Source: Trichosphaerium sp. ATCC 40318 (lineage: Eukaryota > Protista > Tubulinea). Taken from it: a stretch of 64,000 nt of DNA. Shown one piece after another: positions 1 through 64,000 of the stretch. Positions within the stretch are counted from its first letter, which is position 1; the number at the start of each line of letters is the position of its first letter. A program made the position numbers and the translations under genes. Below the pieces are notes generated by a model that was not told the DNA's origin, did not search any database, and saw only the letters and a list, made by a program, of their open reading frames with translations. The stretch is from contig JALMLS010000450.1 in assembly GCA_038496445.1 (NCBI GenBank), positions 186,001 through 250,000 on the forward strand, given 5' to 3'.

Positions 1-739
1 TAGCTAATACCTATTGAACATGTAAATACGCCTGTTGGACTTGAAGTGTTAATTTAATTGTTAAATGACCTTATACGGCCTGAATTCGTATATGGCTGTA
101 GTTACTAAACCGTTGGGCGCGTCTGTGCTCATGGTTGTATTAGTTTTGCAAATATAGCTTTGTCATTTAAGTGAACAGCACAGTTTAGTCTTAAGCTTGC
201 ACAGATTTGTAATTAATGTCAGCGAACTTACCAAACGATAAAGTGTATGGCTCTAATATGGCCTTAAATCGTTATTTAATTACAAACACTCACGTGTTGT
301 GACTTATCTGGAGTGCTTCGACAGAACATTAAACTGAGAACCTGTAATGTATATAGCATCTGTTTACGATTCTATGTGTATCAACAAAGCACGTGCATTA
401 TGATTGTTGTTGCTTCTTTTCACTGTTTTTTGACAACAAACAACTCCGACTTGCAAGAAAACAAACTTCTTTTCGGAGTCCAAAAAATTACTATTTCTGT
501 CATCGAATTACATCATCTACTCAAAAAGGGATCTGGGTATGTTCAATTACATTTTGCAAGCTGTTTGCAGTCAACAAATATGGCAAAAAAACTGTTTCAA
601 AAAAAAAGCGTTTAAATATAGTACGCAACCTTAAAAGGAGCTCTAGACGATAAACCATTGCAAACGAAACAATTGGGTGGTATTTGTTTTGGTTTCTAAA
701 TCGGACCCATCTAAACGTTCTGCATTACCCTACTTTGGA

Positions 740-2997
740 ATGATAAACGGGTGTCAGGACAGTTTTAGCGTGTTTTATGTAATATTACTCTTATCCGTTC
801 TCTGCACTCACGTTACATGCCAAAACGCTTGTCAGGCGTATATACACAACTACGGGGGAAGGCCTAGATTATGTGACAGCATAATTGCAAATGGTACATT
901 GATTGCTCTACAAAACAATACAATGGACGCTCTTTACACGTAAGTACTACTCAAAGGACAGCGAGTGCTCATACGCCATTTTTTTTTTTTTAATGAGTAA
1001 TGACTTTGTTTAATTTTTTCAAGAGATCCTTCGCGAATAGAACCCTTTATATCACTTGCATCAGCAGAATGTGTTGAAAATGGAGTGCCTTTCGTATGTG
1101 TATCTTCATTCAATCTATGTGGAACGGCGTCAGGTGCGTCAGACAAGTGCTTTTTTTCCGAGAATGGAAACTGTCTTTGATTTCTTGTTCGTTGCATTCA
1201 AATCGAGCTGATGGAACGTTAGAACCTATAAAACCGTGTGCAGATGATTGCAATATATTTATATCTAGTTGTGAATACGAGCTAAATCTGATAAACCTAC
1301 ATCCAGATTGTAATAGTACAGATTTAGTAAGCCAAATTTGTGATTCAAACACAACAACACCATTCAGTACGTACAAATCCTAGAACTTTTCTATTGTTCT
1401 TACTGTAACCAATAGATGGGTCAATATCTACACAATGTCCAGAACCTCTTTTTTTTGACTCTAGCGCATCAGGTGATGATCTTCAATGTTACACGTGTCC
1501 GCCACCATTTTTGAATAAAAAAAAATGGAAATCATTGAATAATCTTGCAATGTCCATATGTGGTATTGGTGCTGCTTTTCAGCTGTTCTCTCTTATAGTA
1601 GTTTGTACTAATAAATCGTACGTTATACAAAACGCCAACTTCTAGAACTTGCTTATTGTTCTTGAAGCTACTTTACTTTCACCTCACATTTTTGGCTTAT
1701 TTATATTGGTGATTCATTATTTGGCTCTATTCTTGGCATAGTCGCAGGTGGGTTGCAAGACAAGATTATATGTGAAAGTCCAGCTCGCTTGGCAGAGGCT
1801 TTATCTCATTGGCCATGCCTACTACAAGGTAAAGCTTCACTAAAATCAAAGCTCTTGCTCATATTGCTGTAAAGGGTTTTGTATGACATATATGACGACT
1901 CAGATATTTCTATGTTTTACAATGCACTCTGTAACGTTCGTTTATAGCTTACATACTAACAAACAAGCACTTAAAACGATAGATTTACCCATATACTACC
2001 GTATAGTATGTCACTCTAGTATTGAAATAGAATAACTTACGATTGTTTAGTTTTGTCATTGCTGTGTATGGCTCTTACCCCTGGTAACGACAAGTATTAG
2101 CCTTGGTATAGGAGATATACAGGCATCTCCTTTTAGTTGCTTAGGTACGTATATGCCTTAGGATAGTAAGCATCTAATCTTATGTTACATAGCACTCGGG
2201 AAACATACTTGGTTTGTATTTTTAGGGTTTCCTCTTGTACCTGCTTGGTTTATTACAACAGGTTGTTTTGGCTATATTGCTTATACTAGTTTTACAGTAC
2301 AGAACCTCTGCTATGTTGTTGTTTTTTTCTAACCACGTGCATAGCTTGGTCGTAGACGGCAACAACATGAACGTGCAGCTAACAAGATAACAGTGGCCGT
2401 TGTTGCTGTGTTGATAACATTGTGGTTTTCCTTGGTACTTGTTCTTGGGATGAGGATTTGGGTAGATGTTGGTGGTACAGACTTAGTATCAGATGTAACA
2501 ATAGAGTATATACAATGTGTTTATTCAAAACCAATGGAAGAATGTAGTGAAATTCAAGAAAAATCTGGGAGCTATTTCTTAATTTTAGTGTTTGGAGTCA
2601 TTGCTGCTCTTGGAAATGGAGTTATACTCTTTCCTCTGTGGATAATGCAACCGTAAGTGTATTGTGACATATGTATTGTTTGTAGTAGATAGAGTTACTT
2701 ACTTTGACTTGTAGAAAGTTTAGAACATCTGTTAGAGCTTTGTTTGGCATTAAATCTGGTACAACTCAAACGAATGATCATACAAGTGTAAACACAAGGA
2801 GAGCTAGTGCTAGCACCACAAGCGGTTTCTCTAGGAGTATTCCTTCTGTTTCTGGTATTATGAATCAAATCAAAGAAATGGAACCTTTGACACCAGGCAG
2901 GGAGGCGCCGGGTAGTGAGCAAAAGAGTTTTATGATACTTAAAAAGCATGGTAAATTTGAAACTACATCACAAGAGAAACAAACCAAAATTCAATAA
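740..2997 (+). CDS. Frizzled/Smoothened-like (Fsl-type) GPCR with N-terminal cysteine-rich domain, multi-exon
   Basis: Signal peptide (FYVILLLSVLCTHVTC), CRD-type Cys pattern (CQAY..RLCD; ECVENGVPFVCVSSFNLCG; KPCADDCNIFISSC; CPEPL..CYTCPPP), several hydrophobic TM exons, IEYIQCV before the last TM, Ser/Thr-rich tail ending TAA at 2997; GT-AG introns. Confidence 0.8.
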
Positions 2998-3283
2998 CAC
3001 TTAAATGTTGCCTAAAGATAGGCACTTAAAAAAAATGTATAAATAAGTCTGTAAAAAAACCAACCTAGTATTTCCCTTTTTTTACAGGCTTCATGTTGCG
3101 CTAGGTGAGAATTCTGTACATGTTTGTAGTGATACCCTCATTGCCAAAAGTGAGAGATGGTCTTCCTTTAACCTTAGTAAGTGCTTGAAAAAAAAGTGCG
3201 TTAAACAACTTGGTACATGTGAGCCTGACTTAAGTTGTCATCATAGCCTTATAAGCCAGTTTTAGTTTTGTACAACTTTGTCA

Positions 3284-5623
3284 ATGAGAGTGGAAGTACT
3301 TCTTTCGTTTTCGATATGCTTATGGCTAATTGTTGGGGTACGCGCCACGTGACATAAAGTCGGTTAAAAAAAAAAGGTTCAAACGGTACCCAACGCGGAC
3401 AAACCACCTAATATCCTCTATTTAATGTCGGACGATATGAGTACGTGGTATTACTACCTATTACAGTTCTGTTTAACCTGATTCACAATTGATAAGGGCC
3501 AGAATTGGGCTGTTATGGCCATCAATTTATTAAATCGCCAAACATCGACTCTCTTGCTGCCAGTGGTCTTCAGTTCGATTTTGCTTACACCAACTTTGCC
3601 TATTGTGCGCCGTCTAGAAACTCTTTCCTTAGTGGCAGAAGGTGAGTGGACTTTAAAGGATAGCGGGAGCTATTCGAAACAACTTTCTCAAAACTCAACG
3701 TTTTTATTAAAATGTAGACCAGATAGAACACGTGCGTTGAACTTTCTTACTACTTTTCGGGAGCGACCTGGCGGTGAGTTATGGACAGCAATGCCACAAT
3801 TCTTTAAAGAAAAAGGATACTTCACATCGTCAGCAGGTATGAAAATCAAAAACAACGCTCAGTTTTGCTTCGTTCTTATTTTCCTACTTTCAGGTAAGAT
3901 TTATCATGATGGCATGGACGACCCAAAGAGTTGGAGTTATCCAAGTAACCAAACTGAATGGATACAGTGCGGAGAAGGTGATGTAGCAGACCCATTTGAT
4001 AATTATTGCAGTGTCACAAATTCATCGAAAATCACGTAGGCACGCACTTTCAAGGCTACAAATAACTTTATTGAAGGTACACCGACGAAGATCTGACTCT
4101 AGAGGCAGGGTTGAAAAGAATGGAACTGGCTCATAAGTCTGGTACTGTGAAATATTTCCAACTGTAACTAACAACAAATTAGGAAAACCTTGGTGGGTTT
4201 CTATTGGTGTTCACAGACCACACACGAAATTCAGGTACCAGAATGTGAGCGCTTTTCATTTCTTAGATTACATAGACTACCGGAAGGATTTTATGGCCCT
4301 GACCTATATCCAGGCAAGTCATTACGAAATCAGCTAAGTGTCACTAATGATGTTTAAAAAAAGGCGATGTTGTCAAGCCGCCAAAACATCCTGGAGCACC
4401 AATAGTAAGATACCTTGGCGAGTAGTTACTCATTAATACGTTTAATTATAGAACGCCCCTTGGATGTCTGGAAATTGGTATGGAGGGGCTATTCATGATA
4501 AAGCACATGGATGCCCAACTTGTATCATACCTACAAATAGAACCAATAACTATCGGCGATGGTAAACCGTACAATAATTTTTCTTCTCATGTACTCATAG
4601 GTACTACGCTGCTGTCACGTGGGCAGACTATAATCTGGGTATGGCCCTCAAAAAACTTGAGGAATTTGGGGTTCAAGACAATACCATTGTTGTACTCTCT
4701 CTACACGAACCTAAATACTTACGTTGACAAACTACTTGTAGGTTTTCCATTCTGATCACGGATATCAACTTGGGGAGCTAAATGAATGGGCAAAGCAAAC
4801 GGATACAGAGCTAGCAACACATATACCTTTGATTATACGTGTACCTTGGAAGAAAGAATCAATTGGAAAAAGGACAAAAGTTAAAGCTGAACTCATTGAT
4901 ATGTACAAGTACGCGTCGTTCATTGGTTTCCACAGTAGCCTAAATTGCTGACAAAACTGCAACAGGACTTTGGCTGAGCTTACTGGACTCGGTGAAGTAG
5001 AAGAAGGCGTTCAGGGCACCTCTCTTGCTACAGTTTTTGATAATCCTGAGAATCTTCCTTCTGATCTTAAAACTAAACGTGCTTACTCCCAGATTGGCCG
5101 CTGTGGGTGCCAATACTACGCCAAGTACGTACAAAACGAACCATTTTAATAGCAACAAAAGCGGTACAGGTCAGCAAAAAAAGCCCTGACTGACGTTTCG
5201 CTTAGATATCATGTTAAAGAATGTGATCGTGGTGCATGTGCTAAAGTTCCTCTTGGGGAATTTGACTTTATGGGATATACAATGCGGACTAATGATGTAC
5301 GACAGTAACGTCTCTGTAAAGAGAAAAACAAATTAAATCTGGTGCTCACCTTAAAGTCTAGTGGCGTTTTACTAGTTGGGTCGCTTGGGATAATACAACT
5401 ATGAAAGTGGATTGGTCTAAAACTGCAGCAAACGTATGTAATTCATACTGTTGATTGTTTGTTGAAGAACGTATTGTAGGAACTATATGATTTGAGGAAC
5501 GATACTGGACGGAACTTTGATGCTCCAAACTACTCTTTGAACCTTGCAGGAGAACCTCAATATGCCACAATGGTATCTCAGTTTTATGAGGAACTCAAGG
5601 CAGTCGTCAACACATGGTATTAA
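3284..5623 (+). CDS. Secreted/lysosomal sulfatase, iduronate-2-sulfatase-like, multi-exon
   Basis: Spliced translation: signal peptide MRVEVLLSFSICLWLIVG; PPNILYLMSDDMRPELGCYG; SPNIDSLA; formylglycine motif CAPSRNSFLSGRRPD; GKIYH; SIGVHRPH; SDHGYQLGE; ELYDL; stop at 5621-5623. Confidence 0.9.
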
Positions 5624-7643
5624 TGTACTTCAAAAAACAGCTACACTCAAACAGTAGCTTTAAATACAACCAACATTCGAACCCCTAAAAAAATGTCTTT
5701 GACGCAACTTATGATTATACGGTTGTACATTTAATTGTGTACTATGTCCTACCTAATGGTTTTCTATTTGTTGAGATACCCCAAATAATCACGTGACTAA
5801 TCCCACTTTTCGACAAAGAGGTTAAAACAAAAAATGACGAGAAATGTGTTTTTAAGGAAACAGTTACTTATGAAGAGTAATTTGCAAAACTGATCATATA
5901 AGTAGCTTCTACGCAAGTATTCGTAGGAATATTACCCATGTTTGACCTTTTTTAACTCACGGTAACGTATTTGTTTAAAAAGACCGCCAAAAAACGTTAA
6001 TTACTCTTGCCTACGCGATTAATTACGATATTACAGGTTATTGGGCGTAATACAGTTTTTTAACAGTTGATAATCCAAAAAGGCAAGTATACGCAACCAA
6101 AACCGCTCACAACGGCTTGTAGTATAAAGAAAATTTGAGAATTAACACCAGAAAATAGTTCTTTCAAAGCGACAGCGCTTATCACACCAAATACATCTGA
6201 GGGCGTATTAACTGCTGTAAACGTAACGTACGTAGTAGTTTGATGTTGCAGAATGGAGTTTAAATCTCACAAAAGGCTTTTTCCTGAAACCACATTCTTT
6301 TCTTACATTGCGTTTTATTGAGTTTTCAAACATCAAAGTCTTATCTATCAAACGTAGCTTTATTCCGTAAACTTGTTTTTTTAAGTGTTTGAGTACGCTA
6401 AACGCGTAAGTAATTTCAATCTTCCCAGCTAAATTATGTTCATTAGAAAGAACTACTATGTTGTTGTAGTCGCTTGTTTTATAGGCCAAACAAATTTTAA
6501 GGCGAATACCTGAAGGTTAGTTAATTATCATATTTACCTTGATGATACCATGAAAAGTGAGTTTTGTAGGTAGAACTCAAAGCAAAACGCCACGCCTGTG
6601 CCCTTTAGTGCCACTGTACACTCTATCATGTATTATTACTCCCCTGTTTTCCTTTCGTACAAAATTTCTGTCGCGAACTTTTCACGTGGCGTGCAAGGGT
6701 ATTAAAACCGACAGTTCGTACCAGCGGAGTGGCATAAACTGACAGTTTCCTTTTTGGTAACAATACCACCAAAAGCGTAAAGATTCTTGAACAAATTGAG
6801 ATTTTAGTGCAAATTAAGAAAAAGTCCGCTTCATCGGGTTGAAATGTACTATGATTTCCTTTCATGTCCTACAATACACTTTTCAAGTTTTGAACCTCTT
6901 TGTCGTGATTTTTTTATCTCTTTATTTTCGTAACATGTAACCTTTAACTTCACTTGATGGTTACTACTACCGCTCTCTACACCAAAGTTTTTTGCTTTTA
7001 TGAAACCGTAATTGATCTGAATGTGTATTTTGTGTATAAATTTTAAACTTGTTTGGTTGAATGACAACAATTACTGTTTGACCTCGTTAACGTCTTTTTA
7101 CAGTGAAAACTTTCCTCTCAAAGCTACTTTTTTTTTTCGGAGCTTCAAATCGCTGAAATAGGTACTTACGAGACCATCACAGTTATGTACATCAGTGCGC
7201 TATTGAGTTTAATGAGAGTGTAAGTAAATAAAGCGCAACAAATTGTGTACAAATTAAGAGAAAGTCCGATAAACCGTTAACGGCTTAGAATACTCTTATA
7301 CTCATAGTAAAACTATCATCTTTGTGGTTATCTCCCGCTTTATTTTTCTTATCTGGATACAGATAGTTCATGCGTTTTATTGTGAGGTATAGAATTACAT
7401 TCTTGTGTTACCCATCGGGTTTGTTTGGTGATAGAAAGCTAGTGGGAATTCCTAAACTCCATTCACACTTTTTGAGAAAAAAGAAAAGTTCAGTGATTAA
7501 CTATTTCTATCAAGGTAAAATGAGCAACTCTGATAGTGTCGATGATATCAAACGTACGTGAAATCTGATATTATCTCCTGTAAATCTTGATGAAAAAACC
7601 ATAATTTCTCAATCCACAGCACCAACGCAACTAATCATCAAAA

Positions 7644-10109
7644 ATGGCAGACCTTGGAAAAAACGACTTGATGCAATTCAACATGGACGCCCTGAAGAAG
7701 ATGGCAAGGACTATGCGCATTCACCAAGGCTATAAAATGAATAAAATACCTTTGGTTGAGGCTATATATGCCTATACACGTACGTACTGGTATCTGCAAC
7801 TTCGCACTTGAAACCTCAAGTGATTTCAACTTTTTTTTAAGTTATCAAATTTTTTGTTCAAATTCTAGTAACTAGCTTTACGAAAAACTTTTTGCTTATT
7901 TCAACTCGTTTAGACCCCGAGAATGAGTCGCCAAAACAAAAATGCCTCAGGCACAATGATCAATTGGCAAACGAATCAATTGATCTGAAACAAATTTTAA
8001 AACATATGAATGATACCTTGCAACAACACACCCAAGAGTTACACATAAACAAACAAGAATTACAGAAGACTCAGACTGAGTTACAAAACAACAAGAAGGA
8101 GTTACAGAAGGCAAAAAATCGTGAAAAAAAGCGAGATCGGGAGCTTTCAAATGTGAAAACGAAAGTAAAAAGGCAAAAAATTGAAGCCGAAGCAACTAAA
8201 AAAGAAGCCGAAGCAACTAAAAAAGCAGCCGAAGCAACTAAAAAAGCAGCCGAAGCAACTAAAAAAGCAGTCGATTACATGAACATTAATTTGCTCATGC
8301 TGTACATAGAATTAGGAAGCTATGGTCGTGACGTTACATGCTCAAAGTTTACAGATCACAGTACGTTTCATGTTCCTTTTTTTTTTTGTAAAGTCATTTT
8401 TCACTCATTTCTTTTAGGTTACGACCAGTACGGTAGTGTGATTGCTAAGGTAATCGAGCGGTTTAAAATTACCTTTCCAGATGTTGCTCCTCCGGCTGTT
8501 TTCATGGCGTTGCTGAAAAAAGGCAGAAAGCAAGAGTGGAAAAATGAAGACGCCTTTACAAACGCAGTTGCTACCATTTTCGAGAAGTTCAAACTTAATC
8601 ACTTGAGTGTATACAATACACATAAAATACTTTTGACAGGGCCTGGTGCTGATGGAAAGAAGACCAAGCCTGATCTATCGATTCTGCCAAAGTCTGTCGT
8701 AGTATCAGAAAAAAATACAATGAAGCTGTACCATTTGATAGCTGTGTGGGAAATGAAGTCCGGCCGTACGTAACTTCTCTACCTTTCTTCTCTTGTTTTT
8801 ATATTTATTTGTTTATTAGGTGACAACACCTTCAAATCCAAGCACATTGGACAGACGTTTTACTACCTCAACCAAGTAATGCTCGTCCAAAAAACGAGAC
8901 AGGTCGCATATGGTATTCTAATGAACTACAAACGCGTAATGATTCTCAAGTTGGAGATGGATCCTCAAAGCCCTTCAAGTCAAAAGTACTACAAGTACGG
9001 GCCGTACAATCTAAACGGCAAAGGTGGAAGAGTGCTATTTGGCTTGCTCTCTCAGAGCCCCGAAGCTCTCGGCCATGATGTTCGATCTTTTAAGATCAAC
9101 AACAAAATGTGTGTTGCTCACTCAGTGTTGGGCGTTGGTGCAACTGCCACAGCGTATTCCGTCCCTGTTAAAAGAGGTAAAGAGATAGTCGTAGTCGCTG
9201 TAAAAGACTTTGGGGAAGCTAGTCCTCACAAGGCAGCCATGGAGCGAGAGATCAAGTTTTTGAAAAAATTGCAAGGTGTGAATGGTGTTCCAAAGCTGGT
9301 ACGTTTTTCATTTCGTCTTTTTTATTTTCGCATATAAGTTCATCTACTTACTGCTTCTTGCCACAGATACAGGCTACAAAGAACATAATAGTAACAGAAC
9401 CTGTTGGCGTTAAAATACGCAAGTTCAGGGATATTGAAGATATTCCAAAGTTCTTTGAAGGCCTTGTAACTATTCTAAAGGAGGCACATAAGCGGAGAGT
9501 AATTCACAGGTTCGTTTATAAAATTCTTTACTCATAATTTTTCAGTCCTCGGTTTTTTTATCACGTGACCTTTCGTATTCTTACTATTTTCTTAGAGACA
9601 TTTCAGTGTCAAATATTGTTATCAACAATGTCACTAAAGAGCCTTTACTGATAGATTGGGGCTCTGCTGTGGTTTATGGCGCTCCTGTGGCCGTTGAAGG
9701 AGGGCTAAAATTTGCCGACTTTAAACTGCTACAAGATTTAGGGCCTGATACAATACATATGTATGGGCCTTCGGATGACCTGCTCAATTTGGTCTATGTT
9801 ATGGCATACCTAAACATCACTTATCCTGAAGAACGACTCGCTATAGACAAAGCTTATGCTAGTTGGTTGGAGGAAGCTACAAGTACGCCAATAAACGAAA
9901 AACGGGAGGAAGAGTTGCGATATCACCTTCTTGATACGAGAGCAAAAGCAACGCCGCGCTTGTGGACAAGATGCATTGGGTATGCGAAGAGAGAAAATTA
10001 CGACAAGCTTATAGAAGAGTTTGTTTATCTTTTTTCTGGAGTGGCTACCACTTGTGAGGTTTGTAAAGGTTTTGGTCCTAATTGTGATTGTATGGATATC
10101 GATAGCTGA
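7644..10109 (+). CDS. Crinkler-like protein: Rho_N/HeH-like N-terminus + coiled coil + PD-(D/E)xK restriction-endonuclease-fold domain + atypical protein kinase
   Basis: Exon 1 MADLGKNDLMQFNMDALKKMARTMRIHQGYKMNKIPLVEAIYAY; coiled coil; KPDLSI...AVWEMK and HIGQTFYY (REase motifs); LGVGATATAY, VAVK, EREIKFL, IVTEPVG, IHR|DISVSNI, LIDWGSA (kinase); C-terminal CxxC..CxC. Confidence 0.8.
8186..8269 (+). repeat. Four tandem 21-bp coding repeats (AEATKK[E/A]) in the coiled coil
   Basis: gccgaagcaactaaaaaag(a/c)a x4, read directly. Confidence 0.95.
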
Positions 10110-10346
10110 TTGGAATAAAACAGTTTTACTTAATTTTTTTGTCAGTTTCATTGCTACTAACTACATTGTGAAGTTATTTTACAAGGTATTGATTCTCATG
10201 TTCACGTTTCATGTAAGTTCAGATAGCTACTTTCACAATTCGTATTTATAATAGTGAGACGTTCAGAAGCTTGCGGCATCATAATAGATAAATATTAAGT
10301 CAAGGAAAGTAGTATTATCCAAGTAAAACAACGTACAGACACGCAC

Positions 10347-11222
10347 ATGTGGTACACAAAAAATCTAGTTGTGGTATTAGGCTTGATTTATGTATGCTCA
10401 GCCCAATTTTGCCCACAAGGTACTCCATTTCGTGAGGTGGATCATGTCCTACTTGGTATTGCGTCCGAAAAGGAGGCTGAGGTAGTTTATAACCTTTTAA
10501 TAAACAAACTGAAGCTACCAGCCGCATGGCCTTTCTACTCTGATCAAGGATTATACTCTGGCGGTGTAAGCGTAGGCAATATCAATATCGAGACGATAAA
10601 GTATACTGGCATCGGATTTGAACCTTGCGGGAGCTTTAACGACACAGTGGCCACCTTAGAGACGCGTGGGATAAGCCTACAAGTGCTTCCTTCAGCTCCA
10701 GGACCATATGGATTCGATAACGTTGCATTAACAGCTATTACAAGCCCAGACTACACGACGCTATTCTTTGGATGCAAATATCACTTCAATGAGATGTCTA
10801 GAAGAGAATTTCTTTGGCAAAAGCTTCTTGAAGGTCCTAACCCTCTAGACATACAATATGCAGAGCGTGTTGTGTATGGCTTACCTCAAGACCAATTAAA
10901 AACAGCATTGGAGCAAATGGAACTACTCTTTGCTCCGCTTTCCCCAAAATACACGAACAATGATACAATGTACGCTCTGAATACTGGGAGTGCAGGTCCT
11001 TCACTATACGTCACTCAAAGTGAAAGCTATGGGCTTCAAGAGGTGTGGCTTGTGACAAGCAACTATTCAAAAGCTATGGCTGAAATGAAGAATCTTGATC
11101 TGTTGGGTTATGTTGATGAAGGAAACTGTTGTACAACCCTTAAAGTACCTACTTCAGTGTCTCTTAAAATATGTGCAAAACGATCATTAATGCTCCCAGA
11201 GAGCACAGCATGTCCAAATTAA
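10347..11222 (+). CDS. Intronless secreted VOC/glyoxalase-like protein, bacterial-like
   Basis: Single 291-aa ORF; signal peptide; VDHVLL...KLKLPAAWPF...SGGVSVGNINIE...GIGFEP resembles bacterial VOC/Glyoxalase_3-like proteins; AATAAA downstream. Confidence 0.6.
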   Translation: MWYTKNLVVVLGLIYVCSAQFCPQGTPFREVDHVLLGIASEKEAEVVYNLLINKLKLPAAWPFYSDQGLYSGGVSVGNINIETIKYTGIGFEPCGSFNDTVATLETRGISLQVLPSAPGPYGFDNVALTAITSPDYTTLFFGCKYHFNEMSRREFLWQKLLEGPNPLDIQYAERVVYGLPQDQLKTALEQMELLFAPLSPKYTNNDTMYALNTGSAGPSLYVTQSESYGLQEVWLVTSNYSKAMAEMKNLDLLGYVDEGNCCTTLKVPTSVSLKICAKRSLMLPESTACPN

Positions 11223-11432
11223 TATTAATGGAACCTTAACAATAAACAAACGCCAAGAGCACAAACAAGTGTAGACTGCTCTATTTATTACTGTTATGCA
11301 AGCGAATACGGGTACACAGTAAACAGTGGTTTAAACAAAATGAACTCATAAATATCTATGTAACAATGCAATGCATCACATGGTTATGTAAGTGAGTTTT
11401 CTGACAAGAATTATTTATTCCGGACACAGAAA

Positions 11433-14400
11433 TTAAATTATATGTGAGTTGAACGTATCTCTGGCATTGTCTGGGAATAAATCTTTGACTGCATTTTGTG
11501 CTACCTTTTGCCACCCTTTTCTTGATTTATTTGCTAGCAGCCATTCTTCAGCAGATATCACTGCAGAATCCCAAAGTGTTGTAAAGTTTTTGTAAAAGAA
11601 TGCAGAAAACAAAGCCAAAACCAACAGCGTAGCCCACATGTTCTCTTAGAAAAATATCAACTAACACTGTTATAGCATTTGTACATACCCTTACAACCTC
11701 TAGGCTTGTGCTCAGTAAGTCTACGATGACCAACATTGAGTAAAATTGAAATCTTTGGCGCCAATTGCCAATATCCATCTGGATGTTGCATTTTAAGAAG
11801 TTGTTTGGAAACCTCAATATCAGATTCTAGGTTTCTAGAAGAATGATGTCTTACGCTCTCAGTTTTATCTTCTTGAATTCTAGAAACAGCATCTGTTCTA
11901 GTTGGTTGGGGTTCTAGTGTAATTTAAGAGTTAACACAAACAAATTGATTTAATGTTTTCGTCAACGCTCTACGTACGTCTTGGTCTTCTACCTCCACAG
12001 CAACCGCCTTTATTCTCTACTGGCTTTCTCGATTGTACTCTTACTACAGAATCTTTTTTCTCCTTGTCTTCCATGTACCTATGGGCGTGCTTAGATACAG
12101 TTTTCAAGTTTACTTAACTGGAAACCAAACTTAAATTCATATTGTTCAAATGTGTCTTCTGGCTCTGGGTCAGACGCCAGGGCTTGAAGGATTCTCCAAC
12201 CTAGTAAAATACCGTTAGAACTGTTGTAAGAAAGTAACAGTTACCGTTGGCCATAATGCAAGGAGGTACTTGAACAGTATCAATACCTACAAGAGCAAAA
12301 CGTAAGTATTACATAATGATTTTCTTGACTTCACCTGGTTTCCCTTGCACAGATATAAAAGCAGAATCGCTTGATAATATACCGAATTTACATGCTATAA
12401 ACGTAGCTTCTGTACGCATTCTTTTTATACCAAATGGGGTTTCACTATAAGCAGTGCCGATACCGAGTTCTCGCTCCTAAAAATAAGATTAGCAGAAAAA
12501 AATAAGAAAAAACAAGATTCTGGACCTTTATCAATTGAGCCGCTACTAGTTTATGAAATATTCCATCCCTCATAGATCTCATCCATTTCATTGGTGCTGA
12601 TAAGTGTACTCTTTTTGTCGCTGTATGGGCTATAACGTTAAGAGATGCTTCCTTTGGTATAAAATTTCTCAACCGCCCTTTTTTGTTTTCTTCTTTTGCT
12701 CTTTCAGCTGCAGCTTTATTCCCATGTATGAATAACCTAACGTGATCACCAACTTTCAAAAATCCAGTGAGCATAGGAACATGGTCTAGAATATCATCAT
12801 TCATCGTGACTTCGGCCTACAGAAAAAAGTAAAAACTTGTCCAAAACAAAATTACAAGCTTCTTTTCTTACATCTTTCCAGACTTCAGTTGAAACAGCGG
12901 CAAAGAACTTTCTGACTTTATCTCTTGGATCTTCTGAGAACGGTAGTCGTACATGATGGCCTGAACCTTGATAGTCTGGTTAGGAAGATAAGACAAATAC
13001 ATTAGTATTTACCCATGTCTGCCATTAACTCCATTGTGTTTTTATCAATCTTGTAAAACATAAGTTAATCCAAATAAAAATGTAGTATATGGATATGTAC
13101 GTTACTACCGAGACCAAAACAATATATCAGTGAATCATCCATTATCGCATCAAGCTTCTCCAACGCTTAAATAAAATATTAGAAAAGTTTAACCAAGAGT
13201 TAGAGCCTTTGACATGATTGAAAATTACAACAAGACAATAGAACCGTTTTTTTGCCACTCACCTTGTTCTGATTTGTAAAATCTACCAGGACTAACTAAT
13301 ACTACAACACGTCTATTCCCGTGCTTGCAAGGAAGACTGAAACACTTTTCCAACGCAACACCAACATTAGAGGCTCCAGAGGCTTCAGTCCTAATAAACT
13401 TTAGAAAAACTGTTCAAAAACCAGAGGTTCTAGCTACGTACAGAGCTTCTTGAATGTGTTTTTTGGCAGTGTCTATGTTAGCATAATTCGCTAGTTTATT
13501 TCTTGAGAATAAACACTCTGCTTCATTACCAAAAGAGACTAAAACAAGTCAACAAAAAGCAACTTTTTCTTGAATAACAAAAAAATTCTCGTTCTTTTCT
13601 TACCAACGTTAAAAAATGCTCCACGTGGCATGATGTCCAAAAAAGTGTTCAATAATCTTTCACTTGGAGTCACTGTTCCTGATACATGCTGACTTGCATC
13701 AACAATAAAAATATACTCGTTCTGTTGTGGACATTCCTTCAACGCTGTTGCAGCAAAAACAACCATATACACTTCAGATTTCTTAATATTTGTTTGTCAG
13801 CGTGGAGCTTATACATTTTCTTGTACCTTAAACGTAGCTGACCATGTACGCAGTTTAGGTGCCTGAAACTCAAAATTAAGTATGAGATCATCACTACCAA
13901 TATGCTTTTCATCAAGTGTTATCTCTCCTTTTTTTTGAGTGAGTAAGAAATAGTTTTGATGTCTTTCTTACCTTCCATTCCTCGTATTGTAAGTTCCATA
14001 AGTGTTTCAGGTAATTTCCGTCCTGGAGATGTTATAGATAACTCTACAGCAGATTAGGAAAAGGCTTGTGTCAGCAAAACCAAGTACTTTTCGTAGGCAT
14101 AATAAAACTCATTAAAAACACCTTTTGAATACTGAACTCAGAAGAGTCTTGCGCATCTACACTGTAATTATAAAACTATTTGAAATAATATCGTACAAGC
14201 TCCACCATGAATATGATCACCTGCATGGAATACAAAGGAAGGTAAAGAAAACACGTGACGTGGAAACTCAGTAACATATTCAATTGTGATTGTGATTGAA
14301 GTGTCAGGCTTCACTATACCAATAAAAGCCGAAATGACTTCTTCACCTAGTTTTGTTTTAGCCCTCAAGCGTCTTTTTATATCTATGATAATTACCTTCA

Positions 14401-16268
14401 TCTGGGTATATATAAGAGTACAGTGTATCCTTGAAACTCTCTTTGTAACGTTGGAGTGCAGATGACAAGTCCTAGAAAGAATATTACTCCAAGCTTTAAG
14501 TTGCTTTTTTAAAGCTCACTTCAACATGACTTGTGTTTGTGTCTTCCTCCTCTAACGAGAATTTATACTTTGTACTTGCCGAAAAGCTTACTGAAAAATT
14601 TGTAATTGCACGAGATTTATCCGCAGGCAATACATAGATACACTCTACTTGGGAATCCCTATTTCATTCATAAACACAACGTTCGAAATTTTTTCATTTT
14701 GCGTACGAGGTATTGAACGTTTGTTTAACCTTGACTGACGCTACAAAGTCTATCATAGTAACACGTGTTTCAATTTTCTCAGCAGTTAAGCTTTTACCAT
14801 TACCCAGGAGGCCATAAAACTAGAGATAACACAACGTTAAAATCAACAGCAGCATTAGTACGCCTTACTTTGTTTGGTATATTGACTATACTACTATTGT
14901 TTGCGTTCCTTTTTTGATCTTCTTTAGGTGCATCACTATCTCTTACATCTGATTCACTAGGTTGAGGTATATACGATATCGATACTGTCTGACCAAGAGC
15001 CATCTTAGCAGCCATATCAAACATTTCATGAATACCAAGTCCAGCTTTTGCTGAAACGCCAATATGGTAAATATTGCTCTTTTTCTCGCGACACCTTATA
15101 AATACGTCAGAACCAAATGATCTCACACATGTTACATACCAACGCAAAGCATTACTCGCCGGAACTTCCCTCATACCACCCAAGTCAATCTTATTACCAG
15201 CTAAATACCATGAGCAACAAATAAGAAATCTCATCGAGACACTAACCTATAATAACTGGAAATGTATGTGCTTGTTCTGGGTTCCTAATATCCAAGAAAT
15301 CCTTGAACCAGCCTATTGGAGAATTAGCATGAAAAAATAAAAGCGTTACTCACCGGCAACACCTGCAAAACTCTTTCTATTTGTAACATCATAAGCAATG
15401 ATACAAACATCACATCCCTTGTAAAACTGCTTGGACATCGCCTTGAACCGTTCTTGTCCTTTTATTGAATGAGGTTAAAACGTAATATTGTCACTCGAGT
15501 ACCTGCTGTATCCTATTTCGAAGCAGTTAGTCAAATATGTGTGAGACTAAACGAAGCGCACCCAAATCTGTAAAGTAATATATTTCCCCGCTGCAGATAT
15601 GTTCACTAACTTGAAATCATACCCAATGGTAGCTACGAATAGTATTCTTTATGAGTATGATTTAATGTTCTTAATTTAATATCTACCTTTATAGCTTGGC
15701 GTGTAAATGTTATCAGTATACCGCTTCAGTAGCGCTGTTTTGCCTAAAGAAAAATCAACATTTTTCATTCACGACATGACATGAACGTACCTACGCCATG
15801 GTCGCCTATAATTACTACTTTGAACCTAAATAGAAGCCATTTAGAAGTTAAATAAATAAATAAAGTCCAAAAAAAATTAATCACGTGCCTTTTCATTTCA
15901 AAACGTGCTACCTTTAAATCTTCATCTGATAGCTGCTTATAACAAGCGTCACAAAGCGGACCTTCCTGTTTATCATTTGAGTTTTCTGCCGAAAAAGAAG
16001 AAGTATCCCTTGTACCATTACATCCTCATCTGAGAAGAATGTACGCACAGCGCTAAGCGAATCAGATGATACAAAATGTCGGCCAATGAAACTTCTCTTT
16101 TTTGTATGTTGAGCTCTTTTTAAACATATTTAACGCGTCACGTGCCTTATTACGGTCTTTTGAAACATTCCCGCAAACGGAACATGTAGCAGTGTTACCT
16201 CGTGGATAATACGTGCTCCAACCACCTCGTTGAGAAACCAAGGGTGTCTTCTCGGTTGGCGCGGCCAT
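11433..16268 (-). CDS. Fusion protein: C4 zinc-finger-like N-terminus + Rab7/Rab9-like GTPase + VIT + VWA (VWA5A-like), multi-exon
   Basis: CSVC...CDAC; FKVVIIGDHGVGKTALL, ATIGYDF, IWDTAGQERF, GNKIDL, VSAK; spliced in frame to FYGLLGNGKSLTAEKIETRVTMIDFVASVKVKQTFN (VIT), EYIFIVDAS...FFNVVSFG (VWA) and a VWA5A-type end WATLLVLA...AEEWL. Confidence 0.75.
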
Positions 16269-16383
16269 TGCTATGAAGTCTTGGCATTTCTTCAACAATC
16301 GAGAAAAAAATGTTCAAAAAAAGTTAGTACTGTTTTTATCAGCACGTGGTACAGTTTACTTATTGTTTGGAATTTACATTACC

Positions 16384-19323
16384 CTAAGTCACTGTTCTAC
16401 GTTTTACTCTAACGTCTATGTGTTCAATAGTCCCACCACGGCGGCCAGTCGTTTTTCGTAGCGAAAATGGCATTACAGTTTCTCTAAAACGTCTGTTGAA
16501 GAAACTACAATGCACAATTAGAAAAAGCAACCTGCAAGGAGCCGTACTACAAACACAGGACAACTACCAATGTAACGATAATGATTGCCAATGCTAACAC
16601 AACAACAATAACAACTATAACCAAATTTAGTCGTTAACTAGCAAACTACGTACTTGTACTCAAGTTATTTCCGTCATCACCTGTTTCACATCTAGTGTCT
16701 TTAATAACCACTAACGCTACAGTATTTTGCGTGTATCTACCCGCAGCTATTGCGCAGTCATCTAAGAAATTATTGAGAAAGGAACCAAGAGATTGTTTGT
16801 CTCACCAGTTTGCGCTGAAATCATCTCAAACTCTCCCGATAGGCAAGATGACTCCAGTAAATTATGACTACCTCTTATATTTGGACCATCACCAACCGAG
16901 AGAATACCTCCAGTAATGTTTGTACACCCAAAAACCTAATGTAGGCATATTAGTACGTCACTGTTTGTAGAGACTCAACCTGAATTTGGCCTAACGTTCC
17001 ATTGTTATTGCCAAACTTAACGTCTCCTGATATTGTTAAGTTTCCTTGTATGATAACAAGAGGTGATAAGATTAGAATATCACTATGAGTTGTTAGCTTA
17101 TCCAAAACTACGCGTATATTATACTTGATAGCAATATTTGTATCGTTAGATCCTAGACTCCATGAAGTGCCTTGGCAAACGAAAGGTAGATCATCGACGC
17201 CATTACCTACCGAACTATCAACTTAAGCATTAAAACGAAATATACCTTCAGGCTTGCATCCACAGTTTTCGTCATAATCGATGCTACAAACTGTTAAGGC
17301 ATTTACTCTTAATTTTTGAGAGAATTCTCAGTACCAAAGGAATGGGGCACGTTCATCTACAACAAGTGTGAGTACTATGGTCAAGCTAAATTTGACGCAC
17401 CAGTTAAAAGGAGAGATATAGTGGAGCCACTAGTACAATTGTTGGTCTGTTTTGTTGGTGTGCCATTACTTATTACTTGTACTTTTTCACAAAGGTCCGT
17501 GATATTATTCGTGGAACTAACAAAGTCATATTCTAAAAACAGTAAGGTTATGTTTGACATCTCATTTCTTAATCACTACCTCCAAATACACTGGTAGTCA
17601 CATTGTCTATATCTGTTTGAAAAGTTAACAAGCAATAGAAGGAGAACAGTACAAACCAATGATTACTCTATCATTTATTTGTAGATTGCCATCGACAACA
17701 AAAGAATCATAGTGTCCGTATTCATTTACAGAAAGTTCCAGTATCTCAGACGTCCACAATAATCCTTGTGCGTAAACTTTTCCTGTTATTTTCGTATTCC
17801 TGCAGAAAATCGTAAGGTAAAAAAAGTTCCAAGGCAAAAAATCGCCGCACTTGATGTTTACTTCGTTGTTATTTATCCCGGAGACGTTGCAATTTATGAG
17901 GTGAAGGGATGCATCTTGTCTTCCTGACAAATATGCTTCATTCATGAAGTCTATACAAACGCCATCTCGCCCAGATACAACAATCATTGCCTCATCCTCA
18001 ACTATTATTTCTTCTTCGACAGTAATCTTTGCAGCATCAAAGAAACCGGCTATTATTTTTTACATCTACACGAATTGATACTACGTACTTTGTACAATCA
18101 ATGTTGTGACTTTAACTTCTCCTCCAATATTAACCTCACCCCATACTGATAAATTGTTTCGTGTCATGATAATGGCAGGCAATTCAGACAAACCTAACAT
18201 TATTACCATTGAAAATATTGATTAAGGAGTAACATACTAGCGAAGCGGCTACTAGCTATGTGAGTGGTTTTGTTAGAGTTTTCTTGTAGAATCTAATAAA
18301 GTATTACTTGTGTTCATTCGATATATTCAAATACCATGCCACCAAATTGTAAAAAGCTAGTGTCATTTATATTAACTTGAACATATCCTTTTGTAACGAT
18401 AGCATAAATCTTGCTCTCCTGCAGTATCTTTAGTACAGAAACGTTTGATAACAATTAAAACGCACTAATGTGCCAGTAAATGAACAATCCACAACATCGA
18501 GAGTAACATTTCCATCTAAGTCCAAATAGTTAACTCCAATTACAAATAATCATTACTTGTTTGAACAAAATGCATCAGAATGCAGGTGAATAAACAGTGC
18601 GGTTGATAAATAAAAACGTTCGTCGATTGAGCGAAGATTTTCAGTGTAAAACACGCGGTTTTGTACCAAGAGCTATCACAGGTGTTTCCTGTAGTGAACC
18701 AAAAAAACTTGTGCGAGAAAAATTCGCACGTGACCTAAATTAGGCAATGAGACATAAGTCTTGAAATAATAGCACGAACTCATCTTTGAGCACCAAAGAA
18801 CTGTTTTCAAAAGTCACGGTATTAAACTCTACTAAGCAGTTCCCTGAAACATCAAACAGTACTAAAGTACACGTGAGTATTATGGTCACTTAGTTATTAC
18901 GTACAATCGCTTTCTGGACCTTTAAATGTTATATCCTCAAAAGAAATATCACCACACATTACATCTAACACGGGGTGAGGCTTTATGAGAACCAATCGCG
19001 TAAAATACGTGAGAATGCTTACGTATAGTAGAATAAACCTCCATTATGGTATTTACGCCCAAAAAATGGATACTGATGTGCGGAGGTAAGCAGAGCGGCA
19101 TTAAGGCTTCTATTGTAATATATCCATGTAGAGCAATTGTATTTTCACTTTCATTTTTCATCAAAACCAAATCAATAGCACGCTGTATAGTACTACAAGG
19201 TGGGGATGTGTTGTCGCAAGTGTCATTACCCATCTCATTTACGTCTATTCTGTGACAATGAGCGCTGCTCGGCAACGTAGAAAGCACAATAAAGTAAAGT
19301 GATATCGCATAAAGCGGTTCCAT
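16384..19323 (-). CDS. Type I membrane protein with large extracellular beta-rich region, multi-exon
   Basis: Signal peptide; GNDTCDNTSPPCSTIQRAIDL (N-terminal motif typical of beta-helix surface proteins); late TM VIVVVLALAIIIVTLVVVLC; short basic tail ending TAG at 16384. Internal exons not fully resolved. Confidence 0.6.
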
Positions 19324-19726
19324 TGAGGCACGTGACTTTGGTAAGAATTCAACAATTTTCTTGAAACGGGACGGTTTGGGACGTTTCTGTAACAGCGCTT
19401 TATACTTAAACGTACCCGGGTAGAAGAATACTTATTAAGTTGTATTCAAACAATGCAAAACAGTGAACATGTGATTCAGTTTTAGCTCATAACAAAGTAG
19501 CTTTATTTGAACAAAATTTGCCTGCAGCCGCCATGGCTACTATATAAACACCTCCCTTGCCAACTGTAGCCGTTTTTATTTAAATAACTGATTAGTACAA
19601 TTGTAGCGCAATTCACTGGCAAGGTTGGTTGACGCTCGAATTGTTACATGTATCCAGTAATATCGCGAAAATCTAAAAGACACATGTCACTTCTTTATTA
19701 TTTTTTGGGTTGGCGCTTAGGAGACC

Positions 19727-22049
19727 ATGGGAGTTGATGTATCTAACACCAAGTGTGAATGCTTACTGCATTGGCAGATTTATTTGAAGAACTTAAGCAA
19801 GTTAGCGCATGAAGCACCCAAGAACGCAACAGCGTTGGCGTTATAATTATTGCGTGCGATCAATGCGTTTGCGAGCGGAAAACTAGTTGTTGAGGGTTTG
19901 ATCGCACAATATATAACTAGATGAGTACCGCAGTACTTAGAGAAGATGAAATAACAATAAACATCTCCTGGCAAGACCAAACCCCACAAGGCTCTCAGTT
20001 AGCACTAGATTCTACTGCAATAATATTTGATGGCGCTGGAAACGCTTTAGAGGCTGTATGACCGCTTATTCATAATTTTTTTGTTAAAATACACTTAGGT
20101 GTACTTTAATAAGCCGCAAAATACTCAAAACAGCATAAGACATAGTCGATCGTACGAGAAAGGTACGTTGTAAAAAGAATAAACGTACTCATTACAAAAC
20201 TGTCTATTTTAACGTGATTTAGACTTAGAACATACTGAATCAATTGTATTATGCCCACCGACGCTTCCCAAGAATGCCAGGGCAATAGCAATCGTGCTGA
20301 ACAATTTTGTTGGTGAAACATTTAGGTATTATTCGTCACGTGCTTTGACAATCCATTTTTCTTTTCAAAAAAACCTAAACTTTCATTCTTTAGCGTCGTT
20401 GGTGAGTGTGCTGTAACTATAGACGATGGAAAAGAATTAACTAGATTTACACATCCCTGTTGTGGGATGCACAGTGCAGTATTTATAGGTGTAGCGCTTC
20501 TGTAAGTGAAAATTCCATGTAACCTTTTGGCTCTTTTTGGATTTAAAGTTTTAACTGTTTTTTTGACGCTATAAAACTGATGTTATCAAAGGCAACCTGG
20601 CTACGGAAATTGGTCATTTCATACACGTTGGCATTTCATGCAAGGGTCAGCGTTTGATGTCCTTATTCCTGAGATATTGGTAAAACTAAAACAGGATTTA
20701 CCAAGTATTAAAGATGACGCTGTCATTTATTTTTTGAAATCTCAAGAGCTTACAAAAGTACGTTTTTATCAATGGTTTATGTTTATTACTATCCCTTCGC
20801 AAACGCCCGTTAAATTAGCATTTAATGAAGAATTTTAATAGGACGATGTTCATAAATTAGATGAACGACTTTGGCTTAGTAGTATTAATGTTTCTCTTGC
20901 GTGGTCTATGAAGAATGATATTGACTTGATAGATCTTGATGCTTCTTGCGTACTTTTCGATGGAAGGGGTAGATATATTGAAGGTGTATTTTATGGAAAG
21001 TTAAAGAATAGAAATAGCTCTATTTCTCATAATGGAGATAATATAACAACACACTCTGATGATAGTAACGAAGTAGTATGATTTTTTTTATTTGTTTTTT
21101 TTGTTGACAACCACCTTCGTTGCACTCATGCCTTTTTATAGATTCATGTTAATTTACGGTGTGTTCCTGAAGAAGTCCGAACGCTTGTATTTTGTTTAAA
21201 TTGTTATGGTCTTATTCCGTTCAAGCACGTGATGTCGTATTTTTATAGTGAATGGTTTTTAGTTAATATTTATGTTAGGGACGTTGTATCTACCATTATT
21301 CGTGTTTCAGATAGCTCTGATGGACAAGGTGATTTTACAATACGAAGGAGTTAATAATTGTTATTGATACCGTTTAGAACAAACGCGGTTTGAGTTAGAA
21401 TCTGCTGGAAAACACACAGCAATGATAATGGCAGCAGTATGTATACTTTCTATTGGAGGTATTAAATTAATACTTGTTCCCAGTTGAGCCGTAGTGGTGA
21501 TGGATGGTCATTTCTTCCTGTAGGAACTCCTGCAAAAGGTATTGTATCTATTATAACTTGATTGATGTATCTAATACAATGTAGGGAGGACTTTTCAAGA
21601 TATAATGCCTAAAATAAAATCTACAGTAAAAAGTGTATTAAAACGAGAAAAACCACCTTGGTTCGCGTTCATTTTTCGAACAAATAATGCTATCTCGTAT
21701 AACTAATTGTGGATTTAGGGACGCTGATGACTCTTCAGAAAATTGTATACTATGTTTGAAGAAATTCACAATACTTGAAAGAAGGGTACGTGCAATGAAA
21801 TGAAAGAAATGCCATTAAAAAACCGAAGAGGATTTTTTTGTTCTTTGTTTAATCAAATCCGTTGAACTCATATTTATGTAGCATCATTGCCGCGCCTGTG
21901 GTAAAATATGTTGCCAGGAATGCTCACAACAAAAGAGACCTGTATTAAAGTGGGGATATGATGCTCCAGTAAGAGTTTGTGATAAATGCTATTCAATGAA
22001 TGAGGCCTTGAAGTATGGCCAAGAAGATGACAGGAGAAAATTCGTTTAA
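19727..22049 (+). CDS. Tandem TerD-domain protein with C-terminal FYVE finger, multi-exon (start uncertain)
   Basis: TerD1: INISWQ..LDSTAIIFD..VYFNK..SIRHS; TerD2: LAWS..DLDASCVLFD..VFYGKL..ISHNGDN..IHVNL..VPEEV; FYVE: WDADDSSENCILCLKKFTILERRHHCRACGKICCQECS..VRVCDKC; stop at 22047-22049. Confidence 0.85.
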
Positions 22050-22817
22050 CAAAACAAACAAAAGAACACGAAAAAAAAATCCTTGTCAAATGGAATCATG
22101 TACAGAAAATGAATTTATTTTTAGTCAGTCTTACCAAAAAAACTTTCGAAGAAAGAAATATCAATGTTATTTTTCAGCTCTATTTACTCAACTTTCTTGC
22201 TTTTTTTTTGCGTTGGATTGCACTTTATATCTGATTTTGAAAAGGACTAACAACTGTATCTGTCTAATTTTTTTTGACACATGTCATTTGGTGACACGCA
22301 AAAATTTTTCAGTCCTGAGTAAAAGAAAAGCTCAATAGTAGTTGTCAAAAATAAAACAACGATGGAAATACTGAAAAACATCTACGGGTCGTAAGTTGGG
22401 TTTTATTAGTAGCCATTATCGGGCAAAGATAGCATAGTGGTTGTAAACGCTAGTGCTTCAGCGCTTGGAAAACTGTTTGCAAGACGAAACGTTACTAATT
22501 TTATCAGTAGCCTTGCAGCTCATTTGTTGTTTTGTCGCTGGGAACCGAACACAACGCTTGGCGTTAACGAAATAGCGCGGTATTAAGCGTTTTTGACTAA
22601 AAATTAAAGAAGGAGGCATGTTACTTGCCTGTAGAGACGTATAATACCGTTTGTAACGCAAAGGTGGTGTCATAATATTCCCGATATAGCAATCACTCAC
22701 TCTTACTCTTCCAACCTATAGTTGTGTTTATACAGCTCATATATAAACCCCGATTTTTCCCGTTAAGCTCACGTTATACTTCATTTTTCAAAATAAAAAC
22801 GCACCACGCATCCATAA

Positions 22818-25800
22818 ATGTCGTCAAAAGACGGAGAGCTGGCTGGCTGGGTTAGGTCGCAGAAACGCGTATGCTTCCGATAAACTAACAAAACAAGCAT
22901 TATTACTCACCATTACCGTTTTAGGCGTTTACTGGGTGGTGTAACACTCACCTTACAGAACATGGCATTGAAGTGAAAGATTTACAAAAAGACTTTGAAA
23001 ATGGTCTAGTGCTTATAGCACTACTGGAGGTACTAACAAACCTCCAATATCAATATAACGGTTCGATAGGAAATATCATCGCTCCCGTTTCCCAAATACA
23101 ACAAAAAACCGCGAATGCGCATGCAATACATGGAAAACATTGGAAAAGTACGGTTTTACGCGTTAGTTTGTAGAGTTGACACCATCTTTTTTGTAGGCGC
23201 TTAATTTTATAAAAGCGCAGGGTCTCCAACTTGTAAATATTGGTATGGTGCTGCACTGACGATGCAAATTCCACGTGGATGTCTGAAAACTGAGTATTAA
23301 AATTTTGTGTTAGGCCCTCAGGATGTTGTCGATGGCAACTTAAAACTGATTTTGGGTATGATTTGGTACGTTTTAATGATTTTTTGTACTCATTCTGCAT
23401 ATTCACGCTGGATAGGACCCTTATCTTAAGGTATCACATTAGTAAGGTACGTAAACGCGTTTTTAAGCTTATTCTGTAGTTTATCTTTTCATTTACCCAA
23501 AAAAGAATAAGTTTTAGAAAACTTCTCGATCTGTACTTGAGAAAGCGAGTTTTTTTCTACACTTCTCTTGATTAGATAAAACAAGTTCCTAACGTGTAGT
23601 TATAGGGAGGTAAAGACGGGAAAGCGCTTAGTAAATCCGATGTCGTTACTTGGTTAAAAGAACATCTAGACGGTTACGATGTGCCTGTCAAAGGCCTTAA
23701 ATCAGGGTATAGTCTATATACTACGCGTATAGTAGCTAAATACGTTTAGTTGGCAAGATGGTAGAGTTTTCACGGCGCTTGTCGATAGTATGCAACCGGG
23801 TATTTGTCCACTCGATGAAATGACCGGAGACCCATATAAAGATGTCGATAAGGCTATGAACAAAGCAAGGGACGAATTAGGCGTTCCGAAGATTTTAGAA
23901 CCAGAAGATATAATCGATCACCCTGATGAGCTTGCTATGATAACTTACATCTCCTACTTTCAACAAGAGCATGTGAAAGCGGAAATAAGAGAAGAAGAAG
24001 CGCTAGAGTCCGCTCCAACATCACGTACGCGCAATATTCAGTTGTTTTCCCAAATAGGATAAAGAGTTTTAAACGAAATCTTTGCTGTTGTTAGTGTTTG
24101 TTTTATACGTTTTTGAAAGCTTGAGAATATTGCTAACGTTTTATCTAGCTCCGGATGTAAAAATTACTCTTCCGAAAAAAATCGTTGCTGGTGAAGAGGC
24201 TGTTGCGTCCCTAGCTATCACTGATAGCGAAAGTGGCGAAAATGTAACTGCGGAAGATCTGGATGAAATTACAGCCGAGGTTGGTGGTAAACCGTTAAAA
24301 TTGGAGATAGCCGAAGATGGCTCAATCATTGCGAAGTTTACACCTTTGGAACCTGGTAAACAACTTCTTAAAATTAATCAAGGAGACGACACTCTGGCTA
24401 GCATGGAGTTTGACGCTCTAGCACCTCCAGGTATACGAAACCAAGAATGTTGTGTTATGTAGCTTAATGTTACCTTAGAGCCAATATGTAAGGTGTTATC
24501 AATGCCTGAAGTTATGAGAGCCGGAGAAGAAATTGTTTGTGAGCTTGCTGTTGTGGATAAGCTATCCTCAGAACCTATTCCTTTCGAGGTAGCTTCGCTT
24601 GTTTCAGATATCCCAGGCGCCGAGGCTCTTTCCTTAGAACCTGGTACTGGTGCTGAGCCAAGCGTAGTATTGAAGTTTGTACTACCAGAACCTGGTACGT
24701 TTTGTGTTTGGTGGTCAGTATATAGTTTATTAATTGTGAGGTGTAGGTGATAACCAAATCAAACTGAACCTCAACCAGGATGGAAAAGATTACCCTGTAC
24801 TAGATAAGCCTATTAGTGTGCTACCTCCAATAAGTGCGCTTTTTTAATACTGTATTTTTGGATTTTGTTGACACCTTCTCAGCATTGGAAGCCGATGTAC
24901 AAGGGGTAGATGGAAAGTTAGTTAAAGGAGAACCAGTGGCAATTGCTATTGCCTTATCTGAAAAGAATGATCAACTCGTTGATATCGATACAGATAAAAT
25001 CTCTGTACAAATACTGGGTACTGAACAAGTTATTCCTGTCACCATAGACGACAGTGGTGCTTATGTTGCCACTATTCCTATGGATGTTGAAGGTCAACAT
25101 GAACTTGTTGTCTCTTATGATGATAAACCAGTATCATCAAAAAAAATCACAGTAGACCTTCCTCTTCGTAAGTTTTAGTACAAACGTTGTGCTGTGAACG
25201 CTTACTCTTATTAAGGTGTTGAGGCTAATTTATCTGAAGTGCCTACCATGTTCTTTGCGGAGGCTGACAGCGAAATTGAAGTTAAAGTTGAAGCTTTTAA
25301 TGGAGATCTAGATAAAGATGCTATTTCTGCAGTACTGTGTGACGAGGACGGAAACGAGACACAAATTCCTGTTGTTGCTACAGACAACCCTCAAGTATTC
25401 TCAATGACTTTTGCTCCTCCAACGGCCGGTAATAACGCACTTGTCGTAAAATATAATGACGATGAGCTTGTTAAGCATGAATTTGCTGTAGAACCAAAGA
25501 AGCGCACGTCAAAGTTTTGTTGATACTTTATTGTTTTAACAACAGCTTTAGAAGTCGTAGCAAAAATTGATGTAACACCAGATGAGGCAAAGACTGGCAG
25601 CGAGTTGTTGGTTACTCTTGCTCTTGAAGAAGCTAATGGTCATCCATTTGACACTGATGGATGTCTTACTGTTGCTGTAAAAGGACCAGAAACTCCCTCT
25701 CTTGAAGTAAAGAAACAAGATGACGGCACATACACTGCTACCTTTGCAGTTAACGAACCTGGAGAGTATGAAATCGAAGCAACATACGATGATGAACCAG

Positions 25801-28800
25801 TTGGCGGTAGAACAGTTGTTATTGAACTACCTCTTCGTAAGTTTCTTAATATATTGGTAAAACCAAGCTAAATTGGATTTTTAAGGTGTTGAAGCTACTA
25901 TGCACGATGCTGATAAGCCACTCATTGAAGGTGATGATGCCGAACTTGAAGTTGGTATCCAGGCGTTTAATGGTAAAGAAGATGATAGCTTATTGTCTGC
26001 TTCTGTTCTTGACTCTGAAGGAAATGAAACCCCTTTGGATATCGTAAGAAAAGGAGATAGTATTGTTATGGCTTTTAAACCTTCTTCTCTTGGTTCAAGT
26101 ACCTTGAAGTTGCAATACGATGGTGAAGATATTTTAACCCACGAAGCAACAATTGAGCCAAAAATAAGTACGTTATTTGAACACATGTATTGTACACACT
26201 GTTGATTTTGTCATTTAGGTATTGAAGCAGCATTAACTGTACCGGATGAAATTGTAGTCGGTAAAGAGTGCCCATTGACTGTTGAGTTTACAGAAGCTAA
26301 CAATCGCGAATTTGATGTTGAACCTGAAAAACTTGAAGTTGCGCTTGTTGGTCCCACAACAACTACATTACAAGTACCTACAACTGATGCTGAAGGACCT
26401 ATATCTCTTTCATTCACACCTGAAGATGCTGGTCCATTCAAGTTAGTCGTTTCATACGATAAGGAAGAAATAGGAAGTAAAGACATCGAAATCTCCTTAC
26501 CTATGAGTACGTGCTATTGCAATTAATTGCTTGTTAAGTTCTTTTTTGCAGCTGTTGATGTTTCAGTAACCGAAGCACCTACTACTTATATGGTGGATAG
26601 CGAAGCAACTGTTGAACTTGAGGTTAAGGCGAAGAATGGCGAACTTGACGACAGTCTCTTGACAGCTTCTATTACGGATGCGGAAGGCAATACAAAACAG
26701 CTGGATGTAGTAAAGAAGGAGGGTTCTGATGACCAGTACACCATTGCACTCACTCCTGATGTTGAAGGCGATGGTGTTTTGACTGTAGCATACAATGACG
26801 AACCATTGTTGAAGCACGAGTGCTCATTTGAACCAAAGAAAGGTACACATCTTTTTTATCAACATCAACAATAATATTGACTGTATTCGTAGCCATATCT
26901 GCTGAGGTAGATGTAACACCTGACGGTGTTACTGTTGGTAAAAAAGCAAGTGTTATAGTAAAGCTATCAGAGCTTCACGAACGTCCTCTAGATAGCTCTG
27001 AGATGGCAAACATTGTTATAGAGTTGAAAGCTCCTGAAGGATCAAAAGCTAAATTAGGCAAATTGAAACAAGGAAAAGATCAGCAGTTGACAACTTCTTT
27101 TAAACCTGATGTACCTGGATCTTTCGAATTATCAGTTTCTTCTAATGGAGAAAATATTGGAGGTCGTAAAGTACAGATTGAATTACCTTTCCGTACGTGA
27201 CATGCTTTTTTTTCTTTCCGTCAATGTTTGTCAACTTATAATTTCGTAGGAGTTGAGGTTGATTTATGCGAAGCACCAACAGTTTTGTTCGCTGGCAATG
27301 AGACCACATGGGAAATTGAAGTCAAGGCATTCAATGGAGAATGTGATCCTTCATTGCTGAAGGCTACAATAGTTAACCCTGATGGTACAACTAACGAGCC
27401 TAAAGTAATAAAGAATGATGACTCAGAAGAACAATATTCTATCACATTCACACCAACTGTTATTGGTGCTTCTCAAGTATCTATTGAATATGAAGGAAAC
27501 CCAGAATTAGAATTTGTTTGCATGGTAGAACCTAAGAAAGGTACTGTCGAACGAAGAAAAGCATCTCAATGCTGTTGTTAACTTTTATCTTTAGAAATTG
27601 TGGCAAAGGTTGATATTACTCCAGACAATGTAGTTGTTGGTGATACTGCCAATGTATCTGTTGCTTTAACAGAAGCCAATGATCGCAGTATCGAACCTGA
27701 TGTTCAAAAACTCAGTGTTACTGTTACTGCACCTGAAGGCTCTCAAGTACCACTTCTTTGTGCAGTTGAACAGCAAGAAGACGGTACATTCACAGTATCA
27801 TTCAAACCGGAAGAGAACGGTACATATGAAGTCAGTGTGTCCTATGACGATGACAAGATCGGTGGACGAACATTGCAAGTTGAGTTGCCTTTCCGTACGC
27901 TTGCTTAAGTTTTGTTCTGTTGTTATACTAACAAATACGTACAGGTATTACTGCAGAGGTTGTTGAAGCACCTACCATGGTATTTACCGAATGTGAGACT
28001 TCTGTTGAGGTTAAGGTCGAAGCTTTTAATGGTGTCTGCGACGAAGCGCTACTATCAGCGAAGATTGAAGATCCTGAAGGAAATACGCAAAAAATTCCTA
28101 TTACAAAGAACGAGGATCAAGAACAGCAATACGCTGTTACTTTTACTCCTTCGGCAGTTGGAGAAAATGTCGTCACTGTACTATACAATGGAGAACCTAT
28201 AATGACGCATAAGTGCGCAGTTGAGCCAAAGAAAGGTACTATTCTTCTTTTGAAAGTTCGCTTCCTTACTTACCTTTTACCAGAAATTTCGGCTTCTATT
28301 GACATCACACCTGATGATGTTGTCACTGGAGATACTGCTTGTATCAAGGTGACTCTAAAAGAGAACAAAGGGCTTCCATTCGAGCCAGAGGTAGAGAAGC
28401 TTCGCGTTTCTCTCTCAACTCAACCGGAAGGTGCTGATTGCACTTTGAGCGATATTGACGCCAAAGAAGATGGCTCTTTTGAAGTGACTTTCGCGCCTGA
28501 ACTCGCTGGTCCATATGAGATAAGTGTTGCCTATGATAGCGAAAAAGTAGGTGGCAGAGAAATAGAAGTAGCCTTGCCTATCCGTACGTGAATATCTTTG
28601 TTTTGTAGTATTTCTAAGGTTCTCACAATGTGTTGCAGAGTTGACAGCTGAAGTCTCAGTATCTCCAGATACGATTGTTGTAGGTGAAGATGCAACTGTT
28701 GACGTTACGGTAAAAGAAGTTTACGAGCGCCCACTTGCTTCTACAGAGCTCGATAAAGTAACTATCGCAGTGAACGGTCCTGAAGGGTCTGCAGCTGAGA

Positions 28801-31800
28801 TTCAAGATGTTAAAAACGAAGGAGATGCTTTCAAAGCTGTATTTACACCTGACTTACCTGGTGATTTCAAGGTAATAGTATCCTTTGGTGATGACAAGGT
28901 CGGCGAAAGCACTGTTAGTGTCGAGCTGCCATTACGTAAGTAGTAAACCTGTTTACGCTATTTTAACTTTCTTAGGTGTGGAAGCTACCTTTTGTGAAGC
29001 ACCAACTGTACTATTTGCAGAATGTCCAACAACTCTTGAAGTAAAGGTAAAAGCATTTAACGGTGACTGTGATACCGCTCTACTGTCAGCAAGCGTTGCT
29101 GATCCAGAAGGCAATGTGTCAACACTACCAATCACCAAGAATGACGATAAAGAAGATCAATTTACAATTGAATTTACTCCTTCATCTGTTGGTGACAACA
29201 AAGTATCTGTAAAATACGGTGACGATCCAGTTCTTGAACAATCATTCAATGTTGAACCAAAGAAAGGTACGTTTACATTACTTTTGTACATTCTTCTTCG
29301 TTTACTTACAAATACGATTAGAAGTTGTCGCTTCACTTGATGTTACACCAGATAATGTTGTTGTCGGTGATGACACTCATGTTAAAATATCATTGAACGA
29401 ATCAAGCGGTCGTGATATTGACATTGATTCTGATAAATTGGTTGTAACATTGAAACATCCAGATGGTACCACAACAACACTTGAACCTCGTCAACAAGAA
29501 GATGGATCATTTGATGCATCTTTCTCACCTGACAGTGATGGTGATTATGATATTGACGTATCTTACGATGATGAGAAAGTCGGAGGAAGATCAGTTCAAG
29601 TTGACAAACCACTCAGTATGCTTACGCCCTTATAATTTTATTACACTATTTTCATGCTTACAAGTCATAGAATTGGAAGTTTCTCTCATTGAAGTTCCAA
29701 CTGTCTTATTTGTTGATGCACCAACAACTCTTGAAGTTGACGTTAAAGCCACTAATGGAGATTGCGATGCTACGCTATTAACAGCAACGATTGCTGATCC
29801 AGAAGGCAACGTTCAACAGGTTCCAGTTGAGAAAAACAATGAAAAAGAAGGCGATCAATTTACCCTTACCTTCACGCCTTCTCTCCCTGGAGACTCGAAA
29901 CTCACGCTCCAATATGCCAAGAAGCCAGTGTTGGAGCATACATGCACTGCAGAGCACAAGAAAGGTAATATAGAATATAATTTACGCTGAGATCTGATTC
30001 GATTAGAAATGGTTGCACAAATCGATATTACCCCAGATCACTTGATGATCAATGAAGATGCAACAATCTCTCTTACTATTTCAGAAGCAAATGGTCGCGA
30101 TATTGAACCTCAAGCTGAAAAATTGAGTGTTGTTCTTCGCAGTCCAGATGGTGCTGAAAACAAAACTGATCCATTGACTGCTCAAGATGATGGTACATTC
30201 AGTGTTGTGTTTGTACCAAAGGTCAATGGTACATACGATGTTGTCGCATTCTATGATGATGATAAAGTTGGAGGAAGAACTGTTGAAGTACACCGCCCTC
30301 TAAGTACGTACTGTAGAAAGTTTAACTACAGTTTGTATTTACTTTTAACCCAGAATTGGAAGCTCATGTTTGCGAATCACCAACTGTATTCTTTGTTGAC
30401 ACACCAACAAGTGTCGAGATTGAAATCAAGGCTTTCAATGGAAATTGTGATGATACCCTTCTATCAGCGGTCCTCAAAGACTCTGAAGGCAATGTACAAG
30501 TACTTTCAGTAGCTAGGAACCCCCCAGAAGAGAGTGGAGATGAGGAACCTACTGACAAAGATACACAATATACAATCGCTTTTACTCCTTCTTCTTTGGG
30601 AGACAATACTGTATCTGTAGTCTACAATGGTGGAAGTCCTCTATTACAGCACGTTTGCAGTGTCGAGCCACAAAAAGGTACTGAAAGCCAAAGATTTATT
30701 TTCTAATTTCGTACTTATGAACTATTCAGAAATCACTGCTAAGGTTGATATCACACCTGATGATGTGGTTGTTGGCGATAAAACTACTGTGACAGTCGTT
30801 CTATCAGAAACTGGCGGTCGCGATATCTCTCCTGACCTTGATAAACTCAAAGTTGTTCTCGCCAGCCAACCAACAACTTCATCATGTCAAATCGATGATA
30901 CAACACAACAAGAAGATGGATCATTCACCACAACATTCACACCTGACGTTGATGGTGACTATGATGTATCAGTATCTTATGACGGTGATAAGATTGGAGG
31001 TAGAGCTGTAAATGTAGATCCACCATTCCGTACGTTACTTTTACTTATCTGTAATGTCAAACTAATATGTCTAAAAGGATTGGAGGTATCTCTTGCCGAA
31101 GCACCAACAGTACTATTTGCAGAATGTCCAACAACTCTTGAAGTTGAAGCAAAAGCATTTAATGGTGACTGTGATGCCGCACTACTGTCAGCAAGCGTTG
31201 CTGATCCAGAAGGCAATGTATCAACACTACCAATCACCAAGAATGATAAAGAAGATCAATTTACAATTGAATTTACTCCATCATGTGTTGGTGACAACAA
31301 AGTATCTGTAAAATACGGTGACGATCCAGTTCTTGAACAATCATTCAATGTTGAACCAAAGAAAGGTACGTTTACATTACTTTTGTACATGCTTCTTTGT
31401 TTACTTACAAATACGATTAGAAGTTGTCGCTTCACTTGATGTTACACCAGATAATGTTGTTGTCGGTGATGACACTCATGTTAAAATATCATTGAACGAA
31501 TCAAGTGGTCGTGATATTGACATTGATTCTGATAAACTTGTTGTAACATTGAAACATCCAGATGGTACCACAACAACACTTGAACCTCGTCAACAAGAAG
31601 ATGGATCATTTGATGCATCTTTCTCACCTGATAGTGATGGTGATTATGATATTGATGTGTCTTACGATGATGAGAAAATCGGAGGAAGATCAGTTCAAGT
31701 TGACAAACCACTCAGTACGCTTACACTCTTATAACAATCTTATTATTTTGTTCTAAGTAATTTGTTAGGATTGGAAGTTTCTCTCATTGAAGTTCCAACT

Positions 31801-34800
31801 GTCTTATTTGTTGATGCACCAACAACTCTTGAAGTTGATGTTCAATCCTTTAATGGCACTTGCAACCAGTCGCTGCTGACAGCATCTGTTGCAGACCCAG
31901 AAGGCAATGTTGAACAGATCCCAATTGACAAGAACACGTACAAGGACAAAGGAGATCAATTTACAATCACTTTCACTCCGTCTGTCCCTGGAGACTCCAA
32001 AGTATCCGTGAGCTATGATGGTGAACCTGTTCTAGAACATACTTGCTCTGTTGAAGAGAAAAAAGGTGCTTTACAACTATACTATTTACTTTCATTTACA
32101 TTCTATTAGACCTTATGGCACAAATCGATATTACCCCAGATCACTTGATGATTAACGAGGATGCAAAGATTTCTCTCACACTTTCAGAAGCAAATGGTCG
32201 CGATATTGAACCTCAAGCTGAAAAATTGAGTATTGTTCTTCGCAGTCCAGATGGTGCTGAAAACAAAACTGATCCATTGACAGCTCAAGATGATGGTACA
32301 TTCAGTGTTGTGTTTGTACCAAAGGTCAATGGTACATATGATGTTGTTGCATTCTATGACGATGATAAAGTTGGAGGAAGAACTGTTGAAGTACACCGCC
32401 CTCTCAGTACGTATTGTGTAAAGTGTAACTGCAGTTGTACTTACATCTATTTAAGGATTGGAAGTGGAAGTGTGCGAATCACCAACTGTATTCTTTGTTG
32501 ACACACCAACAAGTGTTGAGATTGAAATCAAGGCTTTGAATGGAAATTGTGATGATACTCTTCTATCAGCGACAGTTACAGATGCTGAGGGAAATAGTAC
32601 ACCACTTACAATCTCCAAAAATTCAGAAAATGAAGATCAATATACAATCCCTTTTACTCCTTCTTCTTTGGGAGACAATATTGTTTCTGTAGTATACGGT
32701 AATGAGAGTCCATTATTACAACACGTTTGCAGTGTCGAGCCACAAAAAGGTACAGGGCATGCTATCATTGACTTAGAAACTTACATCCATTAGAAATCAC
32801 TGCTAAGGTTGACATCACACCTGATGATGTGGTTGTTGGCGATAAAACTACTGTGACAGTCATTCTATCAGAAACTGGTGGTCGTGATATCTCTCCTGAC
32901 CTTGATAAACTCAAAGTTGTTCTCGCCAGCCAACCAACAACTTCATCATGTCAAATCAATGATACAACACAACAAGAAGATGGATCATTCACCACAACAT
33001 TCACACCTGACGTTGACGGTGACTATGATGTATCAGTATCTTATGACGGTGATAAGATTGGAGGTAGAGTTGTAAATGTAGATCAACCATTCCGTACGTT
33101 ACACTTTTACAATACCTTTACACGTTCGCTAATATTCCAAAGGATTGGAGGTATCTCTTGTTGAAACACCAACAGTGTTATTTGCAGAATGTCCAACAAC
33201 TCTTGAAGTTGAAGCAAAGGCGTTTAATGGTGACTGTGATGCCTCACTACTATCAGCAAGCGTTGCTGATCCAGAAGGCAATGTATCAACACTACCAATC
33301 ACAAAGAATGATGATAAAGAAGATCAATACACCATCGAGTTTACTCCATCATGTGTTGGTGACAACAAAGTATCTGTAAAATACGGTGATGATCCAGTTC
33401 TCGAACAGTCATTCAGTGTTGAACCAAAGAAAGGTGCGTTTACATTACTTTTGTTCACTCTTCATTCGTTTACTTACAAATACGATTAGAAGTTGTCGCT
33501 TCACTTGATGTTACACCAGATAATGTTGTTGTCGGTGATGACACTCATGTCAAAATATTATTGAACGAATCAAGCGGTCGTGATATTGACATTGATTCTG
33601 ATAAATTGGTTGTCACCATTGTAAACCCTGATGGAACAAAAACACCTGTAGAGCCAGTCAAACTTGCTGATGGCTCTTATGATGTCGCTTTCTCACCAGA
33701 AGACAATGGCAACTACAAGATTGACGTATCTTACGATGATGAGAAAGTCGGAGGACGATCAGTTCAAGTTGATACACCACTCAGTACGCTTACAGCTCTT
33801 GTAATTTTATTATTGTAGTTGAATTCTAAGTTTTCTTTTTAGGATTGGAAGTTTCTCTTGTTGAAGTTCCAACTGTATTATATGTTGACATACCTACAAC
33901 TCTTGAAGTTGGAGTTGTGGCTTTCGATGGCGAATGCAATACTTCGTTATTGACAGCATCTATTGCAGACCCAGAAGGCAATGTCGAACAGATTCCAATT
34001 GACAAGAACACGTACAAGGACAAAGGAGATCAATTTACAATCACTTTCACTCCAACAACTCACGGAGACTCCAAAGTATCTGTGAACTATGATGGTGAAC
34101 CTGTTCTAGAACATACTTGCTCTGTTGAGCCTCAAAAAGGTACCTACAGCTGTAATGTTGTTTCAATATGCTGACGTTGTCCTAGACATTGTTGCTCAAG
34201 TCGACATTACACCAGATAGCATTGTCATGGGTCAAAAAGCAACAGTGAGCATTTCGCTTATTGAAGCAAATGGTCATTCAGTAGATTCTGAGTTACCTAA
34301 AATATCAATCACCTTGGACTCTCCTGATGGATCCAAAGCGACAATAGCAGATTTAACCAGCATGCCGGATGGATCCTTTACTACGTCGTTCTTGGCTGAT
34401 GTTGAAGGTCCATTTACCGTCACTGTGAAGCATGATGACTCTAAGGTCGGCGGTAGATCTGTAGTCGTTGACTTGCCACTTCGTACGCTTTTCAACCTTT
34501 CAAGTCTTTGTACTAAGTATTACTAGGGCTTGATGTTCAACTTCGGGATACGCCTGAAGAGTTTCCAGCCGATAAGCTTACAACTCTTGCATTTGATGTT
34601 AATACAATCAAAGGCGTTATTGACCCATCTTGTCTAACAGCTTCTGTTGCTGGTTCTGATGGCGTGTTAGAGTCTATACCTGTTGATCAGATTAGCGATA
34701 ACCAATTCGCTGTTACTTTTAAACCAGCCTCTCTAGGAGATAATATTGTAACTCTAGTTTATGATGGAGAGCCAGTGTTGCAACATAGTTGCAATATTGA

Positions 34801-37800
34801 AGAACCAAAAGGTGCGTAAAAAATTATATGATTTGTGGATAGAATTTTGTTTGTTTTATTATTTTTGTTCTTGTTTGGTAGTCTAACTGTTGTATTTAGT
34901 TATTAAAGCATCTGTTGATATCACACCGGATGATGTTGTAACCAACAAACCCACAACTGTAAATATTACCCTCAAAGAAGCCAGTAACCGTCCATTCAAC
35001 AATGACGTTTCAAAACTATCAGTTTCACTTGCTAGTATTCCTCCTGGTTCCAAGTGTTCCATTGGAGACGTTAAACAAGAAAAAGACGGTAGTTTTACCA
35101 CGTCATTCACACCAGACGTCCCAGGCACTTTTGACTTGTCCATTACATACAATGATGAAAAAGTTGGCGGCACAAAACTTGTTGCTGAAACTCCATTGAG
35201 TACATTTTGGTCCCATCACCGTTTTCTAATGTGATGTTTCAAGGACTCGACATACAACTGTGCGAAGTACCTACTGCGGTTTATGCCCAGTCTGTAACTT
35301 CGCTAGAAGTACAAATAAAGGCTTTTAATGGCAGCTGTGATGATTCTCTGTTGAGCGCTTGTTTCGTTGATGCTGATGGCAATACACAACCTGCCTCTAT
35401 TATCAAGAATGATGAGTCTCAAGAACAGTATACTATCTCATTTACACCAGAATCACCTGGTAAAGTGTCTGTATCTGTTCTTTATGATGATTCACCTGTT
35501 TTAAACCATGAGTGTAGTGTAGAACCTAAAAAAGGTAAGGAGGGGTTTTTTTTTGTGTTTTAGATTTTACGATATTCTAACTAAACTGGTTTCCTACAGA
35601 AATTATTGCAAATGTGGATATTAGACCTGATGACATTAATGTTGGTACACCAGCAGTTGTTTCAATTGACCTTGTAGAAGCAGCAGGTCGAGAAATCGAA
35701 CCTGATATGTCTAAATTGAACGTCGTATTGGTTGAACCTGATGGCTCTTGTACACCTTTAACTAATGTTGAAGTAAATCCAGATGGTACTATAACGCTTG
35801 GATTTGTTCCAAAGACAGAAGGATCGTTCGACGTTGATGTTGTGTATGACAACGAGAAAGTGGGTGGCAGAAAAGTTGATGTTTCTCTTCCTTTCCGTGC
35901 GTTTTTAGCTAAAAAATCAAGACCTTGTTTGCTTAACTTTTGATTCATAGGAGTTGATGCTCAAGTCACTCTTCCTGATGATATTCTCGAAGGTGAGAAA
36001 TCAACTATTGTCTTCAAAGTCAAGGGTGTCAATGGTGAAATGGACATTTCAAAAATTAAAGGTACCCTTGTAAAGGGTAACATTGATGATTACTCCGGAA
36101 ACCATGATGACTTGTCACCTGCTGAAGTATCACATAATGGAAACGATACTGTGTTTGTTGATATTAGGCCTACAAAAGTTGGAGACCATGCTGTTGCGTT
36201 ATCATATGACGACAAGGAACAAATTTGTCAAGTTCCAATAAGTGTCTCTCCTGATGTTGGTATGTTCTTTCTTGATATTTTATTCGAAATTGTTCAGTTA
36301 CTAATACACATACAGCACCTCATGCTACCATTGGAGAACCAGAAATATATGTGGAAAGCAGTTCTGATAAATTGAGTGTACCTGTAAGCGTAGTAGACGC
36401 TATCTCAGGTCAACCTGTATCAGATGTTTCCAACTTAAAAGCGTCAATAATCGATGCTGATGGCAATAAGTCGGAAGCTTCATTAGAACAAGTTAAGCCT
36501 GGTGAATTCCGAGCTGTTGGTTCTCCTCAAGGAAATCCTCCTTATGATGTTTGCATTGAATACAAGGACAAGGAGATAGCGCGCAAAGAGCTTGACCTTA
36601 ACAAACGTACTTAACCACACTATACAGTTCTAATCTTTTTACAGCTGCTGTAATTGTTATTGGTGAACATGATGTTGCTGTAGCTGGTGACCCAGTTTCT
36701 TTATCTGTGTCTGTTCAAGATGACACCGGAAAAGCTGTAGATCCAGATGTTATGCGTCTAAAGGCATATGTTGTTAATGAGAACACTGGTGACACTGTAC
36801 CAGTTGAGGTAAAGAAAGAAGACGGTAAGGTACTTGTATCATTTGTACCAACGTCTGCTGGAAAATTCCCTGTCGTTGTGACATGTGATAACGTCACAGC
36901 GAAGCAGGATGTTGCCGTATTTGACAGTAAAGATAAAGGTACTCATCACAAACAACTCGTTTTGATCTTTTTGGCTAACCTTTGCTTCAAATAGAACCGA
37001 AACCTAATAAGAAGTATTACTTTGATATTGATATTGGCAATAGAGCACAGAATGATGTAAAGGTATTACTACTTTGTTAGAAATTTCGTGATGTTTACCT
37101 CTCTTTGTGCTAACTTGTAGTTTTTTAGGTTGAGTTGTTCACTCCTAGTAGTCAAAGATTGAAATGTGAACTTGTACCAACAAGCTCAACTACTATAAGA
37201 TGTACCTATACACCTGAAGATGATGGAGACCATAATGTATCTATTGTATATAATGAAGAACTTCTGACAGATAAACCACTATCGCTTCAAGTGGCAGGCA
37301 AGTTTCAAACAACCAACAAGAACTATTTTTTGTTAAATGTCGGCTTAGGTGATGAGGACAGTACTGATGATACTGGTATGGTGAAGATGCCAGCAAGTAC
37401 TGTTTGTATACCTTCAGAATATAGTGATATAGATATCAAGGGCGATGAAGTTATCGAGTTAAAAGAAGACTACAAAGCAGAGAACAAAGGTTCGCTATTG
37501 TTTTTTTTTTAGTTCAACTTGTTAAATGTTGTTTTACAGATGACCTTGCTCCACTATGGTCTTATATCATACCTTACTTGATTCTTGTCGCTATGACAGT
37601 AATTACATCTACGTGGTTGGCCAGTGTGTACTTTAAGCATAAACCAACATGTGGTAACCTTGATACTTTCATGGTAAGATACTTGTATTTTTCTCATTAA
37701 GATTTTAACTAACACGCTTTTTGTAGATTATTGCTTCCATTGTACAACTTATTGATGTGGGTCTGTTGGGTGGTGTGTTATTTAAAGTAATTAGACCACG

Positions 37801-38263
37801 ACATAAAGCTAAAGTGTATAAAAGAAATCCAACACCGCTCACCAAAGCTGATTTGTACGTCAACCTTTGGGGTTTTTTTGCATTTTGATTTTGTGCTAAC
37901 GCTCTTCAAAGGGCTATAAGCGGTTCCTGGATAGTTGGCACTCTTGGTTATATCGCTTGGTTCATAGTTGGTAATGCGTGGTTCTGGCAAGTGAGTAAAG
38001 CAGCGTGTGTTACGCCTGTGTATAACTCTATGCTTGGTACGTTATTGTGATTTTTTTTCTGGGGTTTTTTCTAAATTATCTTGTTAGTCTATGTTATCGC
38101 TATGTACTTGGTAATGGCTCTTTCTGGAACTCTTATTGCTGTGTTTATTCTACGAAGAGTATTTAAGGAACCAACGCCTTATGTGACAGATAGAACTTTA
38201 TCTACAATTGAGTTTGAAAGAGAGATTGACGTTCCATACGCTGATCAAACAAATGACTTGTAA
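22818..38263 (+). CDS. Giant filamin-like protein: tandem CH actin-binding domain + ~38 Ig/filamin-like repeats + C-terminal 4-TM domain (~4,200 aa estimated)
   Basis: CH1 WVRSQKRAFTGWCNTHL..FENGLVLIALLE..VDGNLKLILGMIWTLILRY; CH2 SWQDGRVF..GVPKILEPED..PDELAMITYISYF; ~97-aa repeats mostly one per phase-1 exon; acidic linker spliced in frame to four hydrophobic helices; stop at 38263. Confidence 0.85.
28975..34139 (+). repeat. Higher-order internal tandem duplication: ~2.1-kb unit of six Ig-repeat exons, ~2.5 copies
   Basis: Near-identical exons recur at ~28975/31078/33143 (PTVLFAECPTT), ~29322/31421/33489 (EVVASLDVTPDNVVVGDDTH), ~30007/32110 and ~30730/32794. Confidence 0.9.
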
Positions 38264-39216
38264 TTTATGAAATAAAATAAAAACCGAGTATTGTACAAAA
38301 ACAGAAGGCAATGGTATTTAAACTATCTTGAACTATATAGCACAGATAGAGCGTGTTCTAAAGTATTCAAATTAACTACCAATCTCACGCAGAGGCACAA
38401 ACTTAATTAAGTAAGTACGTGCGTACAAGATCCATCTGGCGAAGCAAAAAGCTCACTGAGTAATAAATCTTTGTTGGTGAGGCGATTTCTCCTTTTGTTT
38501 TTTTGTTTAGTAGCTACTTGTCCATACCCTGCCGGATAAAAAGGGGTATGGGTACTGCTTTTGGCTGTGGTTGAACACGATCATGCGATCGTCATCATAA
38601 CTCAATTGTGGATATTCCTACCAGTTTTGGATACTTTGGATTTCAGTAACTACGACATTATGATATTCTTGACTTTTTGGTACAACAGCGGCTACGTTTA
38701 AGAACGTAGAAAATGAAAGCCCACAAGTTGTCCCTAAACAAAATGTAGGTTAGAATTCTCCTTTGAAATGTGTACCCAAATCCCGAAGTTAGTAGACGTC
38801 ATTTACAAGCGCCTTTGATGTGCTATTTACCTCGTTAAAAGACCAAAAAAGGTTTTTTCGGTAACGCGGCTTTAAAATGTCTCTAAAGAATTCTAACGTG
38901 TTTTGTTTCCTTTCATGCTGTTGCACGTTGTATTAATAACGTACACAACAGCCCTAACGTTCTAGAAACTGATTTCTTTTTTAAACTGTAGTACAGTTTC
39001 TAAAACAAGGTATTCAATTATATAGCGGGTGGAGTAGGTATTTGACTAAAATAAACAGAGTTTGAGTCAAAAAACGAGAATTATTGTTTTTCTTATTTTC
39101 TCAACTATCTCCTATGCGAAATCGACGCTAGGCATAGACACTGTACAATATGTACAAGCATATGGTAGAGTTTAAGCTTATTTCTCGTCAAAGACATTTT
39201 GCCTAATGTAGAAAAC

Positions 39217-39254
39217 AGAAAAACGCTCGCAAACAAGCTTGCGAGCGTTTTTCT
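39217..39254. repeat. Perfect 16-bp inverted repeat with 6-nt loop
   Basis: agaaaaacgctcgcaa-acaagc-ttgcgagcgtttttct. Confidence 0.9.
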
Positions 39255-39492
39255 TGGCGTTCTCCGAGAATCGTATTAAAAAGGAGGTGTTTCTCCTAAA
39301 ATTACTCTGAAGTCATTATTTCTGTAAACCATGCATACGGTTACATTGATAATGATACTGTTTATAACTATAGATACTTTAAAGCTCGTTTTCAAAAAAT
39401 GAAATGAGAGAAAACACTTCAAAAAAGGCAAGAGCTCGAAATTTGGATGCTTTTTTGACCTAATTTAGAAACCTACTTACAGTTCAAGAGAT

Positions 39493-39921
39493 ATGCAGCT
39501 TCAGCAGTTCAACTTTGATGTTTTACAACCATTGGGATCTAATGGAAAGAATAAAGGTTCTCACAAACCGAGGCAAAAAAGAGAAAAGATGCCGCCTTTG
39601 TATACTGTACATAAATTAGAGTGCAGCGACGGCGTTACTGTTTCTCTTACAATACAAGGAGTATATAGTAATCTAGACTTCGTTTCACCATCTACCGATA
39701 CAAATGATGATATGGGATATGATACTATCCGAGCTAAACCAGCTACACATTTCGTACCAGTACAGAATATAACATTTAAGAAACAAAATAATAGCACAAT
39801 CGCAAAGAAGACAAAATTACGCGTTTTGCGTCGACCTTTGGTGACGAGACTTTCTCCACCTCTTCCCGGGAACCGTAGCTATCTAGAACAAATATCTTAC
39901 GTGCTATCCGGTAGGCGGTGA
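39493..39921 (+). CDS. Hypothetical protein (142 aa, basic, no recognised domain)
   Basis: ATG-initiated uninterrupted ORF in otherwise non-coding DNA; no motif recognised. Confidence 0.35.
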   Translation: MQLQQFNFDVLQPLGSNGKNKGSHKPRQKREKMPPLYTVHKLECSDGVTVSLTIQGVYSNLDFVSPSTDTNDDMGYDTIRAKPATHFVPVQNITFKKQNNSTIAKKTKLRVLRRPLVTRLSPPLPGNRSYLEQISYVLSGRR

Positions 39922-40569
39922 TGAAAAATCTGCCAAACAAAAAAAACCCAACTCAGTCGGAAAAACTATTTTGAAAATCGAAGACTGCTAATGCTTATTG
40001 CACACGTGTACACTTGTAAAAAGAAAAGAAAAAACAACACCTCTCACCTATATGTTTAACTATGGCGTAATTCAAATAAAAATACTTCAATGCTACACTT
40101 GCAGTTACTCCTTCTTTTTACTCCTTTTTTTGGAAAACAAAAAAACCAAATAGTCACTAATATAGTACGTTATCCTACAATATTAATAAAGTATACAATT
40201 ACTTTCGGGATTTGGCGTTAGAATACTTGTTGTAATAATTACATTATTTACTGGTTGCACTTGACTTAAGCCGCATAGCTATTTACTGGAATTTTCAGGC
40301 ATTTCCCTTAAAAGGTTACCCTTTTTCAGTTGAAGATAGAAACTAGCTGGAGTAAACTGCTAGCGTATTGAAGTTTCTTATATTAGAACACAATGTATAA
40401 ACTGGTAGCTACAGACTCACAGAAGATTTTGTGCGCGCACAGACAAGTTGACTTTGGAATTTCGGTGAATGCTCTATTTGTTGATTGTGGATATCCTGTT
40501 TTATTCGTAGTACTGAATCAAGGAGGTAGAACTACTACCCAGCATATGTTAAGTTGCTTCAATAATGAG

Positions 40570-41732
40570 TTAACTTTCGGCTACTAACTTTAATCCTCTG
40601 ACAGAGAACGTTCCATCTGAAGCCAACTGAGTGCCGGAAATAGAAACAACTCGAACCTATAAAAAAAAACCATTAAATCACTTCAACGTGTATTCTACAT
40701 ACCGAAGGTATTCTCCATTCCTTCAAAGTTATAGCATTGCCGTCAATAGTAGTCAATACGCTCTACCAAGGACAAGTCAACAGACCGTTACAATACAAAA
40801 CTAATCAACTAAAACAGATTTAAAGTACTTACCAATACTATATCATCATAAATAAGTCTGCCACTTCTGAACGCAAGTGAGGATCCCATCCACAAACCAA
40901 GTTGCCCTCCAAAATCGCTTACAAGATTCACGACACTATAGACTTGGCCAGCTAAACAGTGTTAAATTGAGTTGGCCAAGCTGATTTTGACCACTTGCAT
41001 GAGTCTGGAGTATACGTGTATCCTCCTGTGTACTGCATTCCTTCGAATACTGCGCTAAAAGTACTACTCCGCAGTGATACTTGGTAAGGAAATTGATGTG
41101 GTGGAGGCGGTGGCAGAGCATCTGTCGAAGATTGTGTTGAACCATGTGCTATTGGTTCAAAGTCGTCAAAAGAGAAAGTGATCCGTTGTACAGCACTATT
41201 TTGAGAAACCTCATAGGTGATTTCTTTAGGATAACACTGAAGCCTGAGATTAGACAATGAAAATCTTAATAGTTCGTACACCAAACAGCATGTGCGATAC
41301 GCCATGAGTCGAACTAGACAAACCCCACTCTTTCTGAAGTGTCTTAGTACCCATGTTGTATTCATGAGAAACGTACCAAAATGACGTTTTTTCTACCTAT
41401 TCTAGGAGATTGAATCATTTGGTTTTGCCAAGACTCAAATACATCGTCGTTGATTAATCCTCGTTCTAATGTAAAATCGCGAGTACTATATACTAAGAAG
41501 CTGTTAGAGCAGTTTGGACGATTAATAGTAGTAACAGAAGCTGCGCCTTACATCCATCAACGAACATAGCTTCAGGGATCTCTGCAATACCAGCAGAAAA
41601 TAAATCAATGTCATTGGGATGATTATAATCTGAGCTTATAAACTGTAGCGTAAAGCGTGAAGAGCTGCCTTCTACTAACCATATTGTAATCGCAGAGTAG
41701 TACGCAAACGTAAGAAGTGTTGCTAACCTCAT
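40570..41732 (-). CDS. Secreted protein with two tandem phage tail-tube (T4 gp19/Afp1-like) domains, multi-exon
   Basis: Signal peptide MRLATLLTFAYYSAITIWLVEG. Domain 1: SRFTLQF...DFTLERGLINDDVFESWQNQ..GRKNVILTL...MLFGCYPKEITY...VQRITFSFDDFE. Pro-rich linker. Domain 2: GQVYSVVNLVSD..LGLWMG..DIVLSVL..GNAITLKEWRIPSVRVVSISGTQLASDGTFSVRGLKLVAE. An alternative last intron would end the gene at 40518. Confidence 0.65.
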
Positions 41733-42128
41733 TTCAGTATCTTCAAAAAACAATCAGCAATGTCACGTGAAATTATTGGAAGAGTATGTATATTCACTAT
41801 CTATCATTAGCTTGGTCACGTGGAATTGAATTTCCGCAAACTCCATATTTTTTCAAGTAGCACTCTTGCTTGGACTAAATCGCTTCATTGAAAACCGTTG
41901 GTTAACAAATATATTTAGTCTACTGGGACATCTCTTAAAGCACTCATGACTAATATCAATCCACGCTATCATCATTCTAACAGGCTAAAATCAGAGCTGG
42001 CTTAAAATAATCTCTATACAGCTCATCGCCTTATATGTAGATCACAACACCAATATACACTATCTCGAACGACGCACTTGTATTTCTTTTTATTTTTCTA
42101 TGTACACGTGACAAAAACCAAAAAGGTT

Positions 42129-42810
42129 TTACTGTGCACTTCCTTGCTTTTTTGTCAGCTCCTTTGCATCGTCGCTCGATATTATAGGTGGTGCAAACCA
42201 GTTATTACCATCCTTCATCTCTTCTTGAGCCCATTTATCAATCCTGGCACTAAGTCTTTGTTTAGATTGTGTAACAAAAAAAAAAAACGAGTACTTACAA
42301 TTTCGTGCCATAAGCAAGGTCGTAGTTAAACGCTGTCACTATAGATAACCCCACAAATGGTCCCCACAAGAAAGGATTTTTCTGTACAATGTGTAAAGCG
42401 CTTGCAGCACATCCAACAAGAGCTGCACTGCCTAAAATGAAAATTACTAACTGCTTAAATAACGACAACCCGAAAACGTATTAGATTACGAAATGAAGCT
42501 CATAAAAGCGTTTTTGTGGTAATAAAAGGCGTACCGCCGAACCACATTGTTCTATCTTTTGCCATTGCTTTTTGATAAGCCATTTGTTGCCTCATCATGC
42601 GTTGTTGCCCTCGCATCATGTTTCTAACCGCGAGTTAGTCAATTGTCGTTTGCTAGTCGTAAAATAGTTGGAGATAACCAATACATGGTAAAATAAGTGC
42701 TTTCTAGCATTAGTAGTGGTTACGTACATCCATTGAAGCTCCATCATCTCTTTTTGTAGACTCCGTTGGGTTTTAACCATTGACTCTGCTATTGAGTTAC
42801 CTATTCCCAT
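42129..42810 (-). CDS. Plasminogen receptor (KT)-like small membrane protein, multi-exon
   Basis: MG..IAESMVKTQRSLQKEMMELQ..RMMRQQMAYQKAMAKDRTMWF..two hydrophobic segments..NYDLAYGTK..RID matches the PLGRKT family pattern. Confidence 0.7.
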
Positions 42811-43193
42811 GTTGCTTTATACGTTGTGTTATTTGTAGTTTGATTATTGCGATGTGTAACAGTATAGAAAACTCGTTTATTTTCGGCACTTTTGTTGTGC
42901 CACCGGTGGATTTATTGTTCAAAATTGAAAAACTGTAGGACAGTATTCTCACAACTATTGTACAATAAAATTGTATTAAAACAAAAAAATACCAAACAAA
43001 GCAAGAATACGGGCAATACATTTGTCCAAAAACGAATAATTTTCATAAAAACGCAATATTATCAAAAAAAGGTGATTTTACCACGTGGATACTATTAGTA
43101 ACCAAAATATTCCACGTGGAGTATTGTGTACTAAAAACCTATTACCAACAATCTCAGGTACATGTACAACTTTATTTAATGATATATAATAAG

Positions 43194-45725
43194 CTAGAAA
43201 ACAACATCATCATTTCCGTATGTTGAACGCATTTCTTCAGTTTTAACTTCTCCACTCGTACCAGTAGTGACTACGTCACGAGCTCTTCTAGAAAAAGCCC
43301 ATCCTCTTTTATACGTATTCCTTACAGCAGCTCTAAACTGCCTGCCAGTCATCCAATAGCAGAAAAAAGTAATTCCAGGGCCTATGTAAAAAAATTGGTT
43401 TAAGTATTTTGTAGTTTTTTGTATGCTTTGATCTTTACCTGCGAACGTGTATGCTGCAATAAATGAAACAACAATGTGAATCAAATCTTTTTCACAATTT
43501 GTTTGTCCTGACAACAGACACGTAAATAATTCTTTAACTTTACTAACTCCATCTTTTCGCAGCTGTTTTTTTTTGGTTAGTTTTTCATTATTGAATTCGG
43601 AACTATTTAATGTACTTACAAATTCTACGTATATGCGCCAGAATACTAAGGCGACACAATGAAACCAATATATAGCTACAACGCCTACAATTTGTTGTAG
43701 AATATGGTCTCTACGTCTGGAATCTTTCTTTCCATATTTAGGCATCTAATAACATTTTAGGGATAATTTAATTATAGGAATTCTCAACTCAAGCACGTTC
43801 TCGTTGGATAAAAATTAAGCGTAAATATGCGTGGTAGGAACAAAATCAAAATAGCGTTTTATAGACCAGTTGGGTATTGATTGGATTTAAAAAAAACGTG
43901 CCTTCCAAAGCTTATAAAAAATATATGAAAAGCAGCAAGTTCCAATGGCTACTACGCAAGATATAGGATACCCAATAACAAATACCCTTAACATAGTATC
44001 AATACATAGTTTAACACGACTATTTGGTTACTTACCAGTCCAAGCCAATACCGTAGCGTTTTTTTGCTTCGACAGAATCGGCTTAAAAATGTAAACATAC
44101 TGTTACAATAAACTGCTCTTTAACGTACTGACGCAGAACGGAAATCCTATTATTTGCCCCAACGCACCCATTGACAGTGTTATTGTTACAAAAATACAAG
44201 GTAATACCCACGTGACTGCACATATAAACTAAACAGGTTAGTTGCACAGTTGTTAAAAGAAAAGGTTTCCTTGTGACACAAACGTACAATTTTATATGGA
44301 AGTGTAAATATGAGGGTCATATACTTAGAACCTACATATACGGCATACATAAGATTTATGGTCATAGCTAACCAAACGTATACAATTTGATGAGATGCAG
44401 CAACAATTAAAATGGCTATTTTTGAAGAAAGTTAGGTGGAGGGTAAAACAAATGACAGATCTATACCTTGAATTGTACATAGTGGGAAAAATGGCCTAGC
44501 GCCAACTCCTTTACTCGCACAAAGCTATAAGAAAATCGTCAGGAAAGTACAAAATGAGGACAACGTACCACTGATTTAGGTGCAAACATAGACAAGCTTA
44601 CTGCAAGAGCAAGAACTAAACTATCAATAGCCAAGATCACAACAAAGTGTGTTTGAAAGTGGTAATACCTTATTAAACTCTTAATAAGCGATAACTCTTA
44701 TTAATCAGTTATTTTTTGTTACCTTGAATCTTGTAATAGTACGACAAGAGAAAATATCATGAGAATAATACTCAACACTGAAATAACACCAGTGACAACA
44801 TAAATCATTAGGTATGTGAAATCTAATGATGTAATTATGTTATTTGGTTATCATTTTAAGGAATCATGGCATACCTGTCATTATAGGAGGGGGACATTGC
44901 CAGCAATTGGGTTCGACTTTAAAATGTGAGTGAGGCTTTTTTTTATCTTTTCATAGATACGTACAGTTCTCTAAGCCACGCGCGTTAGGATTGAAAACCA
45001 ACGGCTCTGGACAAGTATATTGGGGTATTGCTATGGTGAGTAATAAGAAACATGATTCTGTTGGCATAAAAATGAAAGAAAACGAAAACTCGGGTGAGGT
45101 TTCTTGTTGTTTAAAATACAATAATTGATAAACCTCAAATTTGAGCGTGCCTGCGTTGTTTGGAGAAGCAGAACAGTTTGTCGCTAGCGCGGGATTATTG
45201 CAATCTGGTAGCGCAAGTTTTAACGCGTCAAATTCCACTTTGCATGCGTCTATGACGCCTAGGCACTGGTTTTTGCAGGGTATGCGAATGCCATCAATGC
45301 CACAACCTTTTACTCAATTTAGAAGGTGCCTAACCAGGTTCGTAGCACGTACTAAGGAATATGCTTTCACAAGCGTATATAGTCGCTGCTGCTCTACACT
45401 CAGGAGACGCAAAGTTTATCAAGCCATTACGTAGCTGTTCATTTACTAGTCTTTTGTACGTTAGCCGCTTACTCTGGAAAATGAAAAAAAAAAATCCGAA
45501 TTTTGTTGATCGTCACTGTAAAGAACCGCACCCGTTAGCTACCGCGAAAGAGCTTATATTAAAAGGATAAAAAACAAACGAGTTGTTTTTCACCACGATG
45601 TCGCATAGTCGGCCAGAACCTCCCGTTGCAATGTATGGTACGCATGGATTTACGTTTGGTGGGGCTGTTTGCGCATAGCAAAACGCTAAAAACGCAAAAA
45701 AATACGTAAATAACGATAAACCCAT
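43194..45725 (-). CDS. Second Frizzled/Smoothened-like (Fsl-type) GPCR, multi-exon
   Basis: Signal peptide, PCVPY..GRLCD, CRD cysteines, YTCPEPL, CWQCPPP, multiple TM exons, ELFTCL..C before TM7; same layout as the gene at 740. Confidence 0.8.
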
Positions 45726-46011
45726 TATCAGCAGCTTTTGTATTTAACTTCTATGCACCAATTTAATACGAGTTGATCTAAAGCGAAGTGTAGTAATTTG
45801 CGTTGTTGACCAATCACTGAACAATTGCCGTAAGCGCACTATCACTGCTTAGCTATTGCCAATACTTGCACTGTGGTTGTAGGAATAATTCGTTGGGTGA
45901 CTAAATTGGTACCTCAAGTCATAAACGGCGACTTACCACTTACGTTATTTGGGACAACAGACAGGGCCTCACGCGTTCTAAACACAAGGCGCACGCAACT
46001 GATCAGCACTG

Positions 46012-49000
46012 ATGTCCCAAAACGACTCTAAACGCGCCAAGGTACGCTCTCACATACTTTAATGTATTCCCGTTACCTCGGGTACAATAAACGTTACCTT
46101 TTGAACGTAATTATTGCCTCTTGTACCTTACTGTACAATGGCTTCATTGGTACAATGTACCATACCCACTGTAGAGCGTTGCTATCACAAAAAGCACCAC
46201 AAGAACTGATCCTTTGTTTTGCACTAAACTTCCTTGCGTAGTTCCAGTCTGACTATGGAAGCTCACATAGCAAAAAGAGCGGTATTTTAAAGCGGAAAGC
46301 GAAAAAGAAATATTCTCAAGGCAAAAGCAGCAAGGTACAGTTCAAACACACTACAAACAAACCACACGTCAAAAACCAATACTAAACCTAAACTTAGGGA
46401 GACAGTTCAAGTACAAAATCGGTAAGTGCCTTCAACATGCGATGTGTCAATTAACTAGCTCAACAGAAAGGAAGTGCCAAAAAATCGCCTCGTGTCTCAA
46501 ACGCTGTCAAGGTAGACACTGCGACTTCAGGATCTCCCACTACCCCGTACGCTTACGCTACGCCACAGTTTCATTTAATACGCAACCAGACGACCAAAAC
46601 ATACCTCACTCAGAGGCAAACCGCCTGCGACTGGTGGTGAGGTATCTAAATGGTTAAAGTACTATAAAGATGGTGTAGTGATTGCAGATGGTCAGCTACG
46701 GGTACGAGCGTCAGAATTGGGGTCGCAAAGCGATTTATCTTACTTGTAACACTAGGGTGGTCGTCTTCAAAATATTGTAGAGTACCTCACATCGTCTAAA
46801 TCAAAAGTACATTTGCACAAAGAAGTTTTGACAAGTTTTCGGACTTTCACAACACCACGGGAGTTATTGGATTTGTTAATAGCTCGTATGGATATTAATA
46901 ACCCATCTAAAGTGAATGAACTATTTTTGACGCGTGTGCGGTACGTATAAAAATTGTTATTACGTCAGAGATTTTTTTATTATTTTTATTTATTTTTTTC
47001 TCTTGTACTCATTCTAATATCCTTTCTGTTCAGCTCTTTGAACTTTATTAAACAGTGGGTTGCTAAGTATAGAATCGATTGGCGGAATGATGAGATATTA
47101 AGAGAAAGTCTTCGTAAATTCTTACAAGGCGAAAGAGTTATGTCTATGTTTGAAACACAATGTAAAGGGGCACTTTTAAAACTAGATCTAGTGATGGAAC
47201 AGGTATGTATACATTTAAATCTACGCCAACTATGTCAATAAAACACGTACTAAGTATGTATTTAGGCTACAAGACCTACCGTCAGTCATAATCAAAGGCC
47301 TCCGCCGTCTAGGGTATTACCGAATCTTGGTGCTAATCCTAGTACGCTCAGAATGAGTTTTGATGCCTTTTTGTACTTACAACTTTTAGCTATCGATGAT
47401 TTTCACCCAGAAGAGCTTGCACGTCAAATTACACTCATGGACTGGGACTTGTATGTCAAAGTAAAGTCTTGGGAGTGTTTAGGTTGGAATCAAAGTCATG
47501 TAGACAAGAAAAAGGTTTCTCCAAATGTTAGTCGTGTGATAGACCACTTTAATAGGGTTAGTCAGAGTTTTATTTTAACTTTTCGCTTACAATTTTATTT
47601 TCAGATATCAGGGTGGACTATCTGTGTAATTTTAGATGAACCTGACTTTAAACAACGCGTTAAGGTCATAAGCAAACTTATTAAGATGGCTGCTGTACGT
47701 TATATTTTTTCCTTTATTATTTTTCTTGTTGTTGTGCTGGTTAGGCGGTTTATGCGCAAAAAACAATTGTAAGCTTGATTTATTGCGTTGGCTAACTTTA
47801 GTTTTTTTACCCTTAGAAACTGCATTCTCTTAATAACTTTAACTCCTTGATGGCTGTTGTTGCTGGATTAAGTTTTTCAGCAGTTAATCGTTTAAAACAC
47901 AGCTGGTCTCAAGTCACAAAACAATTGGTACGTAGTTGTTTTGACACTTAAACCTGCAGTACAATTGACATTTTGTATGCATAGACTGCTAAATTTGAAG
48001 AGTTGAAGCTACAAGCAAAACGAGATGCACTACGCGAAAGCATAAAGAACGCAAATCCTCCTTGTATACCATATCTTGGTCTCTATTTAACGTTGCTGAG
48101 ACATATTGAAGAAGGTAATAACGCACAAAAATGAGATATTAGAATTAACGTTCTTTTACAGGAAACTCGGATTATTTAGTTGGATTACCTGATAGGAAGG
48201 TTATTAACTTTAATAAGCGTAGAATGATGACGCGTACGGTTTTTTTTTTGGGTATCTTTCAATTTATTTTCTTTTAGAAGTTTTGGGGAGCTTCATGCCA
48301 TTCCAACAAACTCCATATAATTTAGAACAAGTACGTAGTGGTTGCAAGAAGAAATTCTATTTTTCTCGACTTGGGTGATTTTCTATGCGTGCTGACAATG
48401 GTATAAAAGGTCTTGTATATTCAAAATCATATAAGCGATTATCCACTTAAAACAGATGATGAGAAACACAAAATATCTGTAGTGTTGGAGCCAAGAAACA
48501 CTACAATCCGTGATATAATATCAGAATCTAAGGAGCAACGTAGCAGAGCAAAAACTGGATTTACTACTCCAGACTCAGTCTCAGGTAAGAAGGAAATTTT
48601 ATTTCGCCAAAAAAAAAAGTCGAATGCGTGACTTAGTATTTGGTATAACTTAACGATTGCTAGAAATTGACTCAATAGCGAAAAATGTTTCTGGATCATC
48701 AGAAGAAACTTATGATGGCTTATCATCGAGCACAGGTGTTGTAGGATCAGTCCAAAAGGATAGATCTGAGCTTCGAAAATCAAGAAGTTTTCAAAGCTTT
48801 AAAGTGTTTCCAGCTCCTGGAGGTTCCACAGAGTTGGCCGAGGTCACTAAGATTAAGCGTGCAAATACGATAAATCGAAGAAAATTTTATGATAGGCCAC
48901 GTGGAGGTAGTACTTGGGGTGGCTTGGGATCTTCAAGTACGTGTCTTTTTTGCAATTTCGTAAAGATCATGTGCACAACCCTCACTCTGTTAATATTAAA

Positions 49001-52000
49001 TTTTAGTAGGCGAGGATAAAACACTAAATTCTGGATCAATTATTCGCAGGGCACTAACTGTTAATTGTGACAAAAAGGATCTGGCAGCTAAGTACCCGTC
49101 TGTACGTGTTTTTTTTTTGAAAGTTTGACATGTCAAACCAAATCTCACTTACATTTTAGGAGAACCCTGATCAACTGGCCTGCAGAGCTCTTGTTATGGA
49201 GCTTTGTGTTACAGAACGTACTTACATCAAAATGTTATCAGCTTTGGTGCGATATGCGTACAAACCTCTTCGGTACGACTTGATCATGTTCCATGATATT
49301 CATTAATATTATTTTTTAGCATGAGATCAAAACTGGTTACAGTAGAACAGCTCGAAGTACTGTTCCCTAATTTGGAAGAGATATTGGCTTTTCATAAACG
49401 TCAGCTTCCTGCATTAGAGGAGTGCGTTAAGCATTGGTCACCTACTACTAGTAGTATTGCAACAATCTACCTTGCCTGGGTATGTTTTTTTAAGACACTT
49501 TTATTTTTCTCTGAAAATACAAGTAACATGCTAATGATTACGTATAGCAACCATATTTCATGTTGTATGCAGATATTATCAATAACCAATCTCGAGCAAG
49601 TACGTTGCTCCGACATATCCTACAAAATGGTGCTTGTGCTCAAATTCAAGAGGTATAACAATTTTTTTTATGAAATACTTGCTTTAACTCACGTTTTTTA
49701 AAGCAATTGACCCATAATGCATCAATCAAGGGTCTCAACTTCAAATCTCTACTTTGCTTACCTCCTCGCCGTCTTATTCGTTACACTGAAATTTTGGCTG
49801 CTTTAAAGAAACACACACCGGATGATCACCAGGACGCTAAGAAATTGGTACTTTAAAATAATTTTATTGTAGGTTGTTTGTAACTTTGTTTTTTATTAGA
49901 CTGAAGCAATTCGAGCAATGAAAGATGTATCTATTCATATCAAAAATAGTAGAGCAGAGCGTAAGCTTGTAAACAGAGCAAATGAAATAGAAAAGAGACT
50001 CATGGAGGTAAAGGAAGGAGAATTATTTACAAAAGAAAGGCGTCTTGTTGACGAACTTGATGTTTACCTCATAATAAGTTCACAAGGTATGCTACTTGTC
50101 GTACCTGTTGTGCTTTATAGAAGGTGTTAACCTTGCTTTATTAGATTCTCTTCACCACAGTGCAATATTCTTAACTGATGCGCTACTTCTCTTTCAATCA
50201 AATGGGAACAGTAGTGCACATTACTCTGTTGTTGCTTATATGCCGATTTGTGATGTTGAAGTTCTTATTCTGCAAAGAGAACAAGGCATACCTATTAGTA
50301 GAGCTGATACAGGAGAGCCTATGGATAGTAACCATTTCCTTGAATTACGTTATAAAGACAGAAGTTATGTTCTAGCTATGACGAATGATGCCGACTTGAA
50401 AAGATTCATGACAATTTGTGCAAGATTACGACATTCGCTACAAACAAAGTTCTGGGATGCTATTATACCTAAAGGAGCTAAAGTTAAGCCTGCAGCCCAA
50501 CATACTTGTGCTCGTGTTGGCGAAGAATTCCTTGTCTTTGGAGGCCATATGGAGGGCACATACGATAACTTCTTGCATAGCTACAAAGATGGTACTTGCA
50601 TGTTTTTTTTTCAAACAAAATTCTTTCTGTGTCTGTTTGTTGCTTTTATCGAAATTGATTGATTTTCATTTCGCTGTGGATCTGGTTATGGCGATATCTT
50701 CTGATATTTTTTTTAGGTAAAATGACGTATATTGAGACTACAGGGATAACACCTCCTCCTGTTGCTGAACATTCTATTGCTGTTTTAAAGGATCAAGTTA
50801 TTATTTTTGGTGGAGTCTGTGCTACAGATGTGAGTGGTTTTACTGATTCTGTTTACATATTACATACTTCCAACAACTCATGGATGGTCCCTTGGATAAA
50901 GGTACGGCTCATAAAGACAAGTTCTTTTTGTTTAAGGTGGTTACCTTTTTTTTTTTCTTTCTTTTTTACAAAACTTTATTTTGTTCACAAGTTGTCTTAG
51001 GGAAGCCGGTATAATAAACCAGTTGGTAGAGCTGGACATTGTAGTGTTGTTGTAGAATCCACTGAAGAATTAATTATGTTCGGTGGGTATAATGGCGTGA
51101 GGCTGTTTAATGATATTTTTACACTTAACATACCTAAAATGCGTTGGCTACGAGTTGAAGTCAGAACAACCTCCCCAAAGCCTCGTTATGGTCACTGTGC
51201 TGTAAATTTGGACGATAAGGTATACGTTTTTGGTGGAAAGCTTGAAACTGGTGCCTGTGCGAATGATTTATGGCTTTATGATCCAGGTACGTTTCTTTCT
51301 TTTTTTGTTGAATACCCAAACCTAAATTTTGAACTAGTTCAAGTTACTTGGACTGAATTAAAGCCTGATGGATTTGTTCCTGCTGCCAGATATTATATGG
51401 CTGCTACAGCTCTTAGTAAGACTACATTTGCAATGTATGGTGGTCGTGGTAATGACGTTTATTCTGACTTGTACATCTATGATGCTGGTGCGTTTCAAGT
51501 TCTTTTGTTTAGTTTCTTTTTGCGCTTTCTTTGTGCTAATTTTTTTTATCCAATAGTTACCAACACATGGCTAAGGTGTGATCTTCAAGTACCTCTGCAG
51601 CCAAAGTTTGGCCATACCTTAAGTGCGAGCCATGAAACACCAGCAAAGAAACTATACATAACAGGTGGTATGACAATCGATGCTATTACTGGTGAGCCTA
51701 TTATGACCAATGATGTTGTTGAACTTAATAACCTTGGTACGTTATTTGAACCACCACAAAGCATAGGTCGTAGAGTTAACACTTACCTTGTTTATAGCGC
51801 AAATCAAGACATTTGGAGAAGAAAAGCTTGCGGTGAAAATGAACGCTGTTATCTCCGGGGAGGCTGAGCCTGTTGTACCTACCAGTTTGTACGTTTTTTT
51901 CTGATGTATTTATGCGACCTGATGCCGCTTTTTTTATTCACCGTAATGGTGTCTTATTGTTCTTTATAGTGTAAGTAAGCTATGTGGTGATGCACCTGCT

Positions 52001-53858
52001 GATTGGCAGCTGAGACATTTCAGATTTCCTTCTGCTTTATCTCGACCTTGTTCTAGTATTTTTGTACTACCTATTGTACAAGAAGACTTGCAAGTGGATG
52101 ATCCAGGAGCATTTGAAATACATAAAAAAATAGGTAGCGGTAAATTTGGGACTATCTATGCTGCAAGGTACAACTATAGAACAACACCCAAACACCTTGG
52201 AAGCGCCTGAAGGCTAAACCTTTTTTTAAATCTTTGAAGTTACTCATTTTTTTTTCTTATAGATTACGTGATACTGGGTTTCCTATTGCGATTAGAGTCG
52301 TAGAAGTAAGCGCAGCAAAATCAAAGGCATTAGTAGAAGAATTCACATACCTAAATGAGTTTAAACACCGTAATGTGTTACAGTATTATGGTTCTAGAGT
52401 TCAAGTCACTGAAGGTTTTGGTAGTTGTTGGGTAAGCCGTCTTCGAGAGATGAAGTTGATTTATTTTATTGTTTATTTAATTGCTAACACAGTTTGTTTC
52501 TATTAGATTGCCACAGAGTACTGTGAGCTTGGTTCTATAAGAGATATAATGGAGAATCTTAGTATTAATATGAGTGAATCTCAAGTGTGTAGTGTAGTAG
52601 CACAAGTCCTTGAAGGACTTTCTTATCTGCACTCTCAAAAGGTTGTCCATTCTAATATTAAAGCCGCCAATTTTATGTTGACTTCTGACTGTACAGTCAA
52701 GCTAGGTACGTTAACTTCTTTTGTGGTGATTTTTTTTCTGCGTTTTTGCCTTTATTTAACTCTACTGCACTAGCTGACTATGGTATTATCCAAAACTTGG
52801 CTTTGGTTAACGGTGTAAGCCCAACAAGCTGTTCATACTATTGGCTTGCACCTGAAGTTCCTGAAAACCAAGAAAAGACTACAATGTCTGATATTTGGGC
52901 ACTCGTACGTTTTTTTTGAAATGACTTATTTTCAAAGCTTACAAGTGTTTAGGGTATTTCTATGATGGAGATGCTTGAAAATACACCTCCTTATCTTGCC
53001 CTTTCAAGAGAAAAGAAGTACTCAGACACGCTCCTGCACTTGTTACACAAGTGTCTAAGTAGTATACCAGAACAAAGACCAGCTGCTACAGAACTCCTAC
53101 AAGTACGTCATTATCAATAAACAGCCGAGTTATGGTTGTCTTTCTTTTCAGACCTTTGTCAGTTTTATCTCTTCTGTTTTTTTTTATGTTACTTTTGCAT
53201 TAGTACTATTGTGTTTGTTACTTATTTCTTTTTTCCCTCTCGTAGATGCCATTCATACAAGATAGACCACCTGAGTTATTTTGTTTCTATGAGTTACTGA
53301 AGGCATTATATCCCAAAGAAGAAGAGGAAGAAGATAATTCAAATACAGCTATTCCAGTATGCTTTTTTTTTTTTTGCAATTCACTTCTTATACTCCCCTT
53401 AGGATTCTCCTGCTCAAGCCGAAATGAGTTCGCCAACAAGTGATAGCACAACATCAAGAGGACAAGAATCCCGAACTCAGAGTATTTCAGACTCACCAGA
53501 ACCAACAAGGAAACCTCCTCCGCTTTGCCTCCTTGATGGTAACGCTACTCCTATAGCATCTGCCCCCAATAGTAGCAGGTCTTTAGAATCTGCTTCAAAG
53601 AACCAATTAATACTTGAAGCTGTCGGTGAAGCCAACTTTAAGACGCATGTTGCTCCTTTGTTATCTGAAAATTCAAGAATGAAACAAGAATTAAGGTACA
53701 GTCTTTTAGTTTAGGTGGTTCTATTGTAAAACTAATGTTTGGATTTTTGTAGGTTCTTACAGCGTGAGCTTGCTCATTATAAAGCGCTCCAAAGAGACTT
53801 TGTTTCGCTTCAGAAAGAGATGGCTCAAATGAGCTTGAAACTATCAAATAAGGATTAA
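46012..53858 (+). CDS. Multidomain signalling protein: RasGEF (REM+CDC25) + RhoGEF (DH-PH) + Kelch repeats + STE20-like pseudokinase + coiled coil
   Basis: [11 protein letters not shown]; [44 protein letters not shown]; [26 protein letters not shown]; Kelch PRYGH..YVFGG..NDLW; kinase [35 protein letters not shown]. Confidence 0.85.
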
Positions 53859-54422
53859 ATAAAAGAAGCGTCAAATTGTAATTTTAAACAACAAACCTGT
53901 AAATATGTCAAAAATAAAAAAAAACCAAACAAAAAATCTAATATTCAATTTGGACAAGCTAAGACAACTGGTAGTTGCACGATTAGCTACTATAGAACCT
54001 CTTTTTTTTAGAGAATCTGTATGCAGGGTGTATGGAGAGGATTAAATTTGGAATGCTCTGCCAAGAGGCAACAACAGCAACAAGTGGATAGGTTATACTC
54101 AAGTTTTTAAGGCGTTTGTAATTTTGCTATTTGATAGCACGTTTTTTGATTGTATTGTTATGTTTCTCCGTGGTATAGCGCCTGACTAATCCATCAAAAC
54201 GCAAGCGACCATGTAATTCATTATGTGAAAATCAAGCACACAGTGCCCTTGAGTCATATACGGAACTTGATCTAGTATTAGGGTTTCCAAAAGCATTCTT
54301 ATCTGAGAATTCCTGTAGCATTTATAAATTAGAACTTACATCAACGTTACGTACAACTGTTCTGTTACATTATCATGTGGTTTTTTCTACAATTGATTAG
54401 CGTATTGCTGTAGTATAATACA

Positions 54423-54476
54423 ATTAATCTTAGTGATACATAAGTAACTAGTGAAGGCACCAAAGCACTTGCTGGA
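54423..54476 (+). pseudogene. Single degenerate LRR unit of the family at 62070-62867
   Basis: Reads INLSDT*VTSEGTKALAG versus IDLSDTNVTDEGLKALAG in the intact gene; in-frame stop. Confidence 0.65.
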
Positions 54477-54603
54477 TACTTTTAACTTCAATTGCACTTC
54501 AGTAATCAACAAAGGCTTACAAAATAAAAAAATTGAACATTCCTGAACTCGATGTTAGGTTTTTTCGTGTTTTTTTCTCAAGTTTTTGTTTAGCAATTGT
54601 ACA

Positions 54604-54795
54604 TATTTTAAAGCAGGTACAACTCCTTTGTAGCAACCTGGAGCGAAACTATCTGCTTTTATCGCTGGCCATCTGAATGACATCTTTTTTGAGCCTCCAC
54701 CGTATGTGTTGGCAGAGCTTTGCAAGTTGACTTTAAGTACATGTCTGATGCCATCTTTGTTACTCTTTACAAGTTCTCCCAACCTTAACATTCCT
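54604..54795 (-). pseudogene. Internal fragment of a bacterial-type hypothetical protein (family I recall annotated 'Atrophin-1 multi-domain protein')
   Basis: GMLRLGEL..IRHVLKVNL..FRWPAIKADSFA..YKGVVPALK; no flanking exons recognised on this strand. Confidence 0.55.
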
Positions 54796-55002
54796 AAGTA
54801 CACTTCTTTAACAAAGCATTGAAATGCAAAAGAACAGTATCAAGTCATTTTGTTGAATTTAAAAGCCACGGTTGAAATTCCACAATTTTCAATTTTTCAG
54901 AGAATATCTTTTCGTGCATTAGTTATGCAGAAATAAAGTGGTATGATTAAATGCTGCCTTTTTGGCGCTGTCATTGGAGTATTGCTGTTAATAACAACAA
55001 GC

Positions 55003-55072
55003 GCCTGTATAGCTCAATTGGCAGAGCAGTGGTTTTCTAAGCCATTGGTTGCAGGTTCAATCCCTATAGGCT
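55003..55072 (+). tRNA. tRNA-Arg(UCU)-like gene, probably pseudo (3 nt missing from the 3' side of the T stem)
   Basis: Acceptor GCCTGTA/TATAGGC; D stem GCTC/GAGC; anticodon stem GTGGT/GCCAT with loop TTTCTAA; T arm GCAGG-TTCAATC-CC (CCTGC expected). Confidence 0.75.
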
Positions 55073-55080
55073 AACAATAG

Positions 55081-55173
55081 TTTCTACATGAAAACGGAAA
55101 CTTGAAGCATCAATGCGATCGCAAGGTGATGAACTAGTGGGTGAATACGGAATGGCATGAGAATGGAAATTGG
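55081..55173 (+). pseudogene. Degenerate MORN-variant (MORN_2/YwqK-like) repeat fragment
   Basis: FLHENGNLKHQC.. and GEY/EWHENGN separated by frameshifts and a stop. Confidence 0.6.
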
Positions 55174-55665
55174 TTTGTTTTGAATACAATTTGTTACCAC
55201 CTCTTGTATTCTCCTTTTTGCTTGTAGTTGATGTAAGCTGAGTCTAATCTAAACTTTACTACATATGATAGAATTTTCCATGATTTTGCAAATCTTGTGG
55301 TCCTGCTGTGTTTTGAAAGAAGTTACCAATGAATGTACAGTGATGAATCCAAATCAATAATATCGAGCTGAATCAACTGGAAGGTGCAGTAGATAGCAGT
55401 GTTCTGATTCAGATGTACTTTTCTCATTTGCAGGTGCTAATACCTAGGCATAGTGACGAGGTAAGGGAGTGTGCTGAGTAGAATGTAAAGCACTTGTTAC
55501 TTGGGTGACAAAAGCAGGAGCGAGTTGCAAAGATTCACTAAGTGTTTGAAACGAAATCAATAAGTGATTTTTCAATGAAATTACAAGTTAAGCTATTCAA
55601 TACAGCTAAGTTACATCACTCGTTACTGAACTTACCATCGACACGTAATCTCAGCCTTATATACC

Positions 55666-57688
55666 ATGCTACGCACCATACCTAAACGTTTTACAACGAC
55701 AACACAACGAACGCGTAGTAACACTGTCAAATTACCTTCCAGATACTGTCAGACTGCTCATGCGTCACCAGACGTTAAATACGAGCATATAGAGACAGAT
55801 GGCGTGCCAATAAAAATGTGGACTAAAGGCAAACTAATCTGAACTCACCATTTTGAGTTTTTTCGAAAAGTTTTTCTGTTCGTCGTGGCTGTTGACATTC
55901 TTTTTTTTTTAGGCGTTGAAGTTGACCCAAAGGCGCTCCAACAAGTGAAGAATATAGCGTCACTTCCTTTTATACATAATCATGTCGCACTTATGCCTGA
56001 CGTAAGTCTAACTTAAACCCTTCATACTTAACTATTTTTGGTTTCACAAAGTCGTTTTTTTCTCAATTTCAGTATTTTCAAAGGAGTTTTAAAAGCGCCT
56101 TTACTCTAGTATTTATTGATTTCTAACGTTTCAAAGGTTCATTTTGGTATTGGGGCAACGATTGGTAGTGTCATTCCGTCAAAATCAGCGATCATTCCAG
56201 GTACAATCAATCAAAACAAAAAACCTACTTATCGCTCACTAACACTTCCAAAATAGCCGCTGTAGGTGTTGACATTGGTTGTGGTATGTGCGCCGTACAG
56301 ACATCTATGACAGCTTCTGATCTTCCGGATTCTTTACGAGAAATGCGACTAGCATTAGAAGCAGCTATACCTCATGGTATCTTCAAATTTCCGAACCACT
56401 ATCTCCTCAGATTCTGACAAAGTTTACAGGTAGGACTGCTAACGGTAAAACAGGAGTAGACGAGGGAGGCTGGAGGAATGGTAAGACAGCTTTTAACACA
56501 AAAACCATGGGGTAATTATCGTAGATATACCAGAATATACACAAAGAACTTGGGGCTCAAAGCTCGCTGATGGGTATAATAAACTAAAAGCTAGACATCC
56601 AAAAATAGCATCCGGAAACTTTGTAACACAATTAGGAACTCTAGGCACAGGTAAGCGTTTGTAATCTTAACAAAACCAAACTTACCATTGAATCTGTCTA
56701 ACTTGTTAAGTAAAGGAAATCATTTCGTTGAAATTTGTCTTGATGAAGCTGATAGAGTATGGCTAATGCTTCACAGTGGCAGTAGAGGTGTTGGAAATGG
56801 TATAGGTAGATACTTTATTGAACTGGCAAAAAATGTATGTGCCATACGATAAGAAGACGAAAACCGAAATTTAGAACTAACTTTTTTGAAAAGGATATGA
56901 GGACACATATTCGTAACTTACCAAATAAAGACTTGGCATATTTTAACGAAGGTACACCCTATTTATTGATATGACTTGAATGTGTTCTTATGGTAATTGA
57001 AGGCACTAAACATTTTGATGATTATGTGGAGGCGGTAGAATGGGCACAAATGTATGCTTCAACAAATAGAGAAATAATGATGAATAATATGATTGATGCT
57101 CTACAAAACTTAAATAATCTCCCACCATTTACAACTGTTAAGAAGGCAGTTAACTGTCATCATAATTATGTAAACAGAGAAAACCATTTTGGAGAAGACG
57201 TATGGCTTACAAGGAAAGGTTCGTTGAAAGGAGATTTTTTTGTTGTTAAACAAACTGCCATTGTTGCTTCGATATTTATACCGATTAGGAGCTGTATCTG
57301 CTCAAAAAGGACAACTTGGAATTATACCTGGTAGCATGGGAGCAAAGTCTTTTATAGTCGAAGGCCTAGGAAACGCAGATAGTTTTCATGTACGTCCGAT
57401 TGATTTTGTTGGATTTTTTTTTGTTGTTGTTTTCACTGCTGTTGTGCTTATGACTCTTAGACTTGCTCTCATGGCGCTGGAAGGGTACTCTCCCGAACAG
57501 CTGCAAAGAAGAAATTCAGCATTGAAGATCACGTGAAAGCAACAGAAGGTGTAGAGTGTAGAAAAGATGCGAGTGTTATAGATGAAACACCTGCAGCTTA
57601 TAAAGATATCGATGCAGTTATTGATGCTCAGTCTGATTTGATTAAGGTTCTGCACACCCTTAAACAAATAGTATGTGTAAAAGGATAA
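55666..57688 (+). CDS. rtcB: Bacterial (E. coli-type) RtcB RNA ligase with spliceosomal introns and putative mitochondrial presequence
   Basis: PIKMWTKGV, MPDVHFGIGATIGSV, AAVGVDIGCGM, QLGTLGTGNHFVE, HSGSRG, CHHNY, TRKGA, IPGSMG, SHGAGR, DETPAAYK, LKQIVCVKG*; about 11 introns; N-terminal extension MLRTIPKRFTTTTQRTRSNTVKLPSRYC. Confidence 0.93.
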
Positions 57689-57761
57689 GCAATAGTTGAA
57701 AACTATAATAAAAGTTGTTTGGTACTTTTTCCATCAATCAGAAAAAGTCATCTTCAAACCG

Positions 57762-57845
57762 TATTGGCATGAAAACGGTCAATTGGAGGAGCAGTTCACC
57801 TACATCAATGGTAAGCTAAAAGGAGAACATAAGCATTGCTATCAA
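57762..57845 (+). pseudogene. Degenerate MORN-variant repeat fragment
   Basis: YWHENGQLEEQFTYINGKLKGEHKHCYQ*; further decayed pieces up to ~58020. Confidence 0.7.
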
Positions 57846-58032
57846 TGATAAACGGCAATGGCATGTACTTTTAGAATTACGTGTGAAAACAGCTAGTAGT
57901 GGGAGCAATGTACCTACCTCAATAATGAACAAAAGACCATGAGTATTTGTAGATAGCATCTTTGGACATTCTCCAAAATGAATCTAGAAGGAAAATAGAA
58001 CACTTATAAATGGAGTTCAACACAACTAAAAG

Positions 58033-58620
58033 ATGGGAGCGCTTTTAGCTCTCAATAGAACCTTCGACCTTGAAAAAATAGGATTAGAAACAGACCCTGC
58101 CAAAATGCTTGCTTGGACGTTTCAGAACTATGGTGCATAACTTGTGGACAGTACAGGTACTGTTTTTGTGATGTTTACAAAATGCCTATTATTTTTTTCT
58201 GAGGTTGGTCTGTGTATGCTATCGAGACTGAGTACTCTCCAAATGGTGATTTGATGGTTGAATTGAAAAGGAATGGGGTTTTCCTTTCTGGGAAAAAAGG
58301 TCGCGATAACCCATGATCACGTGGTACTGAATATTATAAAGATATTGTTGAATACAAATTCATCAGCCACATTCTTGCTTACTGCCATCAAATAGATATG
58401 GATAGAATATTCATGAATCTTTGTGTTGTTAATAGCTGGAATTATGATATTTATCAGACAGTAAAAGTCGAAGGGCAAGCTTGGTGCTGGTACGAACAAT
58501 CAGGTTTTTGACATCCAATTGTTTTTTAAATTCACCAATAAACTTTAATTTATCATACTTACTTACTGCTGCCAATAAGGTGGTGGAAAAGCCCTGCAAC
58601 CGTGGCTCCCTGGGTTTTAA
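58033..58620 (+). pseudogene. C-terminal part of the same bacterial-type protein family as 54604-54795, disrupted
   Basis: MGALLAL / DLEKIGLETDPAKMLAWTFQNYGA*LVDST | WSVYAIETEYSPNG / EWGFPF / GGGKALQPWLPGF*; in-frame stop, frameshifts and an intron-like gap. Confidence 0.65.
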
Positions 58621-58952
58621 TAAATCTTTGTATACAACGGTGTATTAAATAAAGTAACCCACAGGCTTTTTTACCCAATTTCTGATTTATTAGAAACCTC
58701 TCGTTCTCCTACTCTACACACTCTTCTTAGGAAATAATGAGGGTAAGGCTACAACGGTTAGTGGCTCTAGTACAGCCCTTGATATTGTTGTTTACTAGCC
58801 AACAAGAACATGCAAGTTTAAGTGCACTACATAATTAAAAACGCTAAATCCTCGGAATGTTGAACAGAAAAAGATTTGCACCAATACGTAGGACTTCAGT
58901 AGAACATATTTCCATAATAACTCCCAAATTCTGCCACTTTTATTTAGTTTAT

Positions 58953-60453
58953 CTACATGTCTAGTTCTAGAAAACAACATTCTCCTTTCTCTTTAAAACC
59001 AAATAGCTTTCTTCCACGAATCCAGAATAAGTAATTCTCAAAAACCAGGAAATGACGTTTGTTGGTTGGTTTGAGTGTTGCATGCTCACCAACTTTATGC
59101 TCTTGTAGTACCTTATAATTGCGCTCCACAAAATGTCCTTTTAACTGTATTTCTGTTGTACCTACTGAATAGCTTGCAGTAATATTTGACAAGTGCGTAT
59201 CAATGTAATCACAATGATCGACACTACCAGATTTATCAAGAATGAGTGAAGTTACTTCAAGCTTAGAATCCACATAGCTATTAGTAGGCTCTGTTCTCTC
59301 TTCAACCACTGCAGTGACGGCAGTTCCTTTGAAAACAAGTGATTGATTAAACTCTACACCTATAAAGAAATATCTCAATTATCATTTTAAAAACCACACG
59401 GAGTTAAGTTTTCGAGCCTTGTTTTAACTGTAGGCTTTGATTACTTTCTCAAAGATGTTATACTATTGGTGCGTACCATTTATATATTGTAAGAAAAGCT
59501 CTGGTGAATGTGTAACATCAGTGTGTACTAAGTATAAATATTTTGGTGTATTTAGTGATCCCCAATAAGTTCCCATAATTATAGACCCTTCTCCAAATGA
59601 TTTCAAGACATAATAGGTGGGTATATTTATACCTGTACCCTCGCATACGCGATGTTCAACAATACTAAACAATAAAATAAATCTCCAATACAAAACACAA
59701 GTGCTCAGTCTAAGGAAAAAAAAAACAAGAAAAAAAAAGGAAAAAAAAAAGAAAAGAAATGTTCATACTATTTCTCCTGTTCTGCGTTTTCAAGCCTCCT
59801 TTGTTCGACACAAGACTTTGCCTTACATGGAGAAATTCTGTTAGATCTTGTGAAGTAAGCCCAAAAAAAGTTGCCGCTCCATTGTTCTGAGTCATCACAA
59901 CAAATCAAAGCACCCATGTGATAATGCAAATAAGGAGCATTGTAAGTGCAATAACCCTCATACATCCCATTACATTTACGCAGTCTCTTGTAATACGACT
60001 TCCATGACTCTACAGTACTCTGTAGAGAGCTTGTATCTATTTCAAAAGAGTTCTGTATGAGTTGACGCCAAATAAGGTTGCTTGAAGCAAAAACGTTGCT
60101 TCAGAGATAAAATTAGTAAAAAAAACACAACTACACAAAGGTTTTATATGAGGTTTTTACGTACTACACTTTGCATGTGGTTGAAAACATAAGAAGAGAG
60201 TGAGCGTTTAGGAATGTCAGTACTTTTTCAGTTAATTCTGGCGGTAAATACGCTGTTAGAGTGTCCTACAGTAATTTAGTATTAAAAACGGCGTCAAAAC
60301 GCGTTTTGTACAAAGAAAGGAACAAAAATGCGCGTTACGCTATAAACGCGTTTACTGAAGCTTTTTTACCTCCATTAATGGCGTAGATGCATCTTTTCGT
60401 GATTTCGGACGTACAAATCGCTGAACAACACCAAAGAGGGATCTTTTCGCCAT
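58953..60453 (-). CDS. F-box protein, multi-exon
   Basis: AYLPPELTEKVLTFLNAHSLLMFSTTCK..SNLIWRQL..SWKSYYK; unrecognised beta-rich C-terminal region. Confidence 0.7.
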
Positions 60454-60650
60454 TTTTGATAAACCTAGAGTCGTGGGAGGGGTTTCAGCAAGCTTCTAAA
60501 AGTCAGTAACAATAAACGGCTCGAGTGAACCAGCTTGTGAATCAACTGTTTGGTTATGGCTTATCCAATTCAACACAAGCACAGTAAAAACGTTTATTTG
60601 TAACTTAAAAATTGTACAGTTGCCACAAAATATAATCTCTTCACAGCCTT

Positions 60651-61100
60651 TAGAATTTTATTATCCCTTCACCCTCGCACTGACTATGATTTGCAACTGA
60701 AAATGTAGAGTCGTTTGTACAACCAAGGGCTGCAAAGCAAGGGCTACTACTGTTAGAACAGAGTTATAAGCACACTTGTGATGAAATTGCTTTCACTACA
60801 CACGTGCGTGGATCTGCTTGCAACAGTTCAGTGCTTGTAGTCACAAACAATGTATTTGTTGATGGTAAATATGACATTGAATTGGGTGTATCAGTAAAAC
60901 TTTGACATGCTAAAAAATCGTAGATTAGAAAAGGTACTAGGGGTAATGCCTGTACTTTGTAGAACAGATGTTGGATCTCCTGATCGAAGTTCGAAACCTC
61001 TACCATTTTCATTGTTAATAGCATACGCATTACTCCCTTGAGCGATTGCAAAAGCAAGCTGTGAGCAGATAGCGAATAATATGATAGCTGTGGTGTTCAT
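60651..61100 (-). CDS. Small putative secreted protein (3' exon structure uncertain; may be a relic)
   Basis: Signal peptide MNTTAIILFAICSQLAFAIAQG; a GT-AG intron joins the two overlapping ORFs (60891-61202 and 60764-61057) in frame. Confidence 0.4.
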
Positions 61101-62069
61101 TGGATGTTGTTTGTACAAAAGAGTTAAACAGCTTACAAAAAAAAACCAAATTACAAAAAAAGTTCGTTTGAAAAACATCATGCTAAGATTTTCCTTATAC
61201 AATTCACGTAACTAACTATCCAATGCCTAAAATCTCCTCATTCCAAAGATTAAATACCAGTATTCTAAGCATGTTTTTTTTTCGCACAGTATTAGTAAAG
61301 TACACGAGTTTCTCAAGATTTTAAACGTCAAATTCACGCACTTGCTTAAACTGTCAATATACATGATGACAGCACAATGTACTCTTCTCTCCAAGTTCAT
61401 GACGATGCTAACGATTACAAGTAACAACTTTTTTTTGCTTACTACATTGATTGAATCGTCATTTTAATCAGTAACCATAAAAAAATGTACAAAAAAAGTT
61501 CTGAACTTTTTTTCAAAGTAACTTGGACAATAGCGCTACCCAAACGGCTGAATGGCTAGCAACACTTGAGAGTTCACAATACTTGCCTTTGGTGTATATC
61601 GCACTAGCTTGACCTATTGTAACATCATTGGACGGACCTCTTCTATGCAGATGGTTTCACTACAACAGTACAAGAGGTGCTTCAAATAAATTTGTCACAT
61701 GCTTTAAACCTTCGGTAAATGGTCATGTTAACTTCCTTTTTTTGTTTCAACCTTGGCACGCAAGTCACTTTTATGTGTGTTCGTTTATGTCAATTAACAA
61801 AATAGAGACTTTTACAAAGTGTGCAGTGTAAATGCCCATACAGGAGGTGGACGATTTTGGGTCTTTTCCTAATTTCCACCCTTACCCTTCTGTGTACTTT
61901 GTAAAAAGTCATGTTATCAGATTTGCAAATTATTCCTACAGCACCAAATGTGTTTCATGGAGATAATAGTAAGTTTTTCTTACTGATTAATAGAACTTTA
62001 CTAGAGCAACCTTACACAGATTAGACATATTGCACATGAAGCGAAATAATTTTGCTGAATGTTTCCAAG

Positions 62070-62867
62070 CTAATTAATTTTGCGCCTACCAGTGCACTTT
62101 TTCCTATAGCCATTATGATAGTAGATAGCGTGTACACCTGCCAATGCCTTCAAACCTTCATATGTTACATTTGTAAGTGATAAAGTAATCGTATGTACAC
62201 CTGCCAATGCCTTCAAACCTTCATCTGTTACATTTGTAAGTGATATACAAATATCATGTACACCTGCCAATGCTGCAATGCCATTGTCTGTTATTGACTC
62301 ACAACTATACAAGGAGATTGAGTGTACACCTGCCAATGCCTTCAAACCTTCATCTGTTACATTTGTATCTGATAAATCAATCTCATATACACCTGCCAAT
62401 GCTGCAATGCCATTGTCTGTTATTGATTTACAATTACATAGGTTGATAGTGTGTACACCTGTCAATACCTTCAAACCTTTATCTGTTACATTTGTAAGTG
62501 ATAAATTAATCTTATGTACACCTGCCAATGCCTTCAAACCTTCATCTGTTACTTTTGTAAGTGATAAATTGATATCATGTACACCTGCTAATGCCGCAAT
62601 ATTGTCGTTTGTTAGCGCACATCGAGTGAGATCAATAGTTGTATTGTGGAGTAATGGACTACCAGAAAGCATTTGAACTTCGTTTGTGTTTTTAATACTG
62701 ATACTACCATACCCAACATGGTTATGAACAATATCTTGTAAAAGATGGCACGTTTGGGCTGTACGAAGTGTATATGTCCCTTGTTTGAGAATATGGACTA
62801 TTAACTCAATTGGTAGCGCAACAAGGTCGAATACTTGGTTGAACTGTGTTTGTTTTTTCTTTTCCAT
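62070..62867 (-). CDS. Intronless F-box + leucine-rich-repeat protein
   Basis: DLVALPIELIVHIL..AQTCHLL, then about 8 repeats of 22-23 aa (INLSLTNVTDEGLKALAGVH / ITDNGIAALAGVH); first ATG at 62867. Confidence 0.85.
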   Translation of the reverse strand: MEKKKQTQFNQVFDLVALPIELIVHILKQGTYTLRTAQTCHLLQDIVHNHVGYGSISIKNTNEVQMLSGSPLLHNTTIDLTRCALTNDNIAALAGVHDINLSLTKVTDEGLKALAGVHKINLSLTNVTDKGLKVLTGVHTINLCNCKSITDNGIAALAGVYEIDLSDTNVTDEGLKALAGVHSISLYSCESITDNGIAALAGVHDICISLTNVTDEGLKALAGVHTITLSLTNVTYEGLKALAGVHAIYYHNGYRKKCTGRRKIN

Positions 62868-63610
62868 TGTATGCTCGCCGTTAGTTTTCGTTGAGCAAAT
62901 GTTATAAAGTAAAAGGAGAACTAGAGGGATAAATGCGTTTAGCTGGGTGATATTAAACACTTAATCACAGTTCTTACCGACATTAAGCCACGTTGTACAC
63001 GCTTATGTAAACACGGGCAGAGTATGTTGTACCGGTTAATGATTTTGACTTTAAGATACTGTGATATAACAGTTGAGTGGTTTAAGTTTTTATTAAACAC
63101 ACGTGTATCAAGACACTTGCTTTACATTACTCAAAAAGAAAACAAACAAAAGAACAACATACTACAACTTCATATACTTCAAACTCTAACTCCTTCTGCT
63201 ATATCGTACCGTCTGGCTTGAGACCTTTCACAAAGAGTTAAATCACCAGGACGTAGTAGTATATCTATGTTATAAGCGCACTTTGTACTGTCCAGGGTTC
63301 ATTGTGAACCAATCACAAAGATTGAATCATCACTTGCTCCTGGTAAAAAACAGTTCGTGGAAATCACGTGACAAAAAACAGAGCTGCTTTAAGCACTGCG
63401 TCTTGCCTTCTCTGCTTCAAAAGTATCACATTACGGTATAAAACAGCATCTTGTTTGAGTTATATTGTGGGACAGCCTGTTATACGTTCTAAGCCTACAA
63501 ACAACCTAATAAAAGTACTCAAAAAAGGTAACTAGTACGAAATGGTGAACAATCTAATCGGTTGATTTTATTTTAGACAAGTGCTACAGAGGAAAAATTC
63601 AAGAATGGCA

Positions 63611-64000
63611 CTACTGTGATTTGGTATCGATATCCATACAATCACAAGTAGGGCCCCAAAGTCCACAAGACTCACAAGGACCATCATTACCAGAAAAAAG
63701 ATAAACAAACTCTTCGACCAGCTTGTCATACTGTCCTTTTCTTGCACATGAAATACAGTGTGCCCAGCAGAGTGGTGTTGCTTTGGCTCTCGCAGCAACT
63801 AGTTGTTGTCGCAACTCGTTCTCCCTGGCTTCGGTTGTTGACAGATTTGTAGCTTCTTCCAACCAACTAATGTAAGCTCTGTCTATAGCAAGTTTTTCTT
63901 CAGGATAGGTGATGTTTAGGTACGCCATAACATAGACCAAATTGAGCAGGTCATCCGAAGGACCATACGTGTGTACCATATCTGGTTTTAAGGCTTGAAG
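63611..64000 (-). CDS. 3' end of a second Crinkler-like kinase gene (paralog of 7644-10109), truncated by the window edge
   Basis: YGPSDDLLNLVYVMAYLNITYPEE..RAKATP..YDKL.EEFVYLFSG..CDCMDID shared with the 9606-10109 exon. Confidence 0.85.
   Translation of the reverse strand, partial: LQALKPDMVHTYGPSDDLLNLVYVMAYLNITYPEEKLAIDRAYISWLEEATNLSTTEARENELRQQLVAARAKATPLCWAHCISCARKGQYDKLVEEFVYLFSGNDGPCESCGLWGPTCDCMDIDTKSQ

What the first reader, a model, noticed from the sequence alone, without database searches (positions are those of the whole stretch)
22818..38263. Giant filamin-like protein with its own C-terminal 4-TM membrane anchor
Seen: a filamin-type CH1-CH2 domain and ~38 acidic Ig-like repeats continue in frame, via plausible splice sites (one GC donor), into four hydrophobic helices with a Cys in each predicted outer loop (KPTCGNLD; WFIVGNAWFW..AACVTPVY), a TMEM272-like pattern. 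Known: Dictyostelium filamin has 6 repeats and vertebrate filamin 24, and both are soluble dimers. Inference: an integral-membrane actin tether with a very long spacer, functionally like nesprin/interaptin but built from filamin repeats.
Basis: partly seen in the sequence, partly recalled or inferred. Interest (0 to 1): 0.8.

Follow-up and report, generated by a model that had tools for sequence, protein, structure and literature searches.

The report
Giant filamin with four-helix membrane anchor
One long gene appears to encode a 450 kDa actin-binding filamin whose tail runs straight into four membrane-spanning helices, so it would tie actin directly to a membrane; no described filamin does this, but no RNA evidence could be obtained.

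Summary
My model has 53 exons on the + strand (22818-38263) and encodes 4195 aa. It has a complete filamin-type CH1-CH2 actin-binding head, 38 acidic filamin-type Ig repeats, a 46-aa acidic linker and a 186-aa tail. Nearly every repeat is one phase-1 exon, with introns of 38-66 nt. The tail holds the only four membrane-grade hydrophobic segments of the protein. Its only two cysteines lie in the two predicted outer loops.

The link to the membrane exons is strong at DNA level:
- No in-frame stop separates the last repeat from helix 1.
- The junction intron (37490-37539) is typical in size and splice-site score.
- No AATAAA occurs before 38271, 8 nt after the stop.

The protein is absent from a 1.84-billion-protein library. 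None of the 150 best filamin-repeat relatives has a multi-helix anchor or resembles the membrane exons. Four of the five paper searches looked for such a filamin and found none. Searched exon by exon, the membrane module matches nothing, so "TMEM272-like" stays untested.

The scan has already noted a similar gene on another piece of this genome (s1-393432). I could not check that note.

Verdict: a new variant of a known kind, a probable membrane-integral filamin.

The parts
22818..24024 (+). Exons 1-8: start ATG 22818, with an in-frame TAA directly upstream. CH1 is exons 1-6 (22818-23446) and CH2 is exons 7-8 (23606-24024). This is the filamin-type actin-binding head. It has no signal peptide.
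   Evidence: Pfam CH hits; PDB filamin-B/A; 42% identity to the FLNC head over residues 6-231; sequence reading
24149..37297 (+). Exons 9-48: 38 acidic filamin-type Ig repeats. Almost all are one repeat per phase-1 exon. Two sequence types alternate (LEVSL..EAPTVLF and IVAKVDITPD).
   Evidence: PF00630 in 31/38; internal profile finds the rest; fold of unit 1; exon table
28976..34482 (+). Amplified six-repeat superunit of about 2.1 kb: exons 24-29, 30-35 and 36-39. Several exon pairs are far better kept than the introns that follow them.
   Evidence: Repeat identities up to 98% aa; exon 25 vs 31 is 97.6% nt while the following intron is 61.7%
37298..37348 (+). 51-nt candidate GC-AG intron. It is in frame and has no stop, so splicing is optional for the reading frame.
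   Evidence: its codon score of -0.23 lies between the intron and exon ranges
37349..37489 (+). Exon 49: acidic 46-aa linker. It holds an internal in-frame ATG at 37378 (MVKMPAS...) that could start a 224-aa anchor-only product.
37490..37539 (+). Junction intron of 50 nt (GTTCGC...TTTTACAG). If it is retained, the frame stops at 37510-37512 after GSLLFFF, giving a soluble form.
   Evidence: Donor 6.7 and acceptor 7.5 bits, against rod means of 8.6 and 5.2; ORF table
37540..37673 (+). Exon 50: helix 1 (PLWSYIIPYLILVAMTVIT...) and outer loop 1 with a Cys (KHKPTCGNLDTFM).
37727..37854 (+). Exon 51: helix 2, which contains an Asp, and the basic inner loop (7 K/R in 22 aa).
37912..38036 (+). Exon 52: Trp-rich helix 3 (WIVGTLGYIAWFIVGNAWFW) and outer loop 2 with a Cys (QVSKAACVTPVYNSM).
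38088..38263 (+). Exon 53: helix 4, a 35-aa acidic cytosolic tail and the TAA stop (38261-38263).
38271..38276 (+). First AATAAA after position 36900, 8 nt after the stop. There is none between the rod and the membrane exons.

Best explanation
This is one gene for a 4195-aa (453 kDa, pI 4.2) membrane-integral filamin.

Shown: the CH1-CH2 head is of the filamin type. The rod is 38 filamin-type Ig domains with roughly 400 net negative charges. The open reading frame runs on, through ordinary short introns, into a bundle of four hydrophobic helices.

Inferred: both ends face the cytosol. The basic loop between helices 2 and 3 and the tail lie inside, and the two short Cys-bearing loops lie outside or in a lumen, where the two Cys may form a disulfide. 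The head binds F-actin, and the rod acts as a long, extensible, polyanionic spacer. From about 3.3 nm per Ig in vertebrate filamin, its length would be roughly 125-150 nm. The four-helix module fixes the protein covalently in a membrane. One polypeptide would thus do the job that soluble filamin does by binding the tails of integrins or GPIb-alpha.

Which membrane it sits in is unknown. Retention of the 50-nt junction intron would give a soluble form, so the anchored and soluble forms could be regulated.
For: - Head and rod identity.
- Frame continuity from the last repeat to helix 1, with no stop. The only stop nearby needs retention of intron 49.
- Introns 48-52 are 50-57 nt, and their splice scores fall within the range of the 38 rod introns.
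- The flanking gene-free spacers are about 0.7 and 1.2 kb. The membrane exons lie only 50 nt beyond the linker exon.
- There is no AATAAA before 38271.
- The four hydrophobic helices are the only ones in the protein apart from the CH1 core helix.
- Charge is 7 K/R in the inner loop against 2 and 1 in the outer loops.
Against:
- No orthologue or transcript-derived protein was found to confirm the junction.
- The internal ATG at 37378 could give a separate anchor-only product.
- The donor of the junction intron (GTTCGC) differs from the usual GTACGT.
- The function is inferred from domain identity alone.
Confidence: 0.75

Rival explanations
1. There are two products from one locus. A soluble giant filamin ends at the stop at 37510 through retention of intron 49, or through early polyadenylation. 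A small 224-aa four-helix membrane protein is made from an internal promoter and the ATG at 37378. The fused protein is rare or absent.
For: There is an in-frame ATG at 37378 in exon 49, and a stop 7 codons into the unspliced intron 49. The junction donor GTTCGC departs from the usual GTACGT, although its score of 6.7 bits is within the rod range. Nesprins are known to make short isoforms from internal promoters (PMC3981789, abstract seen).
Against: The two reading frames would overlap in the same frame by more than 130 nt. There is no AATAAA between the rod and 38271. The spacing is that of an intron, not of the 0.7-1.2 kb spacers around the gene. Even if such isoforms exist, they would not exclude the fused form.
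Confidence: 0.18
2. The rod is extracellular, as in GEX2/FUS1-type receptors built of filamin-like Ig domains, and the helices are a conventional receptor anchor.
For: Six repeats also hit Pfam Ig_GEX2_N. Library protein P0096 has a hydrophobic segment at its start and another at residue 3259, far from its C-terminus. That fits an extracellular filamin-repeat protein, but I did not check it.
Against: The N-terminus is hydrophilic with no signal peptide. It is a complete cytosolic actin-binding domain. The charge distribution puts the N-terminal side of helix 1 inside.
Confidence: 0.03
3. The join is an assembly or gene-model artefact: two unrelated genes brought together, or repeat copy number distorted by collapse or expansion of near-identical 2.1-kb units.
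For: The units are up to 98% identical at protein level, so the repeat count of 38 could be off by a multiple of six.
Against: The last eight repeats (31-38), the linker and the membrane exons are not part of the amplified block, whose copies share 63-98% aa identity. Among the eight, the best match to any other repeat is 23-27% for repeats 35-38 and 43-53% for repeats 31-34. The junction therefore does not lie in near-identical repeated sequence. Frame, intron phase and splice signals all fit across it.
Confidence: 0.04

Closest known systems
Filamins (vertebrate FLNA/B/C, Dictyostelium ddFLN/ABP-120, C. elegans FLN-1/2)
   Same: Both have an N-terminal CH1-CH2 actin-binding domain of the filamin type. 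The best PDB hits are filamin-B and filamin-A, and the head is 42% identical to Branchiostoma FLNC. Both have a rod of PF00630 Ig repeats.
   Different: It has 38 repeats, against 6 in Dictyostelium and 24 in vertebrates (established knowledge). The rod is strongly acidic, and two repeat types alternate strictly. The C-terminus is a four-helix membrane module, not a free dimerising repeat. None of the 150 best library relatives has such a tail.
Nesprin-1/2 and ANC-1 (giant KASH proteins)
   Same: The design is shared: CH-CH head, very long rod, C-terminal membrane anchor.
   Different: The rod is made of filamin Ig domains, not spectrin repeats. It has four helices with both ends cytosolic, not one helix followed by a luminal KASH peptide. 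The C-terminus reads ...ADQTNDL.
Interaptin (Dictyostelium abpD) and calmin
   Same: A CH-CH head and a C-terminal membrane anchor in one polypeptide (own knowledge, not tested here).
   Different: Those proteins have a coiled-coil or short linker and a single C-terminal helix. This one has 38 Ig domains and four helices.
GEX2/FUS1-type gamete receptors
   Same: Filamin-like Ig domains joined to a membrane anchor. Pfam Ig_GEX2_N hits six repeats.
   Different: Those proteins are extracellular, with a signal peptide and no CH domains. Here the rod is cytosolic.

Membership tests
Filamin | N-terminal tandem CH1-CH2 actin-binding domain | tested here: met
   Pfam CH on the exons. PDB best hits are filamin-B/A. 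42% identity over residues 6-231 to the FLNC head.
Filamin | Rod of filamin/ABP280 Ig repeats (PF00630) | tested here: met
   31/38 repeat exons hit PF00630. Six of the other seven match an internal profile at E 4e-7 or better and unit 2 only at E 0.0013. The unit 1 model matches filamin domains.
Filamin | Dimerisation through the last Ig repeat | not testable with these tools
   The last unit is split over exons 47-48 and is divergent (24% to its best sister). No complex prediction is possible by reference.
Filamin | Soluble protein without membrane-spanning segments, as in all characterised filamins | tested here: not met
   Four hydrophobic helices in the last 186 aa.
KASH proteins (nesprins) | Single C-terminal helix followed by a short luminal KASH peptide ending in PPPX | tested here: not met
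   Four helices, a predicted cytosolic C-tail of 35 aa ending ADQTNDL.
KASH proteins (nesprins) | Spectrin-repeat rod | tested here: not met
   The rod exons hit Filamin and other Ig-like families only.
TMEM272-like four-helix proteins | Sequence or profile similarity of the four-helix module to TMEM272 | not testable with these tools
The joined 186-aa tail has no reference and was not searched. The single exons hit no Pfam family and nothing in the Atlas.
GEX2-type extracellular filamin-repeat receptors | Signal peptide and extracellular rod | tested here: not met
   Hydrophilic N-terminus MSSKDGELAGWVRSQKR followed by CH domains.

The most novel reading that the evidence does not exclude
The fused protein is real. 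It founds an undescribed class, membrane-integral filamins, in which an orphan four-helix bundle with a loop-to-loop Cys pair and polar residues inside its helices (Asp in helix 2, Asn in helix 3) is pulled directly by actin through a rod of about 130 nm. The class would be a small family in this amoeba. The bundle might be more than an anchor, for example a force-sensing membrane module.
Probability: 0.6. Interest if true: 0.7.

Novelty: new variant of a known kind. Interest (0 to 1): 0.6.

Why it matters
Filamins are the textbook soluble actin cross-linkers. They reach membranes only by binding the tails of receptors. A filamin that is itself an integral membrane protein would be a new, adaptor-free way to couple cortical actin to a membrane. 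It would be built on the same logic as nesprins, from different parts.

It would also give a simple system for asking three questions: how rod length sets the distance between membrane and cortex, how force travels along Ig rods, and what the orphan four-helix module does.

The uniform phase-1 exons and the recently amplified six-repeat unit also show how such giant rods grow.

Tried and rejected
- **Joined protein:** the spliced protein and the joined 186-aa tail were never sent to any search, fold or family tool. They were used only in local scripts, for hydropathy, repeat comparison and alignment of the head to proteins already fetched.
- **Word search:** the 127-aa ORF with the last half-repeat and linker gave nothing. 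That search sees only proteins of 70-222 aa.
- **Big library search:** the query was a two-repeat ORF. The gene's own product is not in the library, and the best hits are 24-38% identical.
- **Membrane exons:** Pfam gave nothing above noise. The Atlas look-alikes scored 0.79 and 0.87, which is lead level only.
- **Metagenome scans:** the first found nothing. The second gave L001, which I read as a bacterial chemotaxis-receptor-like contig and reject as spurious.
- **Viral scans:** one found nothing. The other gave L002, where the match lies antisense to a long ORF, so I reject it as spurious.
- **Scan's own notes by sequence:** nothing.
- **Single C-terminal hydrophobic stretches in P0060, P0090 and P0100:** these look like doubtful ends of gene models, not anchors.
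- **Gene modelling:** my first automatic parse over-split the non-repeat exons. I corrected it by hand.

Full report
**What is there**

Three-frame translation of 22000-39500 shows a long series of + strand open blocks of about 95-100 aa. I built a gene model by dynamic programming and corrected it by hand. It has 53 exons, from the ATG at 22818 to the TAA at 38261-38263, and encodes 4195 aa (453 kDa, pI 4.24). An in-frame TAA lies directly before the ATG.

Introns are 38-159 nt, and most are 44-57 nt. Their donors are usually GTACGT, and many carry a CTAAC-like branch motif. Two introns are GC-AG, with donors at 25504 and 37298.

**Head**

Exons 1-8 encode CH1-CH2. Both halves hit Pfam CH. 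The CH2 exon finds filamin-B and filamin-A actin-binding domains as its best solved relatives, ahead of spectrin, alpha-actinin and plectin. The spliced head was used only in a local script. It aligns at 42% identity over residues 6-231 with Branchiostoma FLNC, and at about 36-40% with amoebozoan transcriptome proteins from Luapelamoeba and Pyxidicula. The N-terminus is hydrophilic and has no signal peptide.

**Rod**

Exons 9-48 encode 38 repeat units. 36 of them are single exons, and exons 9-47 all start in phase 1 (the last unit's second exon, 48, starts in phase 0).
- Scanned one by one by reference, 31 of 38 hit PF00630 Filamin.
- A profile of units 4-34 finds six of the other seven at E 4e-7 or better and unit 2 only at E 0.0013.
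- Unit 1 has no Pfam hit. Folded with the 38-row alignment, it gives a seven-strand sandwich (pLDDT 87.6). Of its 16 PDB matches at E <= 0.001, 10 are filamin domains, from Lin-41, FLNB 10 and 13, FLNA 10 and 21, FLNC 14-15 and TRIM3. The rest are ICAM-1 and S-layer Ig domains.
- The rod is very acidic: 18.7% D+E against 7.8% K+R, pI 4.2.
- Two sequence types alternate.
- A six-repeat unit of about 2.1 kb has been amplified about 2.7 times (exons 24-29, 30-35, 36-39). Several exon pairs are much better kept than the introns after them. For example, exons 25 and 31 are 97.6% identical against 61.7% for the following intron. This fits the exon model and selection or conversion acting on coding sequence.

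**Tail**

After the last repeat (exon 48, ending ...LSLQVA) come, in order:
- a 51-nt stretch that is either a GC-AG intron or coding, since it is in frame with no stop;
- exon 49, an acidic linker of 46 aa;
- a 50-nt GT-AG intron;
- four exons, each holding one hydrophobic helix.

On the Wimley-White octanol scale the four 19-residue windows score -11.6, -3.8, -10.4 and -9.7 kcal/mol. The best window in the other 3990 residues is -4.5, the buried helix of CH1.

The loop between helices 2 and 3 has 7 K/R in 22 residues. The two short loops have 2 and 1. This fits a topology with the rod, the middle loop and the C-tail all in the cytosol. The module has exactly two Cys, one in each predicted outer loop.

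**One gene or two?**

The DNA argues for one gene:
- There is no in-frame stop between the rod and helix 1. The only stop nearby (37510) is read only if the junction intron is retained.
- The junction intron is of typical length. Its donor scores 6.7 bits and its acceptor 7.5 bits, against rod means of 8.6 and 5.2. Random GT and AG sites average -3.4 and 0.0.
- The membrane exons lie 50 nt from the linker exon. The gene-free spacers on either side of the gene are about 0.7 and 1.2 kb.
- No AATAAA occurs between 36900 and 38271, and that one lies 8 nt after the stop.

A separate anchor gene would have to start at the in-frame ATG at 37378, inside the filamin reading frame. That amounts to an internal-promoter isoform of the same gene. 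I cannot exclude it, nor a soluble isoform made by intron retention.

**Relatives**

I searched a two-repeat ORF against 1.84 billion cluster representatives and got 228 hits, but not the protein itself. The best hits are 24-38% identical, so neither this genome nor a close relative is in the library.
- Of the 150 best hits, about 60 have a CH head.
- None has a cluster of hydrophobic helices at its C-terminus.
- None shows any tblastn similarity to the membrane exons.

The membrane exons, searched one at a time by reference, hit no Pfam family and nothing useful in the Atlas. They found no real locus in metagenome or viral contigs. L001 and L002 are chance matches.

The joined tail and the joined protein were not searched, because the rule is exon by exon by reference. 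'TMEM272-like' is therefore untested. The TMEM272 papers listed are cancer and livestock genetics studies by title and abstract, and I read none of them.

Four paper searches on filamin with a membrane anchor found nothing of the kind.

**Earlier notes of this scan**

These AI notes are untested here. They call the organism an amoeba. They also record a second giant gene on another piece of the same genome, with a CH head, about 42 filamin domains and a four-helix anchor (s1-393432). If that note holds, the architecture is a small family, which would be good evidence that the fusion is real.

**Reading**

The best explanation is a membrane-integral filamin. The actin-binding head sits at one end and an orphan four-helix bundle at the other, joined by an acidic rod of roughly 125-150 nm. 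That length is inferred from about 3.3 nm per Ig in vertebrate filamin.

It works like nesprin, interaptin or calmin in design, but it is not a KASH protein. By head and rod it belongs with the filamins, and it departs from them by being membrane-embedded.

My confidence that the fused protein is made is about 0.75. The function, and which membrane it sits in, are inferred.

Noticed in passing
window 24149-36938: All 38 rod exons from exon 9 to exon 46 begin and end in phase 1. Two repeat types alternate strictly, with one extra unit of the second type at exons 22-23. This suggests a two-domain structural unit and growth by exon duplication.
   Followed up: partly
window 25504-25551 and 37298-37348: Two GC-AG introns in one gene. 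The first has no GT alternative that keeps the frame. The second is in frame without a stop, so it could be an optional 17-aa insert.
   Followed up: partly
window 21640-22050 (+): The upstream neighbour ends with what looks like a FYVE-type zinc finger (RVRAMKHHCRACGKICCQECS...VRVCDKCY). I named it by eye from the motif. About 0.7 kb of non-coding DNA separates it from the filamin start.
   Followed up: no
window 38264-39460: About 1.2 kb without a convincing open frame on either strand lies between the filamin stop and the next + strand ORF at 39469.
   Followed up: no
L001:1518-1664 and L002:913-1023: The only collection matches to the membrane exons are chance hits. By eye from its ORFs, L001 is a high-GC bacterial chemotaxis-receptor-like contig. 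In L002 the match lies antisense to a 416-aa ORF of a viral contig.
   Followed up: yes
P0001, P0003, P0005, P0016 (library proteins): Filamin-repeat proteins of 5900-7850 aa exist unnamed in public assemblies. P0001, P0005 and P0016 have CH heads; P0003 showed no CH hit. A rod of 38 repeats is therefore not the record.
   Followed up: partly
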